DNA of 12,059 nucleotides from a virus (lineage: Duplodnaviria; Heunggongvirae; Uroviricota; Caudoviricetes). The notes beneath the pieces were generated by a model. It was not told the origin of the DNA and made no database searches. It saw only the letters and a program-made list of their open reading frames with translations. Below, one piece after another: positions 1 to 12,059 of this stretch. The stretch lies in IMG/VR virus record IMGVR_UViG_2713896791_000029; one strand, given 5' to 3'. The translations under genes were made by a program, and so were the position numbers. Positions within the stretch are counted from its first letter, which is position 1. Every line of letters begins with the position of its first letter.

Positions 1-1461
1 ATGAAAAAATTACTGCGTCTTTTTTTCCCGCTCTCACTGCGGGTACGTTTTCTGTTGGCAACGGCTGCGGTAGTACTGGTGCTTTCGCTTGCCTACGGAA
101 TGGTCGCGCTGATCGGTTATAGCGTCAGTTTCGATAAAACTACGTTTCGGCTGTTACGTGGCGAGAGCAATCTGTTCTATACCCTTGCGAAGTGGGAAAA
201 CAATAAGTTGCATGTCGAGTTACCCGAAAATATCGACAAGCAAAGCCCCACCATGACGCTAATTTATGATGAGAACGGGCAGCTTTTATGGGCGCAACGT
301 GACGTGCCCTGGCTGATGAAGATGATCCAGCCTGACTGGCTGAAATCGAATGGTTTTCATGAAATTGAAGCGGATGTTAACGATACCAGCCTCTTGCTAA
401 GTGGAGATCATTCGATACAGCAACAGTTGCAGGAAGTGCGGGAAGATGATGACGACGCGGAGATGACCCACTCGGTGGCAGTAAACGTCTACCCGGCAAC
501 ATCGCGGATGCCAAAATTAACCTTTGTGGTGGTGGATACCATTCCGGTGGAGCTAAAAAGTTCCTATATGGTCTGGAGCTGGTTTATCTATGTGCTCTCA
601 GCCAATCTGCTGTTAGTGATCCCGCTGCTGTGGGTCGCCGCCTGGTGGAGTTTACGCCCCATCGAAGCCCTGGCAAAAGAAGTCCGCGAACTAGAAGAAC
701 ATAACCGCGAATTGCTCAATCCAGCCACAACGCGAGAACTGACCAGTCTGGTACGAAACCTGAACCGATTGTTAAAAAGTGAACGCGAACGTTACGACAA
801 ATACCGTACGACGCTCACCGACCTGACCCATAGTCTGAAAACGCCACTGGCGGTGCTGCAAAGTACGCTGCGTTCTCTGCGTAGTGAAAAGATGAGCGTC
901 AGTGATGCTGAGCCGGTAATGCTGGAGCAAATCAGCCGCATTTCACAGCAAATTGGCTACTACCTGCATCGTGCCAGTATGCGCGGCGGGACATTGCTCA
1001 GCCGCGAGCTGCATCCGGTCGCCCCACTGCTGGACAATCTCACCTCAGCGCTGAACAAAGTGTATCAACGCAAAGGGGTCAATATCTCTCTCGATATTTC
1101 GCCAGAGATCAGCTTTGTCGGTGAGCAGAACGATTTTGTCGAGGTGATGGGCAACGTGCTGGATAATGCCTGTAAATATTGCCTCGAGTTTGTCGAAATT
1201 TCTGCAAGGCAAACCGACGAGCATCTCTATATTGTGGTCGAGGATGATGGCCCCGGTATTCCATTAAGCAAGCGAGAGGTCATTTTCGACCGTGGTCAAC
1301 GGGTTGATACTTTACGCCCTGGGCAAGGTGTAGGGCTGGCGGTAGCCCGCGAAATCACCGAGCAATATGAGGGTAAAATCGTCGCCGGAGAGAGCATGCT
1401 GGGCGGTGCGCGGATGGAGGTGATTTTTGGTCGCCAGCATTCTGCGCCGAAAGATGAATAA
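1..1461 (+). CDS. phoQ: Sensor histidine kinase PhoQ, complete (486 aa)
   Basis: Full-length ORF with N-terminal transmembrane segment, periplasmic acidic patch ([10 protein letters not shown]), second TM/HAMP region, H-box ([12 protein letters not shown]) and HATPase motifs ([24 protein letters not shown]). The translation is recognisable as E. coli-type PhoQ, including the C-terminus ...[10 protein letters not shown]. Confidence 0.95.
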
Positions 1462-1951
1462 ATATGTCCTTTTATCACCACAGCAAGGCAACCCATTGAT
1501 TTAATTAAACAACACACACTGCAAAAAGTGCTAAAAACAGCAAATTGACTACACCATTAACTACACCGTTCGGTGCACTGTATGAAACAACGTGGAACAA
1601 ATAGACACAAGAAATATACAGGCGGGTAATCTTTCCAGGGGGAAGCGCACCAATTCATGAGGGGCGTTAATGTCGATATGGGGATCCCCATAACGGGGCT
1701 ACAGGATTTTTTTTCCGGTTAACTGTTAATCAGGCTGGTGGGTTTTACCTGTTCGGTAGGTGTTATGATTATCGTAATACCTTTCCCCCAGTGGGGTAAA
1801 AGCTCCAACCGTAACGATGTTCGTTGTGGTTGCCTTGATGGTCTGCGTGGTCATTATGACCATTCAGAATATGAAGGGTGACGCTTCCGACTTCCTCAAA
1901 TTGAGGTTTCCGAAAATATCAGCGGGTTAGCGATTAATCTGACCATTAATT

Positions 1952-1974
1952 AAACTACGAAAATTTCGTAGTTT
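1952..1974. repeat. 23-bp palindrome: perfect 11-bp arms AAACTACGAAA / TTTCGTAGTTT around a single central base
   Basis: Read directly from the sequence. Lies in the non-coding stretch between phoQ and the first island gene; candidate protein-binding site. Confidence 0.4.
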
Positions 1975-2062
1975 GTGAATATATTCCGGCCTTCTGGTTA
2001 ACAGTCCTCAGATGTGAGGGATGTAGCCAGCGCAATTTTGCGTTATCGGGAATATCAGCAAG

Positions 2063-2344
2063 TTACCGCCGCAGCCGTTCCGGCTTCTTCCAGTGGTACG
2101 TTATTTTTTCTTTCTCCCGATACAGTTCAACGCGGCGATTGTAGGCCAGCATTTCAAGAACGCGGTTCCGTATGTTGCGCATATCAACGCCATTAAGTTC
2201 TATACCATCACGGCGCATCACTTCCGCTACAACACGCACATAATTTTCAGCGGTCACGCTGTCCGGCTGTGTGGCCTGTTCGTCATGCTGCTGGCTGATT
2301 CCGGCGACGCGGCGGATTAATCCCAGTAGTTCGGCTTCTGTCAT
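2063..2344 (-). CDS. Hypothetical protein (93 aa), last gene before the island's left junction
   Basis: ORF with GGGGG Shine-Dalgarno about 5 nt upstream of the ATG. No motif I recognise. Confidence 0.45.
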   Translation of the reverse strand: MTEAELLGLIRRVAGISQQHDEQATQPDSVTAENYVRVVAEVMRRDGIELNGVDMRNIRNRVLEMLAYNRRVELYREKEKITYHWKKPERLRR

Positions 2345-2401
2345 TGTGCCCCCATCGCTCTGATAGTCTGGTGTCGTCGGGTCCTTCCTGGAATTATGGC
2401 C

Positions 2402-2580
2402 CGTTACGGGGCGGCGACCTCGCGGTTTTTATCTGTTTATGAGAATTTTCCGGCAAAAGTCAGATCCGCTCTTCTTCTCTGTAACAGACTGTTTAACAAT
2501 GAAAATATTAAAAAAAGAAAGGATCTGACACGAGGCATTTTAGCCAGAAAATGCCATTATCAGATCCTTTCTCATTTTTG
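2402..2580 (+). other. Lambda-type cos site: cosN (GTTACG/GGGCGGCGACCT/CGCGG, overhang at 2408-2419) plus cosB-like R3/I1/R2/R1 region
   Basis: Close to collinear with the remembered left end of lambda (GGGCGGCGACCTCGCGG...TTTATGA.AATTTTCCGG...TCTTCTTC...AAAGAAAGGA...CCTTTCTC..TTTTTGT). R-element cores read CAGATCC at 2460-2466 and 2560-2566, and inverted as GGATCTG at 2520-2526, where lambda has CGTTTCC. An AT-rich I1-like segment lies between R3 and R2. Confidence 0.8.
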
Positions 2581-2599
2581 TTCAATAATTGCGCGTCTG

Positions 2600-3142
2600 T
2601 TACTCGCCTTTCTTCTGTAGCAACTTTTCCGGTACGTTTCCGGTTGTTTCTTTCAAGTAATCAGCCAGTATCTGTGGGAGGTTGTCGGCAACTCTGGCAC
2701 TGGCATTACAGACTTTAACCACTTCCCTTTTAAGCCTGTCCAGCATGGCGGGGGTAATCTGTGGGAAGCTCCTTTGCATAGTAAGCGGGAGGATGTCCAT
2801 GATTGATGAAATCTGACTCGCCAGCTTTGAAAGCGCGTACAGGCAAAACTCAGTATCAATCACGTCACCGCGATCGCGATCGTTTTTAAGTTCCTGCGCC
2901 TCTGCCTGTGCTGTCAGTAATCTGATCCTGACTCGTAAAAGTTCATCATCGTCAATCTCGCCTTTGTCGTTTATAAGCTGGCTAATTGCATTGTTAACCC
3001 TATTTTCTATCACGCTGGCAACATCATAAAACGCCTCACGGCCTTTACGCTCAACGGGAGTTACTCCCCACTTGTCGAACGCTGTCGCACTTACACGGCA
3101 GCTTTTCGCCATGTTTTTTTTGTTCATCAGATGAGATTTCAT
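2600..3142 (-). CDS. Small terminase subunit, lambda Nu1-like (180 aa)
   Basis: The C-terminal two-thirds align with lambda Nu1 (LTAQAEAQELKNDRD...DTEFCLYALSKLASQISSIMDILPLTMQRSFP versus Nu1 LTRAQADAQELKNARD...ETAFCTFVLSRIAGEIASILDGLPLSVQRRFP). The N-terminal wHTH region has the same spacing with conserved NKK...A...S...W and EAFYDVASVI (Nu1: EVLYDSAAVI) but different intervening residues. Start codon choice is uncertain; the ATG at 3142 has only a weak Shine-Dalgarno. Confidence 0.85.
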   Translation of the reverse strand: MKSHLMNKKNMAKSCRVSATAFDKWGVTPVERKGREAFYDVASVIENRVNNAISQLINDKGEIDDDELLRVRIRLLTAQAEAQELKNDRDRGDVIDTEFCLYALSKLASQISSIMDILPLTMQRSFPQITPAMLDRLKREVVKVCNASARVADNLPQILADYLKETTGNVPEKLLQKKGE

Positions 3143-3143
3143 T

Positions 3144-3181
3144 AATACACCAACTTAATTACTGCTTCAGGTTGGTGTATT
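3144..3181. repeat. Inverted repeat: 11-bp arms AATACACCAAC / GTTGGTGTATT with a 16-nt spacer, ending 1 nt from the terS ATG
   Basis: Read directly from the sequence; perfect arm complementarity. Confidence 0.5.
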
Positions 3182-3317
3182 GCTTGCATCTTTCCCTTTT
3201 CATTCATAAAGATAGATCAAACAACAAAACCACCACCACCCCCCTGAAAAGGCTCATAAATAGCGAAAATCCGCGAGGTCTCCGCCCCGTAACAGGTCCA
3301 TATGCCGGAAAGGACCC

Positions 3318-3342
3318 GCAAAAAAGCCGGATTTCTCCGGCC
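3318..3342 (-). terminator. Intrinsic terminator (copy a): GCCGGA-loop-TCCGGC followed by U6 on the - strand
   Basis: A6 + GCCGGA tttc TCCGGC on the + strand, so hairpin then U-run on the - strand. Sits 5 nt after the stop of the 137-aa gene. Confidence 0.5.
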
Positions 3343-3347
3343 TTGTC

Positions 3348-3761
3348 TCAGATGGTTTTCAGTATGCGATCGATGTCGCCGTCATCGCCCGGGTTTCTGC
3401 CATCGTATGCCATGCCAGCTGATACGGCTTGTGGGCTGTGCATGTCCATAAAGTTTTCAAAGGCTGCGGTAAGCTCTGGTGCAACCTTCGGGCGTTCCTG
3501 CTCTATGGTCATGTTCAGGATGTTTTTAGCCGTATCAACATCAATACAAGGCACGTTTGCCATTGCACGTAACAGCGGCTGATAGTCGTCAGATTCATGA
3601 AGCGCCATAATCGCATCAGCGCGCGGCTTGTCCTTCTCTTCCAGGCTGTTAAGTTGATATACGGCCTCGTAGGTTGATAAACCTCTGTCAGCCATTGCCC
3701 GCGCTTCGGCTTTAAATTTACTCGCCAGCGGTAGCGTCATGATACTTTCATTCGTTGCCAT
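3348..3761 (-). CDS. Hypothetical acidic protein (137 aa) between the decoration gene and terS
   Basis: AGGGGG Shine-Dalgarno 4 nt upstream of the ATG, 12 nt after the stop of the gpD-like gene. Acidic and predicted helical. No motif I recognise; a scaffold or packaging accessory role is only a guess. Confidence 0.6.
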   Translation of the reverse strand: MATNESIMTLPLASKFKAEARAMADRGLSTYEAVYQLNSLEEKDKPRADAIMALHESDDYQPLLRAMANVPCIDVDTAKNILNMTIEQERPKVAPELTAAFENFMDMHSPQAVSAGMAYDGRNPGDDGDIDRILKTI

Positions 3762-3773
3762 CGTTCCCCCTGC

Positions 3774-4109
3774 TTATCGCGCCAGCGGCTGAACGGATAC
3801 GCCAGAACCCGCAAAGGCGGCGCATTTTTTCGCGTCGGTGTCGGCGCTCTCAGGCCAGTTAACGGCGGCAATATTGAATATCCCCGTCTTGTAGCACTGT
3901 GCTGATTTCTGCGTCGACGTGTCCACGGGGTACGAGGTCAGATAAACAGCCTTGCCAGATTCCTGACCATCCCACGGCTTAAACTCGCCATTTTCCGCCA
4001 GCATCAGCGGGGTAAATTCCTGAATAACGCCAGCATCAGCAGCAAAATGTACCAGCGTCGTGGATACCTGCTGACTACCTGCAAATAACTCAATGTATGG
4101 AGTGTCCAT
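3774..4109 (-). CDS. Head decoration protein, lambda gpD-like (111 aa)
   Basis: Aligns with remembered lambda gpD: FTPLMLAENGEFKPWDG...DTSTQKSAQCYKTGIF...WPESADTDAKKCAAFAGSGVSV versus TPLMLDTSSRKLVAWDG...DQTSTTLTFYKSGTF...[29 protein letters not shown] Shine-Dalgarno immediately after the stop of the capsid gene. Confidence 0.8.
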   Translation of the reverse strand: MDTPYIELFAGSQQVSTTLVHFAADAGVIQEFTPLMLAENGEFKPWDGQESGKAVYLTSYPVDTSTQKSAQCYKTGIFNIAAVNWPESADTDAKKCAAFAGSGVSVQPLAR

Positions 4110-4121
4110 AGAATCCCCCCG

Positions 4122-5177
4122 TTAACCAATTTTGACGGTAACAAATTTGCGAATATCTGCCGGTACCGGCTGCGGTGCGCTGTGCGTCTGCACGTACTCA
4201 ATCGCCGGATCGCCGTCCTCAATCCAGTTTTTCGGGTAAAACATGTTTTGCGTTGCGCCCGTTCTGACCGCTTCCTGATCCATAATCGCACCATAGGCCA
4301 CCAGCCCTTTATTGTTGGTGTTACCCAGGACCAGCAAATCAGGCTCAAGGAAATATTTTTCGGTGCCGTCGCTGTCAGTGTATTTGCCGGAATAGACGAC
4401 AAGGGCAATATCGCCCAGATAGCCTTTAAAGCTCACCACTTCACCCAGGTTTTTACAGGCCAGTTCTGCGGCGGATTCTGAACCACGGGAAAGGTCGTAC
4501 AGTTCGCGGAATTTTTTAAAGCTGCGTAACGTGCGCCATACTTCAGCGCCCATAATCATGACGTTTGCGGGGCAATTGCCCTGATCAGCATAAAGCTCGA
4601 TGTCATAGATTGGATCGTGTGTTTCTTTATCCAGCTCAGACCATTTTTTACCGTCAGCCTGTTCTATGATATTGCTTTCCGGGATCTTCCAGTCGATTTC
4701 ATAGCGTTCTATGCCTTCGCCCTCAATGAGGTTTTTTCCGGTCGTTACCGCATTCACCGCCAGCCATTCCACGCGTGCCTTAATGGCGTTTATCTGGCGG
4801 CGCATGTTGCCAGTAATCAGGCGCATACGGCGATAGGTAGGATCGTTAAGCTGTGCCGGATCTTCTCCAGCCATGCGCATGATGGTTTTTGTTGGATCGA
4901 TTTCGTGTTTGGGTTTCATGTAGCCTGGTTTAATCGTGCTGGTTTCGTACCCTTTATCGCGCTGGACCTGACTACCCACCATAGGCGAACAGAACGCTGA
5001 CATCGTAACCTCTTCAATGTCCAGGGTGTCCAGCATGATGTTCTGGGTGTTGAAGGTCGCCACGTTCGGGAAAAACAGCGTGGTAAACAGCGGACTGAAT
5101 TTAAATTCTGCAATATCCCCGCGATTCAGGTACGCGAAAAGCTGGTTAGTGTTAAGTGCCGTTGCTTTGCCTGCCAT
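4122..5177 (-). CDS. Major capsid protein, lambda gpE-like (351 aa)
   Basis: Multiple blocks shared with remembered lambda gpE: EFKFSPLF..LFF, PGYMKPKHEI, DPTYRRMRLI, DKETHDPIYDIELYA, FKGYLGDIALVVYSGKY, VLGNTNNKGL.AYGAI.D, YPKNWIEDGDPA.E....SAP. GGAGGTG Shine-Dalgarno; the stop of the upstream gene overlaps the start (TAATG). Confidence 0.9.
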   Translation of the reverse strand: MAGKATALNTNQLFAYLNRGDIAEFKFSPLFTTLFFPNVATFNTQNIMLDTLDIEEVTMSAFCSPMVGSQVQRDKGYETSTIKPGYMKPKHEIDPTKTIMRMAGEDPAQLNDPTYRRMRLITGNMRRQINAIKARVEWLAVNAVTTGKNLIEGEGIERYEIDWKIPESNIIEQADGKKWSELDKETHDPIYDIELYADQGNCPANVMIMGAEVWRTLRSFKKFRELYDLSRGSESAAELACKNLGEVVSFKGYLGDIALVVYSGKYTDSDGTEKYFLEPDLLVLGNTNNKGLVAYGAIMDQEAVRTGATQNMFYPKNWIEDGDPAIEYVQTHSAPQPVPADIRKFVTVKIG

Positions 5178-5383
5178 TATTCACCTCCATGCGTCTGATT
5201 CATGCCCAGCGCCGCGCGTAAATAGGCGCGGACCTGCCAGCCTGTTGACGGCTCAACCATCGCCAGCGGATCAAGTCCTGCCGCAATGCCTGCTTTTACG
5301 TTCTGCCGGTGGCGTTCCTTGAGCGCCTTCACGATGTCGGGGCTTATGTACACCGAAACACCGCCTTTTTTCTCTTCAGCCAT
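5177..5383 (-). CDS. Hypothetical small protein (68 aa), first gene of the head operon; possible ribbon-helix-helix-like fold
   Basis: Translationally coupled to the capsid gene. The N-terminus GGVSVYISPDIVKALKERH resembles a beta-strand plus helix RHH motif, but this is weak. Confidence 0.5.
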   Translation of the reverse strand: MAEEKKGGVSVYISPDIVKALKERHRQNVKAGIAAGLDPLAMVEPSTGWQVRAYLRAALGMNQTHGGE

Positions 5384-5417
5384 AGTAAGAAATTCCTCTT
5401 CGACTTAAAAAATCATA

Positions 5418-5468
5418 ACTGGATGTTTATCCAGTCCTGATTATAATCAGAATTGCATTTTATGCAAT
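5418..5468 (-). promoter_or_regulatory. Three adjacent palindromes overlapping a sigma70-like promoter for the head operon
   Basis: ACTGGAT-gttt-ATCCAGT (5418-5435), perfect 14-bp palindrome CTGATTATAATCAG (5437-5450, contains TATAAT), and ATTGCAT-ttt-ATGCAAT (5452-5468, contains a TTGCAT -35-like hexamer on the - strand). About 35-85 bp upstream of the 68-aa gene. Confidence 0.5.
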
Positions 5469-5548
5469 GATATTGAGTTATGTTGCAAATTATGAAATGA
5501 TTATCCCGATCACGAACGCCAGTGCATCCAAAAACCTCATATGCAAAA

Positions 5549-5586
5549 GCCCGATAAGAACCCTCTGACCTTATCGGGCTTTTTTT
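5549..5586. terminator. Hairpin GCCCGATAAG-loop-CTTATCGGGC flanked by an A-run and T7; bidirectional terminator-like
   Basis: Perfect 10-bp stem with 11-nt loop, T7 on the + side and A4 on the other. Confidence 0.5.
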
Positions 5587-5590
5587 GGGC

Positions 5591-5615
5591 GCAAAAAAGC
5601 CGGATTGCTCCGGCT
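5591..5615 (-). terminator. Intrinsic terminator (copy b): GCCGGA-ttgc-TCCGGC followed by U6 on the - strand
   Basis: About 20 nt downstream of the stop of the 74-aa gene. Near-identical to copies a and c. Confidence 0.55.
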
Positions 5616-5634
5616 ATGTGTGCTGTGTGCTGGC

Positions 5635-5859
5635 TCAGTCTCTGATCTCTTTCAGAAATTCTATCAATGCATCTATCTGTTCAGGATTTACCGCCAGCAT
5701 TTCACCGGATAGAGCACATCTCACAAAACCATGCTGATCCTTTTCAATCAGTGCGCCCGTCTCCAGGAATGCGCGGTAATCATTGATGCTCATCGTCTCC
5801 ATGTTGTCAGCATGGTATTTATCACGCTGTTTTAATATCTCATCAAATTTCATCGGCAT
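5635..5859 (-). CDS. Hypothetical protein (74 aa)
   Basis: AGAGGAAA Shine-Dalgarno upstream of the ATG; followed by tandem terminators. No motif I recognise. Confidence 0.5.
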   Translation of the reverse strand: MPMKFDEILKQRDKYHADNMETMSINDYRAFLETGALIEKDQHGFVRCALSGEMLAVNPEQIDALIEFLKEIRD

Positions 5860-5953
5860 TGTTTTTTTCCTCTGTTGTGTCTGTTTGTTTCAGATAGTAA
5901 CTATGCCTGACCGTGACGAAAACCCGGTAATGCGCCATACCGTTTCAACTGGT

Positions 5954-5979
5954 GCAAAAAAAGCCGGATTTCTCCGGCT
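5954..5979 (-). terminator. Intrinsic terminator (copy c): GCCGGA-tttc-TCCGGC followed by U7 on the - strand
   Basis: Begins 7 nt after the stop of the PerC-like gene. Confidence 0.55.
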
Positions 5980-5985
5980 GTTTGA

Positions 5986-6258
5986 TTAGCTGTCCTGGTA
6001 ATTGCGCCATATTTCATCACCAGCACCATCTATACCCATTTCGGCATAAGTGCGATCGACTGCCTTTTTCAGGTCTCCGAAATTATCCGGCGGCTCCGGT
6101 GCCCTCTGTGCCTTCCTTGAACATTCCAGCCGTCGCATCGTGATGTGATGCCGTTCCTTGTCTGTCTCCACCAGCTGCATGACTTCACCCCATCGCGCCG
6201 CCGCCCTCCGGTAAAAGCCTTTCGCCTCCAGTTCCTCCGCTATGCGGTCATGTACCAT
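5986..6258 (-). CDS. PerC-family-like transcriptional regulator (90 aa)
   Basis: Start placed at the ATG at 6258, which has a GAGGGGGTG Shine-Dalgarno directly after the SSB stop; the longer 130-aa ORF would overlap the SSB gene. The motif AEELEAKGFYRRAAARWGEV resembles the conserved N-terminal signature I recall for PerC/Pch regulators. Family assignment is from memory, not a search. Confidence 0.5.
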   Translation of the reverse strand: MVHDRIAEELEAKGFYRRAAARWGEVMQLVETDKERHHITMRRLECSRKAQRAPEPPDNFGDLKKAVDRTYAEMGIDGAGDEIWRNYQDS

Positions 6259-6268
6259 CGTCACCCCC

Positions 6269-6679
6269 TCAGAACGAAATATCATCACCGTAAGGGTCAT
6301 CGCCTCCCGCTGGTGGCTGATTACCCTGTGTGCCTGTGGTTTTGCGTCTGTTCCCGCCTGGACGTGCCGCGCGGGCACTGATTACGCTGTCTGCGATAAC
6401 CTGCCAGCCCTGCCGCGTTTCTCCGTTCTGTCCGGTCCACTGGCTTACCTGCATCGTGCCGGATACGCTGGCAACATCGCCTTTTTGATGTTTAGCCAGG
6501 AAGTCGGCCTGTTTGCCAAATGCGATGACCGATAACCATAACGTCGCCTGTCCGTCCTGTGCCTGGCTGCATGGCAAAGATACCGCCATACGCGCCAGCG
6601 TCATCGGTGTGCCCTTGCTGGTCTGTTTTACCTGCGGGTCGTCCACCAGCCGCCCGTAAGCGGCTATCTGTGCCGTCAT
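6269..6679 (-). CDS. Single-stranded DNA-binding protein (SSB-like, 136 aa)
   Basis: OB-fold core aligns with E. coli SSB (LWLSVIAFGKQADFLAKHQKGDVASVSGTMQVSQWTGQNGETRQGWQVIA versus [50 protein letters not shown]). Gly/Pro-rich linker and acidic C-terminal tail ...GDDISF (SSB: DDDIPF). ATGA overlap with the upstream gene. Confidence 0.8.
   Translation of the reverse strand: MTAQIAAYGRLVDDPQVKQTSKGTPMTLARMAVSLPCSQAQDGQATLWLSVIAFGKQADFLAKHQKGDVASVSGTMQVSQWTGQNGETRQGWQVIADSVISARAARPGGNRRKTTGTQGNQPPAGGDDPYGDDISF

Positions 6680-12059: not shown

Follow-up and report, generated by a model that had tools for sequence, protein, structure and literature searches.

Two inverted cos-like sites of different cosB type around a full-length small terminase gene in a putative Escherichia coli phage-inducible chromosomal island

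The window analyzed here, the whole stretch of 12,059 nt, is 100% identical to a locus of Escherichia coli O103:H2 12009. By its sequence, it holds one end of a ~10.8-kb phage-inducible chromosomal island (PICI) that occupies the same phoQ-roxA site as EcCICFT073 and is an allelic variant of it. The phoQ and roxA genes flank the island, and a 21-bp direct repeat marks its end in the window, with the other att copy past the integrase, outside the window. According to the RefSeq annotation of the identical 12009 locus, the island carries int, an HTH regulator, a RepA-type helicase, ssb, perC, capsid, decoration and terS genes, and no large terminase (TerL), portal, tail or lysis genes. The sequence features by which Gram-negative PICIs are recognized were all found, namely an integrase, an AlpA-type regulator, a replication module, a size of ~10 kb, an own att site, and a lack of lysis, tail and TerL genes. 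Induction, replication and packaging by a helper phage are predicted for the island. A capsid-forming PICI was considered and rejected, because TerL, portal, protease and HNH genes are missing.

EcCICFT073, the model Gram-negative PICI from E. coli CFT073, shares with the island the phoQ site, the gene order and 90–94% DNA identity on either side of a replaced cassette (window 2454–3245; Table 1). On one side, the “late” genes upstream of the proximal cos-like site (3348..5177) are collinear with EcCICFT073 at 93.8%. On the other side, window 2453–2051 is collinear with positions 3265–3667 of the EcCICFT073 record at 89.6% identity, and includes a 93-aa protein without a Pfam match. Furthermore, in both islands two inverted cosQ-cosN-I2 copies flank a single specificity gene, the distal cos has three R-like repeats, and gpE-like and gpD-like genes lie upstream.

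Table 1. Features of the island end, in window coordinates
Feature	Position	Strand	Basis or remark
Island end, 21-bp direct repeat ACTACACCATTAACTACACCG (att core)	1548..1568	.	Exact repeat, full locus 9087 and 19935
93-aa conserved hypothetical gene, island end	2063..2344	-	Homologue of the last gene of EcCICFT073
cos1 common arm (cosQ-like, nicking region, I2-like)	2378..2453	+	One arm of 76-nt inverted repeat
cos1 cosQ-like GGGTCCTTCC	2379-2388	+	Alignment to lambda cos
cos1 nicking region ACG/GGGCGGCGACCT, 12-nt lambda cohesive-end sequence	2409-2420	+	Identical to lambda
cos1 I2-like TTTATGAGAATTTTCC	2436-2451	+	Alignment to lambda joined ends
cos1 cosB	2460..2580	+	Three CAGATCC R cores, Gifsy-1-type specificity class
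cos1 R3 core CAGATCC	2461-2467	+	
cos1 R2 core CAGATCC	2521-2527	-	
cos1 R1 core CAGATCC	2561-2567	+	
terS, 180-aa full-length small terminase	2600..3142	-	Pfam PF07471
cos2 cosB	3144..3240	-	11-nt perfect inverted repeat; repeats resemble N15 R3
cos2 R1' GTTGGTGTATT	3144-3154	-	One base before ATG
cos2 R2' AATACACCAACC	3170-3181	inverted	
cos2 R3' region GGTGGTGGTGGTTTTGTTGTTTG	3218-3240	-	
cos2 common arm	3243..3318	-	Lambda alignment; collinear with rppA-proximal cos of EcCICFT073
cos2 I2'	3246-3262	-	
cos2 12-nt GGGCGGAGACCT	3276-3287	-	One change from lambda
cos2 cosQ'	3307-3317	-	
GC hairpin and T-run (GGCCGGAGAAATCCGGCTTTTTT), terminator-like	3320..3342	-	Between 137-aa gene and cosQ' of cos2; read from sequence
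137-aa hypothetical, island “late” gene	3348-3761	-	
gpD-like decoration protein	3774-4109	-	Pfam HDPD 1e-17
gpE-like major capsid protein	4122-5177	-	Pfam Phage_cap_E 2.2e-50

The distal site, cos1 (2379–2580, plus strand), had been described by an earlier sequence-only reading as a lambda-collinear cos with non-lambda R cores, convergent with a Nu1-family gene. Our analysis agrees, with slightly corrected coordinates: the cohesive-end sequence is present, but at 2409–2420 rather than 2408–2419, and the terS stop codon lies 20 nt past the R1 repeat. In cos1, cosQ, cosN and I2 have the lambda order and spacing and are nearly identical to those of lambda, and the tripartite cosB is collinear with its lambda counterpart. 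The 12,059-nt window has three copies of the core CAGATCC and no more, one each at R3, R2 and R1, against a shuffle expectation of 0.94 per window. Taking the first base of the 12-nt sequence as bp 1, cos1 has its core starts at bp 53, 113 and 153, and lambda at bp 53, 114 and 155, both in the order forward, reverse, forward. The 3' extension CCkyTCTT of the repeats is conserved, and the 5' half of the core alone is unlike lambda (CGTTTCC to CAGATCC, three of the seven positions). The island also differs from lambda in that terS is inverted relative to cos1. As far as sequence can tell, cos1 is a complete phage-type cos, at which terminase nicking and packaging are predicted.

The cores of cos1 are not particular to this island. 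The Salmonella phage Gifsy-1 carries CAGATCC three times, together with a small terminase (TerS) beginning MNVNKKKLAEIFGCDVRTVTAWQ. A scan of viral contigs with CAGATCCGYTCTTCTTCT returned 74 loci, and in about 55 of them the order cosN-R3-R2-R1 leads, at +126 to +145, to a co-oriented TerS of 182–185 aa with the recognition helix D(V/A)RTIT(A/G/T)WQSQG and, where the locus is long enough, to a TerL of ~650 aa. The same cos-terS-terL block is found in 226 of the 5,426 complete E. coli genomes, and across the whole Gifsy class the helix reads D(V/A)RT(I/V)TxWQSQG. Like cos1, the cos sites of Gifsy-1 and of E. coli lambdoid prophages have CAGATCC three times in identical order and spacing, and the E. 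coli prophage cos also has the 12-nt cohesive-end sequence of lambda. The identity of cos1 to the E. coli Gifsy-type prophage cos is 78%, with few gaps, versus 69% to lambda. The island differs in what lies next to the site. In Gifsy-type phages, a co-oriented TerS (helix DVRT(I/V)TAWQSQG) and TerL come after the cosB, whereas the cosB of cos1 abuts the 3' end of a convergent terS of unrelated specificity. These comparisons identify CAGATCC as a phage cosB class, and not as the site expected for the TerS of the island. In addition, CAGATCC with DVRTITxWQ makes a well-defined third pair of R core and recognition helix, beside the lambda and 21 pairs that are used for terminase specificity.

A second cos-like site, cos2 (3144–3317, minus strand), had been missed earlier. 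It immediately precedes terS, and the two stand in the canonical order. The common arms of cos1 and cos2 (2378–2453 and 3243–3318) form a 76-nt inverted repeat of 79% identity. An inversion between the arms, restoring a lambda-like order of cosB and terS, was considered and rejected, since it keeps R3 beside the distal cosN; the arrangement is thus intrinsic to the cassette. The 12-nt sequence of cos2 has a C-to-A change (GGCGGAG), and most relatives have the lambda sequence. The R3' core is found at about bp 57–69, ~9 bp more distant from the nicking site than its counterpart in N15 and N15-like phages, due to a (GGT)n/G-run insertion. In lambda, spacing is critical (PMC9026076). Both deviations count against the explanation that we prefer below. 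The terminator-like hairpin and T-run beyond cosQ' are conserved in relatives; they were absent from the list of the consensus promoter and terminator scan, which gave nothing reliable for terS expression.

The gene between the two sites belongs to the Nu1 family, as had been proposed. Its product matches PF07471 with 79.2 bits (cut-off 30; 3.6e-22; profile positions 35–162 of 164), and BLASTP aligns it with lambda Nu1 over residues 6–166 at 36% identity (E 2e-32); the resemblance to lambda Nu1 extends over the full length of the TerS. Its identity to N15 gp1 is 43.6%, and among phage records, TerS identity to it does not exceed 44%. The protein consists of an N15 gp1-type DNA-binding domain, probably a winged helix, a middle region conserved in the Nu1 family, and a C-terminal module specific to satellites. 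The DNA-binding domain is 56–58% identical to N15 gp1 and to the TerS of N15-like phages, and 30–38% to the lambda, 21-type and Gifsy-type proteins, which agrees with the earlier view that the N-terminal domain is unlike that of lambda. The middle region is the part best conserved against all helper TerS classes (41–45% identity). The C-terminal module carries a tail of 12–15 aa and is 42% identical to N15-like E. coli phages, but only 28% to lambda (residues 126–168), N15 or 21. This does not support the Nu1-like C-terminus suggested from the sequence alone.

The dN/dS of terS is 0.14–0.22 overall and 0.04–0.11 in the DNA-binding domain, indicating that the gene is under purifying selection. 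An AlphaFold model built with 21 close homologues has a helix-helix-strand-strand-helix order at the N-terminus, with a mean pLDDT of only 58. A PDB sequence search with TerS returned nothing meaningful, neither the gpNu1 domain nor the Rpp complexes. An exact-peptide scan of genome contigs found no TerS relatives; an alignment-based scan found six loci, four of them in marine phages without a recognizable lambda-type cos.

By its position, terS could be taken for an rpp gene. It lies just downstream of cos2 and is co-oriented with it, which is equivalent to rppA in EcCICFT073, and the sequence-only reading had left undecided whether the product is a true TerS or the redirecting factor of such islands. 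We found a full-length TerS homologue and rejected Rpp on sequence, length and C-terminal region. The cassette of EcCICFT073 encodes a 144-aa RppA without detectable similarity to the 180-aa island protein: BLASTP gives E = 3.2 and a multiple alignment 16% identity, with RppA alone compared, of RppA, RppB and RppC. Rpp proteins have 135–153 aa and no TerS-like C-terminal (TerL-binding) region (PMC9026076).

A full-length TerS could still act mainly as an interference factor in the manner of Rpp, with mixed oligomers of island and helper TerS, formed through the conserved middle region, poisoning helper packaging, with cos recognition as a secondary task, and with cos1 as a decoy that titrates helper terminase. 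Rpp itself acts by binding helper TerS (PMC6739421), the gene takes exactly the place of rppA in an island that is collinear otherwise, and the middle region is the one best conserved against the helper classes. However, similarity to RppA is missing, and the protein retains a full C-terminal region that can be aligned up to the end of Nu1. Moreover, constraint is strongest in the DNA-binding domain, and conserved upstream repeats go with it, which speaks for DNA recognition as the central function. We consider interference improbable as the main role, though it is compatible with the two recognition modules that we propose below.

The upstream repeats point to N15. They resemble N15 R3 (GGTTGTTGT) and make up three copies of one motif family. 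In N15, bp 48–60, the stretch located as R3 by PMC9026076, reads GAGGTTGTTGTTT. N15-like phages have the layout GGTGGTTGTTGTTT, then AATACAACAACC, then GGTTGTTGTAT, which the layout of cos2 matches, and in these phages and in the island alike, R3 forward, R2 reverse and R1 forward lie between cosN and terS. The proteins are alike as well, as N15 gp1 and the island TerS share ...AFDKWGVxPVExxGREvFyDV and a short wing, without the lambda-like 50–60 segment. Where they differ, helix and repeats do so together: the recognition helix is RVSATAFDKW in the island versus GISVQAFDKW in the N15 type, and R2/R1 read GGTTGGTGT in the island versus GGTTGTTGT in the N15 type. The helix GISVQAFDKW occurs with ATACAACAACC in all 30 phage-type loci, and RVSATAFDKW with ATACACCAACC in 38 of the 47 satellite loci, a co-variation that splits two clades, satellites and phages, and may thus stem from common descent instead of independent changes that recurred. 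TerS relatives from Enterobacter and Kosakonia have an upstream cos only, with the same GGTGGTGGTGTTGTTGTT motif. Taken together, TerS and cos2 are most likely the recognition pair of the island itself, and would use the large terminase of a helper.

In another difference from N15, no TerL follows terS in the island, nor is one found downstream in any locus with this type of TerS, so that TerL would have to come from the helper. As the island is a satellite without a large terminase, it is likely to use such a strategy, in which a TerS of its own specificity works with helper TerL, in agreement with the sequence-only reading. A comparison of TerL N-termini for the helper class is dominated by the choice of start codon, and the Gifsy-type loci are heterogeneous.

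The sequence-only reading had paired the genes and sites differently. It took the CAGATCC repeats as the cognate sites of the island TerS, which would have evolved a new specificity for cos1 and would recruit a lambdoid TerL to cut at 2409–2420, thereby diverting packaging. The closeness of the cos1 repeats to the terS stop codon, the lambda spacing and order that they keep, the TerS domain unlike that of lambda and the distance to every phage TerS on record are all in line with such a scenario. However, in Gifsy-1, in ~55 viral contigs and in 226 E. coli genomes, the same cores precede a TerS of another class in the canonical arrangement. In islands with a convergent TerS of the 21-type helix (DPRTIERWQ), the upstream cos contains 21-type repeats (CATGTCGG), and the distal one still CAGATCC. 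Conversely, TerS of the window type occurs with five distal arrangements: in 38 loci sampled irrespective of their distal cos, this site was CAGATCC in ten (plus one disrupted), 21-type in three, truncated in seven, absent in eleven and other in six. Across the relatives, we found no co-variation of CAGATCC with the DNA-binding domain of the island TerS. Furthermore, TerS relatives in other genera have no downstream cos, and the N15-R3-like repeats sit in cos2. Phages known to carry the same R cores do exist, which the earlier reading had named as a sign that the module is simply helper-derived, and cos1 is indeed phage-type; the TerS N-terminus of these phages, expected to be identical in that case, differs. 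We regard a TerS adapted to cos1 as highly unlikely.

From the anatomy, the homologies and the co-variation of domain type with repeat type, we infer how DNA would be bound, TerL recruited and the site cleaved, and which helpers would be used. The probable explanation, in our view, is that cos2 and TerS are a module of the island's own, and cos1 a Gifsy-type cos recognized by a helper. The packaging cassette would then be bounded by two inverted cosQ-cosN-I2 copies and hold two independent recognition modules. TerS would bind R3', R2' and R1' of cos2, and its C-terminal module would bring the helper large terminase to the nicking site of cos2, whereupon the island could be packaged into helper-made heads. 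At cos1, the TerS of a Gifsy-type lambdoid helper (helix DVRTITAWQSQG) rather than that of the island would be the recognizing protein. This could open a further, TerS-independent way into virions and broaden the range of helpers, comparable to P4 and SaPIbov5, which carry a helper cos.

Alternatively, cos1 could be a non-functional relic without a role in transfer, left behind when the island and a Gifsy-type prophage recombined at their shared cosN/I2. Of the 38 sampled islands, 18 have no distal cos or one reduced to cosN, so that this site is dispensable, and in EcCICFT073, cos2 is not needed for transfer by lambda or phi80, its deletion even raising transfer slightly (PMC6092414, PMC6739421). 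Against decay speaks the state of the site itself, which is complete where present (cosQ, cosN, I2 and all three repeats), with exact cores kept across diverged copies and the spacing intact. Moreover, several intact cosB classes are found at the same position in different islands (CAGATCC, 21-type and, three times in EcCICFT073, ATGTCCGG), which looks like module exchange and not decay. In addition, both EcCICFT073 cos sites, cloned singly, enabled plasmid transfer (PMC6092414). A relic is therefore an unlikely reading of cos1.

The different modules found between the same arms allow a broader, tentative idea, which we hold possible but doubtful. The islands of the EcCICFT073 family may have a swappable packaging-specificity cassette between inverted cosN/I2 arms, with a proximal and a distal cosB module, and may be packaged, thanks to the two convergent cos sites, in either direction by two terminase specificities. 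Recombination at the arms would exchange whole modules. The specificity gene could be Rpp, an N15-type TerS, or the satellite-specific C-terminal module joined to a TerS domain of the 21 type; in each case, the matching proximal cosB would come with it, and the distal cosB would be helper-type and belong to another class. The self-directed route would use the own TerS and a stolen TerL, and the helper-directed route the TerS of the helper. In such a cassette, the satellite C-terminal module could be a general adaptor for helper TerL, or a poison for helper TerS oligomers.

Compared with EcCICFT073, not only the cassette gene but also both cosB sequences have changed. The proximal cosB is N15-like in the island (GGTGGTGG...GTTGTT; AATACACCAAC/GTTGGTGTATT) versus CACCACCACCAC in EcCICFT073, and the distal cosB has CAGATCC versus ATGTCCGG. 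Both EcCICFT073 cos sites are functional by experiment; the site named cos1 there, not cos2, is required for lambda and phi80 transfer and responds to RppA (PMC6092414, PMC6739421), and the slight rise in transfer by both phages upon deletion of cos2 is reported in PMC6092414. Rpp reaches TerL via the helper TerS (PMC9026076). Unlike Rpp, the full-length TerS of the island may need no helper TerS to reach TerL. No Ppi-like partner was identified in the island. A functional analogy exists with the pac-type SaPIs (SaPI1, SaPIbov1), in which a satellite TerS and an own site are combined with the helper TerL, although neither the protein families nor the packaging mode (headful pac) are related to those of the island. 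Other satellites, such as P4 and SaPIbov5, copy the helper cos and are packaged thereby (bioRxiv 10.1101/2022.09.08.507074). By analogy with both groups, the island appears to combine an own-TerS route with a helper-cos route.

The packaging of E. coli PICIs has so far been explained by one mechanism, the re-targeting of helper TerS by Rpp. Our results indicate that in close relatives at this chromosomal site, a complete small terminase with a matching N15-like cos has taken the place of Rpp. In the published EcCICFT073 papers, no phage cosB was recognizable at the second cos, and its role was left open. Here, the cosB of the second cos is phage-type, and its specificity class can be named, Gifsy-1-type in this island and 21-like in others. 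Such cosB classes give testable predictions of which prophages mobilize islands of this kind, which are common in Shiga-toxin-producing O103, O26 and O45 strains.

The island around the flagged cos is bounded by a 21-bp direct repeat. Positions 1462-5400 of the window match E. coli O103:H2 strain 12009, where phoQ and roxA flank the island, at 100% identity and are covered to at least 80% in 489 of 5,426 complete E. coli genomes. The strain 12009 island encodes an integrase, a small HTH regulator, a RepA-type helicase, ssb, a PerC-family regulator, gpE-like capsid and gpD-like decoration proteins, a 137-aa hypothetical, a "terminase small subunit" and a 93-aa hypothetical protein. Neither the annotation of this locus nor Pfam matches revealed a large terminase, portal, tail or lysis gene in the island. 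The model PICI EcCICFT073 occupies exactly the same site in E. coli CFT073 and is collinear with the window island (94% identity over window 5600-3246, 90% over 2453-2051). The sole differing segment is window 2454-3245, where CFT073 has rppA.

A sequence-only reading had described a lambda-type cos facing a Nu1-like gene, and both are real. The flagged site, cos1, aligns to lambda's joined ends from cosQ through R1. Its 12-nt segment GGGCGGCGACCT is present, but at 2409-2420; it had been placed one base too far left. The window contains three CAGATCC copies in total, clustered within 107 bp in forward, reverse and forward orientation; counted from the first cohesive-end base, the cores start at bp 53, 113 and 153, compared with 53, 114 and 155 in lambda. 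Overall, cos1 is 78% identical, with few gaps, to the cos of an E. coli Gifsy-type prophage, and 69% to that of lambda. The convergent gene, terS, encodes a 180-aa Nu1-family protein (Pfam, 79 bits; 36% identical to lambda Nu1 along its entire length).

A further cos, cos2, which had been overlooked, lies on the minus strand directly upstream of terS. The two sites form a 76-nt inverted repeat with 79% identity, and within cos2, R1' and R2' form a perfect 11-nt inverted repeat. The 12-nt sequence of cos2 is shared by the window and its closest copies (L094, L095), and most related islands have GGGCGGCGACCT at this position. If both sites are cut, the cohesive ends of cos1 and cos2 would be non-identical.

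Features of the phoQ-linked island and its second cos site (window positions)
Feature	Position	Strand or orientation	Sequence or remark
PhoQ coding sequence	1-1461
Mobile island	~1548 onward		extends beyond integrase gene
terS	2600-3142	-	180 aa
R1' of cos2	3144-3154		GTTGGTGTATT; one base ahead of ATG
R2' of cos2	3170-3181	inverted	AATACACCAACC
R3' of cos2	3218-3240	-	GGTGGTGGTGGTTTTGTTGTTTG
I2' of cos2	3246-3262	-
12-nt segment of cos2	3276-3287	-	GGGCGGAGACCT
cosQ' of cos2	3307-3317	-
Integrase gene	10830-12059	-

Among 2.9 million viral contigs scanned, 74 loci with CAGATCCGYTCTTCTTCT were found. About 55 of them have a canonical cosN-R3-R2-R1 array, with a co-oriented TerS of 182-185 aa beginning within ~130 nt, the recognition helix D(V/A)RTIT(A/G/T)WQSQG and, where the contig is long enough, a TerL of ~650 aa next. 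Salmonella phage Gifsy-1 contains three copies of CAGATCC, and its TerS begins with MNVNKKKLAEIFGCDVRTVTAWQ. In the prophage remnant SerU-LTIIb, R3 and R2 are CAGATCC, R1 is GAGATCC and the helix is of the same type, and the E. coli version of the cos-terS-terL block is found in 226 complete genomes. In lambda, CGTTTCC is combined with SIRTIQNWQEQG; in the 21-type helper of CFT073, C(A/G)TGTCGG is combined with DPRTIERWQSQG. Judged by these sequence comparisons, CAGATCC defines a cosB class that occurs naturally in phages and has a TerS helix of its own. Across the 74 contigs, this cosB is joined to at least six cohesive-end sequences, including GGGCGGCGACCT, GGGTCTGGGGAC, GGGTACGGGTAC, GGGTAGCCATAC and GGGCGGCAGACG; therefore, cosN and cosB assort independently among these phages and islands.

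The proposal that the island TerS has changed its specificity toward the CAGATCC repeats is not supported, as the two do not co-vary across relatives. Roughly 20 of the 74 are island-type loci, in which R1 is followed by a convergent gene that encodes either the 180-aa TerS of the window or a TerS of 194-200 aa with a 21-type helix. In the latter islands, the upstream cos has 21-type repeats (CATGTCGG), while the distal cos still has CAGATCC. Among 38 loci with the window-type TerS, sampled by protein similarity and not by repeat, the distal site is CAGATCC in 10 (plus one disrupted copy), 21-type in three, cut to cosN in seven, absent in 11 and of another kind in six. No downstream cos was found in the Enterobacter and Kosakonia relatives (TerS 53-59% identical). 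These are satellites, and the Enterobacter ones sit inside a prophage capsid gene, as known for prophage-embedded relatives (PMC10111431).

The closest phage homologue of the island TerS is N15 gp1 (43.6% identity), and the similarity lies mainly in the DNA-binding domain (island MNKKNMAKSCRVSATAFDKWGVTPVERKGREAFYDV; N15 LNKSDMASSLGISVQAFDKWGVQPVEKRGREVFFDV). N15-type proteins share 56-58% identity with this domain; the lambda, 21 and Gifsy types share 30-38%. Linker scanning placed N15 R3 at bp 48-60 (PMC9026076), where the sequence is GAGGTTGTTGTTT. N15-like E. coli phages, which encode a 174-aa TerS followed by TerL, have three such repeats between cosN and terS, GGTGGTTGTTGTTT, AATACAACAACC and GGTTGTTGTAT in this order, and the cos2 region is homologous to their cosB region, with the same repeat layout. 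In phage-type loci, the helix GISVQAFDKW is accompanied by ATACAACAACC (30 of 30), and in satellite loci RVSATAFDKW is accompanied by ATACACCAACC (38 of 47), a co-variation that separates two clades only. The upstream cos with the GGTGGTGG...GTTGTT motif is the one feature that accompanies the island TerS into other genera. Because of the N15-type domain, the N15-like repeats, the helix-repeat co-variation and the upstream cos kept across genera, we assign cos2 and terS as a putative cognate pair, with the caveats that cosN and R3' are separated by ~9 bp more than in N15-type phages and that, in the 12-nt sequence of the window cos2, a C has changed to A. Purifying selection acts on terS, most strongly on the part encoding the DNA-binding domain (dN/dS 0.04-0.11). 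A role of the island TerS mainly as an interference factor seems improbable.

The additional distance to R3' is due to a G-run/(GGT)n tract next upstream of its core (window 3228-3245, minus strand; same position in L094-L133). Its length and composition vary between islands that are otherwise almost identical (GGGGGGTGGTGGTGG, GGGTGGTGGTGGTGG, GGGGGGGGGGGTGGG).

The C-terminal region, previously described as Nu1-like, shares only 28% identity with the TerS of lambda, N15 or 21 across residues 126-168, and 42% with that of the N15-like E. coli phages. Identity reaches 60% with the C-terminal region of the 194-aa island TerS that has a 21-type domain, including the common tail TTGNVPEKL.Q.KGE. 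Because of this match, satellites appear to combine differing DNA-binding domains with one satellite-specific C-terminal module. The second island TerS type (194-200 aa; viral contigs L019, L020, L021, L029, L034, L051 and L070) is a chimera of a 21-type DNA-binding domain (DPRTIERWQ), with cognate 21-type upstream repeats, and the C-terminal module and tail of the window TerS, which suggests domain swapping on a constant module.

EcCICFT073 likewise carries two inverted cos sites. Each, when cloned, enabled plasmid transfer, and deletion of both abolished transfer of the island (PMC6092414). Transfer by lambda and phi80 depended on EcCICFT073 cos1 and not on cos2, and this cos1 responded to RppA (PMC6739421). 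We think it unlikely that cos1 of the window is a relic. The 2018 and 2019 papers could identify no phage cosB in EcCICFT073 (PMC6092414, PMC6739421). However, its rppA-distal cos (L005:3100-3320) has three ATGTCCGG/CCGGACAT copies next to cosN, at L005 3163, 3193 and 3252, and these repeats are similar to C(A/G)TGTCGG, the 21-type R element of CFT073's own helper, phage 4.

The island has two convergent cos sites of defined classes, a TerS with an N15-type domain and no TerL gene. The TerS would bind R3'/R2'/R1' and bring a helper large terminase to cos2, a Gifsy-type helper terminase could use cos1 directly, and both routes together may widen the helper range. The sequence-only reading was right in its observation and wrong in pairing CAGATCC with this TerS; its broader notion, that a satellite TerS has a cos of its own, is probably correct. 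Earlier work had described the island family, the pair of cos sites in it and Rpp (PMC6092414, PMC6739421, PMC9026076), and SatelliteFinder lists TerS as a core PICI component (PMC10085698). The searched literature held no report of a full-length N15-type TerS and cognate cos replacing Rpp in this island family, of a distal cos assigned to defined phage cosB classes, or of the CAGATCC-DVRTITxWQ helix pairing.

The Enterobacter metagenome and assembly contigs L006-L010 carry relatives of the island (TerS 57-59% identical) inside the major capsid gene of a lambdoid prophage. Between terS and the interrupted gene lies defence-like cargo, either a HEPN protein together with a GmrSD-type protein or a 402-aa protein, and a TIR-domain gene is located near alpA. 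The 137-aa hypothetical protein of the window (3348-3761), just upstream of cos2, has no Pfam match. Its Enterobacter positional counterpart (127 aa) matches Phage_AlpA, suggesting that another AlpA-like regulator heads the packaging region. The gpD-like and gpE-like head genes (3774-5177) are kept without a portal, protease or large terminase gene; deletion of their EcCICFT073 homologues, c1499 and c1500, reportedly did not relieve interference with phage lambda reproduction (PMC6092414). N runs at 7356-7419 (64 bases) and 8429-8478 (50 bases), which interrupt the RepA-helicase gene and a neighbouring region, come from masking of the supplied sequence, since in strain 12009 the identical locus is annotated as intact.

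Follow-up and report, generated by a model that had tools for sequence, protein, structure and literature searches.

A perfect inverted repeat stands directly in front of the start codon of terS, a small-terminase gene, within the 12,059 nucleotides analysed here (the whole stretch, hereafter the window), and the question that it raises is what this element is for. The original prediction, made from the letters alone, offered two answers: a hairpin in the mRNA could occupy the ribosome-binding space and throttle terS translation, or the repeat could be the binding site of a dimeric regulator. The repeat itself was read correctly and is real. Its arms are complementary at 11 of 11 positions across a 16-nt spacer. 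With the 3' arm of the minus strand ending at 3144 and the ATG of the open reading frame at 3142-3140, the gap between them is exactly 1 nt. Its parts are as follows, with cos positions counted in the packaging site described below:

3144-3154: ATG-proximal arm of the inverted repeat; plus strand AATACACCAAC, minus strand GTTGGTGTATT; cos position +134 to +144
3155-3170, minus strand: spacer between the arms, 16 nt, CTGAAGCAGTAATTAA; its 3' end gives UAAG to an SD-like sequence
3171-3181: distal arm of the inverted repeat; plus strand GTTGGTGTATT, minus strand AATACACCAAC; cos position +107 to +117

Taken by itself, the repeat is unusual against chance, yet not extreme: 0.13 perfect inverted repeats (at least 11 nt, loop of at most 40 nt) are expected per dinucleotide shuffle of the 12-kb window, and about 10% of the shuffles carry at least one. 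The window holds five perfect inverted repeats of at least 11 nt in total, none of them within the listed long open reading frames. One such repeat at 1952-1974, between phoQ and the island end, would form an almost loop-less hairpin; another at 5545-5583, with 14-nt arms and a T run after them, is a probable terminator; and one at 7034-7073 lies just downstream of a 410-aa ORF (7128-8360, minus strand). The repeat in front of terS does not have the makings of an intrinsic terminator: its stem is rich in A/T, and the sequence after it is AATGAAATC (minus strand) or GCTTGCATC (plus strand), with no T run, and it was not among the elements reported by a terminator scan of the window.

The window is a piece of E. 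coli chromosome in which a phage-inducible chromosomal island (PICI) of the EcCICFT073 kind is integrated beside phoQ. The main features around the repeat are:

1-1461: open reading frame that we take to encode PhoQ, recognised by eye from its translation
2600-3142, minus strand: terS, 180-aa Nu1-family small terminase of the island (Pfam PF07471; alignments to gpNu1 and N15 gp1)
3320-3344, minus strand: intrinsic terminator hairpin with U run, 3' of a 137-aa ORF (-17.5 kcal/mol, then UUUUUU)
3774-4109: gpD-like decoration protein
4122-5177: lambda gpE-like capsid protein
6269-6679: SSB
7128-8360, minus strand: 410-aa ORF, probably a replication protein, judged by position alone
10286-10606: AlpA
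10830-12059: integrase

Toward terS, the gene order runs capsid, decoration protein, 137-aa ORF, terminator, terS. CFT073, whose island is the studied PICI EcCICFT073, shares the layout of capsid, decoration protein, 137-aa ORF and cos, and a terminator of this type precedes cos1 there too; the gene after cos in CFT073 is the 144-aa rppA, and terS takes the place of rpp here. The terS region (window 2600-3360) is matched in 843 of 5,426 complete E. coli genomes and the part that we identify below as cosB (window 3120-3260) in 767 of the same set. Some E. coli PICIs were already noted to encode TerS in a 2018 paper, in which these islands did not transfer and were neither mobilised nor characterised (PMC6092414). 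Two runs of N break the sequence, one of 64 bases at window positions 7356-7419 and one of 50 bases at 8429-8478; they fall in the 410-aa ORF and just upstream of it. In one Enterobacteriaceae island lineage, HEPN (RiboL-PSP) and GmrSD-family genes directly follow terS (L031, 2040-3507; L032, 1450-2917) and look like anti-phage defence cargo.

The identity of the TerS protein bears on which DNA it might recognise. TerS matches the Pfam profile PF07471 (E 3.6e-22, 79.2 bits against a cut-off of 30), and RefSeq relatives annotate the gene as terminase small subunit. It is colinear with lambda gpNu1 over the full length (36% identity, residues 6-166 to lambda 3-180), and its closest phage homologue in the phage collection searched is N15 gp1 (44% identity, residues 5-166 aligned to N15 4-166); no phage in that collection has a TerS of the island type. 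The DNA-binding regions of TerS and N15 gp1 are identical at 27 of 44 residues, with a difference in the recognition helix (SATAFDKW in TerS vs SVQAFDKW in N15), and this region is strongly conserved within the island family. Relatives were gathered by a homologous-protein search together with the contigs encoding the proteins; a single-protein scan of genome contigs with TerS yielded no confirmed relative. Enterobacter and Citrobacter islands share their gene layout with the E. coli island, and their TerS proteins are 55-58% identical. An RppC-like identity of the protein was dropped, as TerS had no match at E <=0.01 among solved structures, which include the RppC entries reported in PMC6739421. 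Nor does it resemble an Rpp-type protein, which has 135-153 aa and heterodimerises with phage TerS: at 180 aa it is TerS-like over its full length, and comparison with RppA of CFT073 gave no detectable similarity (E 3.2).

The distance between repeat and gene depends on the start codon. M1 at 3142 is likely the true start, since distant homologues begin MTQHLL or MAQHLL, with Leu in the position of M6, and M6 has no Shine-Dalgarno (SD) sequence; codons 2-5 of terS vary mainly at third positions. The internal ATG (M6, 3127), which would place the repeat 16 nt away, was rejected as the real start on the same two grounds.

Judged by alignment, terS and the upstream terminator are separated by a lambda-type cos site, cos1, with cosQ, cosN and a divergent cosB. 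Its elements, all read on the minus strand, are:

3308-3318, minus strand: cosQ-like block CGGGTCCTTTC, cos -31 to -21, kept in all relatives and in lambda
3276-3287, minus strand: predicted 12-nt cohesive end in cosN, GGGCGGAGACCT, matching lambda bp 1-12 bar one difference
3220-3237, minus strand: conserved G/T block GGTGGTGGTTTTGTTGTT, cos +51 to +68, proposed R3-type primary TerS site
3171-3181, minus strand: distal arm, cos +107 to +117, a conserved block with a match to the N15 core, proposed R2-type inverted TerS recognition element
3144-3154, minus strand: ATG-proximal arm, cos +134 to +144, overlapping the terS ribosome-binding region, proposed R1-type direct accessory element

The minus strand from 3324 to 3253 aligns to lambda -35 to +34, covering cosQ and cosN, and the 40-bp cosN core contains 2 mismatches. 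The conserved cosN flanks extend to about 3253, and the similarity to lambda stops abruptly past +34; in BLAST, lambdoid phages match only the cosQ/cosN part (~84% identical). As expected of a lambda-type cos site, cosQ, cosN and a lambda-related 12-nt cohesive end lie directly before the small-terminase gene. The repeat occupies +107 to +144 of cos1 and the terS ATG lies at +146. The repeat had been described as following directly after a terminator, and a good terminator is indeed present (3344-3320, minus strand), but about 140 nt containing cosQ, cosN and the first cosB block intervene.

The cohesive end of cos1, GGGCGGAGACCT, differs at base 7 from that of the island's own second cos site, cos2, and from that of lambda. 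Relatives sharing cosB blocks (among L006, L015, L024 and L028) carry quite different cohesive ends: GGGCGTCAGGCG, GGGCGTCAGCGT and AGGCGGCAGCGT. Since the cohesive ends vary while the cosB blocks stay, this suggests that cosN may be swapped to suit different helpers, with cosB remaining with TerS. Between cosN and the conserved block that begins at +51, a G-run/(GGT)n tract (window ~3238-3248, cos +40 to +50) varies in length among genomes, with a 6-bp deletion in L016 and an expansion of the G run in L014.

Comparison of the E. coli, Enterobacter and Citrobacter islands places the distal arm in the packaging site. Between -40 and +175, these islands conserve only cosQ, cosN, the +51 to +68 block, and +106 to +114 extending to +117. 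The consensus of the conserved blocks in the Enterobacter and Citrobacter islands reads GGTGGTGGT.TTGTTGTT for +51 to +68 and CAATACACC.AC for +106 to +117. The first of these blocks is near-invariant in the three genera and lies at the R3 position (~48-65 bp from the cohesive end). The distal element is fixed at +107 in all three genera, whereas the ATG shifts between +146 and +151; in these alignments, the position of the distal arm is set relative to cosN, not to the ATG. With its flanks (CAATACACCAACCTGAA), the distal arm hardly varies among 15 E. coli copies. One Enterobacteriaceae lineage (L021-L023) has a diverged distal block, with 3 changed positions in L021, although the TerS DNA-binding domain is nearly unchanged.

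The ATG-side arm behaves differently. It takes four forms in the 15 E. coli copies: GTTGGTGTATT in the clade of the window (11/11), and GTGGGGATATT, GTTGTGGTATC and GTTGGGATATT elsewhere (8/11 each). A fifth E. coli-type lineage has GTAGATGTATT, which is 9/11 complementary. Enterobacter and Citrobacter islands lack this arm and have a good SD there instead (AGAGGTGA, AGAGGA or AAGGTGGG). Among the E. coli relatives, the spacer is invariant in length at 16 nt and variable in sequence. The perfect 11/11 repeat is thus confined to one E. coli clade, with O157:H7 strains among its members. An exact copy of the 50-nt segment around it occurs in 360 of the 5,426 complete genomes, and 472 carry it at >=95% identity.

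A second cos site within the island served as an internal comparator for the R2/R1 architecture:

2378-2572, plus strand: cos2, with a cosQ-like block at 2378-2388, a cohesive end at 2409-2420 and a phage-like cosB

cos2 is inverted relative to cos1, and both converge on terS. CFT073 likewise has two such sites around rppA (L017, cosN at 1575 on the plus strand and at 2314 on the minus strand). In cos2, a perfect 13-bp inverted repeat lies at 2516-2528 and 2560-2572, which corresponds to +108 to +120 and +152 to +164, and its cosB also has an R3-like element and an IHF-like site. In lambda, R2 and R1 share an identical 16-bp sequence, R2 is inverted relative to R3 and R1, and, according to Murialdo and Feiss, all are TerS-binding sites (PMC9026076); the resulting perfect 16-bp inverted repeat lies at +109 to +124 and +151 to +166. 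In three cos sites (cos1, cos2 and lambda), a perfect inverted repeat therefore begins at +107 to +109.

The likeness of cos1 to the lambda cosB goes beyond this shared start. In both, cosB lies between cosN and the small-terminase gene, the adjacent gene here encodes a full-length gpNu1 homologue, and a conserved block is found at the R3 position (bp 50-65 in lambda; PMC9026076, PMC4669245). Both have an inverted element (from +107 here, R2 from +109 in lambda) with a direct copy nearer the gene, together forming a perfect inverted repeat. The differences are as clear. The repeat sequence is unrelated to that of lambda; the arms are 11 bp in cos1 and 16 bp in lambda, with spacers of 16 nt and 26 nt; and the arms are 27 bp apart, centre to centre, in cos1 compared with 42-44 bp in lambda and cos2, so that the geometry is not preserved among the three sites. 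cos1 is compressed, with its ATG at +146 vs +191 in lambda, so that the R1-like copy touches the start codon, and within the island family this R1-like copy is not conserved. A consensus scan found one IHF-like site between R3 and R2 in each of lambda and cos2; the same scan of +55 to +125 for WATCAANNNNTTR with at most 1 mismatch, a weak test, found none in cos1 or in 4 of 5 relatives. In a composition-preserving shuffle test, the similarity between the +51 block and the inverted distal arm was not significant in cos1 (p 0.15-0.7), and lambda (p 0.005) and cos2 (p 0.001) passed.

The closest sequence counterpart of the cos1 elements is found in N15. The critical R3 site of N15 has been mapped to bp 48-59/60 (PMC4669245, PMC9026076) and reads GAGGTTGTTGTTT. 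Using its mapped core, GTTGTTGT, as a probe with at most 1 mismatch, we found three matches in cos1: at +60 to +67 (plus), +110 to +117 (minus) and +134 to +141 (plus), the arrangement expected of R3, an inverted R2 and R1. The first falls within the +51 to +68 block, which contains TTTGTTGT, or GTTGTTGT itself in other genera; the other two are the two repeat arms, each matching the N15 R3 core at 7 of 8 positions, the distal arm as the reverse complement GTTGGTGT and the ATG-side arm directly. At the window-wide rate, ~0.14 matches are expected per 145 bp (Poisson P(>=3) ~4e-4, a post hoc figure in which neither arm counts independently of the other). Across the window as a whole the probe shows no enrichment (11 matches vs 11.6 expected), and its motif is of low complexity (GKT repeats). 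It recovers R3 of N15 as well as the published accessory inverted rR2 at 249-260, and it has no match in the cosB of lambda or of cos2. We class cos1 as a site that probably works like a lambda/N15-type cosB, on the strength of its cos context and the block at the R3 position; the IHF site is a feature that it does not share, and a pattern of three R copies with R2 inverted comes out clearly with the N15 core only, not in the shuffle test.

N15 thus has the phage TerS nearest to that of the island, much alike in its DNA-binding region, as well as an R3 core that resembles the +51 to +68 block and both arms, and an accessory inverted copy. In N15, however, only R3 lies upstream of the gene, and rR2 is inside the gene ~200 bp away. 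Both lambda R1 and N15 rR2 are non-essential accessory sites (PMC4669245). N15-type R sequences in a tripartite cosB have been described by the Feiss laboratory for the 'Monarch' prophage group (PMC4669245), to which we liken cos1 by description; the island element differs from N15 and Monarch in belonging to a satellite and not to a phage.

Taking these observations together, we consider it rather probable that the repeat is made up of R2- and R1-type elements recognised by the island's own TerS, that the cosB holding them is compressed, and that the perfect symmetry of the repeat is specific to one lineage. The repeat would be part of the cosB of the main cos site, in an island whose own small terminase, of Nu1 type, takes the place of Rpp. 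The distal arm (+107 to +117) would be the conserved recognition element, in the position and inverted orientation of lambda R2; the ATG-side arm (+134 to +144) would be an R1-like direct copy, and the +51 to +68 block an R3-like primary site. TerS would bind these G/T-rich repeats through its N-terminal winged-helix domain with N15-like specificity, while the rest of the protein, colinear with gpNu1, would bring the large terminase of a lambda-like helper to the lambda-like cosN, where the island DNA would then be cut and packaged. Because cosB is compressed, the R1-like copy would fall on the ribosome-binding region of terS. The 11/11 symmetry would be a derived feature of one E. coli clade that the family does not require, and the mRNA hairpin a by-product, which may reduce translation of terS there.

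A different explanation is that the repeat was selected as a translational throttle, in which the arms pair in the mRNA, bury an SD-like GGUG and hold TerS synthesis low. As originally predicted, a hairpin would fill the ribosome-binding space, and it would be stable: the 38-nt transcript is predicted to fold at -13.7 kcal/mol, the hairpin is present in both the MFE and the centroid structure of a 101-nt fold (z = -2.9), and opening -20 to +13 would cost ~17 kcal/mol vs 4.6-13.8 kcal/mol in relatives. The statement that no strong SD is present was less precise, since an interrupted SD-like UAAGUUGGUG lies partly in the arm, and its anti-SD duplex (-8.4 kcal/mol) is no weaker than those of the other E. 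coli clades (-5.5 to -7.7 kcal/mol) or lambda nu1 (-4.1 kcal/mol). The hairpin would bury its weak GGUG and end next to the AUG, much as in known 5'-UTR hairpins that sequester a ribosome-binding site, which also have a stable stem with SD-like bases. We found no sigma-70-type promoter in or near the repeat or between it and the terminator; any transcript that reaches terS should therefore include both arms. The perfect form differs from other clades by 2-3 bases, all of which raise complementarity, and the clade that carries it is common, as the 360 exact copies and 472 close matches attest.

The conservation pattern speaks against this reading. RNAalifold predicted 0 pairs across the family and hence no consensus structure; in the alignment of E. 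coli copies, the 6 of 11 pairs that vary do so solely by breaking, with 0 compensatory changes. Hairpins of the other clades have only -0.9 to -6 kcal/mol, and islands of other genera combine a good SD with the absence of a partner arm. Unlike in the known sequestering hairpins, the pairing shows neither conservation nor covariation, and one arm is kept for a reason unrelated to its partner: the distal arm persists without it, placed relative to cosN. Moreover, the hairpins formed by the same architecture would be stronger in lambda (-33.7 kcal/mol) and in cos2 (-27.7 kcal/mol), and the latter site points toward the 3' end of terS, with no downstream gene in its orientation to regulate. A variant in which the distal arm acts as an anti-SD mimic in every lineage was rejected, as the pairing amounts to only 4 bp in one Enterobacter lineage, is absent in another and yields no consensus structure; the E. 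coli clades and Citrobacter do show appreciable pairing. Since the hairpin is unconserved, the distal arm is tied to cosN and the same kind of repeat occurs in lambda and in the gene-less cos2, the throttle would be at most a lineage-specific side effect. It is physically plausible as such in the window clade, but not as the element's reason for existing, and we regard throttling as a selected function as unlikely.

It is also possible that only the symmetry calls for a separate, neutral explanation: the distal arm is functional, whereas the ATG-side arm is simply the ribosome-binding region, 8/11 complementary and then perfected by templated mutation (hairpin template-switch) or drift. An 8-9/11 quasi-palindrome is indeed common to all E. 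coli-type clades, with the perfect form in one clade only, and the perfecting differences are clustered at the adjacent arm positions 5-7. Such clustered changes are a known signature of quasipalindrome-templated mutation in E. coli. Differences that cluster and raise complementarity fit selection or quasipalindrome-templated mutation alike. What this account leaves unexplained is the G/T-rich R-like sequence present in all E. coli-type clades, with its N15-core match in the R1 orientation; in addition, the perfect form is unchanged in five sampled clade members, although the clade diverges by 1-3.5% elsewhere in the region. We find the neutral account quite unlikely. Distinctly doubtful as well is a dual use in one very successful E. 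coli clade, where a packaging repeat perfected onto the ribosome-binding site would have gained a second role: as DNA, the same 38 bp would let TerS dock, and as RNA they would slow translation of terS; if true, the amount of the satellite's terminase would be coupled to the site where the terminase acts.

Perfect palindromes with fixed spacing are typical of operators and an AlpA-family gene lies directly upstream of cos in several relatives, but an operator for another dimeric regulator of terS transcription (e.g. AlpA-type, or an island or helper repressor or activator) is very improbable, given that there is no promoter-like site nearby, that the island holds no further copies of the arm motif beyond chance, that only one half-site is conserved across genera, and that half-sites separated by 16 nt, with their centres 27 bp apart, are an unusual arrangement for a simple dimer. 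The idea of a dimeric binder was nevertheless close in spirit: the likeliest one is the dimeric winged-helix TerS, and it was the cos context that had gone unrecognised.

If the repeat is a set of TerS recognition elements in cosB, the island would be a variation on a known theme. PICI cosB differs from phage cosB and sets packaging specificity (PMC6739421). EcCICFT073 with its cos1 and Rpp (PMC6739421, PMC9026076) shares with the present island the layout, a lambda-like cosQ and cosN, an island-specific cosB and an inverted cos2, and in both the specificity would come from an island-encoded winged-helix protein. The protein here is a complete TerS, whereas Rpp is shorter and needs phage TerS, and the cosB proposed for Rpp-type islands has R3 alone, without I1, R2 and R1, and an (ACC)n block in the opposite orientation. 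In CFT073 (L017, ~1627-1639, cos +53 to +65), the proposed R3-PICI position is occupied by ACACCACCACCAC, which corresponds to the (GGT)n block of the TerS-type islands read as its reverse complement and is similar to the distal arm ACACCAAC. Related repeats may thus be read in opposite orientation by two island proteins that are themselves unrelated.

Our full-text literature search found no description of the packaging site or cosB of TerS-type E. coli PICIs, and for Rpp-type islands the cosB elements are still at the stage of proposals. The finding extends the well-understood biology of lambda and N15 and introduces no new principle. PICIs move virulence and defence genes among enterobacteria, and the match between cosB and TerS decides whose DNA is packaged. 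By supplying candidate recognition elements (cos1 +51 to +68, +107 to +117 and +134 to +144) and linking them to N15-type specificity, the analysis makes packaging specificity directly testable for a satellite family present in ~15% of complete E. coli genomes.

Follow-up and report, generated by a model that had tools for sequence, protein, structure and literature searches.

What do two small genes contribute to a phage satellite when they flank homologs of the lambda shell proteins? We addressed this question in the window, a stretch of DNA of 12,059 nucleotides recorded in IMG/VR as IMGVR_UViG_2713896791_000029. It contains a minus-strand operon of four genes predicted to encode, in order, a 68-aa protein, a gpE-like capsid protein, a gpD-like decoration protein and a 137-aa protein, the two small ORFs being the first and the last (Table 1). 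A first-pass annotation of this DNA had recognized neither small protein and had proposed both as candidate assembly or interference factors.

The window is a known PICI adjoining phoQ. It is 100% identical to a region of the genome of E. coli O103:H2 12009, where the island sits between phoQ and roxA, and Table S of PMC6092414 lists this very island among the PICIs. The locus contains int, an alpA-type regulator, a replication module and a lambda-like cos, is about 11 kb long and occupies a specific att site. Sequence comparison showed that the island is syntenic with EcCICFT073 and uses the same phoQ-roxA att site. The cosN has one mismatch to lambda across the 17-nt pattern, with none expected by chance, and can be aligned with the cos of both lambda and EcCICFT073. 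Judged by this gene content and position, the locus belongs with the EcCICFT073-type classical PICIs of E. coli. There are differences between the two islands, since the slot held here by the Nu1-like TerS is filled in EcCICFT073 by RppA (c1503), and the replication gene is predicted to encode a RepA-type helicase here versus a primase in EcCICFT073. The EcCICFT073 orthologs of the four genes are c1498 for the 68-aa gene, c1499 for the capsid gene, c1500 for the decoration gene and c1501 for the 137-aa gene. By residue count the 68-aa protein is identical to c1498 at 65/68 residues and the 137-aa protein to c1501 at 130/137; the value given for c1501 in Table S of PMC6092414 is 0.942. No S49 peptidase was found anywhere in the island using the ORF list, profile scans and the annotation of strain 12009. 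PADLOC returned zero matches, so that an anti-phage defense component is not supported.

Table 1. Positions in the window of the four-gene operon and of the elements around it.
Feature	Position	Strand	Basis and remarks
180-aa Nu1-like small terminase	2600..3142	-	PF07471 E = 4e-22; phrog_57 E = 8e-51
Lambda-like cosN	3271..3287	-	GGGCGGAGACCTCGCGG; counterpart of EcCICFT073 cos1; lies just upstream of the Nu1-like gene
Predicted intrinsic terminator ending the four-gene operon	3320..3341	-	GCCGGAGAAATCCGGC followed by T6
137-aa acidic protein, Nu3/gpC C-terminal homolog	3348..3761	-	ORF; SD AGGGGGA
111-aa head decoration protein, lambda gpD family	3774..4109	-	PF02924 E = 1e-17
351-aa major capsid protein, lambda gpE family	4122..5177	-	PF03864 E = 2e-50
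68-aa gene	5177..5383	-	ORF; SD AAGAGG 8 nt before ATG
Terminator-like hairpin and U-run in the 5' leader	5407..5436	-	Terminator scan match; between the promoter-like site and the ribosome-binding site of the 68-aa gene
Promoter/operator-like region	5440..5468	-	TTGCAT 5462-5467, 16-nt spacer, TATAAT 5440-5445; upstream of the operon

The 68-aa gene had been described in the first-pass annotation as coupled to the capsid gene downstream of it, and this was borne out. The TAA stop codon of the 68-aa gene and the ATG of the capsid gene share one base (ggaggtgaTAATGgca), which places the ribosome-binding site of the capsid gene within the 68-aa ORF, and the two genes are coupled by a true overlap. 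A similar coupling of the 137-aa gene to the decoration gene held only in part. The protein is acidic and its gene lies where stated, starting 12 nt past the stop of the decoration gene, but this is close spacing with no overlap. Upstream of the operon, the candidate promoter and operator can be described as promoter-like and operator-like, and ATTGCATAAAATGCAAT (5452-5468) is a perfect palindrome that overlaps the -35 element TTGCAT. This promoter-like block is kept across island lineages with coding dS above 1 and also across the IMG/VR loci. In the leader that follows, the region 5405-5445 is predicted to fold into RNA structure at -13.8 kcal/mol (z = -4.7), and the CTGGAT/ATCCAG stem of the hairpin is invariant in the listed upstream-region variants of related loci; the hairpin may have a terminator-like function. 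The 39 nt around the terminator at the other end of the operon (3312-3350) have a predicted fold of -14.5 kcal/mol.

Comparison with orthologs in other islands gave dN/dS values of 0.10-0.27 for both small ORFs, and for the module the range was 0.06-0.27 over dS above 1, showing purifying selection. Among related loci in IMG/VR, the 68-aa ORF is intact in 80/80, with its stop always overlapping the capsid start, and the 137-aa ORF is intact in 64/70 and broken or deleted in 6/70. The capsid gene is broken in 3/80 related loci, and the 68-aa gene remains intact where this is the case. The four-gene block occurs in 592 of the 5426 complete E. coli genomes (about 1 in 9). Its gene order does not vary among the 80 IMG/VR loci or in other island lineages whose integrases and replicases differ, and the cassette is also kept in Salmonella and Pluralibacter. 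These comparisons confirm that both small ORFs are real, conserved genes rather than chance ORFs and, by the same evidence, the four-gene module behaves as a co-inherited set. The cassette could instead be a decaying prophage remnant with no present function, as might be expected from the occasional pseudogenes, from the ability of cargo to replace the cassette and from c1499 and c1500 having no detected phenotype. We consider this very unlikely given the low dN/dS at such divergence, a block that is intact in about 90-100% of loci and is retained by hundreds of E. coli genomes, by islands of differing integrases and replicases and by other genera, and a regulatory region that is itself conserved.

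Contrary to the first-pass annotation, the 137-aa protein can be recognized. It matched phrog_53, the head maturation protease family, over positions 494-567 (of 583; E = 6.7e-9) and, reciprocally, residues 117-200 of lambda Nu3 matched phrog_1999, which is the 137-aa protein's own family (E = 2.7e-26). The profile of this family also matched the C-termini of S49 peptidases (1e-25 to 1e-15). Using phmmer over 1.8 billion proteins, the 137-aa query found P0072, a protein of 195 aa (E = 2.7e-6), that we regard as Nu3-like because it matches lambda Nu3 at 2e-16. Identity to the gpC of the CFT073 lambdoid prophage is 36% over the final 80 residues of that gpC (BLASTP E = 6e-10), and an HMM made from island sequences alone finds this gpC in three repeat registers. 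Alignment with Nu3/gpC stays collinear from the two repeats across the FExFM..HSP motif to the C-terminal helix. The homology covers approximately the last 85-130 residues of Nu3/gpC from lambda and also from Gifsy-like and E. coli lambdoid prophages, with 21-36% identity to the phage versions. Common to both sides are an IMxLxE...LAxxPxxxxxxAxxxL helical repeat and an FExFM..HSP..V..G motif, together with a tail that is acidic and a terminal helix that is amphipathic. From these alignments, the 137-aa protein is homologous to the C-terminal, non-protease scaffolding part of lambda-type gpC/Nu3; it carries two helical repeats, the motif in the form FExFMxxHSPxAV and the terminal helix, and it lacks a protease domain. 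The family HMMs of the 137-aa and 68-aa proteins had no further match in the head regions of lambda or the CFT073 prophage, and tblastn against 50,697 phage records detected neither gene. Searches of PDB sequences with the 68-, 93-, 137- and 180-aa proteins gave nothing significant, and so no solved Rpp or interference protein.

Like Nu3/gpC, the 137-aa gene shares an operon with E-type and D-type genes. The positions differ, however, and the analogy drawn by the first-pass annotation with the lambda slots for Nu3/C and FI/FII proved loose. The island order is 68aa-E-D-137aa versus C/Nu3-D-E-FI-FII in lambda, placing the 137-aa gene downstream of D whereas lambda C/Nu3 is upstream. Unlike lambda Nu3, the 137-aa gene is not nested in frame in a protease gene; it has no internal in-frame start within a gene C, stands alone with its own SD, and belongs to an island that has no protease. 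The protein is also smaller, with 137 aa and two repeats compared with 201 aa for Nu3 and approximately 500 aa and three repeats for the closest gpC. An identity with FI or FII was rejected, since FI aligned at E = 0.85 and Pfam and PHROG scans showed no FI/FII likeness. The suggestion of an assembly factor is therefore supported for the 137-aa protein by its Nu3/gpC homology, rather than by the guessed FI/FII relationship. The 68-aa protein occupies the slot for which Nu3/C had been expected, and lambda has no counterpart of it.

The physical properties of the 137-aa protein are those of a Nu3-type scaffold in that it is acidic, alpha-helical and flexible at its C-terminal end, according to its pI and the AlphaFold2 model. 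It has a pI of 4.6 (23 D+E versus 14 K+R), and that of lambda Nu3 is 4.5. Structure prediction had been proposed earlier as a way to look for scaffold-like coiled coils; the model is all-helical with a disordered tail. Helices extend through residue 107, with block-mean pLDDT above 90 at residues 11-80 and of 81-82 at residues 1-10 and 81-90; residues 111-126 have pLDDT below 50 and are followed by a terminal helix at 128-135. The repeat is weak by self-alignment (score of 29 versus 18.7 +/- 3.8 for shuffled sequences, reached in 39/2000 shuffles). We accept it because it aligns with the clear repeats of Nu3-like proteins and because natural variants of 93 aa lack exactly one repeat unit.

Many members of the 137-aa cluster are named "head-tail connector" by NCBI, which would make the protein a connector or adaptor of the HK97 gp6 or SPP1 gp15 type. 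This is extremely improbable, as the protein has no Pfam or NCBIfam match at E 0.1 or better, connector families included, the name has no support from the fold, and PHROG groups the protein with protease and scaffold C-termini. RefSeq currently names the protein hypothetical. Recognition of the Nu3/gpC relationship corrects this misleading database name.

The 68-aa protein is a different case, and here the earlier statement that it resembles nothing recognizable stood. It is basic (pI 9.2) and belongs to phrog_3255, which PHROG annotates as function unknown. No significant homolog was found, nor a counterpart in lambda, including when the family HMM was compared with the lambda head region, and W, which is also 68 aa long, was rejected because there was no alignment. 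The protein is predicted to form a beta-hairpin and two helices (pLDDT 73), and a structure search with this model found no structural neighbor. Weak matches to RHH_1 and BrnA at residues 9-25 were obtained with 7/16 family members, at E-values of 0.017-0.23 that are far under the Pfam thresholds. The protein resembles RHH proteins (CopG/Arc/MetJ) in being small, in having two helices after an N-terminal strand (VSVYIS) and in having palindromes upstream of its gene; unlike RHH proteins, its inter-helix loop is approximately 12 residues longer than usual. The strand-helix-helix shape of the model together with the sub-threshold RHH matches hints that it may be a DNA-binding dimer.

It would most likely bind DNA as a dimer and regulate either the operon or late functions of the helper, and a role as a capsid-specific assembly partner is almost as likely. 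In the latter case, which we retain as a tentative alternative to the overall picture, the 137-aa protein would still be a scaffold and the 68-aa protein, rather than binding DNA, would act as a small chaperone, a second scaffold or an assembly inhibitor. The overlap of its stop with the capsid start, invariant in all 80 checkable loci, is consistent with this, as is a basic protein that would complement an acidic scaffold. Two alleles of the 68-aa protein that are 69% identical bear on both roles. They share the same upstream DNA and occur with capsid proteins that are 93-97% identical to each other, so that no co-variation with the alleles is visible in either an operator or a capsid partner. 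Operator co-variation was thus uninformative as a check for an autoregulator, since both alleles carry the same upstream sequences. For an assembly partner, the stable capsid protein beside diverged alleles is a point against, and so is the survival of the 68-aa gene where the capsid gene is broken. The best-conserved stretch is the N-terminal GGVSVYISPDI, and an N-terminal strand that is conserved above all else is expected of RHH DNA readers.

Based on these results, we think it probable that this is a satellite shell operon in which the 137-aa protein is the island's own Nu3-type internal scaffold and the 68-aa protein is an RHH-like small basic protein. The scaffold would consist of two helical repeats of approximately 44 residues, the FExFMxxHSPxAV motif and an acidic, floppy tail with a short helix at its end. 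As to its binding partners and the biological pay-off, we infer that the helical repeats self-associate or pair with helper phage Nu3/gpC, and that the partner of the C-terminal helix is the diverged capsid protein encoded by the island itself. The capsid protein has 44% identity to lambda E and is less than 50% identical to every phage capsid protein in INPHARED, suggesting that it needs its own partners. The 137-aa protein would then chaperone and nucleate island-type shells on a portal-protease initiator supplied by the helper, and the D-like protein, which is 38% identical to lambda D, would cement the shell. Read as a satellite shell-building kit, the locus gains from our analysis the re-annotation of the 137-aa gene in an island that was already known. 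With a Nu3-type scaffold recognized, the capsid homolog would become part of a coherent, co-inherited scaffold, shell and cement kit missing only a portal and a protease, which bears on why classical E. coli PICIs retain capsid genes.

The same C-terminal likeness could serve another end. A mini-Nu3, perhaps with the 68-aa protein, might mimic the C-terminus of helper gpC/Nu3 and compete for the capsid protein, portal or protease of the helper, either redirecting capsid size as CpmB does in SaPI1 or sabotaging helper heads. The 137-aa protein has its repeat, terminal helix and FExFM..HSP motif in common with gpC/Nu3 of lambdoid prophages, one of which resides in CFT073, and lambda Nu3 has B, C, E and Nu3 itself as interaction partners (PMC3224144). 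Precedents are offered by CpmB, Sid, TcaP and Ccm and, by our own estimate, a smaller capsid would fit an island of 11 kb. Published experiments with EcCICFT073, however, make this reading rather unlikely. When each post-ori gene was expressed singly, only c1503 (RppA) lowered lambda plaques (PMC6739421). This is close to the single-gene assay that the first-pass annotation had suggested, and interference with lambda is contradicted for orthologs that are approximately 95% identical. With lambda as helper the DNA that had been packaged was of phage size and no small-genome band was seen (PMC6092414), and phi80 still mobilizes the island when c1498-c1501 are swapped for cas9 or melA (PMC10530653, PMC10460865). 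The island also has, in its diverged capsid protein, an obvious cognate partner for a 137-aa scaffold.

Deletion of c1499 or c1500 left both lambda interference and transfer by the resident prophage unchanged (PMC6092414), and the laboratory that defined these islands reported finding no capsid-gene phenotype and uses the block as a free cargo slot. We found no description in the literature of the function of c1498 or c1501, and near-identical copies of both small genes have no published phenotype with lambda or phi80. The module is dispensable with these two phages and therefore probably matters only with other helpers or under other conditions.

Several satellites provide comparisons for the shell operon that we favor. 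The 137-aa protein is similar to SaPI1 CpmB, whose C-terminus is shared with the 80alpha scaffold gp46, in being a small helical satellite protein with the C-terminal end of a helper-type scaffold, and the island resembles SaPIbov5, which encodes Ccm, in having a capsid-protein homolog. It is unlike both in that there is no sequence relationship, in that scaffold, capsid and decoration homologs occur together and in that no redirection of size has been observed, the EcCICFT073 relative being packaged in full-size lambda capsids. Like cf-PICIs such as EcCIEDL933, the island adds its own capsid genes to the backbone of an E. coli PICI (int, alpA, replication module). The cf-PICIs add a portal, a protease, head-tail connectors, HNH and both terminase subunits and build HK97-type capsids, whereas this island has only the predicted scaffold, shell and cement proteins and a Nu1-like TerS. 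A bolder proposal, possible but doubtful, is that the c1498-c1501-type cassette is a working shell kit that builds satellite-specific and perhaps smaller capsids on a stolen portal-protease initiator when a suitable lambdoid helper, other than lambda or phi80, is present. If true, these very common islands would stand, in evolution and in mechanism, midway between classical PICIs, which take over whole capsids, and cf-PICIs, which take only tails, and the short terminated leader could be a switch opened by a helper late regulator.

Engineered PICIs that lack c1498-c1501 may act differently with non-laboratory helpers. We also considered whether the c1501::tetA insertion disrupts the scaffold in all published EcCICFT073 experiments, and rejected this, because the primers place tetA right after the c1501 stop codon and leave the gene intact.

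The window matches the phoQ-roxA region of E. coli O103:H2 str. 12009 with 100% identity, as it does several other strains. The approximately 11 kb after phoQ is an island with every gene on the minus strand, and a synteny comparison placed EcCICFT073, the phage-inducible chromosomal island (PICI) of E. coli CFT073, at the same chromosomal site with the same late operon. The 12009 element (ECO103_1250) is tabulated as "PICI 1325875-1336965, 11.1 kb" (PMC6092414) and the locus is therefore already known. Both small genes of the head operon are also previously catalogued, with no assigned function, in the supplementary table of Fillol-Salom et al. 2018 (c1498, 68 aa; c1501, 137 aa; PMC6092414). 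By our own count the EcCICFT073 orthologues are identical at 65/68 (c1498) and 130/137 (c1501) residues. ORF calls, Pfam, and the 12009 annotation revealed no encoded protease or portal on the island. ORF calls in the helicase region are unreliable because of two N runs there; in strain 12009 this gene is 1401 bp.

Positions of the island features discussed in the text
Feature	Position	Strand	Remark
phoQ end	1-1461	+	start of window
93-aa protein, phrog_1561	2063-2344	-	conserved island gene after terminase slot; EcCICFT073 orthologue at same position
Second cosN	2409-2425	+	perfect match to lambda GGGCGGCGACCTCGCGG
Nu1-like small terminase	2600-3142	-	slot held by RppA in EcCICFT073 (related locus L003, 7659-8093)
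Lambda-like cosN	3271-3287	-	downstream of operon terminator; one mismatch in 17-nt pattern
137-aa protein	3348-3761	-	c1501 orthologue
Decoration protein, gpD-like	3774-4109	-	c1500 orthologue
Capsid protein, gpE-like	4122-5177	-	c1499 orthologue
68-aa protein	5177-5383	-	c1498 orthologue
Promoter-like element	within 5407-5468	-	TTGCAT-16 nt-TATAAT overlapping perfect palindrome ATTGCATAAAATGCAAT; sequence reading
74-aa protein, phrog_1957	5635-5859	-	conserved island gene
PerC-family regulator	5986-6378	-	conserved island gene upstream of capsid operon, 74-aa gene in between
N runs	7356-7419, 8429-8478		mask part of RepA-type helicase gene and region just upstream
Tyrosine integrase	10830-12059	-	island's last gene

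Both small ORFs are present where the first-pass annotation had placed them. The 68-aa gene has a good ribosome-binding site and is coupled to the capsid gene as described, its TAA stop sharing one base with the capsid ATG and the capsid ribosome-binding site GGAGGTGA lying within the 68-aa ORF. The coupling proposed for the 137-aa gene holds only as close spacing, with the start 12 nt past the decoration stop, behind AGGGGGA, and no overlap. A hairpin and T-run terminator lies 3' of this gene. The 137-aa protein is acidic, as had been noted (pI 4.6), and the 68-aa protein is basic (pI 9.2). The suggestion that the two occupy the positions of Nu3/C and FI/FII in lambda is only a loose analogy and needs correction: the lambda order is C/Nu3-D-E-FI-FII, that of the island 68aa-E-D-137aa.

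Comparison with the orthologues of CFT073, of a Pluralibacter island, and of another E. coli island lineage shows purifying selection on both small genes (dN/dS 0.10-0.27); for the capsid and decoration genes the range is 0.06-0.22. The gene order 68aa-capsid-decoration-137aa is invariant in 80 related IMG/VR contigs, mostly island-sized, where the ORF is intact in 80/80 for the 68-aa gene, 77/80 for the capsid gene, and 64/70 scorable loci for the 137-aa gene, which is frameshifted, truncated, or largely deleted in 6/70 (loci named for a variant or broken gene: L013, L026, L037, L042, L053, L075). Of the 5426 complete E. coli genomes covered by a near-identity DNA search, 598 carry the four-gene block, 592 of them nearly full-length. 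That the cassette is a functionless remnant is very unlikely, being contradicted by this selection, intactness, and spread. A few islands (L004, L008) have a split capsid gene.

The first-pass annotation recognized no match for either small protein. This is correct for the 68-aa protein but not for the 137-aa protein, which is almost certainly homologous to the C-terminus of lambda gpC/Nu3, judging from profile and pairwise comparisons. Pfam and NCBIfam scans with this protein gave no match, and its family, phrog_1999, is labeled function unknown in the database. It matches the extreme C-terminus (positions 494-567 of 583, E = 6.7e-9) of phrog_53, the lambda-type head maturation protease family, and in the reverse search lambda Nu3 residues 117-200 matched phrog_1999 (E = 2.7e-26), as did lambda gpC. 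Exhaustive phmmer searching of 1.8 billion representative proteins returned only eight relatives. The 195-aa relative P0072 (phmmer, E = 2.7e-6) is built of three copies of the repeat IMxLxEAxGRExLAxxLAxxPGMxxxQAxxLL and matches lambda Nu3 at 2e-16. The family profile also hits S49 peptidases in their C-terminal parts, along with Salmonella and E. coli prophage entries named "scaffolding protein" (1e-25 to 1e-15). The 137-aa protein is 36% identical to the last 80 residues of gpC from CFT073's own lambdoid prophage (E = 6e-10), and an HMM made from island proteins only detects this gpC in three repeat registers. The multiple alignment with phage proteins is collinear through two repeats. It remains so over a motif whose conservation is striking (AAFENFMDMHSPQAVSAG in the island, AFDQFMQxHSPxxVSGG in phages), over the acidic region, and over the amphipathic segment at the end (DIDRILKTI in the island, VNDLLNTPV in lambda). 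By homology, then, the 137-aa protein is a lambda-type gpC/Nu3 scaffolding module separated from its protease, and a new, truncated, stand-alone member of this domain family. The gene is not nested in a protease gene, so we call the product Nu3-like rather than a Nu3. Reading it as a head-tail connector instead is hardly credible.

The AlphaFold2 model of the 137-aa protein is confidently helical, with block-mean pLDDT >90 for residues 11-80 and 81-82 for residues 1-10 and 81-90, and ends with a disordered tail followed by a short terminal helix. Natural 93-aa in-frame variants (P0028-P0030) are shorter by exactly one 44-residue repeat, and the repeated RAMA motif marks the junction. The model and these variants fit a scaffold. 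When two island lineages are compared, identity is ~90% for the capsid and decoration proteins but only 38-40% for the 137-aa protein. Because the second lineage has lost the FExFM motif while retaining the last ten residues (DxDxI[DE]RILKTI), the comparison points to the terminal helix as the probable invariant working end. In P22 gp8, phi29 gp7, 80alpha gp46, and SaPI1 CpmB, the C-terminal helix of the scaffold binds the coat protein, and we infer a similar role here. The reported interaction partners of lambda Nu3 are B, C, E, and Nu3 itself (PMC3224144). In the Pluralibacter island (L007/L008, 8639-9449) the decoration gene is followed by genes for 77-aa and 139-aa proteins, not 134- or 137-aa proteins, and then by a weak Lambda_tail_I match.

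The 68-aa protein belongs to phrog_3255 (database label, function unknown). It had no significant match in Pfam, NCBIfam, PADLOC, or PDB, no tblastn match among 50,697 phage records, and nothing similar in the head region of either lambda or the CFT073 prophage; its homologues are confined to related E. coli, Salmonella, and Pluralibacter islands, where they take the same position. Its most conserved stretch is the N-terminal KKGGVSVYISPDI, which in a ribbon-helix-helix (RHH) protein would be the DNA-reading strand. There are two allelic classes (L065-L089 versus L010-L064) that are only 69% identical with the same first 15 residues, and both occur with the same upstream DNA and with capsid genes that share 93-97% identity. 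The pattern speaks against a tight co-evolution of 68-aa and capsid proteins and implies a likely recombination boundary at or within the 68-aa gene. No co-varying operator was seen in the IMG/VR loci, the two alleles lying on nearly identical upstream DNA. Any specific role is tentative at best. Because of the conserved N-terminal strand and the lack of tight capsid co-evolution, a putative small RHH-like DNA-binding dimer ranks slightly above a putative capsid-protein-specific assembly partner, a doubtful alternative for this gene only, against which the allele pattern speaks. By homology, the earlier proposal of small assembly factors is supported for the 137-aa protein.

An interference role had also been proposed, and published EcCICFT073 data speak against it for lambda and phi80. 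Deletion of c1499 (capsid) or c1500 (decoration) did not relieve lambda interference or change resident-prophage transfer, DNA packaged with lambda as helper was phage-sized, and the authors state that no phenotype was found for c1499 (PMC6092414). Individual expression of every gene after ori from pBAD18 identified c1503 (RppA) as the only one that blocked lambda (PMC6739421). Mobilization of islands by phi80 persists when the c1498-c1501 block is swapped for cas9 or melA (PMC10530653, PMC10460865). These experiments, which cover lambda, phi80, and the resident prophage, with cassette replacement scored with phi80, indicate that mobilization by lambda and phi80 does not require the cassette. 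It is unlikely that the cassette acts on the helper as a competing scaffold or by interference. We rejected the widely used "c1501::tetA" marker as a scaffold-gene disruption because its primers put tetA immediately past the stop, leaving the gene intact. No paper in the searched literature assigned c1501 or c1498 a function or noted the Nu3 relationship.

The explanation we favor overall, with some reserve, is that the four-gene block is a shell kit in which the 137-aa protein would, somewhat probably, scaffold the island's own capsid protein. Identity to the lambda counterpart is 44% for the capsid protein (E) and 38% for the decoration protein (D). No phage capsid protein in INPHARED (50,697 records) exceeds ~47% identity to the island's, the best being that of Gifsy-1 (46%). 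The module therefore represents an old, satellite-specific lineage, and its parts presumably fit each other rather than those of the helper. The closest parallel in mechanism is SaPI1 CpmB, a satellite scaffold sharing the C-terminus of the helper scaffold; a second is SaPIbov5 Ccm, a satellite capsid homologue. The cf-PICIs are a fuller version, carrying portal, protease, connectors, and terminase. The re-annotation of the 137-aa protein is solid and makes an acknowledged puzzle, the retention of capsid genes by classical E. coli PICIs, open to testing; it is unsurprising in kind, and existing standard-helper data show no phenotype.

Two lambda-type cosN sites in inverted orientation flank the Nu1-like terminase gene, where none is expected by chance, and EcCICFT073 is reported to have two functional sites, cos1 and cos2 (PMC6092414). 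Among 59 related loci long enough to score, the slot after cos holds a Nu1-like gene in 30, RppA in 17, and neither in 12; the two look like alternative packaging-specificity cassettes at one position. Upstream of the operon, a stable hairpin with U6 (z = -4.7) directly follows the promoter-like element and precedes the 68-aa ribosome-binding site. Even island lineages whose synonymous divergence is saturated conserve this region. It looks like a putative terminated leader that would have to be antiterminated or activated; a Q-type factor of the helper or the adjacent PerC-family gene may do this.

Follow-up and report, generated by a model that had tools for sequence, protein, structure and literature searches.

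Island layout and capsid block

The genes examined here occupy positions 3774-5177 of a 12,059-nt IMG/VR stretch, the whole of which is called the window below, and their predicted products are a coat protein of the lambda gpE type and a decoration protein of the gpD type. The window is 100% identical to the phoQ-roxA interval of E. coli O103:H2 12009 (NC_013353), and the supplement of Fillol-Salom et al. 2018 already enters the island of this strain as a phage-inducible chromosomal island (PICI) at 1325875-1336965, with a length of 11.1 kb. The island measures 10.9 kb and is inserted between phoQ and roxA. One copy of the att repeat lies at the phoQ side, and the second copy is located in the source record, about 27 nt after the last base of the window, the two copies being 10,848 bp apart. 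From the att repeat up to the window end all the genes are on the minus strand. In order of transcription they are the integrase, AlpA, several small ORFs, a RepA-type helicase, SSB and PerC, followed by a 74-aa ORF, a 68-aa ORF, the gpE homologue, the gpD homologue, a 137-aa ORF, a Nu1-type small terminase (TerS) and a 93-aa ORF (Table 1). The helicase gene is interrupted in the window by N runs at 7356-7419 and 8429-8478.

Table 1. Features of the window, in order of position
Feature	Position	Strand	Basis or remark
PhoQ coding region	1-1461
att repeat, 21 bp, ACTACACCATTAACTACACCG	1548-1568	.	Island end adjoining phoQ; direct repeat in source record
93-aa ORF	2063-2344	-	phrog_1561, no assigned function; last island gene before att repeat
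Second lambda-type cos, inverted	2403-2477	+	Exact cosN GGGCGGCGACCT
Nu1-type small terminase gene, 180 aa	2600-3142	-	Pfam Phage_Nu1 3.6e-22
Lambda-type cos (cosQ-cosN-proximal cosB)	3243-3322	-	Just upstream of terS-like gene; E=3e-17
Terminator-like hairpin GCCGGAGAAATCCGGCTTTTT	3321-3341	-	3' end of block; terminator scan
137-aa homologue of gpC/Nu3 scaffold C-terminus	3348-3761	-	Directly after D, third gene in the order E, D, Nu3-like; probable c1501 orthologue
gpD/SHP-type head decoration gene, 111 aa	3774-4109	-	Pfam PF02924 HDPD 1e-17; c1500 orthologue
gpE-type major capsid gene, 351 aa	4122-5177	-	Pfam PF03864 Phage_cap_E 2e-50; c1499 orthologue
68-aa ORF	5177-5383	-	phrog_3255, no assigned function; first block gene; probable c1498 orthologue
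PerC-family regulator gene	5986-6258	-	Pfam PerC 1.2e-42; annotation
SSB gene	6269-6679	-	Pfam SSB 1.7e-16
RepA-family helicase gene, replication module	7128-8528 (5' end approximate)	-	Pfam AAA_25 2.4e-43; intact source-record gene
AlpA-family regulator gene	10286-10474	-	Pfam Phage_AlpA 5e-17; annotated 62-aa CDS
Tyrosine integrase gene	10830-12059	-	Pfam Arm-DNA-bind_3 and Phage_integrase; source-record annotation

Four features by which PICIs are recognized were found. The integrase is at one end and the att site is specific, with direct repeats; alpA is accompanied by an autonomous replication module (RepA-type AAA_25 helicase and SSB); the length falls within about 10-15 kb, and genes for tail, lysis, portal or large terminase were missing in family scans of all ORFs; and a packaging-redirection gene, here the Nu1-type TerS, has a lambda-type cos site on either side. 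The island is a previously catalogued PICI of the EcCICFT073 family, and its description as a phage satellite in the original prediction is supported. Experimental proof of helper-dependent induction, packaging and high-frequency transfer comes only from the orthologue EcCICFT073, which serves as the model for cos-type PICIs of Gram-negative bacteria (PMC6092414). Both islands use the phoQ/roxA att site and the same integrase family, and both carry the 68-aa ORF, E, D, the 137-aa gene, two cos sites and the 93-aa ORF in the same order. They differ in that EcCICFT073 has a primase where the examined island has the RepA-type helicase, and RppA where the examined island has a full-length Nu1-type TerS, Rpp being absent from it.

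The four-gene unit of the 68-aa ORF, E, D and the Nu3 C-terminus homologue is bracketed by terminator-like hairpins. Further copies of the hairpin at its 3' end are present at 5594-5614 and 5958-5978, which makes three in all where chance would give 0. The stop of the 68-aa ORF overlaps the start codon of E, and the ORF is kept upstream of E in related islands; Pfam and NCBIfam scans gave no match for it, and an assignment as gpW was discarded, for it has the same length as lambda gpW yet no similarity to it. The 93-aa ORF has a 76% identical copy in an island embedded in a helper (locus L009).

Products of the block and the packaging unit

The coat protein was matched to PF03864 at full length with 172 bits (cut-off 22.9), and in a 328-aa alignment with lambda gpE it has 44% identity (E=3e-93). 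It is near-identical to PDB 3BQW, a structure released in 2008 which is the coat protein of EcCICFT073, and it has 96% identity to c1499 of CFT073 in our own alignment. The AF2 model (pLDDT 81) superposes on 3BQW with TM 0.91, on structures of lambda gpE with TM 0.82-0.84, and also on other HK97-fold capsids, as the original prediction had expected of an HK97-like fold. By profile and by model the product of this gene is a lambda gpE-type coat protein with a predicted HK97 fold.

The decoration protein scored 64.8 bits against PF02924 (cut-off 29.1) and matched the solved structures of a head decoration protein (PDB 1TD0, 1e-13) and of lambda gpD (4e-10). Its identity to lambda gpD is 38% over 76 aa and about 30% across the full alignment, it is slightly nearer to the phage 21 record (45% over 75 aa), and it is 95% identical to CFT073 c1500 in our own alignment. 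On this family evidence it is assigned as a gpD-type decoration protein. The homology of both proteins to lambda E and D, as originally predicted, is thus confirmed, and only the accompanying estimate of roughly half identity was slightly generous (44% for E; 38% over 76 aa for D).

The original prediction also held that no portal, protease or scaffold accompanies these genes. The first two are indeed missing: neither portal, protease nor large terminase was detected in any island ORF by Pfam, PHROGs and NCBIfam scans or by tblastn against lambda-type head regions, the NCBIfam scan gave no match for any of the block genes, and the remaining small island ORFs did not match lambda W, B, C, FI, FII or A. 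The absence of a scaffold did not hold, because the 137-aa protein encoded directly after D is homologous to the extreme C-terminus of gpC/Nu3. In BLASTP it aligns with residues 416-493 of phage 21 gp5, a protease-scaffold protein, at 36% identity over 83 aa (E=6e-10), and the two have the tail motif FE(N/H)FM..HSP.AV in common. It also matches gpC of an Edwardsiella helper prophage (E=2e-8) and the C-terminus of phrog_53 (6.7e-9), and lambda Nu3 matches phrog_1999, the PHROG family of the 137-aa protein, at 2.7e-26. The protein family is tiny, as a search of 1.8 billion representative proteins gave 8 relatives, and a database-wide tblastn of the 137-aa protein against phages gave no match at E of 0.01 or better. 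Direct hhalign comparison with lambda Nu3 gave 42% probability, and the link to scaffolds is clear only against phage-21-type gpC. The homology thus lies with the repeat and the tail at the C-terminus of gpC/Nu3. An in-frame nesting in a protease gene and a full-length scaffold domain were not found; the gene is free-standing and only about 85 residues align, so that by its sequence the protein is a scaffold-domain homologue and not a Nu3 orthologue. In some genomes it carries the PGAP label "phage head-tail connector protein", which we rejected as Pfam, PHROGs and NCBIfam HMMs give no support to it. The Nu3-like gene is limited to some PICI lineages, and in others an AlpA-like gene or nothing follows D.

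The TerS aligns with lambda Nu1 along its full length at 36% identity, and its gene occupies the position held by RppA (c1503) in EcCICFT073. An assignment of this 180-aa protein as Rpp was rejected, since it gave no PDB match and has no similarity to the CFT073 144-aa protein. The cos site upstream of it matches lambda cos at 81% identity across 80 nt, with one mismatch in cosN; together with the second site it flanks the TerS gene in inverted orientation, and the layout in EcCICFT073 is identical. The Nu1-type gene and the two cos sites, which adjoin the block, had been omitted from the original prediction. As the island combines lambda-type cos sites with a Nu1 homologue, its helper must have a large terminase of the lambda type. 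Four copies of the island amount to 43.4 kb, about 90% of the lambda genome, which fits the published packaging into full-size heads.

Lineage, gene order and selection

Among 50,697 phage records no coat protein was more than 47.5% identical to the island E, and relatives at 50-95% identity do exist. The loci surveyed were divided into a PICI clade (n=13, E at least 50% identical) and distant loci (n=47, E 38% identical or less). All 13 of the PICI-clade loci have the arrangement int ... E then D and lack a portal or protease of their own; the contexts examined are int-alpA-replicon islands with D directly after E, and they come from at least eight genera (Escherichia, Salmonella, Serratia, Edwardsiella, Kluyvera, Superficieibacter, Cedecea and Kosakonia). 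In nearly all of the distant loci TerL-W-portal-protease lies upstream of E, and D precedes E wherever D was detected. The order E then D had been predicted as the reverse of lambda, which is correct, and it is also the reverse of phage 21, N15, Gifsy-1 and PhiR12_2. Five of the 13 clade loci are placed inside lambda-type head genes, namely within E (L009, L010, L021 and L022) or the portal gene (L013), and one is inside a P2-type tail cluster.

The neighbour-joining tree places nine PICI E proteins in a single clade (bootstrap 99) and separates them from lambda/N15 and 21/Gifsy. The D tree splits as the E tree does, the node on the PICI side being weak (bootstrap 54). Several motifs are invariant in the PICI clade and unlike those of phages, ARxEWLA and EYxQTHSAPQPxP among others in E, and the D proteins of the clade have a shortened N-terminus and a C-terminal SVQPL, both unlike phage D. 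The PICI E is at about the same distance (39-48% identity) from every phage or helper E type sampled. Pairwise dN/dS between PICI copies, where dS is unsaturated, was 0.06-0.16 for E and 0.06-0.34 for D, and the four-gene block was found in 598 of the 5,426 complete E. coli genomes. A recent capture of E/D from a helper was rejected, because no phage coat exceeds 47.5% identity and the PICI E proteins are a single clade. Judging from these comparisons, the E/D pair is an old, satellite-specific module which occurs across Enterobacterales and has evolved under purifying selection apart from phage E/D.

The island shares its three head-protein families (C/Nu3, D or SHP, and E) and its lambda-type cos with the head modules of lambda and phage 21, and has the genes in the inverted order E, D, Nu3-like. 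In those phages the scaffold is nested in the protease gene, whereas the scaffold piece of the island is a free-standing 137-aa protein, and the island is without portal, protease, W, FI, FII and TerL. With the cf-PICIs (EcCIEDL933 type) it shares the int-alpA-rep backbone and an own coat protein; these encode in addition a portal, a protease, head-tail connectors, HNH and both terminase subunits, large and small, and the helper provides them with tails only. The examined island has only the small terminase of this additional set and does not belong to the cf-PICIs. Helper-embedded PICIs (11capE type, PMC10111431) are of the same E-then-D clade, and the TerS of the examined island is 79% identical to that of L009, but they sit inside helper late genes whereas the examined island is at a chromosomal site.

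Possible roles of the coat and decoration genes

The E/D pair is itself a known, textbook feature of enterobacterial PICIs, and the novelty implied in the original prediction does not stand. In EcCICFT073, c1499 was named as capsid protein and c1500 as head decoration protein in 2018 (PMC6092414), and in a survey of 29 reference Gram-negative PICIs 21 had coat genes (PMC10111431). A precedent has also been published in SaPIbov5 Ccm (PMC8569155), where a satellite likewise carries an HK97-fold homologue of the helper coat without portal or protease.

The role proposed for the pair, in which the coat protein could set the capsid size or exclude the helper genome, has been tested in the orthologue and is unsupported. 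Deletion of c1499 or c1500 left both the transfer by the resident helper and the interference with lambda unchanged, and the island with c1499::cat transfers well, c1499 being without phenotype (PMC6092414); by our own arithmetic on Table 1 of that paper, the c1499 deletion gave about 2-fold lower transfer in 4 of 4 recipients. The DNA packaged with lambda is phage-sized, the size having been examined with lambda only, and on induction of CFT073 a band of island monomer was absent (PMC6092414). A size-neutral marker raised transfer 10- to 100-fold (PMC6092414). Interference and packaging redirection were mapped to RppA, c1503, and expression of E or D singly did not reduce lambda plaquing (PMC6739421). 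A synthetic island in which c1498-c1501 was replaced by cas9 was still mobilised (PMC10530653). Setting of capsid size by the coat protein, exclusion of the helper genome and a need for E/D in transfer are all without support from these results. Dispensability of the two genes for transfer and for interference, which the original prediction had itself named as the outcome that would speak against it, is what was found in this orthologue, whose E is 96% identical. All the published tests used islands marked in c1501 (c1501::tetA) or c1499 (c1499::cat), so the block was never intact, and literature searches found no later functional study of PICI E/D.

What remains of the proposed mechanism is the dependence on the helper. 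As the island carries only shell-type head genes, any shell of its own would need the portal, protease, large terminase and tail of the helper, as originally predicted. For function we infer, with a probability of about one half, that the block makes an accessory contribution to proheads which are nucleated by the helper, and this is the best explanation of the data. Once a lambda-type helper is induced, subunits of the island coat, cement and scaffold-domain proteins would join prohead assembly on the portal and protease of the helper. The island TerS would direct the helper TerL to the island cos, and TerL would then fill phage-sized heads with about four copies of the island. The contribution of E/D would be accessory, as the genetics of the orthologue suggest, and neither capsid size nor interference nor transfer would be decided by it; the TerS/Rpp plus cos unit would be responsible for packaging specificity and interference. 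Dependence on the helper is indicated by the exact lambda cosN and the full-length Nu1 homologue, and the accessory role agrees with Table 1 and Fig. 5 of PMC6092414 and with PMC6739421 and PMC10530653. Against the accessory contribution, the orthologue transfers without either gene or the whole block, so any contribution must be small or conditional, and lambda was unaffected by single expression of E or D (PMC6739421). The absence of the Nu3-like gene from some PICI lineages means that it cannot be essential to the action of E/D, and the nearly equal distance of PICI E from all sampled phage and helper E types gives no sign of helper-specific tuning.

It is also possible, though unlikely, that with the right helper the island coat, alone or mixed with that of the helper, forms shells on helper portals which are specific to the satellite and possibly smaller, and that such shells favour the 10.9 kb island and exclude the helper genome. 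This is the manner of SaPIbov5 Ccm, which is 24% identical to the helper coat, takes the pentamer positions, redirects assembly and yields small isometric capsids (PMC8569155). The co-divergence of E and D, their clade-specific motifs and the truncated scaffold homologue which adjoins them are in keeping with such shells, as are the marking of every published island in c1501 or c1499 and the origin of the size data from lambda alone. The role of Ccm is proven, whereas tests of c1499 with marked islands and lambda gave no size change or interference (PMC6092414), and the examined island adds a decoration protein and a scaffold-domain gene to the coat. The published data point away from size redirection of the Ccm kind: DNA packaged by lambda was solely phage-sized, no island-monomer band appeared on CFT073 induction, and the increase of transfer with the size-neutral marker is as for multimers in full-size heads (PMC6092414), while the c1498-c1501::cas9 island is mobile (PMC10530653) and the interference is that of RppA (PMC6739421).

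A role as back-up copy, in which relatives integrate in helper late genes, mostly E, and the island E replaces the interrupted gene of the helper, is held at a low probability. The idea was raised in PMC10111431, and it is favoured by the five clade loci that interrupt lambda-type head genes (E in four of them, the portal gene in one). The examined island and EcCICFT073 are, however, at a chromosomal site, the helper E is restored by excision, D is always carried too though it is never the interrupted gene, and identity between the island E and that of its own helper, or of this helper type, is only about 40-46%.

Of similarly low probability is an anti-phage action, in which the island E/D would poison or sequester the assembly parts of some lambdoid phages other than lambda and phi80. 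The host population would gain protection from it. Phage morphogenesis is commonly hit by PICIs, and purifying selection without a transfer phenotype suits a defence function, but single-gene expression did not reduce lambda plaquing (PMC6739421), the deletion mutants kept the lambda block (PMC6092414), and the coat protein is full length with a normal predicted HK97 fold and no toxic or truncated feature. A decaying remnant of an ancestral phage with no current function, to which the missing laboratory phenotype (PMC6092414) would correspond, is already disfavoured and extremely improbable, as 598 genomes carry the ORFs in intact form, lineages of 50-96% identity give dN/dS values far below 1, and the E-then-D order is invariant in at least eight sampled genera.

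The observation on which the original prediction was based is real, except for the scaffold-domain gene which it missed. The present analysis adds this gene, the PICI E/D clade, the survey of gene order, the dN/dS values and the fact that the markers of the published islands are within the block. The puzzle is that a coat-plus-cement pair is under purifying selection in satellites of many genera and yet has no laboratory phenotype, and it is sharpened by the scaffold-domain neighbour, by the satellite-specific clade with its fixed inverted order and by published tests done only with marked blocks. It is doubtful, but conceivable, that the conserved E-D pair, together with the Nu3-like protein in lineages that have it, assembles satellite-made shells on the portals of the helper; such shells could have been missed because a marker was inside the block in every island tested and DNA size was taken with lambda only. 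If true, these islands would be capsid formers of a "shell-only" kind and would take an intermediate place between classical PICIs and cf-PICIs.

Window sequence and gene models

On comparison with the source record (NC_013353), the window was found to carry two runs of N, of 64 and 50 bases, each replacing a longer stretch of the source record with a total loss of about 310 bases. Due to this loss the RepA-type helicase gene is truncated in the window, and window coordinates are offset from those of NC_013353. A 342-aa ORF of odd composition, overlapping several short ORFs, is also present; it is unlikely to be genuine, because current RefSeq annotation retains only a partial pseudogene in that region.

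Coordinates of features in the window
Feature	Position	Strand	Remark
lambda-type cos site	2403-2477	+	one of inverted pair
Nu1-type small terminase (TerS)	2600-3142		full-length
lambda-type cos site	3243-3322	-	one of inverted pair
terminator-like hairpins (three, near-identical)	3321-3341, 5594-5614, 5958-5978	all -	GCCGGAG(A/C)AATCCGGCTTTTT
further hairpin	5417-5436		just upstream of 68-aa ORF
N runs	7356-7419, 8429-8478
342-aa ORF	9200-10228	-

Hairpins around the coat gene block and two protein relatives

Three near-identical terminator-like hairpins were observed in the window where chance expectation is 0, and they lie after the perC gene, after a 74-aa ORF and after the gene for the Nu3-like scaffold homologue, so that the block formed by the 68-aa ORF, the coat gene (E), the decoration gene (D) and the Nu3-like gene is bracketed by them. 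The arrangement, with the further hairpin, suggests that this block is expressed via read-through or antitermination.

Two relatives came from the protein searches. P0030 (463 aa, from a Logan contig) combines Phage_cap_E and HDPD domains in one predicted protein; it is an E-D fusion, or else a read-through or frameshift product, and its two domains are consistent with the E-then-D gene order. P0076, a free-standing protein of 195 aa, has the Nu3 repeat three times in tandem followed by an FEQFMQQHSP tail, and it forms a bridge between the 137-aa Nu3-like family and the phage scaffold families.

Embedded islands and exchange of the packaging gene

Islands of the same satellite-specific E-then-D clade split the helper E gene in L009 and L010 (E. 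coli), L021 (Cedecea) and L022 (Kosakonia) and the helper portal gene in L013 (Edwardsiella tarda), and in these five loci the helper's own D and E lie a few kb from the island pair. An E-D island of this clade was also seen in L011 (Salmonella enterica GCA_005980655.1, locus 4292-11812) within a P2-type tail gene cluster, having baseplate/fibre genes on one side and tube genes on the other, so that a prophage of myovirus type here contains coat genes of the lambda type.

On each side of the terS-like gene of the window lies a lambda-type cos site, the pair being inverted relative to each other; one has an exact cosN, and the other has both a cosQ-like segment and a single mismatch in cosN. 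The model island EcCICFT073 shares this two-cos layout, and carries its packaging-redirection protein RppA at the position of the TerS. The window TerS is 79% identical to that of helper-embedded island L009, whereas the E proteins are just 56% identical, and from these identities the packaging gene is swapped independently of the E-D pair.

Follow-up and report, generated by a model that had tools for sequence, protein, structure and literature searches.

A predicted LexA-repressed late promoter upstream of the capsid and packaging genes of an Escherichia coli phage-inducible chromosomal island

Genes and palindromes at the locus

In this study, we analyzed a window comprising a whole stretch of 12,059 nucleotides, which is 100% identical to E. 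coli 2011C-4251. The element is an E. coli phage-inducible chromosomal island (PICI) of the lambda-capsid type, located at the site between phoQ and roxA, and its family was found in 772 of 5,426 complete genomes of E. coli, O157:H7 and other STEC among them. The genes are arranged in the order int, alpA, RepA-helicase, SSB and PerC, followed by capsid, decoration and TerS, all on the − strand; AlpA has a length of 62 aa, and a YlcI/YnfO-type RHH protein is encoded on the + strand (9606-9785). A protein-based scan of genome contigs gave no matches, while a scan with DNA patterns returned almost only chance matches in unrelated phyla.

Pfam and PHROG matches and the RefSeq annotation of the identical locus were used to describe the operon on the − strand (2600-5383) that is served by the late promoter discussed below. 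Its first gene (5383-5177) encodes a 68-aa protein for which Pfam gave no family and PHROG only a group of unknown function, and the stop codon of this gene overlaps the start codon of the capsid gene at 5177. There follow a lambda E-like major capsid protein (Phage_cap_E; 5177-4122), a D-like decoration protein (HDPD; 4109-3774), a 137-aa scaffold/protease C-terminal-like protein (3761-3348) and a Nu1-like TerS (3142-2600), i.e. a small terminase together with capsid-morphogenesis genes, as in a satellite packaging operon of the SaPI operon I type. The 68-aa gene is present wherever the homologous promoter region occurs. For its product, AlphaFold predicts a strand (residues 9-13) and two helices (15-34 and 47-58) in a beta-alpha-alpha order with a pLDDT of 73. 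RgdR was considered as a part of the promoter locus and rejected, since it is a DUF4222 protein of the early region.

Upstream of this operon, three inverted repeats lie within 51 bp, as the initial annotation had described. All are perfect and they abut each other: P1 (ACTGGAT-GTTT-ATCCAGT, 5418-5435), P2 (5437-5450) and P3 (ATTGCAT-TTT-ATGCAAT, 5452-5468; the − strand reads ATTGCAT-AAA-ATGCAAT). P2, CTGATTATAATCAG, is indeed a perfect 14-bp palindrome that carries TATAAT on both strands. The claimed location 35-85 bp upstream of the first head-operon gene also agrees with the start codon of this gene (ATG at 5383, − strand), and the tandem terminators reported further upstream were found as two hairpins on the − strand (5615-5598 and 5583-5545). 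When a cluster was defined as three non-overlapping perfect repeats with arms of at least 6, loops of at most 4 and a total extent within 60 bp, simulation yielded such clusters in 0.5% of 200 Markov runs for the 12-kb window and in 0.01% of 10,000 runs for the AT-rich intergenic region of 161 bp. Perfect palindromy was kept by P1 in 39, by P2 in 36 and by P3 in 13 of 75 unique upstream regions from homologues, and is thus partly specific to the copy in this window. The three repeats are not three equivalent operators. A search of the island for further copies of their motifs found none save a LexA-like site at 10782-10801.

Late promoter, divergent promoter and leader

On the − strand, the cluster contains a −10 hexamer TATAAT (5445-5440), which reads TATAAT in 67, TAAAAT in 7 and TATAAC in 1 of the 75 unique homologues. 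The −35-like hexamer TTGCAT proposed earlier within P3 was confirmed on the − strand (5467-5462), but its distance to TATAAT is 16 nt and not 15 nt. TTGC is invariant (75/75), while the last two bases vary (AC, AT, GC, AA, GT, GA, TC). With nine of twelve positions matched overall and three of six in the −35, the combination TTGCAT-16-TATAAT stayed below the rule of the promoter scanner and was not called in the window; the scanner did call the homologous promoter in Salmonella (L004; TTGCGA-16-TATAAT, 10/12) and in the L009 clade (TTGCAA-16-TAAAAT, 9/12). Hexamers and 16-bp spacing, inside the 16-18 bp range of sigma-70 promoters, are conserved in the 75 variants, which include Salmonella, Pluralibacter and a clade of 63% identity. 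The earlier reading as a tightly repressed or activator-dependent late promoter holds in part: with TTGC and TATAAT 16 bp apart across deeply diverged homologues, this is very likely the promoter of the head and packaging operon, and it is very likely repressed.

Around the −10, the core of P2 forms a 12-bp dyad (TGATT-AT-AATCA) that is near-invariant in the 75 sequences. The outer pair of P2 is mixed (C-G in 7, A-T in 6 and U-G in 1 of 21 distinct rows, with no pairing in the other 7) and is therefore unconstrained. P3 (dyad A) comprises the −35 and a conserved spacer element, AAAATGCAAT, with TGCAA at −24 to −20 (5453-5457). The most common form of P3 among the homologues is ATTGCACAAAATGCAAT, and the symmetry has not been preserved: A5463 changes freely, in contrast to the opposite T5457, which hardly varies. 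Recognition by sigma-70 gives no reason for the conservation of the spacer element, and the TGATT/AATCA arms and the TGCAA elements are explained neither by LexA nor by sigma-70. Several other likenesses were also considered for these parts of the cluster. P2 as a LexA box has the wrong spacing (CTG-N8-CAG) and an unconserved outer pair, and CytR octamers (P3), a Fur box (GATAATCATT), CRP, lambda CII (TTGC-N6-TTGC) and P2 Ogr (TGT-N12-ACA) were set aside for misfits in spacing or conservation where these could be assessed.

Back-to-back with the late promoter, a candidate divergent sigma-70 promoter of the extended −10 type is located on the + strand (5473-5501), with a −35 TTGAGT (5473-5478), a 17-bp spacer, TGn (5493-5495), a −10 AATGAT (5496-5501) and a predicted start at ~5508. 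Its −35 opens with TTGA in 73 of 75 homologues and TGAAAT-n-AT is present in all 75, only the −9 position being variable; the scanner called the homologous site, including the TG, in L006 (10/12), L009 (9/12) and L004 (9/12). The spacer and extended −10 of this promoter overlap a second P3-like unit, dyad B (TTGCAAATTATGAAATGAT on the + strand, 5483-5501), at a distance of 30 bp from P3. P3 and dyad B form a direct repeat (D1) of 19 nt with 84% identity, ATTTCA and TTGCAA of dyad B are near-invariant in homologues, and the second TGCAA (5484-5488) occupies the same register (−24 to −20) in the divergent promoter as the first does in the late promoter.

The divergent promoter probably produces an RNA of ~80 nt with a predicted end at 5586. 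A bidirectional terminator hairpin (5545-5583; terminator 5545-5586) has arms of 14 bp with 100% complementarity, with a run of T7 on the + strand (5580-5586) and a shorter one, T4, on the − strand. This hairpin likely provides the 3′ terminus of the short divergent RNA and also serves as the second tandem terminator for upstream transcription on the − strand. An A-run precedes the hairpin, in gene orientation, in every homologous lineage, and the hairpin should therefore terminate efficiently on the opposite strand. The first tandem terminator, detected by the terminator scan, belongs to the upstream replication/PerC transcription unit (AGCCGGAGCAATCCGGCT then T6; 5615-5592, − strand) and folds inside a structure of −37.6 kcal/mol (z = −5.1). 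A search for a cis target of the putative divergent RNA gave none, with no direct repeat of at least 9 nt. Rfam returned sub-threshold matches only, e.g. AsxR with 18 bits against a gathering score of 63, and nothing relevant on OI-51 sRNAs was found in the searchable literature.

Downstream of the late promoter, the 5′ leader of the operon (5412-5381, − strand) consists of a T6 run (5412-5407), GTC, the Shine-Dalgarno sequence AAGAGGA (5400-5394) and the ATG (5383-5381), all of them in alignment columns that do not vary among the lineages. With the predicted start as its 5′ end, the leader folds no more stably than shuffled sequences (z = 0.04).

P1 as a predicted LexA operator and alternative readings

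P1 is embedded in a predicted LexA operator (SOS box), GACTGGATAAACATCCAGTT, on the − strand (5436-5417). Starting 4 bp downstream from the conserved TATAAT, this box would cover ~−3 to +17 relative to the predicted start. The E. coli-type SOS box has the consensus TACTG(TA)5CAGTA, i.e. CTG-N10-CAG with an AT-rich centre (PMC6590174). The P1 box is a CTG-N10-CAG dyad with the correct spacing of CTG and CAG and matches the consensus at 14 of 20 positions. For quantification, the matrix of the heterology index (HI) was recovered from 140 published pairs of sequence and HI (maximum residual 3.5e-5). The box has an HI of 7.61, the lowest among the nine sites of the CTG-N10-CAG type in the window; the cut-offs in the literature are 13.2 (Mean Shift) and, as the strictest, 10.8. 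Experimentally validated LexA binders have an HI of at most 12.6 and non-binders of at least 15.5, placing P1 inside the range of binders, and a near-identical validated binder, CGCTGGATATCTATCCAGCA, has 9.19. A site with an HI of 7.61 or lower is expected by chance 5.6e-5 times in the 161-bp intergenic region and 0.001-0.004 times in the window, figures that are somewhat optimistic since the LexA reading came after the palindrome had been noticed.

Conservation of the box points in the same direction. An intact box is present at 117 of 125 homologous loci (HI 5.41-9.86), with CTG and CAG invariant and variation limited to low-penalty positions in the centre and the flanks. The change of CCAG to ACAG recurs on several sequence backgrounds, lowering the HI to 5.41 and breaking the hairpin, and compensatory changes occur in none of the seven pairs of the P1 stem (21 distinct rows). 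Fixed half-site trinucleotides, freely varying tolerated positions and no hairpin covariation are the pattern of a protein-binding site. In Pluralibacter, the box has moved by ~12 bp and is nevertheless intact (HI 8.44). A clade of seven L009-type loci has kept the promoter, but its box is without the right half (CTG-N10-ATG), so that the family can do without LexA control. In L370, a related PICI that forms capsids, the capsid gene is not preceded by a LexA box, and therefore the feature appears specific to islands of the lambda-capsid type. The second LexA-like box mentioned above (10782-10801, HI 10.53) lies between int and alpA, and in many related islands a similar box (HI 5.1-12.2) occurs upstream of the late promoter at a distance of 4-8 kb. 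On this quantitative fit, P1 reads as an operator for host LexA and not as a site for an island or helper protein. Nothing relevant on LexA control of Gram-negative PICIs or on the box sequence was found in the searchable literature, and a search there for ChIP, EMSA or expression results on this locus likewise gave none.

The initial annotation had proposed that three different palindromes may reflect several converging regulators, possibly including a helper-encoded one. In this reading, each repeat would be bound by its own island or helper factor, for example AlpA, PerC, a helper late regulator or the RHH protein, and the promoter would be activator-dependent or repressed through them. Such an arrangement would account for the weak −35 (3/6), for the conserved TGATT/AATCA arms, AAAATGCAAT and second TGCAA (−24 to −20) outside the sigma-70 and LexA explanation, and for half-sites that vary as complementary pairs (TTGCA/TGCAA, TTTCA/TGAAA). 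Nevertheless, we regard it as unlikely and the proposal as unsupported: P1 is accounted for by LexA, P2 is a −10 within a dyad whose outer pair is not maintained, P3 has lost its symmetry, and the motifs do not recur elsewhere in the island. L002 has the same sites and no perC at the corresponding position immediately upstream, and none of the analyses run linked the YlcI/YnfO-type RHH protein, PerC or AlpA to P1-P3. BLAST against 50,697 phage records gave no match, and non-PICI matches to the core motif in IMG/VR shared no common flanks and are chance matches; hence there is no evidence of the motif in helper late promoters. A regulator encoded by the operon itself is very improbable. In this case the 68-aa product, modelled as beta-alpha-alpha, would be a ribbon-helix-helix-like autorepressor acting on the palindromes upstream of its own operon. 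The AlphaFold topology and the constant proximity of the gene to the promoter region would suit this role, but the predicted first helix, with 20 residues, is longer than is usual for RHH proteins; the protein is assigned only to a PHROG of unknown function, and the overlap of its stop codon with the capsid start suggests a role in assembly.

P1 might act instead as a hairpin in RNA or DNA, either as a 5′ stabilizing stem-loop or as a terminator or attenuator in the leader that is overcome by a Q- or AlpA-type antiterminator loaded between −35 and −10. The terminator-like sites listed by the scanner for the window, L004 and L006 include P1 with the T-run; the T6 run does not vary and directly follows the hairpin in Pluralibacter, and the full palindrome folds with −10.3 kcal/mol (z = −3.2). 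Against this, departures from the stem are unpaired positions (G·A, seen in 4 of the 21 rows) rather than compensated changes, and the stem has only three G-C pairs and is separated from the T-run by 5 nt in most lineages, while the predicted start (~5433) falls inside the 5′ arm and the leader itself shows no excess stability. Promoters loading Q or AlpA have a binding element in the spacer, a −10-like pause element in the initially transcribed region and a downstream terminator, and antiterminator AlpA has an N-terminal ring segment (PMC9371919). The 62-aa AlpA of this island probably lacks this segment. The conserved spacer element AAAATGCAAT is present here at the place of such binding elements, but a conserved pause element is missing: across the homologues, none of the hexamers in the first 25 transcribed bases combines a conserved A (position 2) with a conserved T (position 6), and the candidate TATGAT varies to TGTGAT, CCTGAT and TCTGAT. 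This role of P1 is therefore quite improbable in our view. The palindromes could finally be incidental, i.e. chance symmetry in an AT-rich promoter with no repressor, as TATAAT is intrinsically near-symmetric and neither P3 nor the outer pair of P2 is conserved as a palindrome. The rarity of a three-repeat cluster, the invariance of CTG/CAG in P1 and of the P2 core where the flanks of the lineages have diverged, and an expectation of only ~6e-5 for an HI of 7.61 in the intergenic region make this highly improbable.

The 51-bp cluster is thus probably a LexA-repressed sigma-70 late promoter of the capsid and packaging operon. From the observed sequence features, their conservation, the quantitative fit of the box and the lack of hairpin covariation, we infer LexA binding, a transcription start and SOS inducibility at this locus. 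Sigma-70 RNA polymerase would recognize the −35 TTGCAT (5467-5462) and the −10 TATAAT (5445-5440) and start at ~5433. In the undamaged cell, a LexA dimer on P1 would cover the start site and block transcription. Upon DNA damage, activated RecA would promote self-cleavage of LexA and the promoter would open, so that capsid, decoration, scaffold-like and small-terminase proteins of the island could be made in response to the same signal that induces lambdoid helper prophages. P2 would then be the −10 inside a conserved dyad and P3 the −35 plus a conserved spacer element, while the apparent partner of P3 30 bp upstream would be part of the divergent extended −10 promoter. For EcCICFT073, alpA induction is reported to be helper-dependent and independent of SOS (PMC6092414), so that the SOS response by itself is not sufficient for the cycle of the island. 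A further regulator at the conserved TGCAA elements is possible. As a tentative extension, which we consider rather doubtful, the LexA-gated capsid promoter and the promoter of the divergent ~80 nt RNA might share such a second regulator in a two-input switch, in which capsid expression would need SOS and a signal from helper or island. This regulator would recognize TGCAA at −24 to −20 of both promoters and the TGATT/AATCA dyad, and the small RNA would be part of the circuit.

Significance and comparison with known systems

The papers found on Gram-negative PICIs deal with AlpA-dependent induction and with redirection by Rpp/TerS; in the searchable papers, the timing of capsid and packaging genes in these islands is not described. 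A LexA operator on the late promoter, if confirmed, would provide a direct input from the host SOS response for a widespread island family, and the satellite would probably turn on its capsid genes when DNA damage awakens the helper phage. SOS-inducing antibiotics should then raise the expression of satellite capsid and TerS even in cells with no helper, and mobilization of the island should be poor in lexA(Ind−) hosts. The small RNA predicted from the divergent promoter and the LexA-like box between int and alpA are further leads. The logic would also parallel that of the independently evolved SaPI operon I and would be an instance of convergent regulation in satellites.

With the late promoters of lambdoid phages (PR′/qut) and PalpB of Pseudomonas, the PICI promoter shares a conserved element in the −35/−10 spacer and a hairpin with T-run shortly downstream. 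In contrast to them, it has no conserved −10-like pause element, its hairpin shows no covariation and overlaps the predicted start, and the BLAST and motif searches gave no sequence similarity between phage late promoters and the PICI late promoter. Among LexA sites, P1 resembles CGCTGGATATCTATCCAGCA, which we take to be the E. coli ruvAB SOS box and which has the same CTGGAT-N4-ATCCAG dyad as P1. The two differ in the central four bases and in the flanks, those of P1 being better and giving it the lower HI (7.61 versus 9.19), and the ruvAB box is chromosomal and not part of a mobile element. On mobile elements, LexA gates promoters via operators overlapping the core promoter in coliphage 186 tum, colicin operons and CTX-phi rstA, where it triggers induction or toxin release. 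Here, in contrast, the genes under LexA would be those for structure and packaging in a satellite that otherwise needs the helper, via AlpA, for its induction. In the PSOSP data, Peduoviridae prophages with a minimum HI of 5.7-5.9 are listed as SOS-dependent.

The nearest counterpart in function is SaPI operon I, which is LexA-controlled according to Ubeda 2007 as cited in PMC6739421 and PMC6092414. In both cases, an operon of a satellite with analogous content, terS and capsid-related genes, is placed behind a promoter with an operator for host LexA (predicted in the present case), so that packaging would rise with the SOS response that induces the helper. The LexA box of the Gram-positive system belongs to another sequence type than the Gram-negative CTG-N10-CAG found here, and the proteins are unrelated, with cpm, ppi and terS on the one side and homologues of lambda E, D and Nu1 on the other; the Pfam and PHROG results for the operon products contained no match to staphylococcal cpm or ppi. 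As the resemblance is one of function, the PICI late promoter would be an analogue of SaPI operon I and not a member of the same system, pointing to an independent origin and to convergence on the same regulatory solution.

The island and its palindrome cluster

The window matches the chromosome of E. coli 2011C-4251 at 100% identity, and related sequence is found in 772 of 5,426 complete E. coli genomes. The element is a phage-inducible chromosomal island (PICI) between phoQ and roxA. All island genes are encoded on the − strand: the early genes for integrase, an AlpA-type HTH protein, a DUF4222 protein (RgdR), a RepA-type helicase, SSB, PerC and a 74-aa protein are followed by two terminators and then by the late operon. 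The first product of this operon is a 68-aa protein (5383-5177); next come a major capsid protein like lambda E, a decoration protein like D, a protein resembling scaffold/protease C-terminal regions and a small terminase like Nu1. Two N runs inside the RepA-helicase and DUF4222 (RgdR) genes hide 232 bp (7356-7419) and 192 bp (8429-8478) of real sequence; since they are shorter than this sequence, window coordinates past them are off from the genome by 168 bp and then by 310 bp. The 68-aa protein, without a Pfam domain, belongs to a narrow family; most members come from E. coli, and both Salmonella and Pluralibacter have relatives. Its gene always lies 5′ of the lambda E-like capsid gene in islands of this type, and its stop codon overlaps the capsid start codon.

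Within the 161-bp gap from the terminators to the late operon, the three inverted repeats of the initial annotation were recovered at exactly the same positions: P1 (ACTGGAT-GTTT-ATCCAGT, 5418-5435), P2 (CTGATTATAATCAG, 5437-5450) and P3 (ATTGCAT-TTT-ATGCAAT, 5452-5468). Three such repeats in 60 bp occurred in 0.5% of simulated 12-kb windows and in 0.01% of simulated AT-rich intergenic regions. The tandem terminators upstream were likewise found to be real by terminator scan and folding. In E. coli SCU-171, a degenerate copy of the island has frameshifted PerC, SSB and helicase genes and a clean 34-bp deletion (homologous to window 5417-5450) of exactly P2 and P1, that is, of the predicted −10 hexamer and LexA box.

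The predicted late promoter and LexA box

Homologous upstream regions were gathered by searching with the 68-aa protein, thereby blind to promoter sequence, from Salmonella, Pluralibacter, two Logan assemblies, 80 IMG/VR loci and 42 metagenome loci. This gave 125 usable regions with 75 unique sequences. The core alignment is gap-free across four deep lineages, with the invariant or nearly invariant blocks (gene strand) ATTTCA, TTGCAA, TCAA, TTGC, AAAATGCAAT, TGATTATAATCA, CTG, a T6 run and GTC-AAGAGGA.

On the − strand, TTGCAT (5467-5462) is separated from TATAAT (5445-5440) by 16 nt, and not by 15 nt as initially annotated. The promoter interpretation itself gained support: the 16-bp spacing of TTGC-nn to the −10 hexamer is kept in 75/75 variants, the hexamer being TATAAT in 67, TAAAAT in seven and TATAAC in one. 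A promoter scanner called the homologous sites in Salmonella (TTGCGA-16-TATAAT, 10/12) and in the L009 clade (TTGCAA-16-TAAAAT, 9/12); in the window the late promoter was not called, as its −35 matches at only 3/6 positions, below the rule. From these patterns, we take TTGCAT-16-TATAAT to be the predicted sigma-70 promoter of the late operon, with a start near 5433.

P2 and P3 can be read as parts of this promoter. The 12-bp P2 core TGATT-AT-AATCA is kept in every lineage, with the variants TGATT-AA-AATCA (L009 clade) and TGGTT-TA-TAATCA (Salmonella), while the outermost pair, the source of the 14-bp palindrome here, is free (C-G in 7, A-T in 6, U-G in 1 and unpaired in 7 of 21 sequences); P2 is therefore a −10 hexamer within a conserved dyad. 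Only 13 of the 75 variants have a perfect P3 palindrome, and the commonest form is ATTGCACAAAATGCAAT. The left arm of P3 is the −35, with TTGC invariant and the next two bases free, and its right arm is the conserved spacer element AAAATGCAAT. Symmetric positions of P3 are not jointly constrained: A5463 is free and its partner T5457 nearly invariant.

P1 is a predicted LexA box. With its flanks it reads GACTGGATAAACATCCAGTT on the gene strand and has the architecture CTG-N10-CAG; the E. coli SOS box is TACTG(TA)5CAGTA (PMC6590174). For scoring by the heterology index (HI; lower values mark better sites), an additive position matrix was solved from the 140 (sequence, heterology index) pairs in Table S1 of the PSOSP paper (PMC12527982 supplement), with an exact fit (maximum residual 3.5e-5). 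P1 has an HI of 7.61, better than the other eight CTG-N10-CAG sites of the window. It is nearly identical to CGCTGGATATCTATCCAGCA, which we take to be the ruvAB box. The latter sequence (HI 9.19) binds LexA, and among 24 experimentally tested E. coli sites LexA bound at every HI ≤12.6 and at none ≥15.5; the published cut-off is 13.2 by Mean Shift and 10.8 by the strictest method (PMC12527982). The chance expectation of a site this good is 5.6e-5 in the intergenic region (AT-rich background) and 0.001-0.004 in the whole window, figures that are somewhat generous because LexA was considered only after the palindrome had been seen.

Of 125 homologous loci, 117 carry the box (HI 5.41-9.86), and all of these keep CTG and CAG unchanged. 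Variation is confined to the base before CTG (A/G/T), the central four bases (AAAC, GAAC, GTTC, GTAC, AAAT, GTTT) and position 15. In Pluralibacter, the box is intact (HI 8.44) about 12 bp further downstream. Seven loci, the L009 clade, read CTG-N10-ATG and have thus lost it; the one further locus has an indel resembling an assembly error.

An RNA hairpin is an unlikely alternative reading of P1: the predicted start falls within its 5′ arm. Folded from this start, the leader is no more stable than shuffled sequences (z = 0.04). Across 21 distinct sequences, no P1 pair changed on both sides, and all departures from pairing were unpaired cells. The position-15 change C>A, seen on several sequence backgrounds, gives the consensus ACAG in place of CCAG and brings the HI down to 5.41, yet leaves a G·A mispair in the stem. 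The initial proposal that the three palindromes serve several regulators, possibly including a helper-encoded one, is not supported: P1 fits a LexA box, the P1, P2 and P3 motifs do not recur in the island except for a LexA-like site at 10782-10801, and the phage genomes searched do not carry the motif. In one related island copy, the sites are kept without a perC gene at the corresponding upstream position. A Q/AlpA-type loading site, judged by the requirements described in PMC9371919, was rejected; a conserved −10-like pause element was not found.

A candidate divergent promoter and a predicted short RNA

A 19-nt direct repeat of P3 at 5483-5501, 30 bp upstream, pointed to a divergent promoter. 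The candidate is an extended −10 promoter on the + strand (TTGAGT at 5473-5478, a 17-bp spacer, and TGn with AATGAT at 5493-5501), so that the predicted late promoter would stand back-to-back with a conserved one for a short RNA. Its −35 begins with TTGA in 73/75 variants, and TGAAAT-n-AT is present in 75/75, −9 being the sole varying position. The scanner called the homologous site, TG included, in three distant lineages: as TTGACA-17-AATTAT (10/12) in Pluralibacter, as TTGACT-17-AATCAT in the L009 clade and as TTGATC-17-AATAAT in Salmonella. About 40 nt past the promoter lies a terminator hairpin (5545-5583) followed by T7 on the + strand and only T4 on the − strand; the A-run ahead of it (gene orientation) is kept in every lineage. 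The simplest reading is a predicted + strand RNA that runs from about 5508 to 5586, some 80 nt. Conservation of the RNA body between lineages is poor, no Rfam family matched, and no complementary target was found in the island.

In both predicted promoters, the late and the divergent one, TGCAA lies at −24 to −20 relative to the promoter's own −10 (5453-5457 and 5484-5488). The half-sites vary as complementary pairs (TTGCA/TGCAA, TTTCA/TGAAA) in two dyads 30 bp apart, P3 and 5483-5501. The TGCAA elements matched no known factor; together with the TGATT/AATCA arms, they are still unexplained by the late-promoter model.

Further LexA-like sites and known systems

The second LexA-like box, ATCTGTGTGCTTATCCAGTA (10782-10801, HI 10.53), is located in the gap from the integrase stop (10830) to alpA. 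A comparable box (HI 5.1-12.2) recurs in many related islands, 4-8 kb upstream of the late promoter; one of these is an island of the L009 clade that lacks P1. These predicted sites support the idea that this island family uses LexA. By contrast, no LexA box was found in 10 kb of a capsid-forming PICI of O157:H7 strain 611 with the same early genes (L370). Instead, a 28-nt block of TTGTTC repeats (4950-4981) lies upstream of its capsid gene, inverted relative to the genes. A near-identical 28-nt block with repeats about 10 bp apart is found in the window between int and alpA (10738-10773). A regulator shared by the islands, for example AlpA, may use this block as its operator.

A LexA-repressed sigma-70 late promoter is the best-supported mechanism and, on the sequence evidence, a reasonably probable one; SOS induction would then lift the repression. 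Control of mobile-element promoters through LexA operators is well established, and the P1-bearing promoter is a predicted new instance of this control type. In the searchable literature on Gram-negative PICIs, induction is AlpA-dependent and helper-dependent; nothing on late-operon regulation was found there, and the P1 box sequence appears in none of the searchable papers. In staphylococci, the SaPI packaging operon I is under LexA control, according to citations of Ubeda 2007 in PMC6092414 and PMC6739421. With LexA control predicted, the late promoter described here would be a functional analogue of this operon's control and not a homologue.

Follow-up and report, generated by a model that had tools for sequence, protein, structure and literature searches.

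What does a regulator of the PerC/Pch family do on a mobile island? The question is raised by a stretch of 12,059 nucleotides of viral DNA (Caudoviricetes; IMG/VR record IMGVR_UViG_2713896791_000029), referred to below as the window, in which an earlier note, made from the sequence alone, had tentatively assigned the reading frame at 5986–6258 to this family. The note had proposed that the island carries a regulator from a family known to activate virulence loci in EPEC and EHEC, or that the protein is the late-gene activator of the island itself. We prefer a different explanation, to which we assign a probability of about 0.6: the gene is an allele of pchE, carried as optional regulatory cargo by a PICI-type satellite between phoQ and roxA, and acts on host transcription via proteins.

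Identity of the Gene

The gene under study is the following:

5986–6258, minus strand: perC-family gene, pchE allele (group 3 Pch), 90 aa; identified by PF06069, identity to Sakai PchE, and RefSeq

The reading frame extends from an ATG at 6258 to a TAA at 5986–5988 and is confirmed as a true gene and not a chance ORF. In an HMM scan, residues 1–89 of the protein aligned to positions 1–89 of the 90 positions of the Pfam PerC model PF06069 (E = 3.9e-43; 146.1 bits, cutoff 22.6). This search against the PerC family, which had been suggested as a check, thus bears out the proposed assignment from end to end, and RefSeq agrees, listing WP_000233304.1, “PerC family transcriptional regulator,” at identical coordinates (NC_013353.1). 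The protein also matches phrog_994 (E = 3.2e-47), has the size of ~90 aa and the conserved core of the family, and contains all 14 invariant or near-invariant residues (D4, A7, L10, E11, G14, R17, R18, A19, A20, R22, W23, C46, M74, and G75) that were defined from an alignment of 57 family sequences.

Within the family, the closest characterized relative is PchE of E. coli O157:H7 Sakai (ECs_1588), with 90% identity over all 90 residues and nine substitutions. A dN/dS ratio of 0.23 between the window gene and Sakai pchE, which represents one pairwise comparison with small counts, points to purifying selection on perC. The position among the group 3 Pch proteins (PchE) is further reflected in the presence of ssb upstream, of orf74 downstream, and of a carrier satellite at the roxA/phoQ site. 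EPEC PerC and the EHEC proteins PchA, B, and C (group 1 Pch), which activate LEE1/ler and counteract silencing by H-NS, have the Pfam family, the GxYRRAAxRW core, and a similar size in common with the window protein. However, identity amounts to only 40% with EPEC PerC (pMAR2/pEAF) and 42% with PchA, which has 104 aa as compared to 90 aa, and the genetic context differs: the perABC operon of EPEC is plasmid-borne and pchA is located within the late region of a lambda-like prophage, whereas the window gene resides on a satellite. A 100% identical PerC protein is encoded at 161329–161598 of CP061267.1, a record of 171 kb that is classified as an E. coli plasmid and originates from sheep; this copy reflects either the integration of a satellite into a plasmid or a mis-assigned record.

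A Mosaic Satellite at the phoQ Site

Bases 1–1461 of the window encode PhoQ. Beyond this gene the window is 100% identical to regions of EHEC genomes, e.g., of E. coli O103:H2 12009 (NC_013353.1, 1326056–1337025), where the island sits between phoQ and roxA. On a single strand, RefSeq annotates an integrase, an HTH regulator of the AlpA type, Icd-like proteins, a DUF4222 protein, a RepA-family helicase, a 252-bp hypothetical gene, ssb, the PerC regulator, hypothetical genes of 225 and 207 bp, the major capsid protein, a head decoration protein, a 414-bp hypothetical gene, the small terminase subunit (TerS), and a 282-bp hypothetical gene. Our own domain scans concur with this annotation (Phage_cap_E, SSB, and AAA_25 in Pfam; head decoration and TerS in PHROGs). 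Judging by int, an alpA-type regulator, and replication and packaging genes in one orientation, a length of ~10–15 kb, and an inventory free of tail and lysis genes, the carrier is a PICI-type phage satellite. It falls short of a full cf-PICI, as neither a portal protein nor a large terminase subunit (TerL) is annotated in the window island, whereas both are present in Sakai. Two runs of N, at 7356–7419 (64 nt) and 8429–8478 (50 nt), take the place of longer stretches of real sequence: the public record exceeds the window by ~310 bp over this span, and the RepA helicase and rgdR ORFs therefore read as truncated in the window.

The best counterpart of the island is the PchE element of Sakai, known as prophage Sp7, O-island 51 (OI-51), or CP-933C. 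This prophage-like element lies between roxA and phoQ (PMC3378721) and thus at the same chromosomal site; the literature places pchE on EcCIEDL933. In both islands perC has orf83, ssb, and orf74 as neighbors and is accompanied by the same repeated terminator. According to a blastn comparison with the Sakai locus, homology is confined to the island ends (integrase/alpA and the phoQ-proximal ORF) and to one internal segment:

5594–6929, minus strand: conserved block orf83-ssb-perC-orf74, 94% nucleotide identity to O157 Sakai Sp7/OI-51 by blastn

The replication and packaging modules that flank this block are non-homologous to those of Sakai. Where the window has a RepA-type helicase, Sakai has a primase, and the full HK97-type cf-PICI packaging module of Sakai at the same phoQ site is replaced in the window by a module comprising a lambda gpE-like capsid protein, a gpD-like decoration protein, orf137, and TerS, with no portal, protease, or TerL annotated. 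The orf137 product is similar to the C-terminal portion of a head maturation protease, its strongest match being a PHROG without assigned function. Since 90% identity to PchE, a common cassette, and common ends are combined with otherwise unrelated modules, we regard the window perC as a positional orthologue of pchE within a mosaic satellite.

Iterons of the type TTGTTCnnnG with a 10-bp spacing were observed between int and alpA (10738–10790, plus strand), with a further TTGTTC copy near the phoQ-side end of the island (1586–1600, minus strand); there are four matches as compared to 0.1 expected. The same 25-nt iteron stretch is found upstream of the head gene in Sakai (locus 9946–9970). These repeats are possibly binding sites of the AlpA/Xis type or arm-type sites of Int. 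They were also considered as a PerC site, being the sole element common to the region upstream of the Sakai head gene and the window, yet in the window they are located near int/alpA and attL, and this candidate was rejected.

perC as the Last Gene of an Early Operon and as an Optional Cassette

The immediate surroundings of perC comprise the following features:

6676–6927, minus strand: orf83, phrog_1231 (no assigned function), first gene of the conserved cassette; RefSeq 252-bp CDS, conserved with Sakai ECs_1586
6269–6679, minus strand: ssb, single-stranded DNA-binding protein, immediately upstream of perC; PF00436 (E = 1.7e-16), TIGR00621, RefSeq
6259–6271, minus strand: ssb stop codon TGA (6271–6269) overlapping the Shine-Dalgarno sequence GAGGGGG (6270–6264), followed by a 5-nt spacer to the perC ATG; read from the sequence
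5958–5979, minus strand: intrinsic terminator right after perC, AGCCGGAGAAATCCGGCT (5979–5962) followed by a T-run; terminator scan
5635–5859, minus strand: orf74, phrog_1957 (no assigned function), small separate cassette between perC and the head promoter; RefSeq 225-bp CDS
5594–5615, minus strand: intrinsic terminator after orf74 (5615–5598), second copy of the repeated element; terminator scan and repeat search

The overlap between the ssb stop codon and the Shine-Dalgarno sequence of perC implies co-transcription of the two genes, which are probably also translationally coupled, and a promoter scan found no sigma-70-like promoter on the minus strand between them. perC is the last gene of the transcription unit rep-orf83-ssb-perC and is followed by a strong intrinsic terminator. 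RefSeq additionally lists a 42-aa hypothetical protein (WP_001301569.1; 5901–6029, minus strand) that overlaps the 3′ end of perC and spans its terminator hairpin; this is probably a spurious call.

A 21-nt terminator element, GCCGGAG(A/C)AATCCGGCTTTTT, occurs in three copies on the minus strand of the window (5958–5978, 5594–5614, and 3321–3341), with none expected by chance. These copies follow perC, orf74, and, ahead of terS, orf137, and the same element marks equivalent module borders in Sakai (locus 9552–9572 and 9906–9926) and in E. coli Nissle 1917 (locus 9691–9711 and 12131–12151). Because of this repetition at module borders, perC and orf74 look like cassettes bounded by the terminator, which may have served as a recombination point for their gain and loss. 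A third hairpin with a T-run, at 5583–5545, reads like a terminator and was not called by the terminator scan.

Related islands differ in exactly this segment. In Nissle 1917 the island occupies another attachment site, namely a tRNA-Pro gene that neighbors yejM, and there the terminator comes directly after ssb and leads into the head module known from the window: positions 2051–5585, i.e., the packaging module including its palindrome-rich promoter, correspond to 9888–13422 of the Nissle locus with 92.9% identity. A tblastn search, which covered this 18.6-kb locus, detected neither perC nor orf74 (E ≥ 0.17). The cf-PICI-type island of strain USVAST219 has a homolog of orf74 after ssb and no perC. 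In Sakai, where orf74 is highly conserved (ECs_1589, 98.7% nucleotide identity), the 90% identical PchE coexists with a head module and an upstream region that are both unrelated to those of the window, and the common block ends at 5594. Among 5426 complete E. coli genomes, 536 contain the orf83-ssb-perC-orf74 block at a coverage of at least 80%, and 1695 show some match to the cassette; among the matches listed, the partial ones mainly cover orf83-ssb. Because the Nissle island lacks perC, USVAST219 has only orf74, and the cassette is partial in many genomes, perC is an optional cassette that is tied to no particular head promoter.

Predicted Fold and Proposed Mode of Action

Structure prediction, based on a family alignment without EPEC PerC, yielded a small, all-helical protein, whose N-terminal ~50 conserved residues adopt a TPR-like helical hairpin. 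The predicted structure gave no sign of a DNA-binding fold. A Foldseek search against the PDB gave no match at E ≤ 0.001 (best 1.9), a sequence search of the PDB returned only F-BAR helices of PACSIN at chance level (E = 0.01), and among the viral structures in BFVD only another PerC-like phage protein, from KpCHEMY26, was found (E = 0.03). By sequence, the protein resembles the ANR family of regulators (Aar, Rnr, and Cnr; NF033650), which are likewise small and consist of approximately three helices. The ANR_neg_reg model aligned with residues 7–52 at 20.4 bits (E = 3.3e-4), below its cutoff of 32, and matched 42 of 56 PerC-family members at E ≤ 0.01 (best E = 3.2e-7). This pattern indicates distant homology between PerC and ANR proteins and not membership. 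PerC proteins differ from ANR by additional ~40 residues at the C-terminus, which comprise helices 4–5 with the conserved M74 and G75.

ANR proteins lack DNA-binding capability, and Aar/ANR binds the regulator AggR as well as H-NS (PMC5570504). PchA activates LEE1 only through relief of silencing by H-NS/StpA/Hha; co-precipitation of Pch with H-NS was not seen, and Pch was found at chromosomal loci by ChIP (PMC4764244). Together, the predicted helical fold and the weak ANR homology point to protein contacts or anti-silencing, rather than to classical DNA binding. The PerC product would thus contact or displace other proteins and thereby change host transcription, with the H-NS/StpA/Hha nucleoprotein complexes (as for PchA) or partner regulators (as for the ANR proteins) as candidate targets. 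We envisage that PchE uses such contacts to disturb complexes of nucleoid proteins or regulators and does not function as a sequence-specific activator of the head promoter of the island.

Experiments with O157 PchE give an impression of the possible outcome. Over-expressed pchE represses csgD, curli, biofilm formation, HEp-2 adhesion, and eae and raises flagellar expression, and its deletion had no phenotype in assays of csgD, curli, biofilm, adhesion, and flagella (PMC6265319, PMC7369912). By analogy to this 90% identical protein, the window allele, if strongly expressed, should lower csgD expression, curli, and adhesion and increase flagellar expression.

The alternative that survives best, possible although in our opinion unlikely, is an ANR-like anti-activator, which would bind and inactivate a partner transcription factor of the AraC/XylS or the GrlA/Ler type and so repress virulence or adhesion genes. 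A comparable repression is exerted by EcCIMP1_025, which like the window perC is PerC-family cargo on an E. coli PICI (EcCIMP1); it silences a LEE1-lux fusion, represses LEE1 in Citrobacter rodentium, and was proposed to be ANR-like by its authors in the ISME J in 2025 (PMC11773190). The repression of csgD, eae, and adhesion by PchE, the TPR-like hairpin in the predicted fold, and the broad matches of the ANR model would all agree with this mechanism. However, the score of the window protein stays under the ANR cutoff, and EcCIMP1_025 is just ~40% identical to the EcCIEDL933-type protein (PMC11773190). Both readings overlap, and the target alone distinguishes the anti-activator from the mechanism that we favor, in which PchE perturbs nucleoid-protein or regulator complexes.

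Distribution and Possible Origin of the Family

The PerC family is small: when 1.84 billion cluster representatives were searched without a profile, no more than 105 clusters reached E ≤ 1e-3. With each species represented by a single genome, 55 perC loci were found, all of them in Enterobacterales. At 17 of the 44 loci that could be assessed, i.e., those where the upstream sequence extends over 5 kb or more, at least two satellite markers (integrase, AlpA, RgdR, primase, or SSB) are encoded upstream on the same strand. These satellite-backbone loci belong to the closer relatives of the query and include Enterobacter, Kluyvera, Shimwellia, Pantoea, Lonsdalea, and Chimaeribacter. Less closely related members are found in varied contexts, in lambdoid prophages (pchA), and on plasmids, and the genes downstream of perC are variable across loci. 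This distribution fits a regulator of mobile elements that most commonly resides on satellites. Enterobacter, Kluyvera, Pantoea, Lonsdalea, Shimwellia, and Chimaeribacter are not known to carry a LEE, and control of LEE is therefore unlikely to be the ancestral role of PerC.

Because the closest relatives reside in the satellite backbone of genera not known for LEE, one could go further and regard PerC proteins as native satellite genes, namely TPR/ANR-like anti-silencers that are encoded at the end of the int-alpA-primase-ssb early operon of PICI and P4-like elements of Enterobacterales and would remodel H-NS-type complexes when the island is induced. Their targets may then be the satellite’s own AT-rich promoters, or helper or host DNA, and EPEC PerC and PchA, B, and C would be later exaptations. 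We consider this scenario unlikely.

Does PerC Activate the Head Promoter?

The second role offered by the earlier note, that of a late-gene activator, directs attention to the region downstream of the conserved block:

5384–5593, minus strand: head-module promoter with its leader, AT-rich (37% GC), part of the packaging module and not of the perC cassette; composition and repeats

Two operator-like 19-nt repeats, TTGCATTTTATGCAATGAT at 5453 and TTGCAAATTATGAAATGAT at 5483, are located here 30 bp apart, and a perfect TATAAT lies inside the palindrome CTGATTATAATCAG. In the leader, the hairpin ACTGGATAAACATCCAGT with its T-run (5436–5417) resembles a terminator and is placed just before the ribosome-binding site of orf68 (RNA fold z = −2.8). 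A promoter that is immediately followed by a terminator suggests control by antitermination or by a helper factor. In a blastn search against 50,697 phage records the head-promoter region had no match, and no tie to a helper-phage late promoter or a Q-antitermination site emerged.

According to this hypothesis, PerC, as the last product of the early/replication operon, would switch on the head promoter at ~5418–5500. The arrangement looks suitable for such a task: perC is the last gene of the early unit, lies ~500 bp upstream of an AT-rich promoter with operator-like repeats, occupies the distal end of the int-alpA-primase-ssb backbone in the 17 of 44 assessable Enterobacterales loci, and belongs to a family annotated as activators. 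A functional analogy to the late transactivators Delta of P4 and Ogr of P2 also comes to mind, each case concerning a small satellite-encoded regulator near morphogenesis genes, but these transactivators have no sequence relationship to the window protein. A Pfam scan at E ≤ 0.01 gave PerC only, and the protein has one conserved cysteine (C46) where the Ogr_Delta zinc finger has four. Nor does perC lie two genes upstream of the head promoter, as had been assumed; one gene, orf74, and two intrinsic terminators intervene.

The comparison of islands argues against this role. The 5384–5593 region is conserved together with the head module in Nissle 1917, whose island keeps the promoter and its palindromes without perC, and it is not conserved in Sakai, which pairs a near-identical PchE with an unrelated promoter. 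A sequence-specific activator is expected to travel with its promoter, which perC does not do, and we regard this function as improbable, although a PerC protein encoded elsewhere in the Nissle genome might act on the Nissle promoter in trans. Furthermore, the level of pchE mRNA falls, and does not rise, upon SOS/prophage induction (PMC6265319), the literature attributes PICI induction to AlpA and treats PerC as an accessory gene, and no DNA-binding fold was found.

Virulence Gene Regulation

That the island carries a member of a family with virulence activators holds for the family assignment, but the virulence part of the claim does not extend to a protein of the PchE type. The PchE subgroup is described as having little or no effect on LEE and no LEE1 activation, unlike PerC and PchA, B, and C (PMC6265319, PMC11773190). 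LEE1-lacZ fusions were unaffected by the PerC-like genes that EcCIEDL933 and EcCICFT073 carry (PMC11773190). Little or no LEE1 activation is therefore expected from the window allele by homology to O157 PchE. The view that it nevertheless equals EPEC PerC and EHEC PchA, B, and C as a LEE/ler activator and adds virulence gene dosage in LEE-positive EHEC, which could invoke the common Pfam family, the EHEC O103:H2 type of the host genome, and the lowered type III secretion (T3S) of O157 after deletion of the whole OI-51 (PMC3378721), is highly improbable, because identity is 40–42% to PerC/PchA as compared to 90% to PchE, the LEE1-lacZ fusions did not respond, and RgdR (ECs1581), not PchE, was identified as the source of the OI-51 effect on T3S (PMC3378721).

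RgdR is the OI-51 regulator for which activation of LEE and T3S was demonstrated experimentally (PMC3378721). The DUF4222 gene of the window (~8392–8514, partly masked by the N-run at 8429–8478; 10126–10425 in locus L001) is 81% identical to RgdR, and this rgdR-like gene is a better-supported link between the satellite and virulence regulation than perC.

Implications

In substance, the presence of perC in the window was already known: RefSeq includes the gene as a PerC regulator, work on its orthologue pchE goes back to 2004–2005, and reports of PerC alleles on PICIs appeared in 2018 and 2025 (PMC6092414, PMC11773190). Likewise, the general statement that the satellite is linked to host regulation stands and has been published before (PMC6092414, PMC3378721, PMC11773190). 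What the present analysis contributes is firstly a correction, as LEE activation should not be ascribed to the PchE subgroup. Secondly, the comparison of islands sets the constraint that perC is tied to no particular head promoter. Thirdly, the predicted fold and the similarity to ANR proteins support the published suspicion that PerC proteins of PICIs act by protein contacts (PMC11773190). A question of some value that follows for the biology of these elements is which benefit PerC-type cargo may bring to the satellites that so often carry it.
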